A DNA stretch of 64,000 bases. It comes from Naegleria gruberi (taxonomy: Eukaryota). The stretch lies in the NCBI GenBank assembly GCA_000004985.1, contig GG738854.1. One strand, written 5' to 3'. Positions 1 to 64,000 of the stretch are shown here, one piece after another; position 1 is the first letter of the stretch, and each line of letters starts with the position of its first letter. The notes under the pieces are model-generated. The model worked only from the letters and a program-made list of their open reading frames with translations. It was not told where the DNA came from and did no database searches. The position numbers and the translations under genes are program-made.

Positions 1-142
1 TTGAAACAGTTGAAGTATTCGAAAATAAACGCCAATACAAAGGACAGTCATCAATCTGATAGGATTTAACTGAATTGACTGTCAGTGCAATGACAACAAG
101 CAGGAAGATATCACATAATAAAAGATTTTTGATTCTTGACAT
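1..142 (-). CDS. 5' end of a gene running off the window start; encodes a signal-peptide-like N-terminus (MSRIKNLLLCDIFLLVVIALTVNS...)
   Basis: ATG at 142-140 on the minus strand opens a frame that stays open to the window edge. Hydrophobic h-region; AT-rich 5' flank upstream. Too short to appear in the ORF track. Confidence 0.2.
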   Translation of the reverse strand, partial: MSRIKNLLLCDIFLLVVIALTVNSVKSYQIDDCPLYWRLFSNTSTVS

Positions 143-1623
143 TTTTTTTTGATGTGTTTGTGAAAGGTGAAATTCTCACTGACCTATTTCAATTATCTCT
201 AACGGTTGCTGCTGAAAGGGTCATCTACATTAGTAACTATTTTGCCAACATTTTTTAGCCATCGATTGAGGTTATTAGTTAAGGAATAGTTACAGTGAGG
301 ATAATACTGATCCAATTTAGTATTCGAATAAGAAACTTCCTGGAACTTCTGAAATGAAAACTAACAACAATGTAGTACACATCATTTCTCACTGAGTGTT
401 CTTGGAGCTTCTAGTGTATATCATTTTTATTGAAAAAGAAAATATGGAAATTCATTAAAGTTTGTAGAATTGTGAACCAACTCTATTCGAATGACAAGAT
501 TTTAAAATACCATCCTGTAGACCTCTAATGAATTAACTGTAAATATGATCCAAATAATGAATTGCTAAATTGTGTTTGATAAATGACAGATTCGAAAATG
601 AAACTAGTCGAATCTCAATTATAACAAAATAATTTCAAGACTACATTTTCATATAATTGACTTTGAAAAATCTGATGCTTACGGAGCTACTTTCCAATTT
701 GATATTCGAAACTTTACAGTTCCACATTTAGAAATCCTGAGTCTCAAATTGGATTCATATAAGCTTTGCAATCTGTTCCTTAAATTTCTTGTAAAGTTAC
801 AGGGCATTGGGGAATAAATCTGCAAGAATTATAAAATGTTAAAAAATTGTGTTTCTATTAACCTTTTATCCAAACGGAAAAATGTCGCAGATTTAAAAGC
901 GAAACTAGACGAATCTCAACACGATTATTAAGGATCAATTTTTTTCCCTGAACTCTAGTATTCATGCAGGTCGTGTTTTAGGTATTCCAGATAAAAACAT
1001 GAATGTATTCAAGGTTCAAGTTTTGTAACTTTCCTTTCCAATAAAACCAAACTAATCTTTGAGGATAATAAAAAGGTATTTAAATAGATGTTGCTTTCTA
1101 ACCGAGATACATGATACAATGCAATAATTGCCAAAATATTAAGAAAGGCGACAATTTCTTTTGGAATTTTTACTCAATTCTTGTCTTGTTTGTATAATAC
1201 GAAACTCACATTCTCAGCATTTCAATTTACTATCTCTTCTTCCTTTTGGTCAAAGATTAAAACCAAGCATTAGGACTCCCATAGTCATCAAACACCTCAC
1301 TTTTCTTCTATCCTTTTTTGACAACAATTTCCTTATATATACAAATTATTTGGATATGGTGAGCGTAAGTGAATCTTGTCAATTCAACTTCACGTTTTTT
1401 TAATAGTGGTTTTGCACCTGTTTTGTTTGAAACAAAATGATTTTCATTGTAAGTACACTTACCTTGTCAGTTGCCAACTATCATGATGACAGATTCTTTA
1501 AAGACCTTTCGTTTGCATTTTAAATATTAAACGCACAAAGTATTATGATTATTTAACGCTACAAATAAAAATTGTCAACTCATTGCCGGCGACTAGTTCA
1601 ATAATCGAGTTTCGGATAAGAAT

Positions 1624-2571
1624 ATGTTTAGGTCAACACCAAATTCTTTGAATTCTTCCATTGAAACAACCTATAGTTTAGGATCGACAAACTCACAAAC
1701 CTTTCTCTCTCTGGATATCGATGATTTTTGCGAATCCTATTCCAGACTAAAGTTATTAGAAAGGGATCCTGCTCAAGATGTGATTTCACCTACATTATCC
1801 AATTATACAATGATGAGAAATACGACAATTATTTCATCATCGCCAATTACTTCTCATCAAAACTCTACTCAACCAGAACTATTCGAAACCAATAGGCAAC
1901 AATTCTTCATTGATGAACCAGCTCAGTCATCATTAAATCAACAAGTTTCCAACAATGAATCATCCTTCTCCAAGTTTCTTGCCTTTCTCACAAAACAGGA
2001 TGAAGAGCAAAATTCAATTATTCTACAACATGGACCAATAGATTCGAATAATGTTAGTTCTTCACCACCGACAATGAATCGAATCAACAACCAGAATGTA
2101 GAACCATCGCCAAGAATACATCTATCGTCATCCACTTCTTTCAATCAGAAAAATTACCTTTCGAATAATGCTGATTCGCCGTCCAATGAAAGTGGAAACT
2201 TGCCTAATGTTGGAGAATCAACCAATAATCCAATTAACACTACTTCACCTTCTACCCCAACAAGTATCAATTCTCTCCTCCAAACCATTACTTCACCTTC
2301 GAATAGCTCCAATATGAATCCTAAGGATAGCAAGACTAAACTTGCTTCAAGTCCAAAACGAAAGAATTCAATCGTTTCCACCACTAATTCGAATAATACT
2401 TCCTCATCGTCATCCTCAAACATACCCACACTGATAAATACCAAGTTGACCAAACAAACTAAAACAACAAGGAAACGGAAAAACTCTTCCACTTCTCCAT
2501 CACAACTTTCAATGCAATTTAACTTCCCAATGTGGACTTTTCACTTTTCTAAGGGACGATCTAATAAATAA
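1624..2571 (+). CDS. Ser/Thr/Asn-rich low-complexity protein, function unknown
   Basis: 315-aa ORF with a true ATG at 1624; in-window sequence is low-complexity S/T/N-rich with no recognisable domain; GTAAGT-like sites occur downstream, so further exons are possible. Confidence 0.3.
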   Translation: MFRSTPNSLNSSIETTYSLGSTNSQTFLSLDIDDFCESYSRLKLLERDPAQDVISPTLSNYTMMRNTTIISSSPITSHQNSTQPELFETNRQQFFIDEPAQSSLNQQVSNNESSFSKFLAFLTKQDEEQNSIILQHGPIDSNNVSSSPPTMNRINNQNVEPSPRIHLSSSTSFNQKNYLSNNADSPSNESGNLPNVGESTNNPINTTSPSTPTSINSLLQTITSPSNSSNMNPKDSKTKLASSPKRKNSIVSTTNSNNTSSSSSSNIPTLINTKLTKQTKTTRKRKNSSTSPSQLSMQFNFPMWTFHFSKGRSNK

Positions 2572-3078
2572 GGATGATTCGAAATACAATTCATGGATCC
2601 AATGGTCTGTTGAAAGTATGTACTGGAATGTTAATTTAAAGTTGAGTACATTGTTTGTATGGTAAGTGTTATGTTTTCCTTTTTCGTGTAAGAAAATCAT
2701 ATTAGTGAACTAGATTCTTCTCTCGAGTTTGAAAGGTTGATCTAGGGTGGCTATCATACCAATAAAGGTACATTCAAAATATATCCTCGGTAAAAATATC
2801 CTTCCTTGATTTCTAATAATTACTAAATAATTATTTCTTACTTGGAATTGTAATGGTAAATAAAAGGAAGCAAGTCACCAATATTGAAATTTCTATTGTT
2901 CAATTATGTTGAGATATTTACAAATAGGTTTGTAGTAGACAAAATAACATTCCCAACCTAATTGACCATCTATCGTACGGTAGAAGGACCTAAATAAGTG
3001 TTTCTTCTGTAGTACATTGTAATTTTATACAACAAATTACAATTTATTTCCTCACTACTTCCAAATGATGATGTCATT

Positions 3079-4212
3079 TTAATTGTTTTTCCACTTGACA
3101 TAGAGCCAAATAGCAACCTTAATAAATACGAAAAATAAAATTGGTGCAGCAAAACAAAAACAAATAACTCCACCAGTAATGTAAGAAGTGTACAAGTCAC
3201 TGTATGGGTCCAGAGATACTGCTGTTTCATACTTGTTTGTGTAGCAATCTATCATTGAGGAAGAGGGCATAGAGAGGGAAAAAGAACTAGAGTAAGTTTT
3301 GGCAGAGGTCATGGTCACAACTTGATTTCCAACAGCTGAGCAAGTCAACCCAAATCCTTTTTTAGGATCTTGTTGAATTTTGGCACTGCCCAACCTTGGA
3401 AATGAAATGGTAAAGTAACAATAGGAATTCGATTTGTAATAGGAACAACCATTCAGAGTTGCATTACAACATCCTTGATGAACATAAGAAATTCCATTTG
3501 GATCATTATAGCAATAATAATCTGAATTAACAACTCCGTACAGAGCTCCACCTACTCCAAATAATGCCAGTGCAATGAGAACCAGCAAGACACCTCCACC
3601 ATAAATAACGAGTATTCCCTTGGTTTTTGCTGAGCAATCACAATCAATTGAAGAAAATGATGGGCATGAACATGAAATTGTTGGACATTTCCAACTTGTT
3701 CTTCTTCTACTATTGTAATTAGAAGAGGTATTATTGGTAGCACTGTAATTATTATTATTCGAATAGGTTGTGGTTGCAGCTGGTGCAGTTTCCGAAACAG
3801 CCGAAATATTTGAACTATTTGCCAATTCTCTCTGAATGACAGGATCCACTTTCACGTCATCATTATGAATTTTCTGTGGAGGTAAATTCACAACATTCTC
3901 AACTGGTCTTTCACTAATTACCACAATACTCGGTTCACTCACAGGAGGAGCTTGATTCGAATAATCACCACCACCTCCAGAATAATACTGATTAGTATAA
4001 TTAGTATCACTATTCGGATAGGAAGAATAATATTGTGTTGTTGATGAAGATGCTGAATCAATAATGACAGGTGTCGATGATTCAGAGCCATTTCCTCCAT
4101 TTCCACCAACAACATAGGAAGGAACATATGGATTGTAATAATTTACATAACCTCCAACTCCACTTTGATTTGTATCGTTATTTTGTTGTTGTTGTTCTTC
4201 ATACGGATTCAT
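3079..4212 (-). CDS. Cys-rich membrane protein with Tyr/Gly/Gln-rich N-terminal region and two predicted TM helices; function unknown
   Basis: 377-aa ORF with a true ATG at 4212. Hydrophobic stretches ILVIYGGGVLLVLIALALFGVGG and ITGGVICFCFAAPILFFVFIKVAIW. Cys cluster WKCPTISCSCPSFSSIDCDCS. Confidence 0.5.
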   Translation of the reverse strand: MNPYEEQQQQNNDTNQSGVGGYVNYYNPYVPSYVVGGNGGNGSESSTPVIIDSASSSTTQYYSSYPNSDTNYTNQYYSGGGGDYSNQAPPVSEPSIVVISERPVENVVNLPPQKIHNDDVKVDPVIQRELANSSNISAVSETAPAATTTYSNNNNYSATNNTSSNYNSRRRTSWKCPTISCSCPSFSSIDCDCSAKTKGILVIYGGGVLLVLIALALFGVGGALYGVVNSDYYCYNDPNGISYVHQGCCNATLNGCSYYKSNSYCYFTISFPRLGSAKIQQDPKKGFGLTCSAVGNQVVTMTSAKTYSSSFSLSMPSSSMIDCYTNKYETAVSLDPYSDLYTSYITGGVICFCFAAPILFFVFIKVAIWLYVKWKNN

Positions 4213-4748
4213 TTCTTCAAATTCTCTAGTTTGTTGTTTTTTAATTAAAAAGAAAATAGATAACTCTTTTATCCTTCAAATAAATGTTGAAGTTTGGCAG
4301 GTAAGTTTTTTAGTTTTTTCTAAAGATGTTTTTATATTTGGGAAGGAGATGTAAGGGTTAAAGTTCCACCAAAATGCCCTTTGAACTTGTTTGGAACTAG
4401 TAGTTTCGATCTTTCCAAATTCTTTCCAATCCAACATGTAATTTCATTTACAGTTTAAATAAAATCAAAATGCAAGTTGTTCAAAAAAAATAGTAATCAT
4501 CATTTTGAGGAAATCAAAATTTAAAATTAAGGAAAAACATTTTGCAAAGACAAAATTCTTTTTCCTCATTTCTCAATAAATTGTAATTTCACATGTTTTC
4601 TAAAACAATTTTTTGTCATTTATGAGAGGGATATTATTCAATATGAAAAACATTACTTAATTTTATTAAATATTAATATTTTTATATTATTAAATATTAA
4701 TTAAATAAAATATTATTTGATTATTTATTTATTTAAATTCAAAAAAAA

Positions 4749-7569
4749 ATGAGTGGATCGGCAGGGAAGGATTTTTCTCATTCTTTGCAAATCCACCTCA
4801 AACAAGCCTTGTTTTATTCATTGTATGGAAGAGTTTCGGAATTGGAAGGTGGAAATTATGAAAACAAAAAACGAGGAAATTCAATGGAAAAGATTGGAAA
4901 GAGGCTTTTGAAGGAATACGAGACAATTATTGAGTGGATGGAAAATGATGGAAGGGAAAATTCATCATCGTTGAATGAATGTAAATGTCTGTTTATGGAT
5001 TGGAATTTATTGAAGAGGAGGTTTAATTATTTAAAATTCAAGTTTTATGCTTCGTTTGTGGAGAGGACACGAAAATTAGATTCAATGATGAAGTGGTTTG
5101 CTAAATTTACGAGAATGATAGTGTTTCCGATTAGAATGCTGAGGAGATTGATATTCTCATCGATGAAAATTCATATCAATTCCGAGTTGAAATCATTGAT
5201 AATTGTTCCGAGAGAAAAGCTGTCGTGGATTGTGTTATTTTCAGATAGAGTCTTGTCGAGTCATTCCAGTATTGCTCAATTATTTACTTGTTGGAAGCAT
5301 GTAAAGGCAGAAATTGAACGAGTGAAAAAATTGAGGTATGGAACGATTGTGGAGAGATTACAGCTCTATTTGGTATTTAGAAAATTGAGTTTAAGACTGG
5401 AGCAACAATCGCGTCATCACTCTTCACATACTCGATTTTTACTAGATTTTGGTTTGAAAGGATTGGAAAAATTCGAGCATGATGTTCACCATTTGAAAAA
5501 GCAACCACTCTCTCCTTCTATTGATAGCTTTGTGCACTTGGCCAAAGTTTACAATCCCATCGAGAATGAAGAGTATTCTGGTATACTCACTTTCGAAATG
5601 CTAGATAATTTATTGGGACATGTTGGTGTAAAATCAACATTTATGGAAAAAAGCGAGGATATAACAATGATATTTTCCAGAATATTGGATTCAATGGAAG
5701 TAATTTCAAATAAGTGTATTAGGAATTTACTATCAAAAGTCAAAGTAAATGGAAAGATAGAAAGGAATCAACATGTCTCAAAATCTCACCTCTACAAATC
5801 GTTCAATGTTTGGAAGTCCATGTTTTCAAAAACAGACAACTCTAAAATCTATCCCTACTGGGAAGAAATTGAGGAATTTATGGATACGTTCATACATATG
5901 AAAGGAAGCACAATCATAAGCTTTTTCATGTATCTTTTCAATGTGAAGACCCTTATAGAATTTATAACTTGTAAACTTCGAGGAACATTTGTAAATGTAA
6001 ATATTAATCAATCTGTAGAGAGCACACTACACCAAGCAAGTGACATGTTGATGAATTTGGAATCAGGACTCAATGAGGAATATTCTGTATTTTCCTTTTC
6101 ATATTTGAGACAAAGTATTGGAGAGATTTGTAATTTTGAAGAATTATTGGAAGAAATAGATTCCAATAGAAAGAAACATGCTCTTCAAAATTTTATTATT
6201 GTAAGTGCTTTAAGTTATTAATTATAATTTTATTCAATATGAAAATGTAGGACCGAATAATTGATAGATTATTCTGTGCATACTTTTTAAAGCAGACTAT
6301 TTCTAAATTAAATAACTCTGCTCAAACTAACTTGTTACAAACTAACTGGATTTTGGAGAATTTTCCATACAAGTTTATGAATGATTTTGTAAATTTGCAA
6401 TCAGAGAGAGGTCAACATTTTTCTACGAAAGTGGATTATTTTATTACTTGTTTAAAGGCAGAATCAACGAGCTCTTTGCAAGAATCTTCTCTCCTCAATT
6501 ATTTACTTTCAATTTATTCAGAAATTAAAACGTAAGTTTATTAAGAACATAAATAGAGATGAAAATCAGCAGTGCTAACGAAAATCCTCTGAAGAAATCA
6601 TTTTTGGGAATATTATCAGAAATACTAGTGGAACACAATGAAACCTCGAATTCGCTTGTTCAAATTTTGAGTAGAAAACTGTCAGGTTTTAACAGAAAAT
6701 ATGTAAAACGATTTTCCAATAGAATTATTAATGATGAAATGGAAATGCTAGCCATGATTAGCAACAATGAATCTGAAACTGTTTCGGAATGGATCACATC
6801 CATGCGAAAGGACTTAATTTTGAAAATGCTCTATTCGTGCTACATTTCTCAAACGGCAAAGTATGCAATTTTAAACAAACTCTTAGAAAATAGAGAACCA
6901 ATCCAGAGAAGTAATATTTTACTTTCCGTCTTGGTTCACTATTCGAGCATTGTAACTGTTGGTACCAATTTATGGATTGAAAACCAAATTCGCTCCCTAT
7001 TGGAAAGGAAAAAACTTGGGCTTATTGAGGATGAAACCATTTTATTGATAAGGAGCTTTAAAGCATTTAGAATTGACAAAATGGAACAATCAGCTGGCCC
7101 TTTAAATTATAATTATGATGGAACCTGGTTTGCTCAACAATTGAAGCTCAATAGAGATTGGAATGAATTGATGCGAAAGATTGCAGATGAAAAGCAACTC
7201 TCAACCATCACAAAAACTCTCTACGCAGCCAATCCTAAGAAGATTGGTAAGATTAAATATGGGAAAAGATGGTATGATGATAATTTGGAGCCAGATAAAT
7301 GGAAACTCAATCCTGAGGATAAAACATGGGAATATGATAAGAGAACACAACAAAAGAATCGATCTAATGATGTCACTAACTCGGAAGAAATTAATCTTAC
7401 TATCAATGATACTTGGCACTTGACTATTAGTACAAAAACATTTTTAATTAACGATCCATCATTCCAAAGAATGATAGTTCCAAAACAAGAAAATAATTCA
7501 TCACTGTGTTCTCTATCAGCATGGGAATCATTAGCCTTGTGTAAATTTACGGAATCAATTCAAAATTAA
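4749..7569 (+). CDS. Hypothetical protein, about 820 aa, three exons
   Basis: Exon 1 4749-6200 ends in phase 0 at GTAAGT. A 50-nt intron (6201-6250, ...tgtag) leads to exon 2 6251-6531, which ends at a second GTAAGT in phase 2. The only in-phase acceptor that keeps the 6559 frame open is cag at 6567-6569 (or 6570-6572), so exon 3 starts about 6570 and runs to 7569. No recognisable domain. Confidence 0.5.
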
Positions 7570-7577
7570 TAAATTGT

Positions 7578-9704
7578 CTAGAGTAATGGATGAGGAGCTT
7601 CTTCAGATGGTGGATTCTCTTTCTTTTGAGTTTCAAAAATTTCTTTAGATGGAACCTTTTGAATGGCATTCTTGACAGGGAGTGGAGAATCGTGGAAATC
7701 TATTATTCCAGAACTGGAAGGTTTTTCATCTTTTGGAGGTGTATTTACAGTATCATCCTTTGTTTCATCAGTTTCACGTGGCGATTTTGGTGAAAGCTTT
7801 TTCATAATCCACTCAATTTCTCTATCTTCAAAAGGTAATTGGAATTTGAGACAATCTCTCACATGTTTCAATTCAGCCACAGACATTAATAATCTATCCT
7901 CATCCATTTTTCCACTATATTCGAAATTAAAATTATAATTGAAAATTAAAAGTCAGTTAAACATTCACAATAGAAACACTTACTCTAAAGCCATTTCTTG
8001 TAATACATTTAAAACTACATCAACAACATCACCCAACTTCTTTTCCTTAGCAACATAGGATTGAGCTTCATTGGAATAAGAGTGGTGTGAAGTTGCCATT
8101 GTTCTTATGGAAGGGGTTGGATTATTGAGTGGTTTAATCTTTCCAGGGAATAATTGACCAACACCACCGAATAAAGAAGGGGATGGTTTGCTATTTGTAG
8201 TGCCATTACCATTTGTTTTCTTTGGTGAAACTGAATTTGAAGAAGAGGTTGGTTGAGGAATGAGCTTTGATGTCTTGATGCTTCTCTCAGTGATTGGCAC
8301 ATCCTTTTGCATTCTTTGGAAAGGAGATGAATCAACTTCTTGTGCAACTTGCTTTACAGCCATGAGGGGAGTAGCAGTTGGTGAAACATCATTCGTCAAG
8401 GGCTCCATAGATGGAAGCAAACTGTTTGGTCTAGATCTTGACTCTAAGGCTTGCTCAATGAAAATGTGTACATCCTCAACAGGTGGATATCTCATCAATC
8501 TCTTCAAGCAATAACTTGAATCAGAGGCGAGCAAACTCTTTCTAATATAGTGCAACATGGCAACTGAGATGTGTTCAACGAGTGAGAGATCAATATCCGA
8601 TGAAGAAACCTTCTCAGCTCTGAAACCTCCACAATCCGAGAATATTGCATCCCACAAAATGATTGCATCATCAATGTGGAATTCTCTACCGAAAAGTAAT
8701 CTGACCCATCTCAATAAATATATTTGTGGTTCAATTGCCATCTTGATGAGATGTCTGTACAGTTCTGGATCTTTCTTTTCGAGGAGTAAGTATTGAATTC
8801 TATTTGAAATTTTGAAAATCGGTAAATCATAAGCATCAATCTTTCTTTCTCTATTTAACATTTCATCGAGTGGACTCTTGGTAGCAATTTTGGAAAGAGT
8901 ATTTTGAACCACTGGTTTTTCATTAACAAGGAAGAACTCTTTCATTTTGCTCATTAATTTCTCAAAGAGGCAATATGTATCATGCTCCAAATATTTACGA
9001 TCCAACAAGTTCAGAATGAGTTTCAATTTTTGATCCTCCTCCTCAGTCATCATGTATTCATATTTGGAAATATCTTGGGCATCTCTATATACAACTAACA
9101 AAATTGGTGACAATAACTCGTGCATTCCTTGTCTGTACGAAATATCATCATTTTCTTTCGACCAAATAAATAACATTCTCTTTAAATAATTTTGAATTTC
9201 TTCAGTTCTAAAGAATGGATATTCTGGATACAATCTCTTTAAATCTTGAACAATAACCTTTTCCAATTCTGAATTTTCAAAGAATTCAGACCAAGGATTC
9301 TATTTTCAAATGATAATATCATCATCATCATTAATTGATAATAGATTTTAATAGAATTCATTAATTTGAAATAATGTTAATAAATCCACATTGTTTAAAC
9401 AATAACCTACCGATTGTGATTGTGAAAGAGGATCACAAAATGTAACATCAACAACATCATCCTCTGATGAATTTGCTGCTTGTGTTTTTCTTGGATCAAT
9501 TTCATGCTTTTTAATCAAATCCTCATATCTGGCTCTATCATTATTCACTTTAGCATTCCAATGATCAGTTCCTTCCTTCTTATTCAGTGGAAGTAATCCG
9601 AGAAATATCTTCCAAATGATGGAACGTATGGTTGATTGTCCCAAATTACCAGACAAGGATTTTGTACATAATCCTTGAAGAAGAGAAGTTGAATCTCGAG
9701 ACAT
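7578..9704 (-). CDS. TBC-domain Rab GTPase-activating protein (TBC1D22/Gyp1-like)
   Basis: Exon 1 9704-9411 carries RSIIWKIFLGLLP (RxxxW motif) and ends ...PLSQSQS|GTAGGT. A 111-nt intron spans 9300-9410. Exon 2 9299-7984/7980 carries NPWSEFFENSELEKVIVQDLKRLYPEYPFF (IxxDxxR arginine finger) and YRQGMHEL (YxQ glutamine finger). A consensus GTAAGT overlaps the stop at 7980-7985, and an in-frame acceptor at 7915-7916 would add a third exon 7914-7578 (MDEDRLL...); this last exon is tentative. Confidence 0.8.
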
Positions 9705-10369
9705 GATGATTTGTTCAAATTCCTTACTAATTAAAATTAATATTAATTGATAATATTCCGAAATTTAAATATATTTAAATATTTTAATATTATTATTAAT
9801 CATAATGATAATTCCAATAATTTAGACCATATTCCAATATATTGTAATCCATTCATTACACGATATTAACATAAAATAATTATAGTAAACAATTTTCATC
9901 ATCATACAAAAATCAAACTCTTCTTTCTCTAACAAAAAACACGTACATTTGCAACATGAAATCATTCACTCTAACCGAGAGAAAAATCTCTTCGTCTTCC
10001 TCATAGGCTGGTTGTGAATTCATTTTAATTATTGTGTGTGCTTCATGTTTGGAGCATTCTCCGAACTATGTTGCTAATCCATCAACACAATATTGCCACA
10101 TCACTTTGCAAAGGCTTGTTGGAGTTTCGCGCCCAAAAAATATCTTGTGTAACGGTCAAAAAAATCATCAAAAAGTGTCTCGGCATGAGATTATTAGGTC
10201 GGAGTTTGATTGTATGAAGAATTGAGTGGATTCATGTATTCATCAATGTATGAGTTTATAGTATGATAGTAGATAAGTGGTGGAGTGATGAAAATTTGTT
10301 ATTTATTTACAAGGAAGAAATACATTCGATTATGAATTTCAAATTGTTGATTACGGAATTATTCTGGTA

Positions 10370-11464
10370 TTATTTCTTCTTTTCCTGCTTGAGCTTCTTT
10401 TCAAGTGCACTGTTGAAACCATTATTTGCATGCGAACCTGAATGGTTTTGTGATTTATGTTTGCCCAAATTTTCTCGACTAGCATAACGCTTTCTATGAT
10501 TGACAAACCATGTCTCTAGTTGTTCCTTGGTCATGCTATATTCAATCTCCTTCAATAGTTCTTGCTTCTGTTCCTCACTTGGATAGGGATAGTCGGGATT
10601 ACGTATTATGAAGTTTTTGAGAATATCAGTGTGTGCCTTACTGTAGGTGGTTCTTTTTCTCTTCCTCTTTGTCTTCTCTTCATTAGAGTCCTTGGTAGAT
10701 TTGGATTTGGAGGATGTAACTTTGGAAGAAACTGATTTGCTTCTTGTGATACGAATTGTTTCAACATCACTATCAGAGGTAGGATCGAAAGAAGTGTCTT
10801 CATCTTCATCTGAGGAAGAGCTTTCATCAGAATCTGAATCCATTGTCTTTCTCTTCTTTGATTGAGGTTCTTCTGCTTGAGATCTCAAATTATAATTCTT
10901 TTTCACACCATCCTTTGTTGTTGATGTAGAACCATTATGTTTTGACTCTACAGAGGTAGTAGGAGAATGAATTGAATCTCCTTGTGCACAAGGAGAATCC
11001 ACCTTCTTCAAATCTCTATAGTACTGTATAAATTTCTGCTCTACTGGTTCTACTTCCTGTAATAATTTAAGAGAACGAGAATCTATTGCACACACCAATT
11101 GGTCAAACATTTTGGATAAATCCCTTCCTGGAATTGTTAATGGAATTATATTCTCTTGTAGTGGATTGGAAAGAAAAGATATTTGATTGGTATCTTTAAA
11201 TAATTCATTGAAATGAAGGAATTCATCATCCTCAAAAGCAAAGCATTCAGTATCTGTCAGATAACTCAAGATGCTATCACAACAAGACCAAGGTTTACTT
11301 GCTTTCATATTTGCTTTTTTGTTTAAGGATTGCATTTTGATGTCATCCCTCAATTGAGTCCTATTAATTCGTCTTTGAGAGGCCATCAATGACTGAACTC
11401 TACGGAATTGATTCCATTCTCTCCAATCTGATGTACCCATCAAATAGACATCCATCATTAACAT
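10370..11464 (-). CDS. TALE-class homeodomain transcription factor
   Basis: Homeodomain KRKRKRTTYSKAHTDILKNFIIRNPDYPYPSEEQKQELLKEIEYSMTKEQLETWFVNHRKRY shows the three-residue PYP loop extension between helices 1 and 2 and the WFxNxR recognition helix. Upstream acidic Ser/Asp-rich tract. True ATG at 11464 directly follows an in-frame stop. Confidence 0.8.
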   Translation of the reverse strand: MLMMDVYLMGTSDWREWNQFRRVQSLMASQRRINRTQLRDDIKMQSLNKKANMKASKPWSCCDSILSYLTDTECFAFEDDEFLHFNELFKDTNQISFLSNPLQENIIPLTIPGRDLSKMFDQLVCAIDSRSLKLLQEVEPVEQKFIQYYRDLKKVDSPCAQGDSIHSPTTSVESKHNGSTSTTKDGVKKNYNLRSQAEEPQSKKRKTMDSDSDESSSSDEDEDTSFDPTSDSDVETIRITRSKSVSSKVTSSKSKSTKDSNEEKTKRKRKRTTYSKAHTDILKNFIIRNPDYPYPSEEQKQELLKEIEYSMTKEQLETWFVNHRKRYASRENLGKHKSQNHSGSHANNGFNSALEKKLKQEKKK

Positions 11465-11878
11465 GTTCTAAAAATTAACAATTTTACATGTTGTTAATAA
11501 TTAACATTTGATTTGCCATATTGAAAATTTTCATATGTTCAAATCTGACCAGTACCCTTATTATTATTTAAGTCGATCATCACACTTTACAACTTCAACA
11601 TTGGAAATGAAAATCGCAACGATGAACTCGGCATTCAGCACACCATGAACAAGTAAACACATTGATCCAAAAATAAAATCGAAAAAAAATTCGCAGGGAG
11701 TTTTTTCATAATCGTCGCATTAAATTTATAATTGCTCTGCTCCTCTGCTTGCTGTATTTGTGTGATTCATCATCAATTCTGTACAACAATAAGAATATTT
11801 TGTATTTTAAATAGTATTAATACTATATAAACATCATCAGTAGTATATACTTCTGCTAGAGATTTCGAGAGTTTCAAA
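11465..11878. promoter_or_regulatory. Shared divergent 5' intergenic region between the TALE homeobox gene (minus) and Cul3 (plus)
   Basis: 414 bp AT-rich spacer between two ATGs that face away from each other; no ORF. Confidence 0.3.
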
Positions 11879-14309
11879 ATGAGTCAAGGAGGAAAGACAC
11901 CATCTTTGGGTGGAACCAACAAGTTGCTCATTCCTAGTTATATTCAAAGAAAGGGACAAATGGGAAAGAGTGATGTTGATGATAAATTGGAAAAAATCAT
12001 CCATGCTATTGATCAAATCTATCAAGAAAATCAATCCCAATTATCTTTCCAAGTTCTTTATACGTAAGTTGTTATTGTTTCTATAGAAAAAGGAGATGAT
12101 TTACCTTGATTCGTGTTATTGTTAATTATTCCATATTTTGTTGATTTGATGGCCTTTTCTCCACTTTCCATCATTTTAATACAACACACAATATGATCAA
12201 CAACAAAAACATGATGATCTACACAACAATAATGATAGATCGGGCTACCAAATCGTTCTTCACAAAAACGGAGACTCATTATATGATGCTGTCAAGAACA
12301 AGCTCAGCGAATACATTCAAGGTGTTAGAGAAAAGACTATGGAATTCACTGATGATGGATTCTTGAAGGAACTTTTAAAACAATGGGAAAAGCACAGAAC
12401 ATCCGTAAGCATGGTCAGAGATATTCTCATGTATATGGATCGTAACTATGTTAAACAATTTAAAAAGACACCAGTTTATGAACTTGGTATCAAACTTTTT
12501 GGTACTGAAGTTTTCCACAAATCTACTTTGGAAAGAATTCAAAGACTTATCATGGATATTATCCTCAAGGACAGATGTGGTGAAGTTGTTGCCGATCGTT
12601 TCTTAATGAAGAGTCTTACACAAATGATGATTGAAATTTCCAAGAAGGATATCTATGAAACTCACTTTGAAAAGAAGCTTTTAGATGAAACTAGACAATT
12701 CTATACCAAGGAATCCAATGAATATTTCGAATCTTCTACTGCTACTGATTATCTTAAGAAGGTTACTCTTCGTTTGAAGGAAGAAAGAGAAAGAGTTGAC
12801 AGATGTATGGACCCTGATACTAAACCAAAAATTGAAGCTGTTCTCAAGAATGTAATGATTGATAAGTATAAGCATAGAATTATTGAAAAGGAAGGATCGG
12901 GATGTATTGCCATGCTTCAAACTTGGAAGGTTGATGATTTACGTCTTGTATTCGATGTCTTGTCACTTGTTGAAGGTGCTTTGGATCCATGTGTTGATTT
13001 GGTTGAAAACTTTTGTAGAAGTGAAGGTTATCAAATTGTTAAAGATAAGAATAAGGAAGAAAATCCAGTCGATTTTATTGCTGACTTGATTGTTTTGAAA
13101 GAAAAGTATGAAGGTTTGCTTGATCGTGCCTTCTCTGTCAAGAAGGGTAAACAATCTGCCAGAGATTCTAAATTCCAAGCTTGTGTTAAGAAAGCTTTTG
13201 ATGATACTATTAATGCCAATGAAAGATTCCCTGAATTCTTGTCACTCTATGTTGACAGCAAGTTGAAGAAGGGTAAGACCCAAGTTAGTGAATCTGAATT
13301 TGATGTTCTCTTTGAACAAGTTATTACTCTCTTTAGACATTTGCGTGAAAAGGATATTTTCGAAAAGTATTACAAGACTCACTTGGCTAAGAGATTGCTC
13401 AATCAACGTTCACAATCTGATGATGCTGAAAAGGCCTTTATCGGTAAATTGAAACAAGAATTTGGTTATCAATTTACTGCCAAACTTGAAGGCATGTTTA
13501 ACGATATGAGACTTTCCAGAGAAACTAATGAATCTTTCAAGTCTTATATTGATAGATTTCCAAACAAGAAACCAGCTATTGATTTGTCTGTTCAAGTTTT
13601 GACAACTGGTTACTGGCCTGTTACTCAATCTATTGCAATTACAGTTCCAGAAACTATTGACAAGTCTGCAAATATTTTCAAGGAATTCTATATTGATTCT
13701 CACAATGGTAGAAAGCTTACATGGCAATACAATATGGGTAGTGCTGATATCAAGGCTAATGGTTATGATAAGAAGTATGAAATTAACGTTTCCACCTTCC
13801 AAATGGTTGTCTTGTTGTTGTTCAATGAAAAGGAAACTATTTCATATGGTGATATTTTGCAAACTACCAAGATTCCAATGAATGAATTGAAGAAGAACTT
13901 GCTTGCTTTGACTGTCAAGACCGCTACTCACCAAAAGTTATTGACTTCTAGCACTGATAAGACTTTGACTAAGGAATCTGTTTTTACTGTAAATAATGAA
14001 TTTGAAAGTAAGCTTATCAAGGTTAAGATTGCACCAATCGTTTTGAAGGAAACTAAGGAACAACAAGAAGAAACTAAACAAAAGATTGATGAAGAAAGAA
14101 AATGGCTTTTGGATGCCACAATTGTTCGTATCATGAAGGCAAGAAAGACCTTGGAACACAGAGACTTGGTCATTGAAGTTACTAAACAATTGCAACAAAG
14201 ATTTATGCCATCTCCTGACATGATTAAGAAGCGTATTGAAAGTTTGATTGAAAGAGAATATTTAGAACGTTCACAAGAGAGTCGTTCCAAGTACAACTAT
14301 GTAGCATAA
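11879..14309 (+). CDS. CUL3: Cullin-3
   Basis: Exon 1 11879-12063 (...QLSFQVLYT) ends at GTAAGT. A 175-nt intron spans 12064-12238, with acceptor gatag. Exon 2 12239-14309. Protein matches Cul3 along its length: YQIVLHKNGDSLY, MVRDILMYMDRNYV, LSLYVDSKLKKG, FEKYYKTHLAKRLL, KLKQEFGYQFTAKLEGMFNDM, and C-terminal cullin-homology/neddylation region IVRIMKARK...IESLIEREYLERS...YNYVA. Confidence 0.9.
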
Positions 14310-14408
14310 GTTAAATTACTTATAATATTAAAATCATAATTTATTTTTGTAAACTACAACCATATCTCTACAAGTTCAAGGATTTGATCATATGAATGAA
14401 TATAAAAA

Positions 14409-15662
14409 ATGTCAACACAAGATGTTCTCTGTTATGCATTTACATTTCTCGATTATTCACACGTAGGAATCTTGTGTCTCGTCTGCAAGGAATGGAACAT
14501 GATTGCAAGCTCAAATCGATTATGGGAATTTTACTTTCATCTTTTATCCAACAATCGGAGTGGAAAAACAAAAGTACCAACAGAAACCATCACCAATAAT
14601 CCCAAATTCTGGAAACACAAAATACGAGACAATTTTACAAACTACACTTGCAGAACCTCAAAGAGAATTGATCCGAGAAGTTCTTTACCAAGTTTATTGA
14701 AAGGAAGTTTTCCAGACAATTTTTCATCACTCTATTCTAGAATGAATTTGAGAAAACCATTCAAATTAGTTAGTACTACTTGGGAAGAGGAATTTAACAC
14801 CAATCAGACTTATTACAAGATGAGTGTGAAAATTAGTGGAATTGATTCACCATTGATTGTGAGATGGAGTACGATTAGCAGTAATTTTGGACTTTTTGAA
14901 TATAACTATTCCAAGCTGTTTTATTATTATTTTGCAATGGAGAAGGATGACTTGTTGAATGAAAATGAGTTTTTTGTGAAGGAAATGAATAGTGCAGATT
15001 TTGAAAATTTGGGAAAGAGTAATAGAGCTTTCCTTTTCAAATTTAATGGAAAGGCTAATCCAGGAAGCGTCTATGGAAAGGAATATTTGGTAAGGGAGAT
15101 TCTTGATTATTTGGTTCCAACTGTGAATTCATACCAAATGTCACCAATGAACTTCATTCCATATTGGTGTTTCTTATTCGATTTGATTATGTATTCTAAT
15201 GATTATCATAAGGAACTTTACAAACACTATCCTGCCATGATTTCCCATCCATCCGTATACAAATTCTTCTACCTGAAATACCAACCAAGAGTTGTAACAA
15301 TTACAAAATCTGCTCTGAATCAATTTTCCACCTATAAACCAGGCAATGAAACTGAAACGAAGCTCTTCAAATCCATCACAGAAAACCATGTTGAATCCAT
15401 TAATTTCGAATCAGAAAATAGAGAGCAACTCATGACAGGCATTCAAGGTTTGTACAAAATAATTGTTTCACGTCCCTCAAAGTTTTTCCCTCCCTTACCA
15501 CTCGCAAAAACAATTCAATATGATGAGAAGGAGGAATTTGAAATTAAGGCAAGCTATTTGGCAAGTGTTTACAAAATGTGTAAATATATGGATGAACATA
15601 TGGATTGGTATTTGGGAAGTAAACTTAGAAAATCATATCAAATTGATCTGTCTAATAAATAA
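14409..15662 (+). CDS. F-box domain protein
   Basis: N-terminal F-box-like motif VLCYAFTFLDYSHVGILCLVCKEWNMIASSNRLWE; true ATG at 14409; 417 aa with no other recognisable domain. Lies immediately downstream of Cul3. Confidence 0.6.
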   Translation: MSTQDVLCYAFTFLDYSHVGILCLVCKEWNMIASSNRLWEFYFHLLSNNRSGKTKVPTETITNNPKFWKHKIRDNFTNYTCRTSKRIDPRSSLPSLLKGSFPDNFSSLYSRMNLRKPFKLVSTTWEEEFNTNQTYYKMSVKISGIDSPLIVRWSTISSNFGLFEYNYSKLFYYYFAMEKDDLLNENEFFVKEMNSADFENLGKSNRAFLFKFNGKANPGSVYGKEYLVREILDYLVPTVNSYQMSPMNFIPYWCFLFDLIMYSNDYHKELYKHYPAMISHPSVYKFFYLKYQPRVVTITKSALNQFSTYKPGNETETKLFKSITENHVESINFESENREQLMTGIQGLYKIIVSRPSKFFPPLPLAKTIQYDEKEEFEIKASYLASVYKMCKYMDEHMDWYLGSKLRKSYQIDLSNK

Positions 15663-15787
15663 TTCCTTTGGGTGAAATCATGCAAGAAGAAGAAAATGAT
15701 AGTAATTGAATGTAATATTGCTTTTATTGCAAACTTGCTAATGTTCTCAGAATTTCCCTTCTCAAATATGTACATTATATTTTACAA

Positions 15788-17290
15788 TTAAAAGTCAACC
15801 TTCTTCTTCTTGAGCTTGTCAACCTTAATCTTATCAATTTTCATTTCACGTTGGAAAGCAAGCGATTGTTTGAATCTGTGATGAGTATCCATCATTACGA
15901 GACAAGTTTCCTTTTCCAAAATATTGAACATATCTTCTGGAAGAGTTTCAATTTGCTTATCATTGAACTTGTCAAGCTTATCCTTGACAGCATCAACCAA
16001 AACGTGAGAAATATTGACAGCCATATCACCTGTAACTTCCAAGAATTCAGTAAAGATTTCAAATGCAACTTCATACTTTTTAGCTTCAACTTCTGCGTAT
16101 TCCTTTTCAAGTGGTGATTCCTTCTTCTTCTTTGATGATTGAGCTGAATCTCCTGAAATATCACTTGAAATATCACTCAATACATTGTTATCACCGAATA
16201 ATCTCATTTGTAAATCCAAAGAACGTTCACACAAGGATCTAAAATATTGAATCTTTTCAAGTAAAAGATAATTTTCAACTGATTTTTCCTTTTCACAATG
16301 AATTTTGAAAAGAGCTCTCAAACCATCATCTTCCATTGTGTCCATCAACATGATTGCATTGGCACGACGAATCTTATCCAAATAAAGTGAATCACGATTG
16401 ATGGCATATGTGAAAACAAAGACAATGATTGGTAGAATGACGAATAGTGAAACTACAATGACAACTAACTGAACCAATGTAATTGCCAATACTTGAGTGT
16501 CCTTTTCCTTTTCCTTAGTTTGCACAAATGAAACCAATTGATCGAGACCTCCCTCAAAAGTTTTTAAAATTGTGTTATACGAATCTGAACTAATCTTTGC
16601 CTGAGCATCTGCCTTTTGATCCTGGAAAACCATAATCATAGTTTGTGAATTGAGTGAATCCAAAGTATTTGAAGCTTCAATCGAAGTTGAATTGAAAGTT
16701 TTTTGAATTGACGCATCGTCCAAATTTCTCAAAATTGTTTGTAAGAGAGTTTTCATTTCCTGTGTTGAATTCTTATAATTAAATTGATAACTATTGTACA
16801 TTGAAAGATCAGCAGCTGCTCCAACAAAGGTATATTTCAAAACTAGTGAATTTGAACTTTCGAATAATGAAGTGACCTTTCCCACAGCAATTAAAATATC
16901 AGTTGATTTCGAACTAGCAGTTATGAAAGCAGCAATTGCAACAGCTGCCAAAACAACCAAACCAACAACTGTCACCATCATTCCAAGTAAACAAGCTAAT
17001 TTCATTGAAGTCAACTCAACCACTCCACAACATGTTCGTAAAGTTATTTTACTTTGACTGAATGAACTTCCCGAACGACCACTTTCACTTGGGTTGACTA
17101 GATTCACCTGTGATTGTGTTACAGTTGGTTTTGTGGTGGTTGGTGAAGCAATAGTGACAACTTTCTTATTCGAAACTTGGGTGGAAATTTGGTTTGGTGG
17201 AAGGTTGAGGTGAGAACCGGAAGTGATTGGAGAGTGTGGTTTATCGCTGGGAGAACCTATCTGACTTGAAGTTGATGTTGTGTTATTCAT
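15788..17290 (-). CDS. Two-TM membrane protein with C-terminal RGS (regulator of G-protein signalling) domain
   Basis: TM helices LACLLGMMVTVVGLVVLAAVAIAAFI and VLAITLVQLVVIVVSLFVILPIIVFVF. The C-terminal region LRALFKIHCEKEKSVENYLLLEKIQYF...EIFTEFLEVTGDMAVNISHVL...RFKQSLAFQ fits the RGS fold pattern. True ATG at 17290. Confidence 0.6.
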   Translation of the reverse strand: MNNTTSTSSQIGSPSDKPHSPITSGSHLNLPPNQISTQVSNKKVVTIASPTTTKPTVTQSQVNLVNPSESGRSGSSFSQSKITLRTCCGVVELTSMKLACLLGMMVTVVGLVVLAAVAIAAFITASSKSTDILIAVGKVTSLFESSNSLVLKYTFVGAAADLSMYNSYQFNYKNSTQEMKTLLQTILRNLDDASIQKTFNSTSIEASNTLDSLNSQTMIMVFQDQKADAQAKISSDSYNTILKTFEGGLDQLVSFVQTKEKEKDTQVLAITLVQLVVIVVSLFVILPIIVFVFTYAINRDSLYLDKIRRANAIMLMDTMEDDGLRALFKIHCEKEKSVENYLLLEKIQYFRSLCERSLDLQMRLFGDNNVLSDISSDISGDSAQSSKKKKESPLEKEYAEVEAKKYEVAFEIFTEFLEVTGDMAVNISHVLVDAVKDKLDKFNDKQIETLPEDMFNILEKETCLVMMDTHHRFKQSLAFQREMKIDKIKVDKLKKKKVDF

Positions 17291-17409
17291 TTTCTTATTG
17301 TTGTTGTTGTTGTGATATCTTGAAGATTAGGATAATATTATTGGAAACTGAAGGATAACATTATGATAACAAGCACAATGCAATAGGGTTGCGTTATTTG
17401 TGCGATAAA

Positions 17410-17425
17410 CAATGCAATTGCATTG
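17410..17425. repeat. 16-bp perfect palindrome CAATGCAATTGCATTG in the intergenic region upstream of the RGS gene
   Basis: Read directly from the sequence; it is its own reverse complement; sits 120 bp upstream of the ATG at 17290. Confidence 0.5.
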
Positions 17426-18290
17426 CGCAGAAACACGAAACAATTTAAACATTATCAGTCTGAATACGAAACCTACCTATTCTTTGCCGGCAATTTATTC
17501 GAAACAAAATAATCTCTCAAGTGTTGTCTGTTTTTTTTCTGTGTGTATTTTGCATCTCTCTGAGATGTTGATATCTGTTCAAGTGAACATTTCTATGAAA
17601 ATACAAAAAGAAGCACTTGCCATTTTGGAGGCGGAAGAAAGCTGACGAAAGGAATTTTTTAGCTAGTCTGCATTTTAATTGTATAATTCTGTCTAAATGT
17701 TGAGTTGCTTGTCTTTGGGTTGTCTTTCTGTGTTGGTTTCTGATTTGATGTGCGAAATGTAGAGATATTTCGAATAGAGTAAGGTTGAGGGTTGCATCTA
17801 TTGAATTCGCGATGTTGCTTTTGAGATTTCTACATAATAGTATGGAATGGCCACATTGTAAATATGTAGAAATTTACAAAATTCACATTGAAGGAAGTTG
17901 TGACATTGAAGGAAGTGGGAGAAACGAAACTCCATTGCATTTTTGTTTAGTTTTGTTGAATCTTGGGTGAAAGGTTTGGTGTTTGTTTCCATTCCTTGCG
18001 CATCATAAAATGCAATATAGCAATTAGGAAGTGAAAGTTCAGATTTAATAACCGATTGAGCAGAATAATAGATACTGTCGTTTGGCAGTTCATATTTCTG
18101 AACAGAATGCTAGCCGTTCGATAGATGGAAAGTTGTGTTTCAATTTGAATGAGAGGCAAAGTGGAAAGGAATCTCATGGAAAGTAATGGAAGAACAACAA
18201 ATCATGGTTTTGGCAACTTGCTTTCAAACTGAAACACACTCGGCACCTCTTTTAACTGTTGTCTTAACTATGTTGTTTGAAATATTGGAT

Positions 18291-18380
18291 GGTGCGATGG
18301 TCGAGTGGTCTAAGACGACACGTTAAGGTATTCTAATACCGTGTTCCGCAAGGGCGTGGGTTCAAATCCCACTCGCATCA
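18291..18380 (+). tRNA. tRNA-Leu(AAG), class II, with a 10-nt intron 3' of the anticodon
   Basis: Acceptor GGTGCGA/TCGCATC with one G-U pair; 3-bp D stem GTC/GAC with GG-containing D loop; anticodon stem ACACG/CGTGT; loop TTAAGG followed by the intron. Long variable arm, T arm GTGGG-TTCAAAT-CCCAC, discriminator A. T-run terminator at 18383-18387. Confidence 0.85.
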
Positions 18381-18655
18381 AATTTTTGCTTCAACTGAGT
18401 TAATATGGTATTGTGAGAAGGAAAAATCTCTTTACTTTGAGAATGAAGACGGTTCCAGAAGATGAATTTCCTCACAGATGTTGACTTGTTCTGTTTTGCA
18501 AAATGGCACTGTGGCATGACTATTAGAAATCATCCATTTTTTTAAAGTTGACCAGTTAAATACCAAATAGATCAATAAAATCTGATTTCATTGACCTCAA
18601 TTCAATTAGGGAGGTGTTGAATAAATCAATTATTTAATATTAACGATGAGGAAGC

Positions 18656-19384
18656 TTAAATAATGGCAGCTGTTGCTGTAATTTCAATTCTCCATTCAGG
18701 TCTAGCCAATTGAGCTTGAACAGTAGCTCTTGGTGGAGTATTACCTTTTGGAACCCAAGCATCCCATACCTTATTCATTCCAGCAAAATCCTCAACCATA
18801 TTAGCCAAGAAAATTTGAACCATCAATAATTTTGTCTTGTCAGTTCCTGCCTCCTTAAGACGAGCATCAAGCATTGCCAAAACTTCCTCAGTTTGTCCTT
18901 CAATATCCTTAGTTCCATCATCTGGTACTTGTCCTGAAATGTACAAAACTCCCTGATAAGCAGCAGTCTCACTAAAACGTTCTCCAACATGGAATCTCAC
19001 CAAACCATTATTCTCAATTCCTGAACGAGTTTGAGCTTGCAATTGTACCTTAATTTTAGCATCAACTTGTGAATCAATTTCCATCAATGTAACAGCAGGT
19101 AATTGATTTCCAAAAACTCTTCTCAAAACTGAAAAACAACTTGTAAAATCCTCATCCACATTTCTAAATTGGAGGGTGAGTCTTTCAACATCTCGGAGTG
19201 ATGCGGAGGCAACAATTTGCTTGATGGATTGTTCCGCATTGGTTAAACATTGTTCAAATTGTTCGATCAGATTTTGTTCTTGTTGTTGTGGAGTGCTGTT
19301 TGTGATTGGAACGAAAATTGCTCCATTTTCTTCTATGATGGCTTTTTGCATTTTTTTTAACTTTGACTTTTCAAAATATTTCAT
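18656..19384 (-). CDS. RidA/YjgF/L-PSP family protein with an N-terminal extension of about 100 aa
   Basis: C-terminal domain YQGVLYISGQVP...QTEEVLAMLDARLKEAG...FLANMVEDFAGMNKVWDAW...PPRATVQAQLARPEWRIEI matches the RidA fold and its PxR...IEI signature. True ATG at 19384. Confidence 0.7.
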   Translation of the reverse strand: MKYFEKSKLKKMQKAIIEENGAIFVPITNSTPQQQEQNLIEQFEQCLTNAEQSIKQIVASASLRDVERLTLQFRNVDEDFTSCFSVLRRVFGNQLPAVTLMEIDSQVDAKIKVQLQAQTRSGIENNGLVRFHVGERFSETAAYQGVLYISGQVPDDGTKDIEGQTEEVLAMLDARLKEAGTDKTKLLMVQIFLANMVEDFAGMNKVWDAWVPKGNTPPRATVQAQLARPEWRIEITATAAII

Positions 19385-19635
19385 AATTTACAAAAACTGT
19401 TACATGGAATAGGTACACGGTGATAATTATTTGAATTGAATAAACTCTCAATATTTATTCGATTTAATTCTTTCAAAGTTCCAAAAATTTAGAATTGGTT
19501 GTTCTCGATATTTTGATGAACATTTAATCATGCGTCTTGTTAAATTCCTCGATTAATTTCCAATCGAATATCTTACATTGCTGAAATACAATATTGACAG
19601 TGATTCCACTATTCACATAACATATCCAAATAATC

Positions 19636-21842
19636 TCAAAAGTCCTGAGAAAGCCTTAAGAGCATTTCTTGACAAACTTTTTCAGGTAATTTGTAAATTC
19701 TATTGGTGTGATCCCTGAAAAGTTGTTTTCTGTTGGTAATGCTAAACTTGACAATCTCTCTCAAAAATTGCTCAAATGATTGTAAATCAAGATATTTTTC
19801 ACATGCTTCAAGTATTGTAAAGTAATTATCAATGGATAGATTAAAGTTATTCTTGCAATAATCGACCAGATATTGAATTTCATGTTTCATTGCCATATCA
19901 AGTAATCCAATAATTTTAACATCATCAATTTTGTCAGTTGAAATTCCATAACAATATTTGATCACAATTTCCAATAATTCCAAATCTTCTGATTCGTCAG
20001 GTGTGAATATTCCATCATCACTCAAATCACTGAAACAAGATCCACTGTCAAATAATGCATTAAACAATGTGCTAAATGAAGTCAATATAGTTTTGTGACA
20101 ATATAAGTATTTGTCTTGTCCCATTTTGATTTTCACATCACTTGTTTTCTTGTCATTATATAATGATTCAATTATTTGTGGCTCAGTTTCAATTGTTTCC
20201 TCAATATTAATTGCAGTTGGTTGAGTAATGATCATTTTTGAAAAAATGGCAGTAGCATTTCTCATAATTATTGGAAGAGTTGGTAATAAAGTGTTTCCTT
20301 TTTTGGTCCTCATTTGAACAACAGCATATTCAATACAATAGTTATTCAAATGATCAAGAATGTAATTTTGAACATTGAATTCCTCATTGCAAATTTTGAG
20401 TAAATTTTCAATTGTTTCCCATTTGAAAGTAAGATTTTCTAATGTGAGTGAGTTCACAAATTCACTTGTCAATGATCTTTTCAAATCAATAAATTCACCA
20501 TTCTTAAATAAACCCAAAATGAATAAAACATCCAAGATTTCTTCTTTGCTAAACTTTACCTTATTCTTATCATACATCAAAGAATCAATTAATTTTTGAA
20601 TAATTTCTTGTGATGAACTCATCAAACAAAGTAACTTTTCATTCTTCAAAATGTTACTAAATTTTGGTGAAGTTTTTTCAATGAGGGGAATGAATCCATA
20701 AATTGGCAATCCAAATAATTCATCTCTTGAATGTTTTTTCAAATTATGAAATTCTATTTTAGAATGTAAGTTACCATTTCCAGTTAATAACTTATTTCCA
20801 ATATGAGGATACGTTCTAATATCAAAAGGTGAATCACCACTGAATCCAGCAGTTCCATTTCCAGCAATTGTTATAATATTTCCATTTTCTAATATTTTTC
20901 TAATTCTATTATTATAATAATCAGCAATATAAACTTCATTATTTGATGAAACAAAAACACTAAAAGGATGATTCAGTCGTGCATTTGTTGCAAGACCATT
21001 ATCACCATTGAATCCATGAATTCCATTTCCAGCAATTGTTATAATATTTCCATTTTCTAATATTTTTCTAATTCTATTATTAAAATAATCAGCAATATAA
21101 ACTTCATTATTTGATGAAACAAAAACACTATAAGGAGATTCAGTCGTGCATTTGTTGCAAGACCATTATCACCATTGAATCCATGAGTTCCATTTCCAGC
21201 AATTGTTATAATATTTCCATTTTCTAATATTTTTCTAATTCTATTATTAAAATAATCAGCAATATAAACTTCATTATTTGATGAAACAAAAACACTATAG
21301 GATGAATTCAGTTGTGCATTTGTTGCAAGACCATTATCACCACTGAATCCATGAATTCCATTTCCAGCAATTGTTACAATATTTCCATTTTCTAATATTT
21401 TTCTAATTCTATGATTACCTTGATCAGCAATATAAACTTCATTATTTGATGAAACAAAAACACTGCAAGGAGTATACAGTTGTGCATTTGTTGCAAGACC
21501 ATTATCACCACTGAATCCATGAATTCCATTTCCAGCAATTGTTATAATATTTCCATTTTCTAATATTTTTCTAATTCTATTATTACCTTGATCAGCAATA
21601 TAAACTTCATTATTTGATGAAACAAAAACACTGTAAGGACGATTCAGTTGTGCATTTGTTGCAAGACCATTATCACCACTGGAACCCTTAGTTCCATTTC
21701 CAGCAATTGTTACAATAGTTCCATTTTCCAATATTTTTCTAATTCTATTATTAAAACAATCAGCAATATAAACTTCATTATTTGATGAAACAAAAACATT
21801 ATTAGGTCGATTCAGTTGTGCACTGGTAGCAAGCGAAGACAT
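19636..21842 (-). CDS. NHL-repeat + BTB-domain protein (paralog A); reading frame broken by a 1-nt deletion near 21140-21150, so a pseudogene or a sequence error
   Basis: From ATG 21842 (MSSLATSAQLNRP...) the N-terminal half is iterated NHL repeats of consensus N...SVFVSSNNEVYIAD..NNRIRKILENGNIITIAGNG..GFSGDNGLATNAQL. One repeat (ctgaatc-tccttatag) has lost a base relative to its neighbours (ctgaatcatccttttag), which shifts the frame. The C-terminal half 19636-20742 carries KYLYCHKTILTSFSTLFNALFDSGSCFSDLSDDGIFTPDESEDLELLEIVIKYCYGI, a BTB fold, and is colinear with the gene at 54132-56366. Confidence 0.75.
20790..21810. repeat. Tandem array of about 120-bp units (one NHL blade each) with near-identical nucleotide sequence inside the NHL-BTB gene
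   Basis: Eight or more copies of ...attgttataatatttccattttctaatatttttctaattctattatt...agcaatataaacttcattatttgatgaaacaaaaacact... show only scattered substitutions. This is a coding repeat, not a CRISPR array or satellite. Confidence 0.8.
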
Positions 21843-22508
21843 TTTTTTAATTGTAATCCGAACGGAAACAACAAAATTCAAAGGATGAAAGGTGAATTTG
21901 TTGATACTTCATTCAACAGGAAGCAAAGGATGAGCAATAGACCCTAAGAAGAAAGCAACCAACATATGATGAGGAACATGGCAAGAAACTGAAAATATTG
22001 CCTGAATATTGGTCATTCACTCCGATACTTTACCTGACTTCAAAGCAACAGAGGAAATGCTATGATGAAGCGTATTACTCAAGATGAAGAATACACTGTA
22101 AATCCTACTTTGCTGAGAGTGGTGAAGCATCGTTCTTGAATCATTTTTTTAAGGAGTGTTTTAAAAATATATTTATCTAAAAGGAGCCACGTGACCTTAA
22201 CTTTAAAGTTTGATAAGCTGCTAACTAGCAGACAACATGACGATAAGTCTGGTACTGGCGGAAGAGTGAGGGAACAACATTTAGTGCTAATCATAATTTT
22301 CATGAGCATCTCAATGGCACTAGTACAGAAAAATCTGAATTTTCAAAAGCTAACTTCCTATATGCTGCAGTTTAGCAGTGGCTTTCAATCCTCGCTAGAT
22401 ATATATTGCCATTCCTGATGTGACTTTCAATTAATAAATTTCAATGTGCTCATTGAGTCACTTTGAATTAAGGTGTTGTTTTATTTTTAAAAAAAAATTT
22501 TAAAAAAA

Positions 22509-23102
22509 ATGCACAATTTGTTTAAACCTAACGAACAGTTTTCTGAGGAAGAGTTTAAGAGAAAGGCGTTATCGGGTCAATTTAAGGTATTGTCTGATTT
22601 CAATTCCGCAACCATTCTAAAAGAAAATCAAGAATTGGGATTACTAACTACTGAACAACAAGCTCCTCCTACCATAGAATTTCTTAAACTCGAGAAAAGT
22701 TGGTTACAGGCTAAAGAGTTGGCAACGAAACTCCTGAATGAAAATCAAGATCTTAAAACGTTTATTGAAACTCAAGAGAATGACTTTTATGAGATATCCG
22801 AAAAGAGAGAAAACGAAGTTGAAATTCTTCAAAACAAATATTCCGAAGCCTGTGAATTGAATCAAAAATACCAGCTTACACTTGAAGGTATCGTTAAAGA
22901 TGTTAAAGCCATCCAAAAGGAAAGCAATGAGCTCAAAATCCGTATTACTGCTGTTGAAAAGGAGAATCAAGACTTCAAGAAGGAAAATCAAGACCTCAAA
23001 ACCCGTATTACTGATGTTGAGAAGGAGAACGAAGGCTTTAAAATCCGTATTACTAATGTTGAACAAGAATTGCAACTTATGCAAATTCTTAATGCCTTAT
23101 AA
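22509..23102 (+). CDS. Coiled-coil protein with a 14-aa tandem heptad-type repeat (IRITxVEKENQDFKKENQDLKT...)
   Basis: 197-aa ORF with true ATG at 22509 and charged heptad-like periodicity. The small ORF at 23112-23393 may be a further exon. Confidence 0.45.
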   Translation: MHNLFKPNEQFSEEEFKRKALSGQFKVLSDFNSATILKENQELGLLTTEQQAPPTIEFLKLEKSWLQAKELATKLLNENQDLKTFIETQENDFYEISEKRENEVEILQNKYSEACELNQKYQLTLEGIVKDVKAIQKESNELKIRITAVEKENQDFKKENQDLKTRITDVEKENEGFKIRITNVEQELQLMQILNAL

Positions 23103-23833
23103 TGCTCCTTTATGTTGTTTACTGAAAAGTATTTACAAGAAAAAACTGGAAGTTGGTGGGAAAAAATGGATAATTACATCAACCTTACTAATCCACAAGT
23201 TCTTACTGTTGGGTTATCTTTCTCTGATATCAAAACACTTTGGCAATTCTATACCAACAATTACCCTCAAAGGAATAAGATTGCACACACTGCAACAAAA
23301 ACAATATCTTTATTTAATGATATATTAAACAAGCTCATTGAAGAATTCCTAAACTGGGCAGAGCAACATGATCCTTTTATTCACACTAAGTGAGTTCACA
23401 GACTACTACTCTCAACACTTCAAGATGATTCAAATGGTCAGACTGCAACTGCACATGAAATAAATATGAATTGATATTTTAATAGCAGATATATGAATGG
23501 TAAAATTACCAGCTCTATTGAGTGAGTTGGTCTGTATCTATGGTTAAGGGATTGAGCGATGATCAATGATCTTTGATACAGAAAGAGTCTTAACAATGAT
23601 TGAGAAAAAATTTCCAAACCCTCTGATTCGTCAAATATGAATAATTCACCAATCAAAATATTGAATTCCTCCATTCAAATTTTTAGTAACTTATCTATTG
23701 CTTCCCATGTGAGTTGTTCTAAATTTGCTCAATTTGAATGATTGTAAGAATGATTGAAATGCGCTCATTCATCTTCTGAATAGTATTAAAAGATAAAAAC
23801 TCTATGATGTTGGTTCGTACCCGTAATCAATTA

Positions 23834-25408
23834 CTAATAAAGAGTTGTTTCTTTGAAATATCTGAATCGTCCAATGAACATGACTCCACATAATAGTAAT
23901 TTAGAAAATGAATTGAAATGTGAACACAGACTTAATTTGCTATTCGAAAGTCCAATAGAAAAACCAGTGTTTGATAACGCACTTGTCACTTCGAATGTAA
24001 TTTCAAATATTAAAGTTGAATAATTGGAAAGTTGAGAAATTTCAGAAATGGAAATTAAAAGTGTAAAGAAAACTAAAGTTAATGATTGAGTTGAAATAGA
24101 ATAGAATATAGTAGAGATTAATTTTGAGAAGAAACTGGATGAAATGTTATAGAAACTTGCATGGTAAGGCTCATTAGATGATATTTCAAGTGATTTTGCA
24201 TCTTGATTTCTGCCAGTTTCGCCCATGGTTGAGTAATTGGAGAAATTCAACATTTCATAAACTCTACACCCCAAATTATAAACCATTTTCGGTTTGATAT
24301 ACATTAGAAATATGTAAAACACCAAAGTTATATTCGAAAGTGATGATAAATCCATTAAGGAAATGCCTGCATTTCTAGCAGAAATTGGAAGAAACAAACT
24401 AATTACAACATTTTCAATTCCTCCTCCATTTTCACTATTTTTCATAGCCAATAATTGAACAGATTCATTCCAGTAGGTAAAAACGAAACCTATCAGAATC
24501 AATAATACATTAGAAACTCCATAAATCCAAGTCTGATATTCCTGATGAGCCATTAATGGACTCATTTGATGACAATTCTCCAAAATATACTTGAAAAGTT
24601 TCTTTCGTTTTGTTGAAATTCTCCAGAAAATCCAAAATATAAATTTCAAAGTTATTGGAAGAAAAACATGTCCCATTAAGATTAATAAGGAAATTGTGGA
24701 AAAGATGATTGGATTGGTAAAGTTTTCAAGGCCTTCATCGAGGAGAGTTGTTCCACAGTTGAGGAATGCAGAGGTGGAAATGAAGAGTCCTAACCAGAAG
24801 GGATTGTTTCCTTTCAGATAAAAGTTATTGGAAAGGTGGAATGAAATACCTAAAATTAAGAAACCCAACAATATAGAAAGAATAAAGAAAGAGTAAATTA
24901 TGATATTTGTCCAAATGATGCTGTAGAATTCAATTTCACTCTCCTGATAATAATCATATTCTTGTTGTAAAGGTTTCTTACAAAGTGACGAAACCCTTCT
25001 TCCAAATCTATTGAACAGTCCTTCGGAAGCAACTCCTGAGAGTTCATCCTCCAATATTTCATCGTCCATACTTTCTTCTTGAAGTACTTTCCTAATCATT
25101 TCATTTCTTGTATTGTAAACTTTACAAATTGTAATCGGAATCATTGTTACGAAAATGGATCCAGTCAACATGGCCAATAACAAACAAATCTGTGAAGATA
25201 CTCGTATATTTTCCAATGAATGATTCAAAAATCCTGTCAGACATATATTCGTTATAGAAATAAACAATGAATCCAGAAATGAAAATTTAGTTTTCACATT
25301 CGAAAGTTCTAAACAATAAAATACAATTCCATATAAAAATCCGCTCACAATCAAGATCAATACATGTATGTATATCGAATATCTACCTAACATACTCTGT
25401 ATCGACAT
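23834..25408 (-). CDS. Trk/HKT-type potassium transporter
   Basis: Pore-loop segments LDSLFISITNICLTGF, FLNCGTTLLDEGL, SARNAGISLMDLSSLS and EVTSALSNTGFSIGLS match the four MPM selectivity-filter glycine segments of Trk/Ktr/HKT transporters; 8-10 hydrophobic helices. The ORF-track start at 25429 is TTG; the first ATG is 25408. Confidence 0.7.
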   Translation of the reverse strand: MSIQSMLGRYSIYIHVLILIVSGFLYGIVFYCLELSNVKTKFSFLDSLFISITNICLTGFLNHSLENIRVSSQICLLLAMLTGSIFVTMIPITICKVYNTRNEMIRKVLQEESMDDEILEDELSGVASEGLFNRFGRRVSSLCKKPLQQEYDYYQESEIEFYSIIWTNIIIYSFFILSILLGFLILGISFHLSNNFYLKGNNPFWLGLFISTSAFLNCGTTLLDEGLENFTNPIIFSTISLLILMGHVFLPITLKFIFWIFWRISTKRKKLFKYILENCHQMSPLMAHQEYQTWIYGVSNVLLILIGFVFTYWNESVQLLAMKNSENGGGIENVVISLFLPISARNAGISLMDLSSLSNITLVFYIFLMYIKPKMVYNLGCRVYEMLNFSNYSTMGETGRNQDAKSLEISSNEPYHASFYNISSSFFSKLISTIFYSISTQSLTLVFFTLLISISEISQLSNYSTLIFEITFEVTSALSNTGFSIGLSNSKLSLCSHFNSFSKLLLCGVMFIGRFRYFKETTLY

Positions 25409-25764
25409 TTTCTTTGTGTTTAATCTCAAGTTTTCTTCTCAGATATTTAAAAGATTTTCTTTCAATAGATTTTTTCCAACCTTTCCTTATTTATAACCTA
25501 ATACTCAACAAGTGAAGATGAAAAAGTATGTCTTATATCAGACATCTTATTATTTTCCTTTCAAAATACCTTTGCATTCGAAGAAAAATTATATGTTTAT
25601 TCAATGAGTTCCTGAGATATTAAAAGCACTTGAAATTTTGGTCATCATCTGTTTATTACAAAGTGATTTATTTCAATTGCTTGTTTATTGTCTCTATGGA
25701 ATTCCTTGATTGCAGTCCAATTGCGATTTCAAGTTTAGTTTGTGAATTAGTTTTGTAATATAAT

Positions 25765-26214
25765 TTATTGGAAAGATGGATTGGTGGCAAAATAATGTTT
25801 GAGAATTGTCTCTTGTTTGGATTTAATTTGATAGGAAACGAAAAAACATCTTGGATGTGAAGGAAGAGTTTCGTCTTTACAAGGTTTAGTTTCTTTTGGT
25901 TTCTCCTCTCTTCTTTTCTTAATTTTCTTAATTTTATGAACGTGTTTAGGATGTTTCCTATGATGATGATGCTTTTTATGAGTAGATTTATGGTACTGAT
26001 GAATTATTTCTTCTTGGCCATTCGAATGATTGCATTCGAAACTTTCCAAAGATGGATGTTTCGTTTTCCTCGAGTGTTTCCTTCTCTCTGAGCAATACAC
26101 TGTTTGTGCAAACTGTATAATCAACACTATTGCTATCAACAATACAATAAATCGTTTCATTTTCTTTTTGAAATTACAAAACATTAATTTTTCATCTTTC
26201 ATTCCACTTTTCAA
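25765..26214 (-). CDS. Small secreted histidine/lysine-rich protein
   Basis: Signal-peptide-like MKRFIVLLIAIVLIIQFAQTVYC followed by HKKHHHHRKHPKHVHKIKKIKKRREEKPKE. Low-complexity, function unknown. Confidence 0.3.
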   Translation of the reverse strand: MKSGMKDEKLMFCNFKKKMKRFIVLLIAIVLIIQFAQTVYCSERRKHSRKTKHPSLESFECNHSNGQEEIIHQYHKSTHKKHHHHRKHPKHVHKIKKIKKRREEKPKETKPCKDETLPSHPRCFFVSYQIKSKQETILKHYFATNPSFQ

Positions 26215-26366
26215 ACATTTCCATTTTTAGCTTTTTCTCAATACTACTCCAACATGTTCTCATAGTATTTTTTTATCAAGATTAGTTTAGTTTCCCATAA
26301 AATCTTCACTTCTTTCAACATCAAATTCCCAACAATTTTTTCACTTTCTAAAATCTCTAATTTTAT

Positions 26367-26726
26367 TTAAATAACACCCTTATACTTCATATCAGAAGCA
26401 CAAATGTGAGTAATCAACCATTGCTTAATAAATTGCATCTCAGCATCTCCAACACTAGTCAAGGCCAAAGCATCCTGAACAAATTTATCATGAGTTTCCT
26501 TATGAGAGGCAGATTCAGACCAACCAGCCTTAGCAAACAAATCTTCTTCAGTCTTGAAGTGGAAAACAACGTAATCTAATAATTCCTTCAATGTTGTGCC
26601 GCAACTTCTCTTGGCATCTAAAGCGTTGATTAAAGTGAAGAGTTTCTTGTGTTGTTCGTTTAATTCAGCATTGCCAATATCGAGAGTGGTTGACCATTCG
26701 TATGGGGTTGGGATTGGATAAGACAT
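26367..26726 (-). CDS. Hemerythrin-like metal-binding protein (bacterial-type single-domain hemerythrin)
   Basis: 119 aa, true ATG, intronless. Spacing of candidate metal ligands fits the hemerythrin four-helix bundle: P..W......IG...LNEQHKKLF..INAL, HFKTEEDLF, HKETHDKF, and ITHICASDMKY (H...H...E, H...H, H....D). Confidence 0.7.
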   Translation of the reverse strand: MSYPIPTPYEWSTTLDIGNAELNEQHKKLFTLINALDAKRSCGTTLKELLDYVVFHFKTEEDLFAKAGWSESASHKETHDKFVQDALALTSVGDAEMQFIKQWLITHICASDMKYKGVI

Positions 26727-27128
26727 TTTTGTTGTTAGTTGTATTGATTGTTTTTTTTGTTTGGTTGATTGGCAGGTGACAGTTGTTGGGGTTTTAAAGG
26801 TTTTTTGTGATCAGAAACTTTAGAAGGTGTGGTTGCAATTTGTCTTTTTTTGGAAATTTTTAGGTTTTTGTCGGATTGTAATGATGTAATTTTACAGAGT
26901 TGACTTGTCGTTGTAGGGAATGTGGCGTGTTAAATGTGACATTATTCGAAACAACGCCAGTTTTTCAAATATGGCGTTCAAAAATTATTTCTCCAAATGT
27001 ACATCCAATCAAAACTCAACAATTACAATTATTCGAATGAAAAATTGTAGTCAAAGATTATAATACAACATTTTAAAGTTTGTTTTTTCCACATGTTGTT
27101 ACAACTGTTTATTCTTCCACAACTAAAT

Positions 27129-28178
27129 TTATTCTTTGAGTTGGAAAAGAGCCCAATCTACTCTTGGTTGAATAGTCTTTCCATCTTCCAACACATTAGA
27201 AATAATGTGTCCAGCAAACATTTCAGTCTTATACTCTGTACCATTATCTTTGACTAAAATTGGAACATTGACGTATCCTCTCGGAATATCTTGTGAATCA
27301 ATCTTTGGCCATGCACCAGGTTTACAATCTCCTTTCCATGTTCCCTCATCTGAAAATACACAGAAAGTTGTAATCCATCCACCCAAATAACGAGGACCTG
27401 ATCCACTACCTGAAAAGTGAGCTACTCTATTCCACCACTCCTTATCTGGATTTCCCTTGATTGATTCTACAAAATGATCCAAAACTGGGAATAATAAAGT
27501 AGACCATTTTTCCATATATCCTTCCTTTGTGTCAAATTCCAATAATCTGTTCGCTCTTTCTCTAATCTTGATCCAGTCCTCAACCTCTCCCAATAATGTT
27601 ACACTTGGCAAGTTACAAAACAAAAAAAACTTGTAATCAAAGTAATTCTTCATAGCAGCCATAAGAACCACTGCTCCAACCATCCTATCATTCTCAGTGG
27701 TGGTAGTAAAGTCTGGCATGACCCATTCTCTTACACTTGGATCCTTAATATTCTGTACAATTTGATTGGTCATATCCAATGAGAGGGAAACATAATCAGC
27801 CGAGAATAAATTACCAGAACCGTAGACTGTTAATTGCTTCTTTCCATCAAAGTCTACAAATTTGTCTCTCAATTCTTCTGACTTTCCATTCACATATTTC
27901 GAAAATTGAGTACAAATAGTAAGCCATACATCATCAGGTCTAATGACCAAATTATTATGATAGGAATAGGCTTGAACAACACTTTTTACAAAAGAATTTG
28001 ATCCCAACATGATCATGGATTCATCTATTTTACCAAAACTTGATATAATCGGTTGCTTTACATAAACTTCCTTTTCTTCAGTCTTTGAAAGATTTCTCTC
28101 CTTTCCAGGAAGAATTTGTTCAGGTTCAAAGGCTTGTTTTGGTTTTAAAGAGAGAGAAAATACAAACTGCAACCTCAA
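27129..28178 (-). CDS. Conserved hypothetical protein; N-terminus uncertain
   Basis: 349-aa ORF whose track start is TTG; the first ATG is internal (MIMLGSNSF...). Motifs [24 protein letters not shown] and EMFAGHI resemble fungal/protist proteins of unknown function. No assignable domain. Confidence 0.4.
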
Positions 28179-28695
28179 TATATAATGAATTCACAACCAT
28201 CGCCTCAGTGACTTTGAATGTAATTGGCATTTTTTTTCTTGAAGTTATATTTTGTAAGTTTTGGAGTTTATTAATAGGAAAAAGGAGTATATATTGATGA
28301 ATGAACCCTTGATGCAAAACGTGATTTGTTCAATCAAGTATTGTATATTTACTATGTATTTCATATTATTCGAATGATTTTTCTGATTGACCATTTATTG
28401 ATTTTCGTGAAAGATTGGTAACTGTGTTGTTTATTATATATTATTAGGAAAATGACCTTTAATTCATATGCTTGGGTTGGGTTTAATTCTTCATGTTGTG
28501 AATGTTATTGTAAGCCTTCGAAGTGCTTCTAACAAATATAGCAATAAAGTTTACTAATGCTAAAATAGCTGTGGCACTAAAACACCACCATTTGCAATCC
28601 GCTAATGTCAATGCAATGAATAGAGGGAAAATAGAAAGCATTGATATCCCAACAATCTTACTATGAAATGAAGATTTCTTTTGTTTAGACTTGGC

Positions 28696-29343
28696 TTAAT
28701 TAAACTTGAAGAAACTCATTACATAATGAACTGCACCAAGTATGGTGCCACTCAAGATATTCACATATGATCCAATTTGACTTAGATTAGAATTGAAAAT
28801 GGCTCCATAATCACCAGTTGAATAATCAGTTTTCAAAAAGAAAAAGTAGATTGACATAACTATGCCTATAACTGAAATGAAAACATGAGGATAATTCTCC
28901 TTAAAGTCATCAAACTGTTCCTCATACGTATGGAAGTGGCTTCTAATTTGGTTAAACAAATGAACTGCAAAAGGTTGAGGAGCAGAACGAGTAGTACTAG
29001 TTTTTCCCTTACTAAAATAGTGAATAATATAGCACAGGATAATATCTCCAAAGTCTACAAAAAATGTCCAATTAGAAAAGTCTCCCATAAAATCAATAAG
29101 GCAATTTACAATAAAAAAACAAAGATAAAAAAAAACTGGCAAAATTGGCATCTCATGGCCAATCTCCAAATAAATATTATAGAAGAAAAAATAGAAAAAT
29201 ATAATTGCCATCAAATTACTACTGGACGTGATGTAATCATATGCACTTCTAATATCGTTGGTCTGTGGATTATAATTCATCAATAACACAACACCTGTGC
29301 AACACAGAGCAAGAACAATTCCAGAAAGCGAAGCCTTGCCCAT
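28696..29343 (-). CDS. Multi-pass membrane protein, function unknown
   Basis: True ATG at 29343 and at least five hydrophobic helices. A hydrophobic ORF continues downstream at about 28500-28690, so the gene may have an extra 3' exon. Confidence 0.4.
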   Translation of the reverse strand: MGKASLSGIVLALCCTGVVLLMNYNPQTNDIRSAYDYITSSSNLMAIIFFYFFFYNIYLEIGHEMPILPVFFYLCFFIVNCLIDFMGDFSNWTFFVDFGDIILCYIIHYFSKGKTSTTRSAPQPFAVHLFNQIRSHFHTYEEQFDDFKENYPHVFISVIGIVMSIYFFFLKTDYSTGDYGAIFNSNLSQIGSYVNILSGTILGAVHYVMSFFKFN

Positions 29344-29906
29344 TTTTTTTGATATCGTGTCGTAATAAACGATTTTTTTTTGATATCTTTCTCATCTATT
29401 AATAGCAGAGATTTGGAATGTCATTACCAGTATTAGAAAATATTATGCTTTTAAAAGATGAATGAAGGAGCTTTGATTATTCTTCTTAATGAAATTGGAT
29501 TTTATTCAAAATATTGTTTGTAATACTGTACTTTACAATATTGAGCCAATGGTAGGTCTAAATATGTGTTCGTAATCATAGTAATGCGACAGCCCATTGT
29601 ATTTGGAAGTATTTGCATGGAGTGATAACATTCTTAAAAAAAACGAAATGAATGTATGTTGATGCTCTGTAATTTATTACTAATATTCTCGTTGTTATTT
29701 GATGATCATCTTTTGATATATTGGTGGATGATGAATATTTGTGATTTTTAATATGTGATGATATTTTGTGTGGATGACGACGGCTAATCAATAATCATCT
29801 TTATCATCATAATGGAATAATTATCTTCTATTAATATGAATAATATTATTTACATGCTATCATCATTCTCCATTATTAACTTCTAACATGTATTATTATT
29901 GCTTTC

Positions 29907-30539
29907 ATGAAAATTATAACAAAACAGCCTAGAAATATTTGCCTCGTTCTCCTCCTTCTCATTGTTGCTCTCGTAGTAGCTCCATCATACCAATTGTCTC
30001 TCTCACCAGAACTTCGTGCCACTTGTTTGGCTGCCATTCAAAGCTATGATAAGTGTACCTTCTATACACAATGTTTGGAAAAGATCAAGCCTTGTGGTCC
30101 TAATGGTTATGCTCTTGGATATGGTTACAAGTATTGTTCTAAATTCTTCTCTGATGTTAATAGAGGAGCTTACAAGAGTGAATATGCTCAAAAGTGGGTT
30201 TCTTCAACTGGTCACTGTTTGCAAAAGTTCTTGATGCAAAATGTTGTTGAAAAGTTGTTGTCTAATACTGGATCTGAATGGAATTGTGAACGTATCATTG
30301 ATGCTAGCTTTAATTCCCATCCTGGATGTTATACTGATTCCATCTCACCTATTGATGGTCAAAAGTATAGTATTTGTAAGCTTAGAAATGTTTTTGATGT
30401 CAAGACTGTTTTGATGACTGTCGATGCTAAGGACTTGTTGACTGCTAGATCTATGAAGCAAATTGTTGGTGTCTTGAAGAATTGTATGTCTGATGTCTTG
30501 TCTTTGGATGAAGTCAATGAATTGAATGATTACCTTTAA
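29907..30539 (+). CDS. Secreted cysteine-rich protein, function unknown
   Basis: True ATG at 29907, signal peptide LVLLLLIVALVVAPSYQ, 10 Cys in 190 aa. Confidence 0.45.
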   Translation: MKIITKQPRNICLVLLLLIVALVVAPSYQLSLSPELRATCLAAIQSYDKCTFYTQCLEKIKPCGPNGYALGYGYKYCSKFFSDVNRGAYKSEYAQKWVSSTGHCLQKFLMQNVVEKLLSNTGSEWNCERIIDASFNSHPGCYTDSISPIDGQKYSICKLRNVFDVKTVLMTVDAKDLLTARSMKQIVGVLKNCMSDVLSLDEVNELNDYL

Positions 30540-30750
30540 ATTATTTTCCAATTAATTAATTATTATTAAATAAATATTAATTTATTACTACATTTAATTA
30601 AATCATATTTCCCTGATGTCTAATACTGCGTAGTCTGAGAATCATGTTAAGAAGAACGATGATGAAGAAAATTCTCTCTTCCACGTAAGTGCCAGCTAAT
30701 ACAATCCAAAAATTATCATCACAACAAATAAAAATTAATTATAAAAAAAT

Positions 30751-31716
30751 ATGAGTGCTTCTACTTCATCACATTCAACTGCTCCAATTAAAACCTTCTC
30801 ATCTGAACATCAGGATATGATCCATGATGCTCAAGCTGATTACTACGGAAAGAGATTGGCCACTTGTTCAAGTGATGCTACAATTAGAATTTTTGATTTG
30901 GCTCCAAGTAATTCTGAGGAACCAAAGTTGGTGGATACTCTCATCGGTCATGAAGGTCCAGTCTGGCAAGTTAGTTGGGCTCATCCACAATTTGGATCGA
31001 TAATTGCCAGCTGTTCCTATGATCATAGAGTTATTATTTGGAAGGAAAATCAACAAACTCACAAATTTACTAAAGTTTTTGAATATAGACTTGAGAGTAG
31101 CGTAAATTCAATCTCTTGGGCTCCTCACGAACATGGACTTCATTTGGCTAGTGCAAGCTCCGACTCACAAATTACATTCTTCTCCTACGATGAACAAAGC
31201 AATAATTGGAAGGTTTCTAATATTAGAGATGCTCACAAAACTGGATGTAACTCTGTTTGTTGGGCTCCTGCATCACACACTGGTGCTTTGGTTCAACAAT
31301 CTTCACAAGATCAACCAGAAAATTTAAAGTTTGTTAAGAGAATTGTTTCAGGTGGAAGTGATAAGCTTGTTAAAATTTGGGAATTCAATGAAAGCTCAAA
31401 CCAATGGCAAATTGAAGCTGAATTGGAAGGACATGACGATTGGGTTAGAGATGTTTCTTGGGCACCAAATATTGGTCTCCCTTATGAAACTATTGCCTCA
31501 TGCTCCCAAGATAAACGAGTTATTATTTGGACTAGAGATCAAAATTCAAACCAATGGAGCAAGCAAATTTTACCTTTCGAAAATGTTGTTTGGAGAGTTA
31601 GTTGGTCATTAACTGGTAATATTTTGGCCATTTCTACTGCTGATAATGAAGTTACTTTGTGGAAGGAAGATGTTAATGGTTCTTTCCAAAAAATTAGTTC
31701 ATTGAGTGACAAGTAA
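30751..31716 (+). CDS. SEC13: Sec13 (COPII coat / nuclear pore WD40 protein)
   Basis: N-terminus ...HQDMIHDAQADYYGKRLATCSSDATIRIFD is the hallmark Sec13 start. Six WD repeats follow (GHEGPVWQVSWAHP, ASCSYDHRVIIW, SVNSISWAP, AHKTGCNSVCWAP, HDDWVRDVSWAP, VVWRVSWSLTG). Single exon, true ATG. Confidence 0.85.
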   Translation: MSASTSSHSTAPIKTFSSEHQDMIHDAQADYYGKRLATCSSDATIRIFDLAPSNSEEPKLVDTLIGHEGPVWQVSWAHPQFGSIIASCSYDHRVIIWKENQQTHKFTKVFEYRLESSVNSISWAPHEHGLHLASASSDSQITFFSYDEQSNNWKVSNIRDAHKTGCNSVCWAPASHTGALVQQSSQDQPENLKFVKRIVSGGSDKLVKIWEFNESSNQWQIEAELEGHDDWVRDVSWAPNIGLPYETIASCSQDKRVIIWTRDQNSNQWSKQILPFENVVWRVSWSLTGNILAISTADNEVTLWKEDVNGSFQKISSLSDK

Positions 31717-31786
31717 ACTGCTTGTGATAATATTTTAAATAAACCTTTTGTAATCTTAATATAATTTTTTCACAATATTTAAATGT

Positions 31787-33262
31787 ATGAATCGATTAAC
31801 AATAGGTAAATCTTCTGTCATCTCCTTACATACATTCAAGATCACAAACTTCCAAGTTCATGGGAATAATAACAGAACAACAAGAACAAAAAAAATGCAA
31901 CCACAAGAAGAAACAAAACGACACACTTTTCAGAGAAGGGTAACAATAACAGATCTCGTATTGATGCAACAACAAGAAGGAAAAGGTAATAATAATAATA
32001 TACAACAAGTGATGAAAAATTACTTGACAATACTATTGGTTTTGATTGCAATTATCATGATGGCTAGTCATCCAATGATGATTCATTGTTTATCATCATC
32101 ATCGGAATATTCCTCCTTTATGAATTCTGATAATCATGGAGATGTTTCAATGGTAGAACAATCAGCTCAAGGAAATGCTGCCCTTCAATCAGCCCTAGAC
32201 GCCTTGAATTACACTTCAACTTTTACTTATTCGGGAAGAATTACAACATTGGACTTGTTGAATGAGGTGATGAAGAATTCATCCCTAGATAGAAATACTG
32301 CTTTGGATTATATTAATAGCTATTATGTTTCTATTAGATTGCCTGTTAGATTTCAAAAATTGACCAATTCAAATGATCTTGTGGAGAGAATTGAAGTTCT
32401 GGCTGTGAATAGAATTAGGAATTCATTCTACTTGATGGTGAATAGTTACAACGTAGAGTCATATTTTCTGGGAAAGAACACAACTGTTGGAAAGACAGTT
32501 CCATTGTTTACCGATTTGACATCACCATATTTCCCAACTGCTTTTGATGGAAAGACTTTTGTAATGGTTTTCAAACCAAATGGTTGGGCAAACATTTTGA
32601 AACAAAGTGATAGTAATGCCACCTCGTCGAGAACTATTCTTCACACTCCACAATTGAAAATGTTCAATCCAACCACCAATTCGAGAAATCATTTCAAAAT
32701 TGTTAATATTATGGGAAAGAATGCTTCCCAAGTGATTAATGTTGATTCTGGAAAATGTTTAACATTTAATGATTTTGGATATTTTAACAACTTGATTGCC
32801 GACTTTCAAGATTGTGATAGTAATAATAGTAATCAATTATATGTTTGGACTGGTACAACTCTGGTTCCACTCTTCTCTAGAAATGGTAATCAATATTATG
32901 CCCTTAAGAGAGATTTCACATTTGGAACTTCATTTATGGAATATTCCAATGATTTCAAATATACAACCATTACTTTACAATTGGTTACACCTGCCAATTA
33001 TGATGTTGTGAGATCACAAAATATTTCTCTAACAGATAGCTCTATTGAGCAATTTTATTCCGACTATTCTCTAGTATTGGACGAAAAATTGGATTCCACA
33101 ATCAAGACATTTGTTTCAAGATCAGTACAGGAAAATACTGATGATAATAGATATCTTAAAGTTATTGGAACAAGGTGGTCAATAGCTCCTTCCTCATTCA
33201 GTAGCAGTTTCATTTATTCTCTTGTATTGTGCTGTTTGGTAATTATTATGCATTTTGTGTAA
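31787..33262 (+). CDS. Membrane-anchored or secreted glycoprotein, possibly with a ricin-B-like lectin region; start uncertain
   Basis: Signal-anchor YLTILLVLIAIIMMAS, many N-x-S/T sites, segment GKCLTFNDFGYFNNLIADFQDCDSNNSNQLYVWTG with a QxW-like motif, C-terminal hydrophobic tail. Confidence 0.35.
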   Translation: MNRLTIGKSSVISLHTFKITNFQVHGNNNRTTRTKKMQPQEETKRHTFQRRVTITDLVLMQQQEGKGNNNNIQQVMKNYLTILLVLIAIIMMASHPMMIHCLSSSSEYSSFMNSDNHGDVSMVEQSAQGNAALQSALDALNYTSTFTYSGRITTLDLLNEVMKNSSLDRNTALDYINSYYVSIRLPVRFQKLTNSNDLVERIEVLAVNRIRNSFYLMVNSYNVESYFLGKNTTVGKTVPLFTDLTSPYFPTAFDGKTFVMVFKPNGWANILKQSDSNATSSRTILHTPQLKMFNPTTNSRNHFKIVNIMGKNASQVINVDSGKCLTFNDFGYFNNLIADFQDCDSNNSNQLYVWTGTTLVPLFSRNGNQYYALKRDFTFGTSFMEYSNDFKYTTITLQLVTPANYDVVRSQNISLTDSSIEQFYSDYSLVLDEKLDSTIKTFVSRSVQENTDDNRYLKVIGTRWSIAPSSFSSSFIYSLVLCCLVIIMHFV

Positions 33263-33433
33263 ATAAATAATTCATTATCACTCTTTAATCTGGATTTTAA
33301 TTTGGCAGTACTGTGAACAGTTTTATGATGACGTTTCTTGAATTGATGCTTAAACTCAATTTTTCAATTTTTTCAAGTTGACTGGAAAATGACAGATAAT
33401 TGTTGCATATAATGAACTGGAAAGAACTAAAAA

Positions 33434-34611
33434 ATGATACAACAGCTGGATAGCGACAGCCTTGCAAATATTCTATCCTTCTTTCCAACGAAAGATTGTT
33501 ATTTCGTCTACTTTAGTTTACAACATTCTTGTAAGAATTTATATAGACAGTTATCAACAAGACAATCACCACTAGAGCCTAAAACTATCCAACAATTTCT
33601 TCATTCCGATCAAGAAAAATTCCATCATCCGATAGTCAATTTCCAGAATTTGAAATTTCACTCAAATTATTGGAAAGTGATTCGAATGAGTGTTTTGATA
33701 AATTGGAACAATTCTTTTCAAATATTTTGGATAAAGACACTGAGAATGAAGAGAGCGTTTATTACGTGAATAGAATTTCAACAGAAGAACACAAGTCAAT
33801 TAGACAATATTTAAAGGAATGGATTGAAAAAGTGCCAAATATCGTTAACAATATTTCAATGAATGTTTGTAGATTGACCAAAGAAATCATTCTTCATTTA
33901 CAAATTGTTAAAGAATGTGATGATAGAAAGGGAATTCCAGGAAGAGTTGTCAATATGAAAGATTGTATCAGTTTATGGAATATTCATACAAAAGTGGAGG
34001 GATTGCATTCAAGAGGAAGACCAATTAATGTTGATGAGTATGGATATGTTCCTCACAATTGGAATCCTATTTATGGATATGTTTATCTAGGTGGAGATAT
34101 TGGAATGTTGCTCTTGTATTATTTGGTGAAGAATTGCTTGGTTGAGTGGATGGAAGAACGAGCAACAATTCAATTAGATATGTTATATGATAAGGAAACG
34201 ATGAAAATATTGAAAGAGCAATGGATTCACAGTGATAGAAGGGAAAGAATTGTGGAATACTTTTTTCAATTGATTGTCAAAAAAAGGCCCATTGAAGGAA
34301 TTCAAGTTTCACAAAATGAAGATTTTATCAAGTTTGAATTTGAAACTCTAAATATGGAAAAGAATATTTGGAAAATGAAAAACAATCAAATATCCTTGCC
34401 AAGATTTCCTTCAACTGAACTATCTCTTATTTCACATGTAAGGCCTCAAAATCTGAGGTTTTTCAAGATTCCACTGCTTGGAAGAGTAGATAATTGGTTT
34501 CTTTCGAATATTTGCGCGAATGCATGGTGTTGTCCTTTGAGTGTTTCAGGAATTTGTTGTAGTTGGTGTTTTACTGATTTATGCTGTTACAAAAGGGTAG
34601 GTTTTAATTGA
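33434..34611 (+). CDS. Hypothetical protein with F-box-like N-terminus and Cys-rich C-terminal tail; internal frame change near 33640-33700 (intron or frameshift unresolved)
   Basis: ORFs 33434-33769 and 33670-34611 overlap in different frames. N-terminal LANILSFFPTKDCYFVYFSLQHSCKNLY is F-box-like. C-terminal CCPLSVSGICCSWCFTDLCCYK may be a palmitoylation-type cluster. Confidence 0.3.
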
Positions 34612-34858
34612 ATCTTATAATTATTGAACATTTGACAGAGTATTGACTTTTCAAAAATTTGGGGATGGCATCACTTTGCTTGCTGTTTGAATTTTCTGTG
34701 TAGATCAGAACACAAAATATGTTTCACACTTAATTTGGATAATTGTTGGATGGTTTGTTTTCCAGAAGGACGAGAAATAATGAGAGAAACCTACACAGAA
34801 GAGGATAAAAGAGATTTATTCTAACATATGGTTTTCATAAATTGAAAGCAACAAAATT

Positions 34859-34948
34859 TGATGCGAGTGGGATTTGAACCCACGCCCTTGCGGAACACGG
34901 TATTAGAATACCTTAACGTGTCGTCTTAGACCACTCGACCATCGCACC
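34859..34948 (-). tRNA. tRNA-Leu(AAG) with 10-nt intron; inverted duplicate of 18291-18380
   Basis: Reverse complement is identical to the plus-strand copy over the tRNA body and intron. About 85 bp of 5' flank (...tcttttaactgttgtcttaac.at.ttgtttgaaatatt.gatgg) is also conserved between the two copies. Confidence 0.85.
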
Positions 34949-35321
34949 ATCGAATATTTCAAACAAAATGGTTAAGACAACAGTTAAAAGAGAATTTCAA
35001 AGAGAAAAGCAAGTTGAAAGAACCATGTTAAGACTACAGTTTGGTTAATGGGTTCGAGGATTTTACAATCAATCTGTTCACTAATGACTTTTCTTGAATG
35101 ATATAGATTATTCTGAATTCTGTTTGATTAATAATAATTAATTTAATTATTGAAAGTAAAATTTTGATGGAACTATCTGTTGCTCAATGATGTCGGTTAG
35201 CACAATTAGGTGCCTTTTCAAAATATTATCGATACTATTCGAAAGGAAAATAATCCATAATATTTGTGTGTGAAAACAACAAGCTCCATCTCTTCTCTTT
35301 GAATTCATTCAAATGATTCAA

Positions 35322-35837
35322 TTATTCTTCATCGTACAAGTGAGAGAATTCAATAACATCATCCAAATCATCCACATCAACCATTCTCTTCTGATAAATA
35401 CCATCTTTTGGATGATTTCTATGCCACTTTTTATGATTTCTTCCTTCAGATCTGAATCTTCCATTTCTAGTCTGTTTTTTGAAAGCTCTTTCTTCATGAT
35501 GAATTGCATTCCATTCCACCTTATTAAATCCCTTCTCAGTATTAAACTTGTGAAAGGAATTCAAAAGAACAGGTTCTGCTCTCTTTATATTCGCTCTCTC
35601 TGCAACCCAATCACATCGTTGATGATTTTCCTTATACTGACGATCATAGAGTTCCAATTCAGCAGTATAATTCCTCTCCAATCGATGAGCTCCGGCAGAA
35701 TATTCCAAATTACTTGATGATTTTTGTTTGTATTTGGAGCAACCTCCGTGATAGGATGTATCACTAGTCTTTGCTACACGAGGTGTTTGCCATTTAACTT
35801 TACCACTTCTAGCCAATGAGCCGTGAATAACTGCCAT
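35322..35837 (-). CDS. Basic 171-aa protein; the first 23 aa resemble ribosomal protein eS30 but the rest does not
   Basis: MAVIHGSLARSGKVKWQTPRVAK versus the canonical eS30 N-terminus as recalled ([23 protein letters not shown]); the remaining 148 aa are W/H/R-rich and do not resemble eS30. True ATG at 35837. Confidence 0.35.
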   Translation of the reverse strand: MAVIHGSLARSGKVKWQTPRVAKTSDTSYHGGCSKYKQKSSSNLEYSAGAHRLERNYTAELELYDRQYKENHQRCDWVAERANIKRAEPVLLNSFHKFNTEKGFNKVEWNAIHHEERAFKKQTRNGRFRSEGRNHKKWHRNHPKDGIYQKRMVDVDDLDDVIEFSHLYDEE

Positions 35838-36667
35838 ATTGTTCTTTGTTTAATTGTTGTTTGTTTTTTTTGGTTAAAAATAGAAGAATTCACTTGAAAA
35901 AATATGAAATTTGCTTTTGTTCTATTTTTATAATATTGTAAGGAGTTTTATGTAACCTCATTATTCGGATAGGTTGTTGCATTGATATTTCAGCAGGAAA
36001 TATGTTAAGGTATTGATGTTTCCAATGTGGACAGTTCTTTTGGTGTTGAATATGCTTTAAACGACGACACCTTCTCATCAAACAATGTAGAAGAAAGAGC
36101 TCAATTCATCAAGACACTCACTGCCAAATTGTATTGCATCCAAACAATCACTTTTGAGAAAAAGGAATACTCCCTTGTGGCAATACCTAAAATATCATGT
36201 AGCAAAGTGATAAACAAGGGAACAAAAGAGGATTTTGAAAGGTTTATGGACCACGAGTTCATTACCAATTCACTGCTGAATGATTTGAAACGATATTTCA
36301 AGAGTTATGAATTTGAATTAACAGACAAAGCGAGAATTGACAATCAAAAGAGAAAAGAGTACAAAAGAGAATGATGGCCGCTGGCTTGTGCAATTTTACA
36401 AAAACATTCAATTTACTGCAGTAACAATTCCTTAAATAAAACACCATCGTTTCAGAAAAATAATAGAGAACTCTGATAATATTTTCTGATGAAATTCTCC
36501 AAGTGAAATCTCCACAGTTGTCTGAAAGGAATTAGAAAAATTAGCCAATTTTCCAATACTTTAAGGAAATCAAGTTTCAGTGAGAAAATTTGTAAAATAA
36601 AAATGTCTCAACTCCTACATTATCTTTGACATTAGAATAGCCAGTCTGTTTTCTTGTAGCTGTAAAC

Positions 36668-39211
36668 TTATTTTCTTGTTTTCAGTCTCAATTCCAGAGG
36701 GAGAGAATTGACATCAACCTTTGAACAGCCACCAACATGAATTGTTTGCAACTTTGAACATGCTTTGGCAATAGTAACAAGTCCCTTATTAGTAATATCA
36801 CAAAATCTTACATCCAATTCTTCCAAATTAGTTAAAGAACTCAACTCGGTTACCCCCTTGTCATGAATTTGATCCTCTCCTAAATTCATTACATAGAGCT
36901 TTCTCAAAGATTTCACATTTCCAATCATGGCGCAACCAGCATCACCAAAAGCTGTGTTTTGTTTCAAATCCAAAATTTCCAGCTTTGATAAATTAGCCAA
37001 TTTTCCAAGAGAATTTAATGAGTTACCAATGATTGAATCAGCATAAAGATGTTTAAGATTGGAGAAAGTACTGATCGTATTGAAAACGTCTTCGCTCATT
37101 GTCGCCCTACTCAGATTCAAAACTTGAATAGTATGATTATTTTTGAGGCCTAAGAATTCCTCTCCAGATATTGCATAACCCTCAAGTTTCAGAGTGTGTA
37201 ATGTCTGTATTGTGTTAAGTGCTGTAAAGAAAATATATGCATTTGCCTTCTTCTCGTGTCCAAAATGGTTTCTATCAAATTTACAATCCAAAACTTGAAG
37301 ATTTTTCCAATTAGCAACACAATCTCCAACGTCACTAATGAAATTACGACTTTCAATTCTAATAATTTCCAAATTGGGCGTGTGAGTAACAAACTCGCTA
37401 GTTATGAATGTAGTCGGTCCACAATATTCCAAATGTTTCAAAGCATAATTGGTTTCTGCAAAAACTTTTGCAAAATTCTCATCCAAATAGTAAGATCTTG
37501 AATTTGTCATCTTTGTCCTGAGAACACTTCTCCCAAAGCAAATTTTCTCCAGATTGTTAAATTTACGTACGGCCAATGTTATTAAAGACTCAAATGTTTC
37601 AATTCCTTCAATATTGAGCTCGGTTATTTTGGTACAAAGAGAATTGTCAGTTGTAAAGAGTTCTAATTTCTCAACAAGATTGTTCTCAATTTCATTTTCA
37701 TCAGCTAATTGGATAGTTCTCTTAGGGAATGAAAAAAGGTAATGGCTTATTGGATAAACTATTGACATTTGGTGTCTATGTAGACTTTGAATTTGAATGA
37801 GGTGGGATATTTCTTGAAATGAAAGGTTTGTACTTTCAACATGGAGATATTTAAATATAAATCTTGGCTTGTTAGCTTCCTTAAACTTTCCAAAATATGT
37901 TTTGATAAATTTAGAATAATTTAGTATTCCATCAAAACAACATGTTTTTGAAAAGCTGCCACCATAAAACTCTATCACAACCTCCTGAATTTTAAAAGGT
38001 AGATTTGAAAGTAATTGAATTGTAGAAGATCCCATCCTCACAAGATTGGTTGCTCCACTGTGACTTCTACTGCGAGCAGAGTTTGGAGTGCTGACTTCCT
38101 GGTTATTATTTACACACATGTCAACACTCAACTTGGGCCGTCTCTTTGTTGTTCCTGTTGACAGTCTTGGCATGGATAGAGCCTTTTTTGGAGGGGAAGG
38201 AGGTAATTTTACAACTGGATTAAGGTAAATTGATGGAGCCATTTCAAAGCTCTTCTTTTGTTTCTTTGGAGGTGATTCCTTCTTTTTTGGTGATTTCTCG
38301 CTTTTTGGTTTATCTACACTCACACTCTTTGAGTAAATGTAAGCTCTTACTGGAGATGAAGGAGCTTTCCTTATTGCCCTAGATGATGGCTTAACAATTG
38401 ATAATCGAGGTGGTACCTTTTTAGTTTCCTCCATTTTCTTATTGGCATCCATAAAAGCAGTTGCAGTAAATGTTGGTGCTGTTGATGCTGCATTGGCAGA
38501 AAGAGCCTTCCTTCCCAAACTGCTAAACATGGGAGAAGTTGGTGGTGATGCTTGCTGAAGAACCATATCCTCATCATCCATTGAGTGTTTTTTCATATTT
38601 GGAATGGGTGATAATTCCATGCTATCAATGCCAACCCTCTTCTTATTGGCAGTCAAATATCCGAGTGTTGAATTATTATCAGAAGTGGGTGAGTGTCTTT
38701 CATGATGAGAAGGAGGTGATAATGATGATGGTGGTGATGATGAATGGTGCTGTGAAGAGTAGGATGAAGAAATTCTTACTTTAGCCTCACTTGAGGGTAT
38801 ACTTGTTGAATCGGAGAGAACTACAGATGATACTCCCTTATATTTTCTAATGTTTTGAGGTGTTTGTGAAGGATTAGGACCCATGGCCAAATCTACATAT
38901 AAATGTTCCTCTGCTCCATTAAAAGTTGAATTATTATTCTCACTGATCATACTGAAGGAATCTTCTTCCATCAAATCTGAGGGAGTCAATAATAATGTAT
39001 CATCAACATCCATTCTTTTTCTTGTGGGTGAGGAGGGTATCGGAGGAAGAATAATTTGTCTACTCTGTTTCCTCTTTAATGATGATAGAGGTTCAAACAG
39101 AACAACTTCCTCCTCTGAAACTGCTGTCCTCAATAGAAATTCAACTGCTGCATTATTGGGCGTTGATGAGGGTGCAAAATAGCCTGATGAATAACTACTG
39201 GTTTTTTTCAT
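36668..39211 (-). CDS. Leucine-rich-repeat (RNI/AMN1-type) protein with long Ser/Pro-rich disordered N-terminal half
   Basis: C-terminal repeats ...LSNLKHLYADSIIGNSLNSLGKLANLSKLEILDLKQNTAFGDAGCAMIGNVKSLRKLYVMNLGEDQIHDKGVTELSSLTNLEELDVRFCDITNKGLVTIAKACSKLQTIHVGGCSKV. True ATG at 39211; 847 aa. Confidence 0.6.
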   Translation of the reverse strand: MKKTSSYSSGYFAPSSTPNNAAVEFLLRTAVSEEEVVLFEPLSSLKRKQSRQIILPPIPSSPTRKRMDVDDTLLLTPSDLMEEDSFSMISENNNSTFNGAEEHLYVDLAMGPNPSQTPQNIRKYKGVSSVVLSDSTSIPSSEAKVRISSSYSSQHHSSSPPSSLSPPSHHERHSPTSDNNSTLGYLTANKKRVGIDSMELSPIPNMKKHSMDDEDMVLQQASPPTSPMFSSLGRKALSANAASTAPTFTATAFMDANKKMEETKKVPPRLSIVKPSSRAIRKAPSSPVRAYIYSKSVSVDKPKSEKSPKKKESPPKKQKKSFEMAPSIYLNPVVKLPPSPPKKALSMPRLSTGTTKRRPKLSVDMCVNNNQEVSTPNSARSRSHSGATNLVRMGSSTIQLLSNLPFKIQEVVIEFYGGSFSKTCCFDGILNYSKFIKTYFGKFKEANKPRFIFKYLHVESTNLSFQEISHLIQIQSLHRHQMSIVYPISHYLFSFPKRTIQLADENEIENNLVEKLELFTTDNSLCTKITELNIEGIETFESLITLAVRKFNNLEKICFGRSVLRTKMTNSRSYYLDENFAKVFAETNYALKHLEYCGPTTFITSEFVTHTPNLEIIRIESRNFISDVGDCVANWKNLQVLDCKFDRNHFGHEKKANAYIFFTALNTIQTLHTLKLEGYAISGEEFLGLKNNHTIQVLNLSRATMSEDVFNTISTFSNLKHLYADSIIGNSLNSLGKLANLSKLEILDLKQNTAFGDAGCAMIGNVKSLRKLYVMNLGEDQIHDKGVTELSSLTNLEELDVRFCDITNKGLVTIAKACSKLQTIHVGGCSKVDVNSLPLELRLKTRK

Positions 39212-39830
39212 TGTTATTCCTCTCTCTAGTGTATAATATCTCTTTCAACCTTTATATCCCAGAAAATGATCCTTGTATCTCCTCTAATAATAATAGCAAT
39301 AATATTGAGTGTTGTTTTTGGCTCAAAGTTTTGTGAAAGCTACCGCGAGCAATGATTGTCCACTTTTTTAACTATGCACGTTGTGTCTGTTCATATGCGC
39401 GCAAGAGTGAAGAAATGATTCTTTAAGGGTTTGATGAATTTGCGTCGTTAAAAGGGCTCGCTTTTTTAACGAGTGAATTTTTCATTAAGAAACAATGTAT
39501 GAAGGCGGAAAAAATATATATTAAGGAATGAGTAATAACCTTGTAATATAATTGTTTTGGTTTACAACCATTGTGTTTATAAAAGTTGTAAGCTAACTTA
39601 CTTTTAACAAATTCTGAAAATTTTGATAAATCTGATATTCATCATACCATAAAATTGTAACAAGTGTGAAATTGTATCAAATATATATTATAATAATGTT
39701 TTTCTAATGGATTAGAAATACTGCTAAAACTGAATAGTTCTATTTTTGGAAAACTTCTTGAATTAGAATTCTTCTGAAACCAATCTCGTTCGAAATCCAA
39801 CTTGGTATCTTACCAACTAAAAAAAAACGA

Positions 39831-41222
39831 ATGACTTCAAGTGTACAACCATCTACTCCACCTCTAGGCGCAACAGGAGTTGATGAAACAACACCTCTCT
39901 TTGAGAGTACTCTCCTTATTGAAGATCAGGATAATTTGTTAATGTCTGATCTCAAGAATAATCAAGAAAGTGCCCTATTCGAAACAATTGATAAGGATAA
40001 TATTGACAGCAACTTTACCATTGAAGCGAATACTTCTGGTGGGGTTGATTTTGATGCAAATATATTCAATGATGAAGAATTTGGCAATTTAGCATCTGCC
40101 TTCACAACTGAAACAAAGGAAGAGGAACAAGTGGCAAAAAGTCCAATTCTCATTGAAGTTCCCTCCAATGCAAACTTTTTCAATATGAAAAGCTCACAAG
40201 AATATACCATTGAGGAGGATCAACCATTCCTTGAAACCTTTGAAATGCACCAGGAGAAACTCGAGCAAGAAGAGAAACCTTCTGATGTTGCCCCTTTCAC
40301 AGATGCTTCTGAATCTTCGTTCATGGCTGGAACTTCTAATTTGAATGATAAGATGGATATGGCACCACCAACTAGATTGAAATTCAGTGTTGAAGGATCT
40401 TACACATCCTCATCCACAACAGATCCACTAACCTCATTCACAGCTCCCAGTATTTCAATAATGGAAGCTGATGATAATCCCTTTTCATTAACTTCTCCTC
40501 AGGACTTTTCCTCAAATGTTTCATCGAATGGATCAACAAGTGGATTTTCAAATAATCATTCTGCTAGATCGTCTGACAACTCTCCTCCCTCCAAATCAGT
40601 TAAAACTGAAAACAAGTCAAGTGCAAGTCAGAGATTGGAAAGAGATGATGACTTGTCTGGTTATACTTCAGATGTGTCATCTGAGGAGGGAGAACAGAAA
40701 CTTCCTGGTATTTCCAAAACTCCCTACTTTGAACTTCGAATCACACTTTCACAATTCAACTTTTTCAGAGTTGTGAGAGTACCTCAATTGGTAAATCTCA
40801 ACGATTTGTATATTATTTCAATGGAAGCACTGGATTGGGATGATGATAAGTATAGAGAACATCCACATTATTTCAGAGATGAAGGTGGAAGAATCTTCGC
40901 CAGCTCAATACGTACATTATCTAACATTCCACCTGAAGAAGAGGACAATGTTAAAGATGAAAAGACCTATCTTTTAAATCAGGTGCTCAAGCATGAAAGA
41001 AGTACTCTCACGTTGTACTATTCCAGTAAGAAGGAGTGGATTGTCACTATTGCCCTTCAAGAAATATTCGATGAGAAGCCACCCAAAGACAAATACTCAC
41101 AAGCGGTTTACTGTGTTTCTGGGCGAGGAGGGGGCATTAGTGAAGTAGACTCATCCAAGGAAGGTAAATTTGATAAATCCAGTGTAAACAAACGTCTACA
41201 AGAAATCAAACCCACCGAATAA
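39831..41222 (+). CDS. Acidic Ser-rich hypothetical protein
   Basis: 463-aa ORF with true ATG at 39831. N-terminal two-thirds is D/E/S-rich and disordered; C-terminal 150 aa looks structured (YFELRITLSQFNFFRVVRVPQLVNLNDLYIISMEALDWDDDKYREHPHYFRDEGGRIF...). No assigned family. Confidence 0.4.
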   Translation: MTSSVQPSTPPLGATGVDETTPLFESTLLIEDQDNLLMSDLKNNQESALFETIDKDNIDSNFTIEANTSGGVDFDANIFNDEEFGNLASAFTTETKEEEQVAKSPILIEVPSNANFFNMKSSQEYTIEEDQPFLETFEMHQEKLEQEEKPSDVAPFTDASESSFMAGTSNLNDKMDMAPPTRLKFSVEGSYTSSSTTDPLTSFTAPSISIMEADDNPFSLTSPQDFSSNVSSNGSTSGFSNNHSARSSDNSPPSKSVKTENKSSASQRLERDDDLSGYTSDVSSEEGEQKLPGISKTPYFELRITLSQFNFFRVVRVPQLVNLNDLYIISMEALDWDDDKYREHPHYFRDEGGRIFASSIRTLSNIPPEEEDNVKDEKTYLLNQVLKHERSTLTLYYSSKKEWIVTIALQEIFDEKPPKDKYSQAVYCVSGRGGGISEVDSSKEGKFDKSSVNKRLQEIKPTE

Positions 41223-41256
41223 ATTAAATCATCCAATTTAATAATCGAGTAAAAAA

Positions 41257-43108
41257 TTAAGGCCAGACACCAACTTCATTGTAACTGGAAGCAACATTTT
41301 CAATGGCAGAAATGTAAGCAGCAGTTCTCAAATCAACGTTGTGCTTTTCCTTAACTTGCTTCAAGGTTTCCCATGTTTCATGCATGACACCTTCCAAGCC
41401 AGAGTAGACATAGTCAATTTCACCAGAACCAGAAGTGAGAACAAGATATTCAAGATCAGAAAGCTTCTTCTTACCAGACAATTCAGTGATAGCATCAACC
41501 ATTTCACGCTTATAATTTTGTTCAGCTCTACGAGTCATTCTACCGAATTGGACGTGACCCAAATTCTTCAACCATTCAAAGTAAGAAGCAATGATGCCTC
41601 CAGAGTTGACATAAATATCAGGAATAACTTCTTGACCATTCTTCTTTAAAACTTCATAGGCATCAGCAGAGATTGGCATGTTAGCACCTTCAACAATAAC
41701 CTTAGCACCGACTTCATGAACATTTTGAGCATTGATTTGATTTTCCAATGCAGAAAGAATGAGAATATCACAATCAACCTTCAACAATTCCTTAGGATCT
41801 CTGAGGGAGACTTGAGCATCTGGATATCCCATCAAAGTCTTCTTAGTTTGTCTGTGCAACAAAACTTGTGAAACATCCAAACCATTTGGATTATAGATTG
41901 AACCAGTAGAGTCGCTGACACCGACAACAATGGCACCTTGTCTTTGCAAGAATTTGGCAGTGTGGCTACCAACTCTACCAATACCTTGGACAACAACCTT
42001 TTTACCGAGCAAAACTCTGTCATCAGCAATTCCTTCCTTGTCAGAATAAAAATCACGAATGGCAAAGTACATTCCCTTACCAGTGGCTGTTTAAGGAAGC
42101 ATTTCACAAAATAATCCAAATATTCCAAAAATAAGAGTATGACCATTTTCGAATTATTACAGTTATGTTTTCATGAAATTTCACATTCATACATACCTTC
42201 AACACGACCTCTGACACCTCCTTGTGAAACTGGTTTACCAGTAACAGAAGCAAAACTGTTAATATTATTTGGGAAGAATGCTCTATAGGTATCTTGAATC
42301 CAGGACAACTCTCTTGAAGTGGTTCCAATATCTGGTCCAGGAACATCAACTTCAGGGGACATTACACCTCTTGTGAAGAGTTCTGTAGCATATCTTCTTG
42401 TAATTTTTTCCAATTCGATTGGATTATAGTCATTGACATCAATATCAATACCACCTAGCATGAAGAAATGCAAACAAAATATATTTCAATGATTAATCAT
42501 ATTTTCACAAGTGTCAATGACAAAAGTCAAAGTGCACAAAATCAATAATAATAATAAAAATTATCATGCAAATAATGAATGTGAAGATCAACAATATAAA
42601 TAATATTGAGAACAGTTATTCTTGAAAAAGCCATTCACATAAACATACCTTTAGCACCTCCGAATGGAATGTTATTCAAAGAACACTTCATAGTCATCAT
42701 CATTGACAAACCAACAATATCGTCTCTGGTCAATCTGGTATAACGAATACCACCCTTGCAAGGAAGACAATGACGAGAGTGTTGTGCTCTGTAAGCTCTC
42801 AACAAGGTAACATCCTTATCAAACTTATTCAAAGAGTGAGTTCTTCTCACTGGAATTACAAATTCATAAACAGCTTCAGGTTCCTTGATGTATTCTAATA
42901 AACCTTCTGGATATTGATTTTGTTGTTGTACAATACTGGCGGCCTTGTCATAAAAATGATTGACGTTAGTCAAGAGATTGAATTTTTCTCCTACTTGATC
43001 AGTTGATTTACAAGCCTTTTGGCAACTATTAATACTAGATAAAACAACACCCTTTGATGATGAAGTCTTGTTCAAGAGTGGTGTTGTAGTAGTGATCAAA
43101 TGCTTCAT
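41257..43108 (-). CDS. Glutamate dehydrogenase, three exons, probable mitochondrial targeting
   Basis: Exon 1 43108-42648 (...KGGIRYTRL...NIPFGGAKG) ends at GTATGT; 193-nt intron 42455-42647. Exon 2 42454-42196 (GIDIDVNDYNPIELEKITRRYATELF...VTGKPVSQGGVRGRVE) ends at GTATGT; 109-nt intron 42087-42195. Exon 3 42086-41257 (ATGKGMYFAIRDFY...VVVQGIGRVGSHTAKFL..., the Rossmann domain). Junction phases checked. Confidence 0.9.
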
Positions 43109-43578
43109 TTTTTTATGCTTTGTAAAAATATAGAACAGCTAACTGTAATAATTGGTTTGATGATGTGATCAACAAATAGGAGGAGGCTTTATATTTGTGT
43201 AGTGGTCATTGCCAGAAAAAGCCTATTAAACAGCATATACCGGAACTTGTCTTTCATTGAAAAATTAATTATTTTCTTGAAAATTTCATTGAACAGCATG
43301 TAGGTTTTGATAATGACCACTCCAGTGAGGATTCTCTTGTTGGATATTAGTGAAGATTGCTCTCTTTGAAGCTTCTTTGTGGTAAGCAGACCAAACTAGG
43401 GCGTAACGTTTTTTGCGATTTTATGACCATTTAAAGATGTGTTGCAATAAGTGGAATTGGGTTTACAATAACTATTTAAGCCTTGTTACAACCACTACAG
43501 TCAGCTGTGGACAGTGAAAGAAAATTGATTTAGTGTGAGATTGGAAGAAAAATTACTGTTGACTTTATCAATTCTGAT

Positions 43579-45223
43579 CTAATGTGAAATTACACTAAAT
43601 ACCAAATAAATCAAAGAAATAAATACCAATGAAATGAACGAGAATGAAACAGTGTTTGCTCCAGCACAAATGAATCTATCCAAAGGAAGAACATAGGCAC
43701 TGGTGGAATATTTCAATTCAGATGGTCCATAACCAGTGAATGTCATTTCAATAGTGAATGCAGTATAACCAATCTTTGGATTTTCCACATCAACACTCCA
43801 TGTCAATGAGTCAACCTCAGTCAAAGTCTTGGAATTAAAGATGGATCCAACATGACTGTATCTGAAATCTCTCGAATAAGTATTTGTTCCGTACCATAAC
43901 AATACCTTACTTGGTTTAATTCCATTTGTAACCTTAACCCAAATTCTGAGTCCATTCGAAATAGTTTCATTGTAGAAAGTATATTGTGGAAGAAGTGAAT
44001 TTCTCGTGGTTGCATAGTAATAAGCAAGGACTGATTGGGGAACATCAGATCCAGCTAAAGAGTGTCCAGTATTAGGCACATAACGAATATATTTTGTGGA
44101 CAATCCTGGAATTTGTTGATAACTGAACAAACTCAAATCTGGCCACATAAATTCATCTCCCATGGCATTGATCATATAGGTTGGTATATTTGTATACCTA
44201 TCTCTATAATTGAATGGATCGACAGCTTGTGCCAATAAATCAAATGCAGTAGTATTCAATTGATTTAAAACTCCTAAATTTTTGTAATCTTGCAAAGCTT
44301 CTGGCCAAGCACAAATTGATTTGTTAATATGTAGGAAACATTCTTTCAAATTCATTATTTGAATAACAATTGGAATTAAACTCTTAATTCTAATTAATTG
44401 AAATTATTTCCAACCATTTCGAATATTAGAACTCAACCATTCTAAACTTGTTTAAACTTACCTTGAATCCCTACTAGCTCCAACCAACCAAGTAGCCCAA
44501 CCACGTTTACTCGTTCCAGCAATTGTAAATTTTTCAATAGAAAATCCAATTTGCTTACTCACAAAATCCTGAATCACATCCATCGCTCTAACTGATGTCT
44601 TGGCCATTGCAAAATGAGATAACCACTCATAATCTTCAACATTGTAAACTGTTCTATTCATGGCCATGTTATTATTCATTCGCTCCATAAATTTCATCCA
44701 CGAGAAGGACATGATTTGATCTTCAGATCTACTAGTTTTGGAACTATCTGATGCGAAAACAATTGGCTGATTTGGAACGGATAATAACATGGAAGAAACT
44801 GTTTGCGAATTTGTGGAAATTGCTTGAAGAATTGCATTTCCTGTTGGCATTTCCATTCCAGTTTTTCCTGCTTCGATTAGTAAGAAACCTTCCTTGATGG
44901 ACCGATCTAGAGTTTTAGGAATGGAAATTAGTAGATAGTGTGACCTATTCATGTGTTGGAAAGCTTTCGAATAAATTAACTTACCAAGAAGAGGCTGAGC
45001 CAATTTCTGCATCTGTTAACCAGTTGACACCTCGCATGGTGATTGTGTAGAAAGTGCAATCGGAATAGGTAGTTGTAGCTGAGATGGAATAGGACATGCT
45101 TGGGGAAGGTTGCTTTAGGTACAAATCGAACATTGTGTCTTGAGAAGAAACTTGAAGAAACAAGACACAACCAAGCAAAATAAAAGAAAGTGAACGAATG
45201 GCAAGATGACAGCTCGAAGACAT
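43579..45223 (-). CDS. PhoPQ-activated pathogenicity-related (PqaA-like) secreted alpha/beta-hydrolase-like protein, three exons
   Basis: Exon 1 45223-44985 (signal peptide MSSSCHLAIRSLSFILLGCVLFLQVSS...) ends in phase 2 at GTAAGT; 40-nt intron 44945-44984. Exon 2 44944-44462 (...FTIAGTSKRGWATWLVGASRDSR) ends AG|GTAAGT; intron of about 72 nt. Exon 3 44389-43579 (RIKSLIPIV...YGTNTYSRDFRY...). Architecture and motifs match the Pfam PhoPQ_related family. Confidence 0.6.
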
Positions 45224-45443
45224 TTTTTTTTGGAAAGTTATTGAAAGAAGATCTATTAGAAAGCAAAAGGACTTTTGCAATTAGAAATCTTTCCAATAAA
45301 GTTGACTTTTCTCTTTCCACATTCGAATTGTAAAGAATATTCAAATTCGTTGAAATTCTCTCTGAAATTCCAACAGAAAGAATTCTTTAAAGAAAAAGTT
45401 CATCTTTGTAAAAATTTATTGATGATCAAGAACAATAAAAAAA

Positions 45444-46342
45444 ATGAAAATTCAAATACTGAGTGATTTGCATATTGAACATTTTCCTTCCCTCTCTGAT
45501 TTTCAAGCACAATATAAGAATCGGTATGGAAATTATTTATGTGAGACGGTCTATGGAGAGGTTCTGATACTTGCTGGAGATATTGGTGATCCATTTCAAC
45601 AGAGTTATTTCGATTTTATGCAATATTGTTCGGGGAAGTATAAAGCAGTGATGGTTATTGCTGGAAATCACGAATTTTATGGACATGAATATTTTCAAAC
45701 TATTGATCAGATTAGAAATTTGACCAGATCATTTTCAAATGTATATTTTTTGAATAGAGATGTGGTTGAGTTGACCATTGATGGGAGCTCACTTGTGTTT
45801 TTAGGTTGTACTCTTTGGAGTCATGTACCAGATAAAGCGTTAAATGTAGTTCAGAATGTAAGTGAAATAATATCTATTATCAATACTGAATCAATTACTA
45901 GTCAATGAATGATTACAGATGTATTAGTATTAATAATAATGGAACATTACAATTATTGAATGTTTATCATACGAGTCAAATGTTTAAACAAGATTTAAAT
46001 TGGATTCATTCAGAATTGAAAAAGCACAACACTAAGAAAGTTGTAGTTTGCACTCATCATGCCCCTTTTGTTAAAGGAGTAGCATCACCTTATTACGAGA
46101 ATACCACTGACGAGTCAACCCTTTTGAGCAATCATGCTTTTGCTTCTGATCTGAGTAAGATAATTTCCAATCCTCCAATAATACTGTGTGTATTTGGTCA
46201 CACACATTATTCATCAATTCAGGTTGTGAATAATGTTTATTTGGCAAGTAATCAGCTAGGTTATATTGCAAAAAACTTTTCATCTGAGAAGTCTGATAAC
46301 AAATACAGGGAGGATCTTTTCTATGATAGTGTCAATAAATAA
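45444..46342 (+). CDS. Calcineurin-like metallophosphoesterase, two exons
   Basis: Exon 1 45444-45857 ends NVVQNV|GTAAGT in phase 0; 44-nt intron 45858-45901 (...actag). Exon 2 45902-46342. Motifs DLHIE, GDIGD, GNHEFYGHEY, VVVCTHHAP, VFGHTHY. Confidence 0.75.
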
Positions 46343-46344
46343 AT

Positions 46345-47472
46345 CTAGTTGAATGTATTCCACAAATTCATCAAAGTTCTGTCCTTAATAGAATAAGGAA
46401 CATCCAAAATTCCTCTCAAAATCTTGAGCATATCTAACCCCATCGTTAGTCCAAGGAAACCAGCAATTTCACCAAACAAACTTTCAATTGAAGAAGTGAC
46501 AACCTCGGTAATGTAATTCACATTCAATGTAGCGTATGCAACAGATATCACAACCAATGTTTCGTCTGCTCCAATTAGCTCAACATCAGAAGTTACAGGC
46601 TCCCATCTAACATCGACTAATTGTGGATTAATAGGAGTTGTTTTTAATCTTGAAGTGATAATTTTGGTCAACATGAAATAATTGTCTCTTCTTGGAACTG
46701 CAAAGTTTGTTTCTCCAACTAGATCAGGCATTGTTCCATTTGAATGGAATGACACCTGCAGGCCAACTCTCGAGTAGTCGCTTACATCTGATCCTGTTGG
46801 TCTTGGTACTCGAACAAAGAATGACAAACTACCAGTATAACCTGTATAATTTGCAGTCACAACATTAATGGATCGATTGTTGAAAACATAGCACCTAAAC
46901 AATGAATCATCTTGTCGTATTTCCTTATATTCAGCTTGTTGTAGGTATTCAGGAATATCTTTTTGGATATCAGCCCTAAACACTTTCTCCAATCTCAGCC
47001 CACAATAACTACAGTTATTTGTTAGTGCATTCCAATTACAAATTGAAATAGCTGGAAAGGGAAGCGGTACCTCCTCAACATATGACAAAGAGGTGGTTGG
47101 ATTATTAATCGCATCCACAAAGTTCACAATTGAATTAATCGAATACCATAACGAAACACCAATCATTACAATCCAACCAATAGCTGTTAATATCTGATAC
47201 CATCTCAGAGGTATCTGCCATCCACAAATAGTTCTCTTTCTTTTGTGCTTTTCAGATTCTGCAGGCTCATTATTTCCAAATTGATTATTCGTATTATTCT
47301 TAGATTTGTTTCCTCCAATAATTACATCAAATAAGGATAAATTCTTTGAGGATTTTCTTTTCGATAATTTCTTTCCAATTGTTGGAATTTCCACTTCATG
47401 AGGTGAATCCAATCGGGTAGTATTTTGTTGAGCAACTTGTTGAGGGTTATTTGAAGAATTATTCTTCATCAT
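46345..47472 (-). CDS. Miniature DEG/ENaC/ASIC-like two-TM channel subunit (paralog A)
   Basis: 375 aa, true ATG at 47472. Cytoplasmic N-terminus; TM1 ILTAIGWIVMIGVSLWYSI; post-TM1 strand LPFPAISICNWNALTNNC (ASIC/ENaC hallmark FPAVT.CN.N); ectodomain of about 230 aa; pre-TM2 VVISVAYATLNVNYITEVV...LFGEIAGFLGLTMGL (compare ASIC LDIFFEALNYETIE...LLGDIGGQMGLFIGAS). Confidence 0.6.
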   Translation of the reverse strand: MMKNNSSNNPQQVAQQNTTRLDSPHEVEIPTIGKKLSKRKSSKNLSLFDVIIGGNKSKNNTNNQFGNNEPAESEKHKRKRTICGWQIPLRWYQILTAIGWIVMIGVSLWYSINSIVNFVDAINNPTTSLSYVEEVPLPFPAISICNWNALTNNCSYCGLRLEKVFRADIQKDIPEYLQQAEYKEIRQDDSLFRCYVFNNRSINVVTANYTGYTGSLSFFVRVPRPTGSDVSDYSRVGLQVSFHSNGTMPDLVGETNFAVPRRDNYFMLTKIITSRLKTTPINPQLVDVRWEPVTSDVELIGADETLVVISVAYATLNVNYITEVVTSSIESLFGEIAGFLGLTMGLDMLKILRGILDVPYSIKDRTLMNLWNTFN

Positions 47473-47912
47473 CAGTGATAAGATAAGGATTCGAGGTGTT
47501 ATTTCCTACTCCAAATACAACTTGTGGTGTTGGTGTCATTACGAAATTTTGTACATCCTGTGATATAGGTTGGCTAAAGCTCTCCACGGTTACTGTTTTA
47601 TGATTCCTCATTGCTTCATTCTCTATCACTTGAAGAATAATATCTTGTGCCCTAGTTTGTCTATCCTCAATTTCCTCTATTTTTGGAGTCAAGACTACTT
47701 CATCATCCCGATAAATATTTGAATTATTTGAAATTTGATATTCTTTAACTGGAGAAGATATAGATTCTTGTTCGGAATGATCTTGTTGATTTAGTTGTTG
47801 ATGATTTGTAGGCGACGATGGTCTATACAAATCTCTCACCACTGAAGAACTAACCTTCTGAAAGAATGGATCGTCTTCAACGGGCATAATCTCTGGTGCA
47901 CTTTTCATCTTT
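47459..47912 (-). CDS. Upstream acidic/Ser-rich ORF overlapping the channel start by 14 nt in a different frame; either a separate small gene or the channel's 5' region with a 1-nt indel
   Basis: First ATG gives MKSAPEIMPVEDDPFFQKV...PYLITDDEE* ending at 47459, whereas the channel ATG is at 47472. No intron can be placed between them. Confidence 0.25.
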
Positions 47913-48010
47913 TTTTTAAGGTTGAATTTGTTTGGCTGAACATATAAATTTACTGTATTTGAAAGTGGCGGGAAGAATGGTTGTAGAATTTGTAAGGAAC
48001 TTGAAAAAAA

Positions 48011-49177
48011 ATGCTGAACAAGAAAAAGACGGTTCAATTCTCTGATATTTTAAAAGAGGAGGTGGAGAATGATGTTTATTCAGTACAAAAAACAACTTCA
48101 ACCAAGGCCAATAATACTGCTACTACTATTTCTCCAGAGGATATCAAGTCGATCAAGGAAAAGTTGGAAAAACCAATTTCTAGAGAAGTTGCTATGGAAA
48201 TTAAAAAGAAGGCGATATTAACTTCGGATAGTGATGCTGTGCAAGATTATTTATTTGAGGAAGATGGTGGACAGGAAGGCGAGGAGGAAGAGGATCCGAG
48301 TGATTGTTTGGAAAGAAGAATAGGAGTTAAAGTTAAGGATGTGATTTTGATTTATGCATGGTTGATATTGGGAGCATTATTGATTTATTATGTTTATTCA
48401 TCAGTTAATACCTATGTTGTGGACAGAAACAAGCCAGCGACCAATGTTGCATACACAGCTCAATCAAAACTCTCATTTCCTGCTGTCACAATATGCAATT
48501 GGAATACTGGAGATGATCCTGTGAATGATATTGCCTTGGATTATTGTTTTCATGCAACGTCAAATGATTCAACTCACGAAGAATGCAAATTTCCAATTAC
48601 AAAGAAGAAAATTGTTAGTGGAGATCAGATTTTCTCCTGCCTAGTTCTGAATAATGACACCAGAACTCCTCTCCAAGCCACAAAAACAGGTTATTTGGGC
48701 ACCATCTCTGTAATTGTGACCATCAAAAATGTTACATTATCCTCTGGAGAGATTAGATCCTCTGGAGTCCAAGTTACCTTCCACAATATTGGAGAAACAG
48801 CACAAGATTTGCTTCTCAATGAAACAAAGTGTGCAACTCCAAACTTTGATAATAATTTCTCAATTTCTAAAGTTGTGAGCCACACCATTAGACCAACACC
48901 ATTTACCAAAACTTTTTGGGAATCCTCTTATTCAGCAGTAGAATTGGTAAAACAGAGGAATAACAAGATTATGGTTTCATTTGCTTACAACACGCTGAAC
49001 ATACAACAGGTAACAGAATATGAAGCAAGTAACTGGCTACAATTATTAGGAGAAATTTCAGGCATGGCCAGCACACTTTATGGATTTGGATTTGTTATGT
49101 TTTGGAGAACATGTTTGTGGTTACCAATAGCAATCAAGAAAAAGTCTGTAAAGGTAGTTTGGGAGGAGCTGAACTGA
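48011..49177 (+). CDS. Miniature DEG/ENaC/ASIC-like two-TM channel subunit (paralog B)
   Basis: 388 aa, true ATG at 48011. TM1 VILIYAWLILGALLIYYVYS; post-TM1 LSFPAVTICNWNTGDDP; ectodomain colinear with paralog A (TGYLGTISVIV..VQVTFHN..); pre-TM2/TM2 MVSFAYNTLNIQQVTEYEASNWLQLLGEISGMASTLYGFGFVMFW. Confidence 0.6.
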   Translation: MLNKKKTVQFSDILKEEVENDVYSVQKTTSTKANNTATTISPEDIKSIKEKLEKPISREVAMEIKKKAILTSDSDAVQDYLFEEDGGQEGEEEEDPSDCLERRIGVKVKDVILIYAWLILGALLIYYVYSSVNTYVVDRNKPATNVAYTAQSKLSFPAVTICNWNTGDDPVNDIALDYCFHATSNDSTHEECKFPITKKKIVSGDQIFSCLVLNNDTRTPLQATKTGYLGTISVIVTIKNVTLSSGEIRSSGVQVTFHNIGETAQDLLLNETKCATPNFDNNFSISKVVSHTIRPTPFTKTFWESSYSAVELVKQRNNKIMVSFAYNTLNIQQVTEYEASNWLQLLGEISGMASTLYGFGFVMFWRTCLWLPIAIKKKSVKVVWEELN

Positions 49178-49233
49178 AACTTCTATTTTACCAATTTGCA
49201 AACAATTTAAATAATTTAACAATTGCTTGTTAA

Positions 49234-50010
49234 TTATTTATTTGGGAAGGCCAAAGTGTAGAATTCCTTCCAATTCATTGTCTTTCCATCTTTCCAATTT
49301 GCATTAATATATTGAGCCATGTGTGGGAAGGCAGTAATTACCATTTGTCTAAAATCCAAAGCAATAGCAGAATCAGATTGCTCTCTTGGTCCATCTCCAA
49401 AGATTCTTCTTATGACATTGAAAATTCTTACTGCTGCACTGGAGCCAATTTGACCAACAACATACCAAAAGTAATCCCACAATGTTACTAATTGATCAGA
49501 CATTTCATCATAATCTCCTTGTGTTCTGTACTTATGGCTTGCTCCTGGTGGAGGTGGAGTTGGATCAACAAATCTATCAATGAGAGAAAAGACAGTTCTA
49601 AAAGCTTTTTCACCAAGAATACTCAATACTTGGAAGAAATATCCAGCAAGGCTTTCGTCTGATAATTGCATGTTAGCAGCAAGATCAGCACTTTCAATAT
49701 ACTTAATCTTGCTCTTGTCTATTACTTGCAATGCTTTTATAATCAATTGTTTTGTTTGTTGTAAACCAAACTTATTGACAATTCTCAAAAAGTGGGCCAT
49801 CAAACTCTCCTCGACAACATCAGCTTCTTCTTGATAGGTACTTCTTCTTTCAATCTTTTTAATGAGTTTATCAACACGCTTGTCAATAATCTTGTTAAAC
49901 AAACGTTTTACTTGAGTTCTTTCCTCTCTAGTCAATTGAGAGCCTGTAATACCAACAGCCAGCAAACAAACCAAAAGGAATGTAGCAATTACAAAGGTTG
50001 ATCTTTGCAT
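49234..50010 (-). CDS. Secreted hypothetical protein
   Basis: True ATG at 50010; signal peptide MQRSTFVIATFLLVCLLAVGITGS; 258 aa with no recognisable domain. Confidence 0.4.
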   Translation of the reverse strand: MQRSTFVIATFLLVCLLAVGITGSQLTREERTQVKRLFNKIIDKRVDKLIKKIERRSTYQEEADVVEESLMAHFLRIVNKFGLQQTKQLIIKALQVIDKSKIKYIESADLAANMQLSDESLAGYFFQVLSILGEKAFRTVFSLIDRFVDPTPPPPGASHKYRTQGDYDEMSDQLVTLWDYFWYVVGQIGSSAAVRIFNVIRRIFGDGPREQSDSAIALDFRQMVITAFPHMAQYINANWKDGKTMNWKEFYTLAFPNK

Positions 50011-50335
50011 GTTAATTTTTTTTCAGATAACACAACCAGTTGGCATCAATTCTCGTTTTAAATGAGAGTATTGGTCAACCGCTCATCCATCCTCAAGCCC
50101 CAATATGGAAACTTAAAGTCTGGACTATTCCTCAAGTCCTTCCAACACGAATTGTAGACGTTTGACAGTTTTCTAAGGATCATCCATATGGTGATTTTAC
50201 AAAATTATTACAATTCCAATTAGAATCAACCTTCTCCTTAACATCAATAAGTTAGCATACAGTGAGTGCAGAAGTGCAAAATCAGATTTTGCAAGATAAT
50301 CAAATTTTACGAAACTATTTTTAAACAAGAAAAAA

Positions 50336-50998
50336 ATGTTGCAACAAGAAAATGTCAACATGTTGGAGAATAACAATATTTGGCTCATTGATGGCTTGGT
50401 CTCGGAGGAGGAATGCCAGGAAATTATAACAAATGAATGTGAAAAGAAGGAATTTGAGAGTGGAACTTATAATAATGCACAAGACCGTTCCATCAGAAAT
50501 AATTCTCGGCTCATCATGGATAATCAAAATTATTCTAATTGGTTATGGACACGAGTTAAAGATTATATTCCAAAATTGGCATCCGAGCTCAGCAATAAGT
50601 GTGTGAGAAGAGCTACAACTATTGGTTATGAATTATGTGAATTGAGCGATAAGATTAGATTTTACAGATATTACAAGGGTGAATTTTTTGCTCCTCATTC
50701 AGATGGTGGAATTGTATTGGAAAGTGTGGAAACTATTGATGGAGAGGAATATTATGTGACCAAAAAGAGTTTTCTCACTTTATTGTTGTATCTGAATGAA
50801 ATTCCAAATGGAGGGGGTGAAACTGAATTTCTCAACAAGAATACTAAACAAGTGGAGTGGTCTGTAGAGCCAAAACCTGGAAGGATTTTACTGTTCGTTC
50901 ATGAAAATTATCATCAAGCCAAAACTGTGAATCAGGATGGAGATGTAAAGTTTGTGATGAGAACTGATGTGCTTTATAGACATCTAACCAAAAAATAA
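50336..50998 (+). CDS. 2-oxoglutarate/Fe(II)-dependent oxygenase (prolyl-4-hydroxylase-like)
   Basis: RFYRYYKGEFFAPHSDGG (HxD), ...NGGGETEF..., PKPGRILLFVHENYHQAKTVNQDGDVKFVMRTDV (distal His / basic 2OG-binding residue). True ATG at 50336. Confidence 0.6.
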   Translation: MLQQENVNMLENNNIWLIDGLVSEEECQEIITNECEKKEFESGTYNNAQDRSIRNNSRLIMDNQNYSNWLWTRVKDYIPKLASELSNKCVRRATTIGYELCELSDKIRFYRYYKGEFFAPHSDGGIVLESVETIDGEEYYVTKKSFLTLLLYLNEIPNGGGETEFLNKNTKQVEWSVEPKPGRILLFVHENYHQAKTVNQDGDVKFVMRTDVLYRHLTKK

Positions 50999-51338
50999 AC
51001 TGGACTAATGGGCTTGAATGTTGTCTAATGTTTATTAGATTTTCATTGATTTTCCAGTTTTACAATGAAAATATGTGGAAAAGAAATGAGTCATTTCTCA
51101 TATTCGAATCCTTTTTGATTGTAATAATTCCATTGTCCAATCATTTCCTACTCGTCACTTTTAAACCATTACAATTCTGGTTAAGGCCAGATTAGTAGGT
51201 TTGGAAATCAAGTTGAAAATAAATTCCAAATTGATTTTTTATTTTTAAATTCATAAAAAAATTCAAGAGAGTTCTCTTAACAAGCACAAAATAACGTCAA
51301 GTTTAACGCTATTTTCCAAACAAAACCACAGAAACAAC

Positions 51339-52322
51339 ATGGACAGTTTTATTAACGGCAACCATTACGATGATGCAATGATCAATACTGATGACGATGA
51401 TTTCCTCTCCTATGATGAAATCATTAATTATAAATCCCAACAACAACAACAAGAACCATTACACTCCAACTCTTCAGTTGGCTCTGAAGTGTCGGATGAT
51501 GAGTGGTTTTTGAATATGGATCAACCCATCTCTCCTGTACAGGCTGGATTAGAAGACTTTAAACAATTTAGCTCGAGTCCTCCTCCTGCAGATGATCAGG
51601 CTTGTTTACCTTCTTTTGATGATATTTGCCAACAACTTAAAGGCAACAACAACGCTGCTCAATCACCTTGTAGTCTCTCAGTTTTCTCAAGTGATAGTAA
51701 TCACTCTCAAGAATCTGTTTGTAGCTACAATACAGATTCTACTCTAAATAATAGAAGCAGCAAGTTTGAAACCTCCAAGTTTGTACAAGAAAAGAAGAGA
51801 GGTAAGAAGGCAAAGCAAGAAGAAGAGAAAACAGTCAGAAAGAGAGCCAAGAAGGAAGTCAGCAGTAAAATATGGCAACACAACAAATTCTCTGCCAGTG
51901 CTTCCTATGTAGAGATTAACACTACTACACCACAAGTTAACATTACTTTTGAAGTGTTTCAGACTAAGAGAAGACAAAATGCTCCTTTGGAGTCTGATAA
52001 GAATGACATTCACAAGATTTGTGAAATCTCCTTCCAAATGTCAAACTTGAACACCACAAAGACTAATTATGTATCTCTGAAAGGTCGTTTGGATAAAGAG
52101 GCGATCTATGGTACCGAAAAGGTCACTAAATTCTACACATGGATAAGATTGAAGGGTACTGAAGAGTATCTTTTTCTCTATTGCCAAACTGGAAAGACCA
52201 CAGAGGTGCATAATATTGTAAATTATGATAATGGAAGACTCGGCACAAGATCCGATCATCTTTCCAAATACTCTGGCAAGTGTTCCAACACTGCCCAAGT
52301 TATTAGGTCCAAACCATACTAG
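51339..52322 (+). CDS. Hypothetical protein with acidic N-terminus, QQQQQ tract and basic KK/RK-rich central region
   Basis: 327-aa ORF, true ATG at 51339, no recognisable domain. Confidence 0.35.
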   Translation: MDSFINGNHYDDAMINTDDDDFLSYDEIINYKSQQQQQEPLHSNSSVGSEVSDDEWFLNMDQPISPVQAGLEDFKQFSSSPPPADDQACLPSFDDICQQLKGNNNAAQSPCSLSVFSSDSNHSQESVCSYNTDSTLNNRSSKFETSKFVQEKKRGKKAKQEEEKTVRKRAKKEVSSKIWQHNKFSASASYVEINTTTPQVNITFEVFQTKRRQNAPLESDKNDIHKICEISFQMSNLNTTKTNYVSLKGRLDKEAIYGTEKVTKFYTWIRLKGTEEYLFLYCQTGKTTEVHNIVNYDNGRLGTRSDHLSKYSGKCSNTAQVIRSKPY

Positions 52323-52676
52323 TACTAACCTACGGTATGCTATGAGCCTGTAAGGGAATATTTATTTTCATATGCAATATTACATATAATATCTTTCATA
52401 AGATGATTATCTTATGGTAAATATTATGGTAGTATCTGTATTTGAAAATAAGAATTCTCTTGTTTTCGTATTACAAAATAAACATTATTATTTCTTTATA
52501 AATTGAAAAACAGTTCATTTCAAAAAGGAAATGCAAAATGTTGTCATTTTCATACAATTCCTGCAACACTCTAACAAAGATTGAAGAAGTATTTTGAGTA
52601 TTAAATAGTTCATACAATTAATTGGACATAGACCTTCTTGTCAACTGGATATTTAAATCTGCAATTTATGTTTTAT

Positions 52677-53804
52677 TTACAAATCTACAACAACTTTACC
52701 ACTCTTTTCACCAGTGAACAAAGATTGTAAAGCCTTTGGAATATTTTCAAGCCCAGTAAACTTGGTTTCGAATGCCTTAAGCTTTCCTTGCAACAACCAT
52801 TGAACAAGTTGAGCAGTTCCTTCTTGGAATCGTGGCATGAAAGATGAGATAATAAATCCCTGAGTCTTCAATTCTCTAACAACATGGATTGTACTCAATC
52901 TCAAACCAGTTTCTGGATTTTGTTCATTGTAACTGCTAATAGCTCCACAAAATGAAATTCTACCTTTACAATTCATGGCCAAAGTTACAGCATCCAAAAT
53001 AAATCCACCAGTATTATCAAAATAACAATCGACACCTTTTGGACATTCTTCATCAATGGCCTTCTTCAACTCATTGACATTATTATTGAACTTTTTGTAA
53101 TTAATGACAGCATCAAATCCATTTTCAAGCAATTCCTTAACATTGTCATTTCCTGAAATACCAACAACTCTACATCCTAAAATTTTACCAATTTGTCCAA
53201 CAACACTTCCAACAGCACCAGAAGCAGCACTAACGACAATAGTTTCACCTTCCTTAGGAGCACAAATATCAATCAAACCAAAATAGGAAGTCAATCCTGG
53301 CATACCCAAAACACCCAAAAAATATGAAAGTGGAATTCCACTTACACCTTCTAATTTTCTCAAATAAACACTCTTATCACTCAAATCAACAACTTGTTCT
53401 AATACCCAAGGTAATGCACCATAGACAATATCTCCTTCCTTATAAGTTTCGGCAAGTTTAGCACCAACTTTGACAACCTTAGCAACAGCACCACCACTAA
53501 CTGGTTCATTGAGTGGGTATGGTCCAAAATATCCTTTTGGTGGTTGTGCACTCATTCTAATTCTCATATATGGATCTATTTTCAATGAATTTCATTTCCA
53601 ATCACGAAAAATTACTCAATTAAACAACTTATTAAATTTTCAATCTCACATACCAACAGAAAGATGCAACAAACGAACAACCAATTGTTCTTCACCCAAT
53701 TGATCAACATTTGGTAAAGCAATTTCTTCCAATTTGAAATTATCCTCCTTAATCAAACCTTCAGGATAGGAAACCAAGAGTAAACGTTTATTTGTTGTGG
53801 ACAT
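52677..53804 (-). CDS. NADP-dependent oxidoreductase of the MDR superfamily (prostaglandin reductase / Zta1-like), two exons
   Basis: Exon 1 53804-53654 (MSTTNKRLLLVSYPEGLIKEDNFKLEEIALPNVDQLGEEQLVVRLLHLSV) ends in phase 1 at GTATGT; 78-nt intron 53576-53653. Exon 2 53575-52677 (DPYMRIRM...SAASGAVGSVVGQIGKILGCRVVGISG..., Rossmann GxGxxG). Confidence 0.8.
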
Positions 53805-54131
53805 GATGATCGGGAATTAAAATGTTACTATGAGATTTTGGCCAATGGAGAAAAACTCTTGGAGATGGAGAGGTATTTTTTTTATGGTTTTTGGTCAACT
53901 TCCAACCACGGAAGTTATATGGAGAAGATTTCGCCAAGTAGAAATTCGCATAATTGATATTCATTGTGCGATAATAGTGAGTGCGTGCTGGATTTTTTGT
54001 AAACTTTTTGTAAATGGTGAGAAGCAATATATTGGTAAATTACATACGAGTCAACTTACCATTTGGTATTGAAATATAACTATAAGAATGAATTAAGGAA
54101 TAATTGGATTACTAAGCATTCTAGATTTCAA

Positions 54132-56366
54132 TTATTTTCGTTCAAGTGAAAATTGAACAAATAAGGCATGCAATATCTGCTCTGGTAGAAATGAAACTTT
54201 TTCGCAATCATTGAAAAGTTCCTTGCAATGTTCAATTCCAAATAATAACAATTCTCTGTAAAAATCTTTGAAGGAATCTAAGTGTAGATAATTTTTACAT
54301 GATATTGCAATTTTGTAATAATTTGCAGTTGTCAGAACGAAATTATTCTTGCAGAATTCGAGTAGGTTGCTTATTTCATGTCTCAATGCCAAATCAATTA
54401 ATTCAATCTGTTTTGTTGCATCAAATTTAAATGGTATTCCATAACAAGATTTGATAACAATTTCCAATAATTCCAAATCCTCTGAAGGGTCTGGAACAAA
54501 AACACCATCATCACTGAGATCACTAAACGATGATCCACTATCAAAGAGTGCATCAAAGAATATGCTAGAAGAGCTCAAAACAGTTTTGTGGCAATACAAA
54601 TACTTGTCTAGCCCTAGTTTCACTTTGATGTCACCTGTTTTCTCGTCATTGTATAGGTCAACGAGGCCTCTTGGAGGAATTTCAACTTTTTCATCAAGGT
54701 TGATGATTGTCTTTTGAGGTATTGCCATTTTTTGAATAATCGAAACACTATTCTTAAGAACAATTGGACTATTTCCGAGTGGAACGCTATTTTCAGTGGA
54801 TTTTAAACGAAGTGCAGCATATTCCACAAAGTATTCATGTATGTATTCAAAAATCTTGTTTTGTAAGGATAGGTCTTCATTGCAGAATTTGAGATGTGTT
54901 TCAATTTGTTCCCATTGAGAGGTGAATCTTTCAACTGTAATTGACTCTACTAATTTCTTCACTAAATTCTTTTTCAAGTTGATAAATTCACCATTTTCAA
55001 ACAATCCCAATAACGATAAAACATTCAATATCTCATGTTCCATGAATTCCAAATTATCATTTTGATATATGAGTGAGTTAATCAATCGTTGAATTATTTC
55101 TCTTTGGCATAAATTAATCTTACTAAGAAGGTATTCATTTTGCAAAATAATTTTGCAAAATTGGGGTGATTTCTTTTCGATTAATGGGATAAATCCATAA
55201 ATATCCAAAATATTGATTTGATCTCTGGCTTGTTTCTTCAGTTTTGGAATGTGTGTAGAAGTAATTCCAATATGTGGGTAACGTGAGATATCGAAAAATG
55301 AATCACCACTATTTCCTTCTCTTCCATTTCCTGCAATTGTTACAATATTTCCATTTTGTAATATCTTTCTAATTCTTTGATTACTTTGATCGGCAATATA
55401 AACTTCATTTGATGAGACAAAAACACTTGAAGGCCGATTGAGCATTGTATCAATTGCAGGCACATTATCATCACCATACCCTTCCTTTCCATTTCCTGCA
55501 ATTGTTGCAATATTTCCATTTGCTAAAATCTTTCTAATTCTATGGTTGCCAGTGTCTGCAATATAGACTTCACCATTTGATGAAACAAAAACACTTTTTG
55601 GAAAATTGAGAGAAGTATTTGTTGCCAATATGTTATCCTCATGAAATCCCACGAGTCCATTTCCTGCAATTGTTACAATATTTCCATTTCTCAATATTTT
55701 TCTAATTCTATGGTTGCCAGTGTCAGCAATATAAACTTCATTATTTGATGTCACGAATACACTTGAAGGCCGATTGAGCATTGCATTAACTGCAGGCACA
55801 TTATCATCACCATACCCTTCCTTTCCATTTCCTGCAATGGTTACAATATTTCCATTCGACTCAATCTTTCTAATTTTGTTACGGTTTTGATCTGCAATAT
55901 AAACTTCATCATTTAATGTCACGAAAACACCTGAAGGACGATTAAGCATTGCATTAATCGCAAGTCTATTATATACTCCTTTACCATTTACATTATTTCC
56001 AGCAATTGTTATAATATTTCCATTTGTTAAAATCTTTCTAATTCGATTATTAAAATAATCAGCAATATAAACTTCATTATATGGAGAAACAAACACTCCG
56101 ATTGGATAATTCAGCATGGCATTAGTTGCAGGACCATTATCACCACTAAATCCATTTTGTCCATTTCCTGCAATTGTCACCATTTTTCCATTGGTTAATA
56201 CCTTCCGAATTTTATGATTGCCAATATCAGCAATGTACACTTCGCCATTCGATGAAACAAAAACACTTGAAGGACCTTTAAAGTTTGCATTGGTCGCTAG
56301 TAACAGTTGCATTTTCAGTTTTTTAAGCCTTGATTTTTTATCTTCAGTTGTTGCTCTTCTTTTCAT
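54132..56366 (-). CDS. NHL-repeat + BTB-domain protein (paralog B, intact)
   Basis: First ATG 56366 (MKRRATTEDKK...); the track start at 56411 is TTG. Seven or more NHL repeats (SVFVSSNGEVYIADIGNHKIRKVLTNGKMVTIAGNG...) are followed by the BTB region KYLYCHKTVLSSSSIFFDALFDSGSSFSDLSDDGVFVPDPSEDLELLEIVIKSCYGI. 745 aa, intronless. Confidence 0.8.
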   Translation of the reverse strand: MKRRATTEDKKSRLKKLKMQLLLATNANFKGPSSVFVSSNGEVYIADIGNHKIRKVLTNGKMVTIAGNGQNGFSGDNGPATNAMLNYPIGVFVSPYNEVYIADYFNNRIRKILTNGNIITIAGNNVNGKGVYNRLAINAMLNRPSGVFVTLNDEVYIADQNRNKIRKIESNGNIVTIAGNGKEGYGDDNVPAVNAMLNRPSSVFVTSNNEVYIADTGNHRIRKILRNGNIVTIAGNGLVGFHEDNILATNTSLNFPKSVFVSSNGEVYIADTGNHRIRKILANGNIATIAGNGKEGYGDDNVPAIDTMLNRPSSVFVSSNEVYIADQSNQRIRKILQNGNIVTIAGNGREGNSGDSFFDISRYPHIGITSTHIPKLKKQARDQINILDIYGFIPLIEKKSPQFCKIILQNEYLLSKINLCQREIIQRLINSLIYQNDNLEFMEHEILNVLSLLGLFENGEFINLKKNLVKKLVESITVERFTSQWEQIETHLKFCNEDLSLQNKIFEYIHEYFVEYAALRLKSTENSVPLGNSPIVLKNSVSIIQKMAIPQKTIINLDEKVEIPPRGLVDLYNDEKTGDIKVKLGLDKYLYCHKTVLSSSSIFFDALFDSGSSFSDLSDDGVFVPDPSEDLELLEIVIKSCYGIPFKFDATKQIELIDLALRHEISNLLEFCKNNFVLTTANYYKIAISCKNYLHLDSFKDFYRELLLFGIEHCKELFNDCEKVSFLPEQILHALFVQFSLERK

Positions 56367-56621
56367 TTTTTTTGAAAATAGACAAAAAAGCAGTGTTTCT
56401 AATCTAGTCAATATTACAATGGAGAATTGTACATCAAGGTTTCTCTTAATGATTAATTGATCAACAAGATTCTTCAGATAGTCATATTTTATTTAAAAAT
56501 ATTACATATTACCTCCAATGAAAACCAAAAGGAATCGTGTTGTAAGGAGAATGTATTATTTCCATTTATAGATGATTATCCTGAAATCCACTTTATAAAA
56601 TCAATTGACAAATGATGCTCA

Positions 56622-57735
56622 TCAAAAGACCCAATGCTTATCAACATAAAAGAATGAAACATTTGGATGAGTCGATTGAACAAATTTCAAATATTCACTC
56701 TTCAAACTCCAATAACTTTCTTTATCCAATGGAAGAAACAAAACACAATAATTCTCCCTCGATAATGGATCATCTTTGTGTTCTCTAAAATAACCATCAT
56801 CTCTAAAGAAAACAGTTGATTGAGGACCTTTCTTCCAACTAAAGAAGAATAGTTCCTTCTCCTTTGAAATTGGGTTGAGTAAACGAGAGAGGCAATTTCT
56901 TAAAAGTTCTGAATGCTCGTTGTTGTTTCCAGTTATGGAAATGTCAGAGTTTAGCTCGTTGGTGACCCTATCAAATAAGTTATGAGATAATTCTTGTGGA
57001 TCGTTGTCAGAAGCATTTGAAACTCTTACAATATTTTTTTACAAGTCTAAAAGGCTTGGCTTGGGGACAACAAAAACGGGACATGAAGAAAATTGTTGGA
57101 GGACATTTCTCAAGATGTTGTTGCAATCACCAATAGTGAAATCCTGTGTTGGAAAGCAACCAAAAAGTGAAGAGAGGCACTTCATTGTTGAAGTAGTTTG
57201 GTTTTTTTCAAGAAGTTTGATGAAATTAAAGTTTATTTTGATGAAAGTGTAACGTCTTCTTTCATGGCGCCAACTAATGTAACATGTCTACGTATACAGT
57301 TTCAATCCTCTCTACAAAATACACGACAACGTCACTCGGATTATCACCATCTTCCACAACATTAAACAATGACAAGAATTTTTGAATTTCCTCTTTCAAA
57401 TGAGTTGGTTGACCTAAAATTCGAATCGAAATATTTTGGTCATGTTGATGTTTCACAATCTTGTGAATGGTTTGATGAATATGATCGAAATCTTTTTCTT
57501 TCTGAACGAAAAGAAAGTAATTTTCTGGAATGTTGCTGAATATGGCTTCTTTCTTTCCAAATGAAACAAAAACAACTTTTTCTTCTATTCGAAACTGTAT
57601 CTGAATCTAAAATGAAAGAAACCTACGGTTTTTCTTAAAGCATTCCTCTAAAGTTTCCAAAGATGGTCGGCATTCAGTCTTTTGGGTTGTGTTTCTACTC
57701 CACAAACCACGAAAATTCTGAAGAAAGGTCTGAAA
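56622..57735 (-). CDS. Multi-exon gene absent from the ORF track (its exons lack start codons); function unknown, exon boundaries unresolved
   Basis: Minus-strand open frames: the 56622-about 57005 frame reads (...RVSNASDNDPQELSHNLFDRVTNELNSDISITGNNNEHSELLRNCLSRLLNPISKEKELFFFSWKKGPQSTVFFRDDGYFREHKDDPLSRENYCVLFLPLDKESYWSLKSEYLKFVQSTHPNVSFFYVDKHWVF*); 57274-57560 reads (...KEAIFSNIPENYFLFVQKEKDFDHIHQTIHKIVKHQHDQNISIRILGQPTHLKEEIQKFLSLFNVVEDGDNPSDVVVYFVERIETVYVDMLH*). A possible first exon starts at ATG 57735 (MQIFQTFLQNFRGLW...|GTAGGT). Confidence 0.3.
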
Positions 57736-57981
57736 GATCTGCATGCGTTTTTTTTTTGAGTTTTTATTGTAAACGAGATTTGTGATTCTAATAGCAAACG
57801 TGATGATTTCACGTTTCTTGTTCTTTCATTAGATTCGAATAGAATGGAAACGTGAGAGGTTGCATAGAAATCATGTAGTTAGAATCACGATTCTTTTTCT
57901 ACCTCACACGTTTCCACTAGATTCGAATAACTTAAAAAAAATGGTCTAGTATTGTCATAGACACAGACGCTATTATTAATA

Positions 57982-58668
57982 TTGGAAATCTTTACCAATG
58001 GCTCGAAAAAAAATCATCACTCAGTAAGTTTCTTCCACATTCGTATTTCAATTTTATCAGAACAAAAACCTTTGGTCATTATTACAAACCATGAAAAAAT
58101 CCCCAGCTCAACAAGAATGGAATTAAAGGAATCTCTGTCTAACCTAATCCATGAAAATAGAATTTTCTTTTTTGAAAATCATATCAACTTGGAAACTGAC
58201 ATTCCATCAGAAAAGAACAAAATCATTGACTTGATGTTACAAAAAATTGAGGTTGAAAACATGAAATATAATCCTAACAAAAAGTCTACCAACATTCTTG
58301 TGCTTGGACCTCAACACTCTGGAAAATCTTCAACAATCAACACTTTGGGTAAATATTTCAATAGACGAATCCAAGTTGCAATTTGTGATGTTGGACGAAA
58401 GGCAGATGTTGGCACAGTTCACTATGAAAAATTTCATCTCGGTTCCTCTAATGGTCATGAATATCACATCTTTGATACTGCTGGTAAACCATTCGAAAAG
58501 GGAATGGATGGAAATGATGTGAATCAAATTCAAAAGTTAATGCATGGATTGCCAACAGGTGTAAACTTGTCACTTTCTGAATGGATGAATTCAGAAATTG
58601 TTACAGAAAATGCAGTTGGATTTGTGTTCCTTGTTGTCAGTGCTGAGGTTCTTACAAAGCGTAGATAG
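57982..58668 (+). CDS. P-loop GTPase of the IRG/AIG1 (TRAFAC) type; start uncertain (first ATG at 58114)
   Basis: Walker A LGPQHSGKSSTINTLG and G3 IFDTAGKPFE; overall layout recalls immunity-related/AIG1-like GTPases. The track start is TTG. Confidence 0.5.
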   Translation: MEIFTNGSKKNHHSVSFFHIRISILSEQKPLVIITNHEKIPSSTRMELKESLSNLIHENRIFFFENHINLETDIPSEKNKIIDLMLQKIEVENMKYNPNKKSTNILVLGPQHSGKSSTINTLGKYFNRRIQVAICDVGRKADVGTVHYEKFHLGSSNGHEYHIFDTAGKPFEKGMDGNDVNQIQKLMHGLPTGVNLSLSEWMNSEIVTENAVGFVFLVVSAEVLTKRR

Positions 58669-58849
58669 ATTAGTTATTAAATGAATAAATATGTCATTAG
58701 CAACAGTATTGACCCAACTTTGAAACAAAAGCATCATTCCTTAAAACTGTAATGAAATACACATCGAAAAAGTTGTCGAAACGTGAAAATAAATACCAGT
58801 GAGTAGATATTCTAAACGTGACATCACGTTTCAATTTGGTTCAACAAAA

Positions 58850-59475
58850 AATGTCTGTAACAACTCTCCCAAACCTTCCTCTCAAAATTCTCGGTTGGTG
58901 ATCTTGGTAAATCATCCTTCATCAACACTCTCCTCAAATTTTTCAATCCAAATATTATGGTTGAAACATGTGATGTTGGAAGAAAGGCAGAAGTTGGTAC
59001 CTTACTTTACGAAAGTGTTCCAGTTTCGTCTGCCAACTTGTTGTTGTTTGATTCTGCTGGTAAACCATTCGAAAATCCAGACGACTTGAATACCTTAAAA
59101 TTAATCTTGCAAGGAATCAAGACCGGAACTAATTTAGTGGAAAATTACTTGACAAACAAGATTGACCTCGATAATAGGATTGATGGCGTTATTTTTGTTT
59201 GTAGAGCTTGTGAATGGAATTCTGTTTCTTTACAAAAATTTGTCAAATTCCAAAATGTTGTTAAAGAAACAGATATAAAGGGGCTTCCTTTCAATCCAAT
59301 GATTGTTTTAACACATTTCACAGAGTCAATGTCAGAGAAGCAATTTGTGGATAAAGTTACAAATGCTGTTCCATTTGCATTCTTGGATAATCCAAAAGAT
59401 CTTTCCAAAGATTTGACACCACAAGCTATGGAAGCATGCAAAAGAATTTCAAGACAATTCAAAATATGTAAATAA
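58850..59475 (+). pseudogene. Tandem, N-terminally truncated and frameshifted paralog of the upstream GTPase
   Basis: The frame at 58957-59475 aligns to gene 1 (KFFNPNIMVETCDVGRKAEVGT.. versus KYFNRRIQVAICDVGRKADVGT..; LLFDSAGKPFE). The Walker A glycine is degenerate (SVGDLGKSS), a frame change occurs around 58890-58960, and there is no equivalent of gene 1's N-terminal 100 aa. Confidence 0.4.
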
Positions 59476-59517
59476 TTAATCTCTAAAGCTTCAACAATGG
59501 TTTAAGGCAAAATGAAT

Positions 59518-59590
59518 CGCCCACCGTGGGGGTCGAACCCACGACCACAAGGTTAAGAGCCTTGCGCTCTACCGACTGAGCTAGACGGGC
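59518..59590 (-). tRNA. tRNA-Lys(CTT)
   Basis: The reverse complement GCCCGTCTAGCTCAGTCGGTAGAGCGCAAGGCTCTTAACCTTGTGGTCGTGGGTTCGACCCCCACGGTGGGCG folds as a canonical 73-nt cloverleaf with anticodon CTT. A T-run lies downstream on the minus strand. Confidence 0.9.
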
Positions 59591-59937
59591 CACGTATCAC
59601 GTAAAAATCATGTGAAACTCATCCCTTAGTTACCATCAATATTTAATGCAGTTCTTAATATTTTCACTCAGTCTTCAAAAGTGCAGAAACGACAAGCACA
59701 TTTGTCTGATAAATTGATCTTCATCAATGACAAGGTTACCATTAGAGTCAACTTCAGTTTTGTACAATTCGATACCAGAAATTCTGCCATCCTTATACTC
59801 AAGTTTGAAAGGAGAGAATATTGTAAAATTAATACAATTTTCAAGATTGAACGGGTTACATATTTATGTTGTACTGTTACTTAGGGAGCGACTGCCAAAA
59901 GTTGAACATTGAATAGTTTAAATTATTACAAATTTAT

Positions 59938-60999
<1,062 letters not shown>

Positions 61000-61613
61000 T
61001 TACAGTGTTACCTCACCCAATGTTCATTCAAGTGATGGAAATAGATAACAATAAATTGTTTAAAATTATATCACCCACTTCTTATTCAATTTTAAAATTT
61101 TTAAGAACTTTGAGGTGATATCTTGGAACTATTTTCCTCTCAAAATATTGAAGAATTATTCAAAATTTCAGTCTATTACATCATTTCCTTATAAAAATCT
61201 TCAAAAGAATTACATACAGTTCATCTAATCAGATATGCTGAGACAGGACTTCAATAATCCCCTCTCTACAATCCGAACTACATAACCATTTATCAGGCTT
61301 CCACCAGAAACTTAGGGAGATGCACTGACTTGTGGTCTAGCTCCTTTAATTGGTAATTAATTAACTATTTGTAATTCTCAATACATTTTGCTCTGAAACA
61401 TGGTGTTGGAAAGGAGAAAAGAGAAAATGTATTTGTTATTGTGGTTTAGTTTCTTAATTAATGAAACTGTTGTGTTTCTATTTTTAAAATAATCAGTTTA
61501 ATTTCAATATTGAAACTTGTGCAAGGAACCAACAAGTGAACTTTCTATTCAAATCATTCTAGGTAGCATGTTTTTTAATTGAAATGTTTCTGTTAATATT
61601 TTTTGAATTGCTG

Positions 61614-64000
61614 TTAGTCATCTATTTTATCTAGGGAATGACGTGTATCTACCTCTTCAATTATTTCTTCGTCTTCTGTTTCAGAACTCTCTTCAGAGAT
61701 GGCTATCTCATCATTGTTATCATAGGCCTGTAAATACCTTTTGCTTACTTGTTCTTGTTGGGCGGCATTGATGGAAGCAACAATTTGAGTACCACCCATG
61801 TCGATGGTTGTGATTTGGCTGGGTTGTTGCTGTTGGTGTTGTGATTCAATGAAGGCAAGAGCATTCGTATCGATTTCAATAGTATCCTCCCTGGTGAATC
61901 CAACTTCCTTCATGGTTTGTGCTTCCATTTCCTTCTTTTTGAAATAGGCCATATATGCCTTTGTAGCCATGAGACGAGAGAATGTATCTTGTAAACTTGA
62001 AAGGGTTGATTCTTTCAATTGATCAATTAAATCAGACAAGAAAGCAGCCGTTTGATAATTGATTAATTCAATGCTCCTATTATCCACTCCACTAACATTT
62101 GGTCCCACAACTGGTGGTTGTTGCTGCTCAGTTTTGAAGATGGCATAAAATTTCTTATTGTGATTAAATGTAGAGGAATCTGTGGAGACTGAATATTCAT
62201 CTCCAATATAGGATTCCATAAATGCAGAAATCTTAGTCTTTAGCTCATAAGGTATTGCAACTTCCAAACTAGAACTTGTCTTGACAAATGAATTGTATAT
62301 ATCACAAACTTTCTTATTCATAGTTTGTGGATCTGTCTTGTATTTCTGATCTTTGAGTAATTCCAAAACTTTACAACATCTCTCAAATAAAATTAATAAT
62401 TCCAAAGAAAATTCCTTGCAACAAAACTAAACACATGTTAATGTTGAATTTCAATATAGCAATGAGATCTACCTACCTTATAAATTAACTCTCTTCCCTC
62501 TCCAGTTCTATCACCAATTGTCTTAATTAACAAGACAGTTATTGGATTCTTTCCAGTAATTGTTGCTTTTTTATCTTGCACAGAAGTTCTGGTCTTCCAT
62601 TTTCTTCTCTCCACGATAAGCTGCATAAACACAACAAATCCACTCGTCAATAATACGTAGCAATAATCAAAAAGGAAATACAAGGTACCATGTGTACCCA
62701 ATATAGTCAATTTCAAACTTGTTCTCCAATTTGGTATATCTATCATACCCACTACAAAAGTTGAAATTCCAATTAATAAACTCAAGGAAGTAACTATTAG
62801 GAATTCTGATCTGTAACATAGAGGGTCATCATAATCACTAAAGTACGTTTGAAATCCACAAGAAAGCTCTTCCATTTTCCTTGTTTTCGATAGGACCTTA
62901 CTCATGTATGTGGAAATATTACTATCACCAAAATTGAAAATTCTCTTACAAAAGTCATAGAATAACCATTTCCTGTTAATAAACAAATCAAAAGACAATG
63001 CAATAAATCCTGGAAGTACAAATCCAACAATCAATGCTGCCAGTTTCACATAGCCTATAATAGAGACAACCACTGAGAATGTATCTCCAGAACTAGAATT
63101 GAGTATCCATAAAAAGAATGGTGTTGGTAAATTTACAATAATGATTAGACTGATAATAGCCGACAGGTAAATTCTCTTAGATGCCAACTTGGATAAAAAC
63201 CTCATTTGCATAGTTTTCCTCTTGTAGTTTGATACGAGTCCTTCGTCGTTAAATTCTCCAACTGATATTACTGTATCTTCCATCTTGTCTACAATTCTAA
63301 TAACTCTATATAAATTACGAACAAATGTGTATCTTATCAACGATACCAAATAGAGCATAGCAAGTGTTAAATAATATGAATATTCAATAGCATCATAATT
63401 AAATACTGAATAGATATCGCTGATAACTCCCAACGCATTGAAAATTACACTAATGACAGCACTGATCATGGCTGTGTGAAGTCTACTTTTGACAGGTTGC
63501 TTTTGTCTGTAAATGAAGAGAAATCCTACTACAAGTAATGAAAAAATTCCAACAATGGTATGTCTTACTGCTCTTATGTAATAGTAAATTTGAAACATTG
63601 ATGTTTGATAGATTTGAACGTAGTAATCACAATCTTCATCATAATAATCAACAGAAAAATCTACTTCATGAGCTAAATAATAGGATTGAAGAGAGTCCTT
63701 ATTCATATAGGAATTGAGAAAATCTTGCTGACCTTGCATGGTAGTATTTTTGTATCCTGCGTTAACTATTGGCATGAAATAAATAAAATATTTGTGATCT
63801 GTTGTGTTGTTATTATCCTCAGAGAATGTACGAGTGTTGGGTAAATTCTTTGGTCTGACAATTGAATTCAGTCTCTTTTCAAAGTAAATATATGTTCCTC
63901 CTGTATAGGGCGTTACGTCGTGTATTTGATAGACACAAAACTTGGAATATTCACTATAGGTACCATTCAAATTCACTCTTTCACCAACTGCAGTTGGAGA
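61614..64000 (-). CDS. Seven-TM receptor-like protein fused to a C-terminal RGS-like domain; 5'-truncated by the window end
   Basis: Exon A from at least 64000 to 62477 has an extracellular N-terminal domain then about 7 hydrophobic helices, and ends ...LIYK|GTAGGT. A 62-nt intron spans 62415-62476 (...ttgcaag). Exon B 62414-61614 (EFSLELLILFERCCKVLELLKDQ...CDIYNSFVKTSSSLEVAIPYELKTKISAFMESY...) is the RGS-like region. The frame is still open at the window edge. Confidence 0.55.

Follow-up and report, generated by a model that had tools for sequence, protein, structure and literature searches.

The window analysed here, a 64-kb stretch of DNA from Naegleria gruberi, carries an NHL-BTB gene (copy A), an intact paralogue of this gene (copy B), and a polyubiquitin gene, all on the minus strand (Table 1). 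Copy A runs from an ATG at 21840-21842 to a stop codon at 19636-19638, and its reading frame is broken by a deletion of 1 nt. Its nearest protein matches were predicted proteins of N. gruberi, among them P0002, the reference gene model of the locus itself (XP_002680301.1). Copy B is 58% identical to copy A, and tblastn with eleven proteins of the family found no members in the window other than these two. The literature search gave no mention of the locus tags or accession numbers of copy A and no link between Naegleria and NHL-BTB proteins; the Naegleria pangenome paper contains no mention of NHL or of BTB.

Table 1. Positions of the genes, repeat units, domains, and lesion-related features in the window
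Feature	Position	Strand	Details
Copy A, NHL-BTB gene	19636-21842	minus	NAEGRDRAFT_64406 / XP_002680301.1 / D2V6E4, Naegleria gruberi
Array of six 168-nt NHL units	20824-21830	minus	one propeller blade per unit; TRF, anchor spacing, alignment, AlphaFold blades
Unit U1	21663-21830	minus	
Unit U2	21495-21662	minus	
Unit U3	21327-21494	minus	
Unit U4	21159-21326	minus	
Unit U5	20992-21158	minus	167 nt
Unit U6	20824-20991	minus	
Missing base	between 21137 and 21136	minus	blade 5, codon 8 of unit 5 (AAT C-T CCT), a hypervariable codon
Out-of-frame tail past the deletion	21057-21136	minus	26 aberrant codons, then premature TAG at 21057-21059
GT..AG "intron" of the reference model	21057-21163	minus	107 nt; judged an annotation patch
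Low-confidence linker, propeller to helical domain	20704-20832	minus	residues ~338-380; pLDDT <50
All-helical middle domain	20239-20703	minus	residues ~381-535; no Pfam match
BTB/POZ domain	19846-20166	minus	residues ~560-666; PF00651 and family profile
C-terminal helices beyond the BTB domain	19639-19845	minus	residues ~667-735; AlphaFold
Copy B, intact paralogue	54132-56366	minus	NAEGRDRAFT_64426 / XP_002680312.1, 744 aa
Polyubiquitin gene	59938-60855	minus	four 228-nt units; comparison gene of the sequence-only reading

The repeat period of copy A is 168 bp, equivalent to 56 amino acids. TRF reported a tandem array at 20833-21833 with this period, 6.0 copies, a score of 1678, and 93% matches, and the conserved anchors of the array are spaced by 168, 168, 168, 167, and 168 nt. 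The sequence-only reading had proposed eight or more units of about 120 bp; TRF, the anchors, and the alignment all contradict both the number and the length. Pairwise DNA identity between units was 85 to 96% in the alignment. The earlier statement that units differ by only a few substitutions each holds for the inner ones, which are 6 to 15 of 168 nt apart from each other, but not for the first and last, which lie 12 to 25 nt from the other units and are the most divergent of the array.

Synonymous divergence sets the copy A array apart from the other repeats of the window. The mean pS among its units was 0.078, compared with 0.587 among the four polyubiquitin units, so the claim that the NHL units are far less diverged at synonymous sites was confirmed. 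Polyubiquitin genes are the textbook tandem coding repeat, and like copy A they string head-to-tail coding units in one open reading frame (ORF). The two genes nevertheless show opposite patterns. The ubiquitin units encode identical proteins and are only 83 to 89% identical in DNA, which indicates purifying selection, whereas the NHL units of copy A show almost no synonymous change and amino acid changes at few sites. Pairs of inner units differ by 0 to 3 synonymous and 3 to 12 nonsynonymous changes; the resulting dN/dS ratios, from 0.8 to more than 4, are statistically insecure where they exceed 1, since they rest on these very few (0 to 3) synonymous differences per pair. The six NHL units of copy B (55293-56297) are 64 to 78% identical, with a pS of 0.49 and a pN of 0.23, and on this sequence evidence they are old and divergent.

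The NHL and BTB assignments of the earlier reading were both correct, with Pfam scores above the curated cutoffs. All domain and structure results for copy A refer to the frame-restored protein, in which NHL (PF01436) scored 88.7 bits (cutoff, 20), TEN_NHL (PF25021) 133.7 bits (cutoff, 27.1), and BTB (PF00651) 37.9 bits (cutoff, 20.5); copy B gave similar scores with both NHL models. The AlphaFold model (mean pLDDT of 81.6, mostly above 90 for residues 10 to 330) contains 24 strands arranged as six four-stranded blades, and Pfam and AlphaFold together place the propeller at residues 5 to 340. Foldseek matched it to the NHL propellers of a teneurin-like protein (9ifo), NHLRC2 (6gc1), and SOQ1 (7djl), with E values of 3e-32 to 2e-24, an rmsd of about 2 to 3 Å over ~320 to 350 columns, and 47% identity to 9ifo; Pizza6 was a further match. 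The proteins 9ifo, 6gc1, and 7djl share the six-bladed NHL fold with copy A but, unlike it, carry no BTB domain.

Among named proteins, the C-terminal module, including the helical middle domain, was found in Naegleria only. A sequence search of solved structures with the C-terminal ORF alone gave no match, and BTB structures were reached by the family profile only. This profile matched the BTB domains of CP190, KEAP1, KBTBD2, PLZF, and SPOP, with E values of 3e-5 to 6e-3, and also that of BCL6, and the strand and helix pattern that AlphaFold predicts at residues 558 to 666 fits the BTB fold. The matches to KEAP1, KBTBD2, and SPOP reach profile positions 337 to 381, past the BTB core, and these alignments hint at a 3-box-like helix pair. 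BTB-Kelch proteins (KLHL, KBTBD, and KEAP1) and MATH-BTB proteins (SPOP) likewise join a BTB domain to a propeller or another recognition domain, and by analogy with them copy A would probably act as an adaptor that brings substrates to a cullin-3 ubiquitin ligase, binding them through its propeller. Two papers describe MATH-BTB proteins as CUL3 adaptors and their family as expanded in grasses (PMC4091423, PMC6883508). Copy A differs from these proteins in its reversed domain order, with the propeller N-terminal and the BTB domain C-terminal, in its NHL rather than Kelch propeller, and in the Naegleria-specific helical domain between the two.

The variation between units is concentrated at five positions per blade (8, 10, 25, 26, and 48), a feature that the sequence-only reading had missed. 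At these positions the entropy was 1.9 to 3.0 bits among 34 units of N. gruberi and, independently, 1.6 to 3.2 bits among 20 units of N. lovaniensis. According to the strand positions of the AlphaFold model, all five lie within the D-A and B-C loops or border on them, and the positions with amino acid variation in copy A are enriched in these loops (14/25 versus 5/31, Fisher test; P = 0.004). Propeller topology puts the D-A and B-C loops on the same face, and in Kelch and WD40 propellers the face with these loops is the one that binds the ligand.

One of the hypervariable codons has lost a base. The report that a single unit lacks 1 nt and thereby breaks the frame was confirmed: the corresponding anchor spacing is 167 nt, the alignment shows the gap, and one inserted base opens a frame of 735 codons from the ATG at 21842 to the stop at 19636-19638. 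On the coding strand the context of the deletion is CTGAATC^TCCTTATAG, where the intact neighboring unit reads CTGAATCATCCTTTTAG; the assembled form is AATCTCCT, and with the base restored it would be AATC[A/G]TCCT. The deletion splits copy A into two ORFs in different frames (21057-21842 and 19636-20742) and separates the propeller from the BTB domain. Read as assembled, the gene encodes a product of 261 amino acids, truncated after 4.2 blades and lacking the BTB domain. Past the frameshift, ~500 codons remain open and no second lesion was found; a random sequence of the same composition would be open over this length with a probability of ~3e-21. The lesion is thus either very young or not real. 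The restored loop of blade 5 and the loop of blade 4 differ by one insertion and one deletion (Levenshtein distance of 2, versus 5 substitutions), and blade 4 seems to bear a finished +1/-1 pair exactly where blade 5 has its deletion.

We consider it probable that the frameshift is real and very young. The main competitor, a less likely one that still carries appreciable weight, is that the gene is intact in the organism and that the draft assembly lost the base through a consensus or base-calling error in a repeat that is hard to align. The lesion is single, the 735-codon frame is open everywhere else, the protein aligns colinearly with those of intact paralogues, and the ~1.5 kb downstream shows no second disabling mutation, which is also what an intact gene with a sequencing error should show; moreover, with units so nearly identical, reads may be assigned to the wrong one. 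Against such an error, the deletion site is not a homopolymer (AATC^TCCT), reads of the neighboring unit (AATTCATCCTAT) piled up here would not delete the A of CAT, the array is only ~1 kb long, and disrupted copies are plausible in this family, several other members of which have truncated or split gene models. Assembly collapse, which the sequence-only reading had offered as a source of the missing base, does not explain it, since a collapse would take out whole 168-nt units. In searches for an independent copy of the locus, looking up the two ORF halves exactly, alternative starts included, gave the reference model alone, and P0002 was the sole near-identical match of a protein query spanning the frameshift; neither scanning metagenomes with the C-terminal ORF nor searching for exact matches to 26 nt of the unit core gave a match. 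The frame could also be restored in translation by programmed -1 ribosomal frameshifting, since a shift in this direction would have the right effect. We rejected this practically negligible option because the interval from the deletion to the premature stop contains no slippery heptamer of the form X XXY YYZ. Its longest run of T has five bases, in GTGTTTTTGTTT, whereas a T-only heptamer needs six; the same stretch is present in every intact unit, and the paralogues encode the same protein in a single frame.

The public annotation of copy A conceals the frameshift behind an artificial intron, which the sequence-only reading had also missed. Taking 21057-21163 out of the coding sequence reproduces the public protein of 699 amino acids (P0002) exactly. 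That this 107-nt intron is genuine and that the cell produces the annotated protein is highly improbable, even though it has GT..AG ends and its removal restores the frame exactly as in XP_002680301.1. The excised segment contains the frameshift together with 36 residues of blades 4 and 5, i.e., two thirds of one blade, leaving five and a third blades, with which a six-bladed propeller cannot close. No feature singles out its splice pair, since the array contains this donor context five times and this acceptor context five times, and the AG of the acceptor is merely the end of the premature TAG. In addition, the models of P0003, P0004, and copy B have six consecutive units and no comparable gap. 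On these grounds we rejected a real intron. The removal of two thirds of a blade marks it as an annotation patch, and the 699-amino-acid protein is an artefact that arose when the gene predictor spanned the frameshift by means of a GT..AG pair present in every unit. XP_002680301.1/D2V6E4 is consequently a prediction that hides a frameshift and encodes an impossible propeller. The family models P0001, P0008, P0058, P0225, and P0231 with P0123 look similarly patched or split, which makes family counts and alignments taken from public annotation unreliable.

Copy A belongs to a Naegleria-specific multigene family defined by a six-bladed NHL propeller, a disordered linker, a helical domain, and a C-terminal BTB domain. 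Several members show unit duplications or a conversion tract, all at the protein level. P0231 has an exact duplication of two units when compared with P0005, a duplication of two units is also present within P0003, and copy A and P0003 share an identical run of 199 amino acids against a background of 89%. With such mosaic identity, P0003 is better explained as a paralogue with a conversion tract than as an allele of copy A. At the nonhypervariable positions, units are 86 to 91% identical inside a species clade, compared with 73% between species. Since this evidence is limited to proteins and the models P0001, P0008, P0058, and P0225 are visibly aberrant, the differences in unit number may partly be annotation artefacts. 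The proposal of recent amplification or ongoing gene conversion nonetheless gains support on two sides: within the array, inner units have 0 to 3 synonymous differences and the edge units are the most divergent; among paralogues, there are exact unit duplications, the 199-amino-acid tract, and a greater likeness of units within than between species. We rejected the idea that homogeneity at the DNA level is general to NHL-BTB genes. Two divergent environmental members (L001 and L002) have no tandem repeat at the DNA level and copy B is less homogeneous than copy A, indicating that this homogeneity is specific to a subclade.

Could the near-identity of the units itself be an assembly artefact, with an array that is really more divergent or longer having been collapsed or merged into a chimeric consensus? 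Tandem repeats with a 168-bp period and identities above 90% are known to trouble assembly, and the number of units could be wrong; a 2025 paper presents a long-read reconstruction of internally conserved repeat alleles of fungal NLRs (PMC12222747). We nevertheless regard this explanation as very unlikely. The units retain distinct, ordered differences and distinct first and last members, their spacing is an exact multiple of 168 nt save for one base, and the same internal conservation is found in paralogues on other scaffolds and in N. lovaniensis, which was sequenced in an independent genome project.

Taken as a whole, the data are best explained by ongoing intragenic and inter-paralogue recombination that homogenizes the repeats of a fast-evolving family, with a real recent deletion in copy A and an artefactual intron; we assign this combined reading a probability of roughly 0.58. 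In the subclade that includes copy A, unequal crossing-over and gene conversion that acted recently, and probably still act, would keep the blade units near-identical in DNA, operating inside the array as well as from one paralogue to another, as the sequence pattern suggests. The differences that survive homogenization would be those at the five loop positions per blade, on one face of the propeller. The blade 5 deletion would most likely be a very recent inactivating mutation in copy A or in one of its haplotypes. Conversion from a neighboring unit could repair it later, or a second indel could compensate for it, as apparently happened in blade 4.

A further, tentative and rather doubtful step would be to regard the NHL-BTB genes of Naegleria as a diversifying recognition repertoire. 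The proteins would be adaptors of ubiquitin ligases, each blade would contribute five variable positions to the propeller face, and unit duplication, gene conversion, and compensated frameshifts in the loop preceding strand A would reshuffle that face, which would make the family a protist equivalent of the repeat system of fungal NLRs. In the latter, internal conservation of the repeats together with a few hypervariable sites on the surface is the mark of recognition domains that diversify rapidly, and the same pattern occurs here on an NHL propeller fused to BTB, a combination for which the literature search gave no earlier mention. Naegleria is a free-living amoeba that grazes on bacteria. 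If the proposal were true, the repertoire might be directed at, e.g., proteins of intracellular bacteria or giant viruses, or serve self/nonself recognition; the family would provide a concrete candidate gene set for the diversification of target recognition in a heterolobosean, and blade 5, with its frameshift, would capture this process at one moment. If the frameshift were merely a sequencing error, the ordinary concerted evolution of a tandem coding repeat would remain.

The closest analogue of the copy A array is the class of fungal NLR WD40 repeats with high internal conservation. In both, propeller blades are ~85 to 90% identical within a gene. Fungal NLR repeats and the NHL-BTB family also share concerted evolution within and between paralogues, variable repeat numbers, and, in each repeat, a small number of hypervariable positions on the face that binds the ligand, a face assigned here by model and topology. 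They differ in the repeat (NHL of 56 amino acids in copy A, WD40 of 42 amino acids in the fungal proteins), in the partner domain (BTB versus NACHT and HET), and in the host (a heterolobosean amoeba versus a fungus), so that the protist system, if real, would use another repeat and another effector domain. Positive selection and allelic polymorphism have been demonstrated for the fungal genes, whereas the likeness of the NHL-BTB genes is one of sequence pattern. Since Pfam finds only NHL and BTB in copy A, this protein is not an NLR, and the resemblance is limited to the mode of repeat evolution. High internal conservation has been defined for such repeats as an amino acid identity of at least 85% over at least 100 residues (PMC4986451). 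The inner units 2 to 5 of copy A reach a mean of 90.0% over 224 residues, and the mean over all six units is 83.9%.

The NHL-BTB gene at 19636-21842 on the minus strand (copy A), whose stop and start codons lie exactly at these two positions, carries a single repeat array, placed by Tandem Repeats Finder at 20833-21833 with a period of 168, 6.0 copies, 93% matches, and a score of 1678. The sequence-only reading had counted at least eight units of about 120 bp, a figure that gives way to six units of 168 bp, each encoding a 56-residue blade. A 35-nt conserved anchor occurs six times in the array at spacings of 168, 168, 168, 167, and 168 nt. The shorter spacing is due to one base missing in unit 5, where the coding strand reads CTGAATC^TCCTTATAG versus CTGAATCATCCTTTTAG in unit 6 and CTGAATCGTCCTTACAG in unit 2 (gap between window positions 21137 and 21136). 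As assembled, the reading frame opens with the ATG at 21842, passes through 26 wrong codons after the deletion, and ends at a TAG stop at 21057-21059. The remainder is open to 19636 in a different frame, and inserting one base yields an uninterrupted ORF of 735 codons. With the array, the unit alignment, and the one-base gap checked, the core of the sequence-only reading, namely, that the units are near-identical and that one of them lacks a single base, which breaks the frame, was therefore right.

The best matches of the frame-restored product in a protein search were predicted Naegleria gruberi proteins, and the near-identical one among them, the reference protein model P0002, proved by exact look-up to be XP_002680301.1 (NAEGRDRAFT_64406, UniProt D2V6E4). 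The intact paralogue (copy B; 54132-56366, minus strand) is XP_002680312.1 (NAEGRDRAFT_64426) by the same approach, and both proteins are encoded on a common 665,159-bp scaffold. P0002 has 699 residues and agrees with the window apart from a 36-residue gap. Among all GT..AG pairs tried in the region, just one, the 107-nt segment 21057-21163, yields this protein on removal. The array holds five instances each of the donor context of this segment, GATAATG/GTCTTGCAAC, and of its acceptor context, AAAATATTAG/AAAATGG; the acceptor AG coincides with the tail of the premature TAG; removal of the segment deletes parts of blades 4 and 5; and P0003, P0004 (family proteins at other loci), and copy B have six consecutive units without such a gap. 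For these reasons, we rejected real splicing and regard the intron as an annotation patch, the gene predictor's way of restoring the frame. The reference protein XP_002680301.1 is thus an annotation artefact, and the frameshift is hidden by the public annotation.

Outside the window, many public models of the NHL-BTB family, in N. gruberi as well as N. lovaniensis, give the impression of having been patched, fused, or split. P0001 is a fusion of a truncated copy with another one, P0231, which has NHL alone, shares a contig with P0123, which begins MYPHIGNK, and the pair resembles P0005, and one unit of P0225 is cut to RIRK/LNCPKS; P0008, P0058, and P0125 also belong to this group. These odd models suggest that additional frameshifts or truncations, or else faulty assembly, affect the family.

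The unit 5 deletion, read from the sequence alone as a possible sign of a decaying gene or else an assembly fault, is more likely than not a real mutation, with a probability of roughly 0.6. A sequencing error, which we regard as less likely, would have to have arisen outside any homopolymer, and admixture of reads from the neighbouring unit would not have removed that base; moreover, truncated or split models exist for several further members of the family, and defective copies therefore seem common. On the other side, the deletion is the sole lesion in copy A, and about 500 codons stay open past it (chance of about 3e-21 in random sequence of the same composition), which would be expected either from an error or from a mutation of extreme youth.

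The neighbouring unit bears on what a real deletion could mean. At codons 8-9 of unit 4 (21159-21326), the sequence is AAT TCA TCC TAT, whereas its sister unit would have AAT CAT CCT TAT. Starting from the loop of unit 5 in its restored form, AATCATCCTTAT (N-H-P-Y), insertion of one T and loss of another nine bases on give the unit 4 loop, AATTCATCCTAT (N-S-S-Y), an edit distance of 2 versus 5 substitutions. Two indels account for the loop better than five substitutions do, so unit 4 looks as though a frameshift and its compensation had both occurred at the hypervariable spot where unit 5 has its deletion. The loop is one or two residues shorter in some paralogues, which, together with the putative unit 4 pair, suggests that small indels may belong to this loop's way of varying. 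The unit 5 deletion, if a real mutation, could be the first half of a compensated pair or simply a fresh inactivating hit.

When aligned, the copy A units are 85 to 96% identical. The inner units, 6 to 15 nt apart, are the most alike and the first and last, 12 to 25 nt from the others, the most divergent, which is the expectation of unequal exchange. Mean pS and pN were 0.078 and 0.093 for the NHL units of copy A, 0.49 and 0.23 for those of copy B, and 0.587 and 0.031 for the polyubiquitin units (60855-59944), whose proteins are identical. Pairs among copy A units 2-5 showed 0 to 3 synonymous versus 3 to 12 nonsynonymous differences. The far lower synonymous divergence of the NHL units than of the four polyubiquitin units, proposed from the sequence alone, thus holds (0.078 versus 0.587). 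The polyubiquitin units are just 83 to 89% identical at the DNA level (pS 0.59), revealing no recent homogenisation in that gene.

Within the family, P0003 carries a two-unit block twice, almost exactly, and P0231 corresponds to the N-terminal part of P0005 with an exact duplication of units 1-2. Unit number ranges from five to seven in the N. lovaniensis members, a spread to which annotation error may contribute. Copy A and P0003 share 199 identical residues in one run (89% identity overall, far lower on both flanks), and inside this run many positions separate copy A from other paralogues, a mosaic that fits an inter-paralogue conversion tract. With hypervariable sites left out, unit identity in the N. 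gruberi subclade was 86 to 88%, both inside single proteins and from one protein to another, and 87 to 91% within N. lovaniensis, versus only 73% between the two species. The pattern of edge and inner units, the unit duplications, the 199-residue run, and the within-species identity support the recent amplification or gene conversion suspected initially, and also that it reaches the whole subfamily. Homogeneity is not general among NHL-BTB genes, since the copy B units are old and no DNA-level tandem repeat was found in the two divergent environmental members searched.

Long stretches are identical in every copy A unit, among them 40 nt that code for VFVSSNNEVYIAD and the blocks for RIRKILENG and TIAGNG. 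Units 2-5 differ in amino acid at unit positions 5, 7-10, 25, 26, 28, 40, 47, and 51. Shannon entropy across 34 N. gruberi units (six closest sequences) was 2.6 bits at position 8, 3.0 at 10, 1.9 at 25, 2.8 at 26, and 2.8 at 48, and near zero elsewhere. The same positions stood out again in 20 N. lovaniensis units from four proteins (2.5, 2.8, 1.6, 3.2, and 2.1 bits, respectively). Strands A to D of the AlphaFold model span unit positions 9-14, 20-24, 29-33, and 38-43, which places 25 and 26 in the B-C loop and 48 in the D-A loop, with 8 and 10 at the end of the latter, where it runs into strand A. Within the copy A clade, neither the A-B nor the C-D turn varies. When a blade has four antiparallel strands, its B-C and D-A connections exit on one face, and it is on this face that Kelch and WD40 propellers bind their ligands. 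By this established topology, the five hypervariable positions would lie on one propeller face. Variable residues of copy A are enriched in the B-C and D-A loops (14/25 versus 5/31 elsewhere; Fisher p = 0.004).

The frame-restored product scored 88.7 bits for NHL, 133.7 bits for teneurin-type NHL, and 37.9 bits for BTB/POZ (cut-off, 20.5 bits) in Pfam. Its AlphaFold model was built on twelve family sequences (mean pLDDT, 81.6), and Foldseek grouped the propeller with the solved NHL domains 9ifo (a teneurin-like protein; 47% identity, E 3e-32), NHLRC2 6gc1, and SOQ1 7djl. The C-terminal sequence as a single query had no match among solved structures; a family profile was needed, and that of the C-terminal half of nine members matched the BTB of CP190, KEAP1, KBTBD2, PLZF, BCL6, and SPOP (E 3e-5 to 6e-3). 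From its domain content, with BTB-Kelch and MATH-BTB proteins as analogues, copy A is likely a cullin-3 substrate adaptor using the propeller as its recognition part. Like the KLHL, KBTBD, and KEAP1 adaptors, it is a BTB protein with a propeller; unlike them, it has the reverse domain order, its propeller is NHL instead of Kelch, and the helical domain that separates propeller and BTB is lineage-specific.

Features of the window and modelled regions of the copy A product
Feature	Position	Strand	Remarks
L-PSP/RidA-family protein with N-terminal extension	18656-19384	-	neighbour of copy A
TrkH-type cation transporter	23834-25429	-	neighbour of one of the two NHL-BTB copies
Zinc-type alcohol dehydrogenase/oxidoreductase	52677-53585	-	neighbour of one of the two NHL-BTB copies
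197-aa ORF, rich in E, K, N, Q	22509-23102	+	three copies of 47-nt (about 21-aa) repeat KENQDLKTRITDVEKEN
Polyubiquitin gene	59938-60855	-	four identical 76-aa units and one additional C-terminal Asn
Six four-stranded blades	residues 13-327		AlphaFold model
Disordered linker	residues 338-380		AlphaFold model
All-helical region	residues about 381-535		AlphaFold model
BTB-like strand and helix unit	residues about 558-666		AlphaFold model
Further helices	after BTB-like unit to C-terminus		AlphaFold model

The closest described phenomenon to the copy A array is found in fungal NLR proteins, whose WD40, ANK, and TPR repeats show "high internal conservation": their identity is about 85%, they undergo concerted evolution both inside paralogues and from one to another, their number varies, and positive selection acts at about four of their positions, which lie on the binding face (PMC1805685, PMC2873952, PMC4986451). 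High internal conservation is set at 85% over 100 residues, and copy A units 2-5 reach 90% over 224 residues. Unlike the fungal proteins, copy A has no nucleotide-binding domain in Pfam and is therefore not an NLR; it resembles that system in repeat evolution without belonging to it. Taken alone, copy A is a rather ordinary locus; what merits modest follow-up is the pattern across the family, with homogenised blades and hypervariability at five face positions.

The C-terminal 368 residues, run through HMMER against all of 1.84 billion representative proteins, returned just 26 clusters at E <= 1e-10. Twenty of them were looked up, and the named ones were all from N. gruberi, N. lovaniensis, or N. 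fowleri, the remainder being environmental contigs. Those scanned for domains mostly had NHL and BTB, one carrying ankyrin repeats instead. Neither a search of a paper library nor the Naegleria pangenome paper yielded a description of the Naegleria NHL-BTB family. Divergent members occur on two metagenome contigs (ENA ERZ27315067 contig k141_554141 and ERZ929261 contig k127_121189), pointing to Naegleria-like amoebae in those samples; there, they adjoin a CDC48-like AAA ATPase gene and a Sel1-repeat gene.

The window has a G+C content of 33% and long, intron-poor ORFs. Similarity between copies A and B is confined to their coding regions, so they are not pieces of a larger segmental duplication, and the genes adjoining them are of ordinary housekeeping types. 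The 197-aa ORF, with a sub-threshold Pfam match only, looks coiled-coil-like. Two 140-nt stretches (18247-18386 and 34853-34992), 16.5 kb apart and 98% complementary, form an inverted pair, and a small dispersed repeat or mobile element may be present here in two copies; one arm lies directly downstream of the L-PSP gene adjoining copy A.

Follow-up and report, generated by a model that had tools for sequence, protein, structure and literature searches.

A native myohemerythrin-type hemerythrin gene of Naegleria gruberi NEG-M

The minus-strand open reading frame (ORF) at 26367..26726 of the 64-kb stretch of Naegleria gruberi DNA that we analyzed (hereafter the window) is very probably the already annotated gene NAEGRDRAFT_44819, native to this genome and encoding an O2/NO-binding hemerythrin of the myohemerythrin type. 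The identity of the gene, its fold, ligands, clade and native context were established in the present analysis. The gene has been annotated since the release of the N. gruberi genome, appears in three hemerythrin phylogenies in print and has been the subject of biochemical and proteomic work. It therefore matters little as a discovery, and the useful outcome is a correction of its type, which is eukaryote/myohemerythrin and not bacterial as a preliminary description based on the sequence had it. That description also missed how well known the gene family is, Nfa1 having been reported in 2001 and the N. gruberi hemerythrins having been catalogued in 2008. The family is of medical relevance, Nfa1 and its N. 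fowleri paralogue being candidate virulence factors, and of physiological relevance, since no other Naegleria protein is regulated by iron as strongly as hemerythrin.

The hemerythrin gene, its diiron ligands and its fold

The ORF begins with ATG and comprises 119 codons and a stop codon; its product has MSYPIPTPYEWSTTLDIGNAELNEQHKK at the N-terminus and MKYKGVI at the C-terminus. Using an exact-sequence look-up, we found the protein to be 100% identical over 119 residues to the "myohemerythrin" of N. gruberi NEG-M, which is filed under the accessions EFC37887.1, EFC38044.1, EFC47558.1, XP_002670631.1, UniProt D2V6E6 and NAEGRDRAFT_44819. EFC47558.1 (D2V6E6) is the same gene as the one in the window, as 119/119 residues and the scaffold neighbors are the same and no difference was seen. 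Since all eight EFC/XP pairs seen differ by a constant 2,632,744, the XP counterpart of EFC47558.1 is presumably XP_002680302.1, an assignment deduced from the numbering. The coding sequence is further supported by the Pfam family PF01814 (Hemerythrin), which matches it with an E-value of 5e-9 and 37.1 bits (cut-off 25.3), and by the PDB and AlphaFold2/Foldseek comparisons below. As the ORF is uninterrupted and fully identical to the annotated protein, the gene is intronless; this point of the preliminary description holds, as does its reading of the product as a single-domain hemerythrin of 119 aa, given the ORF, the PF01814 match and an end-to-end alignment with the myohemerythrin structure 2MHR. 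A tblastn search of the protein against the whole window returned no second hemerythrin copy.

In the latter alignment, residues 3-118 pair with Themiste zostericola myohemerythrin (2MHR/1A7D) with an E-value of 8.8e-16 and two one-residue gaps, and H26, H56, E60, H75, H79, H107 and D112 fall on H25, H54, E58, H73, H77, H106 and D111, the crystallographic diiron ligands of myohemerythrin. The protein thus carries the seven-ligand pattern H...HxxxE...HxxxH...HxxxxD including the fifth His, and all seven columns are invariant among 46 aligned homologues, confirming the earlier claim of a full ligand set in canonical spacing. The same alignment shows F57, I108 and Y115 to be invariant as well, and conservation of at least 90% at W11, W103 and L104. 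The hydrophobic O2 pocket is likewise present, with Phe following the second His, and with the sixth ligand preceded by Trp-Leu and followed by Ile. Codons 26-112 (26391..26651, minus strand) encode the seven ligands together with the pocket residues F57, W103, L104 and I108; in two alignments, the columns of all these residues show either no variation or conservation of at least 90%. L104 aligns with L103 of myohemerythrin, mutated in 1A7E, and with L114 of the M. capsulatus protein, mutated in 4XPW, 4XPY and 4XQ1. The diiron site of hemerythrins is mu-oxo/hydroxo-bridged and is coordinated by five His, one Glu and one Asp, and O2 binds to the five-coordinate iron as hydroperoxide inside a pocket formed by Leu, Trp, Phe and Ile. 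All residues of this established site and pocket are found in the N. gruberi protein. The fifth His (H73 of myohemerythrin, 'His74') separates O2-binding hemerythrins from FBXL5-type domains and is a criterion of the published clade B (PMC3730353).

The AlphaFold2 model, computed from a 45-sequence alignment, has a mean pLDDT of 95.2 and a pTM of 0.88, and shows an up-and-down four-helix bundle within the usual size of about 115-135 residues, with helices at 20-38, 43-67, 72-87 and 94-115 and the N-terminal arm in front. When the model was compared with the PDB by Foldseek, the probability was 1.00 for 2MHR, 1HMD, 1I4Y, 4XPX and 2AVK, with a TM-score of 0.93 for myohemerythrin 2MHR (rmsd 1.1 A over 118 columns), 0.89 for sipunculan hemerythrins, 0.85 for M. 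capsulatus bacteriohemerythrin 4XPX and 0.76-0.80 for DcrH-Hr. T. zostericola myohemerythrin is a monomeric four-helix bundle of 118 aa and shares with the Naegleria protein the arm, the ligand positions and the Leu103 pocket residue. However, the two proteins are only about 32% identical, and the former is a muscle O2 store of an animal whereas the latter belongs to a unicellular organism, in which metals and stress regulate it.

Assignment to the myohemerythrin type

The 'bacterial-type' label of the preliminary description is unsupported, since the protein has the N-terminal arm, lacks the insertions typical of bacterial sequences in the A-B and C-D loops, matches myohemerythrin best in both sequence and fold, and falls in the arm-bearing clade, in agreement with published trees. 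The arm, YPIPTPYEW, is encoded by codons 3-11 (26694..26720, minus strand) and aligns with WEIPEPYVW of 2MHR. Its motif P.P[FYW].[WYF] occurs in 42 of 87 single-domain homologues, the myohemerythrin anchor included, and in none of the bacterial-type ones of ~130-140 aa. Proteins of the arm-type class, which includes the window protein, all Naegleria-like matches and myohemerythrin, are about 119-128 aa long in our alignment (about 113-128 aa for the subgroup in general); helix A is preceded by the sequence x-I-P-x-P-[FY]-x-W, and the A-B and C-D loops are short. Those of the bacterial-type class have about 130-140 aa and no arm, start with M-x-x-x-W-x-x-x-x-S-V-G, and carry insertions of 6-7 residues after helix A and of 7-10 residues before helix D. 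With the arm present and both insertions absent, the N. gruberi protein shows the eukaryote/metazoan-type combination of arm and short loops, and the bacteriohemerythrin features, i.e., a missing arm and long loops, are not found in it. Its alignment to 4XPX starts only at residue 22 and requires three gaps. Although M. capsulatus bacteriohemerythrin 4XPX and DcrH-Hr 2AVK share their fold, all seven ligands and the conserved Leu gate with the N. gruberi protein, they are 130-137 aa long and armless, contain both loop insertions, reach TM-scores of only 0.76-0.85, and lie on the opposite side of the main bipartition of our tree.

This neighbor-joining (NJ) tree was built from the 87 single-domain sequences over 126 columns with 200 bootstraps. 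Because gaps made up over 50% of the arm columns, these were dropped from it, and the insertion columns were gap-excluded when pairwise distances were calculated. The bipartition between sequences with and without the arm was recovered in 171 of the 200 bootstraps of this distance-based tree of a short protein, which consists mostly of unlabelled environmental or metagenomic representatives and does not resolve the deep order within the arm-type clade. Within the arm clade, to which 2MHR also belongs, the N. gruberi protein is part of a tight Naegleria-like group. All five members of this clade with known origin are eukaryotes, namely, Naegleria, a sipunculan, two foraminifera and Paramoeba; the arm-type representatives with a named source are Nonionella stella and Bolivina argentea (foraminifera) and Paramoeba atlantica. 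Earlier phylogenies point in the same direction. Bailly et al. found five hemerythrins in N. gruberi in 2008 and grouped the heterolobosean ones with those of metazoans, apart from a cluster of prokaryotes and fungi (PMC2556348); Martin-Duran et al. (2013) placed Naegleria in "clade B" together with the respiratory hemerythrins, and favored ancient presence followed by multiple losses (PMC3730353); and in the tree of Alvarez-Carreno et al. (2016) N. gruberi clusters with Nematostella (PMC4919030). The protein therefore belongs to the eukaryote/myohemerythrin type, on a metazoan-like, arm-bearing branch.

More speculatively, one ancient family derived from an early eukaryote might unite the arm-type hemerythrins found in Heterolobosea, Amoebozoa (Paramoeba, Acanthamoeba), Foraminifera and Metazoa with many environmental eukaryote-like sequences, and the near-identical copies in N. 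gruberi might then reflect a recent increase in gene dosage for coping with metal or oxidative stress. Our data are in keeping with this combined proposal, but we hold it only tentatively, as the identical copies may just as well be haplotigs of the assembly. An ancient eukaryotic family of the arm type has been put forward before (PMC3730353).

Several arm-type sequences encountered in the searches deserve a description of their own. P0042, a protein of 391 aa from a Logan assembly, has three arm-type hemerythrin domains behind a signal-like N-terminus, and P0043 (697 aa) has six consecutive myohemerythrin-like domains of the arm type. P0024, an arm-type hemerythrin 50% identical to the N. 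gruberi protein, is encoded at 10001-10381 (+) on metagenomic contigs of 18-31 kb (L002/L003) with 55-61% GC, where most of the called genes are orphans, accompanied by a mitochondrial carrier, a zf-PARP/HHH_8 protein and a DUF3825 protein of 1134 aa. These contigs probably come from an uncultured eukaryote whose genes were called with a prokaryotic gene finder. Their dense, mostly orphan genes would also suit a fragment of a giant virus, which is formally conceivable, but the GC content, the mitochondrial carrier and the zf-PARP gene fit a eukaryote better.

Function of hemerythrin in Naegleria

The chemistry of these proteins has been demonstrated in the literature; the physiological role is something we can only infer, and it is still debated. 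Interaction of N. gruberi hemerythrin with oxygen in vitro is mentioned with reference to Malych 2022 (PMC9540462), and papers citing that work credit it with diiron occupancy and reversible O2 binding of the N. gruberi protein (PMC11964265, PMC9540462). The spectrum of a recombinant paralogue of Nfa1 from N. fowleri has the bands of an oxy-hemerythrin, at 330, 380 and 500 nm; this protein also gives a mixed-valence EPR signal, uses up about three NO per molecule, and elutes as a ~15-kDa monomer like N. gruberi hemerythrin (PMC11964265). The N. fowleri hemerythrin NF0127030 is abundant in the presence of iron and goes down 7045-fold under iron starvation, with its mRNA going down too; the fall was confirmed using an antibody against N. 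gruberi hemerythrin, and the authors, who report the same behavior in N. gruberi, proposed a role as a cytosolic iron pool while calling the physiological role 'suggestive but unclear' (PMC7326272). Naegleria hemerythrin also rises under metal stress. In N. gruberi, "XP_002680302.1 Hemerythrin" went up 2.0-fold under copper limitation (PMC9035749), although such proteomic and biochemical data are not assignable to the EFC47558 locus alone, since the same protein is encoded at three loci. A yeast cup2 mutant was not complemented by N. fowleri hemerythrin.

Nfa1 of N. fowleri (GenBank AF230370), known since 2001 as a 13.1-kDa antigen encoded by 360 bp and 43% identical to Nereis myohemerythrin (PMC11614482), likewise has 119 aa, and has its ligand set and its similarity to myohemerythrin in common with the N. 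gruberi protein, of which it is a homologue. Regulation by iron and copper and binding of O2 and NO have been shown for the N. fowleri proteins, Nfa1 and its paralogue A0A6A5BXL4. Nfa1 localizes to food-cups, and its knock-down or blockade by antibody lowers cytotoxicity and phagocytosis (PMC11614482, PMC7326272). However, it comes from a different species, and the food-cup and virulence role is claimed for N. fowleri only.

Taking these data together, we propose that NAEGRDRAFT_44819, one of five single-domain hemerythrin genes in N. gruberi, encodes a cytosolic, monomeric four-helix-bundle protein of ~13 kDa, in which five His, one Glu and one Asp would hold an oxo-bridged diiron center within the hydrophobic pocket. 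The reduced (deoxy) center would bind O2 reversibly as hydroperoxide and could bind NO too, and in the cell the protein would most likely serve to buffer or scavenge O2, reactive species and NO. As the protein is abundant and its level follows the iron supply, it may in addition serve as a dispensable cytosolic iron pool, as has been proposed. The protein is a long-standing resident of Heterolobosea and evolves under purifying selection.

The extremely strong dependence on iron, together with the iron pool suggested by the authors of the starvation study (PMC7326272), could also mean that the main job of the protein is that of an iron store or sensor, and the presence of Nfa1 at food-cups, where blockade or knock-down cuts cytotoxicity and phagocytosis, that it is an Nfa1-like structural or adhesion factor of the food-cup, in either case not an O2/NO buffer. 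We regard this as a serious but distinctly less probable explanation. With only two iron atoms per monomer, the storage capacity depends on abundance alone; the complete signature of the O2 pocket (F57, W103, L104, I108 and the fifth His, H75) has been kept; and Naegleria hemerythrins bind O2 and NO in vitro, for N. gruberi according to the citing papers (PMC11964265, PMC9540462). Buffering of O2 and NO is compatible with a role in iron storage or at the food-cup.

Genomic context, copies and origin of the gene

The window is a piece of the N. gruberi NEG-M genome, and the gene has ordinary eukaryotic genes as its physical neighbors. Five neighboring ORFs encode exact N. gruberi proteins, all on the 665,159-bp scaffold of EFC47558: EFC47433 (22509..23099), EFC47560 (28699..29343), EFC47434 (29907..30536, plus strand), EFC47435 (Sec13; 30751..31713) and EFC47562 (36671..39211). 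Their accession numbers are ordered along each strand, which places EFC47558 at the position of the hemerythrin gene. Besides Sec13, the window contains genes for polyubiquitin, cullin-like, BTB, NHL, TrkH and DUF4419 proteins, and the eukaryotic context asserted in the preliminary description is thus well founded. Its statement that secreted-protein genes flank the hemerythrin gene is only partly right: the immediate downstream neighbor (25765..26160, minus strand), an uncharacterized His/Lys-rich ORF of ~131 aa, has a signal-like N-terminus, whereas the immediate upstream neighbor (27129..28178, minus strand), a DUF4419 protein according to Pfam, has none, and a clearly signal-bearing ORF (29907..30539, plus strand) is 3 kb away. 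The product of the downstream ORF begins with HKKHHHHRKHPKHVHKIKKIKKRREEK..., its signal-like hydrophobic stretch being MKRFIVLLIAIVLIIQFAQTVYC, and this putative ORF has no Pfam match.

Three loci on different contigs of the assembly, the longest of 665,159 bp, encode the identical hemerythrin (EFC37887, EFC38044 and EFC47558), and the product of a fourth, EFC37982.1, differs by one residue (A95G). The neighboring gene at 29907-30536 (+) also has a twin of at least 90% identity, EFC35956.1, on a 15-kb scaffold. These near-identical loci suggest either haplotig scaffolds or a recent segmental duplication. For a paralogue with 78% identity (L001), the product look-up matched only a metagenomic contig of 894 bp. 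A hemerythrin gene with 95% identity (dS about 0.5, dN/dS 0.06) lies on a contig of 1148 bp (L007; JBNHEI010287342.1) in GCA_050043615.1, an assembly of more than 287,000 contigs, which suggests DNA of an amoeba of the Naegleria gruberi group within the assembly of another organism or a metagenome. The flanks of this locus and of the hemerythrin locus in the window diverge immediately outside the coding sequence, and the position of the downstream ORF 25765-26160 (-) is not conserved in it. The N. lovaniensis relative of the Nfa1/hemerythrin type is 59% identical and has a different genomic neighborhood; its gene, intronless too, is found on a 716-kb contig among kinase, F-box and B-box genes.

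We found no deviation of the gene from its neighbors in composition or codon usage. Its GC3 of 0.367, against 0.291+-0.047 in the 40 other ORFs of the window, is inside their range (0.095-0.369), and in a leave-one-out synonymous-codon likelihood analysis it has z=+0.62 and ranks 26th of 41. The Nei-Gojobori dN/dS is 0.057 for the comparison with the 95% relative, 0.10 for that with the 78% paralogue type and 0.25 for that with the homologue of N. lovaniensis, indicating strong purifying selection. The typical codon usage and these low ratios give no signal of a recent transfer, and neither foreign flanks nor any other sign of a foreign gene was seen. In a scan of viral sequences in IMG/VR for signs of spread by giant viruses, 56 pattern matches were obtained, and none was confirmed by tblastn.

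Accordingly, the horizontal transfer suggested by the preliminary description finds no support, as a recent event, in codon usage, GC3, flanks or clade. It might be argued that Naegleria gained a bacterial-type gene from bacteria relatively recently, since the gene is without introns, hemerythrins are patchily distributed among eukaryotes (PMC2556348, PMC4919030, PMC3730353), and bacteria have by far the larger number and diversity of O2-binding hemerythrins, most of our 7666 matches at E<=0.001 being bacterial-type proteins of ~135 aa or multidomain ones. However, the absence of introns is uninformative here, as many genes in the window are uninterrupted ORFs equal to annotated proteins; homologues are present in both N. 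lovaniensis and N. fowleri; and the arm, the two missing loop insertions, the best matches in sequence and structure to myohemerythrin, the codon usage typical of the window, and the position in a clade that splits from the bacterial-type sequences at 171/200 and has only eukaryotes among its five members of known origin all speak against such a gain, which we consider highly improbable. A transfer in the distant past, at the root of the eukaryote-type clade, as discussed in PMC3730353, is conceivable. The idea that the contig is chimeric or a contaminant, and the gene no true part of the eukaryotic genome, can practically be dismissed, as nothing was found in its favor and only the small size and the missing introns could give rise to such a suspicion, whereas the GC content is uniform (0.29-0.39) over all 64 kb, both flanks are exact N. 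gruberi proteins with consecutive accessions on the 665-kb scaffold, the codon usage matches that of the neighbors, and both proteomics and an antibody have revealed the protein in N. gruberi (PMC9035749, PMC7326272).

Directly upstream of the ATG, an A/C-rich 5' leader (26727..26775, minus strand) is the sole flanking stretch that can still be aligned with the 95% relative, and it may have a regulatory role. When the 5' flanks of six homologous loci were aligned in search of a conserved upstream cis-element, only this generic leader was recovered, common to the 95% relative alone, and no specific leader motif was common to the more distant paralogues. Elsewhere in the window, two 92-nt tRNA genes at 18290-18381 (+) and 34858-34949 (-) are 100% identical, lie 16.5 kb apart in opposite orientation, and score 47.9 bits with the Rfam tRNA model, with no anticodon assigned by ARAGORN; they are probably class-II (Leu-like) tRNAs with a short intron. 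A normal tRNA-Lys(CTT) is located at 59518-59590 (-).
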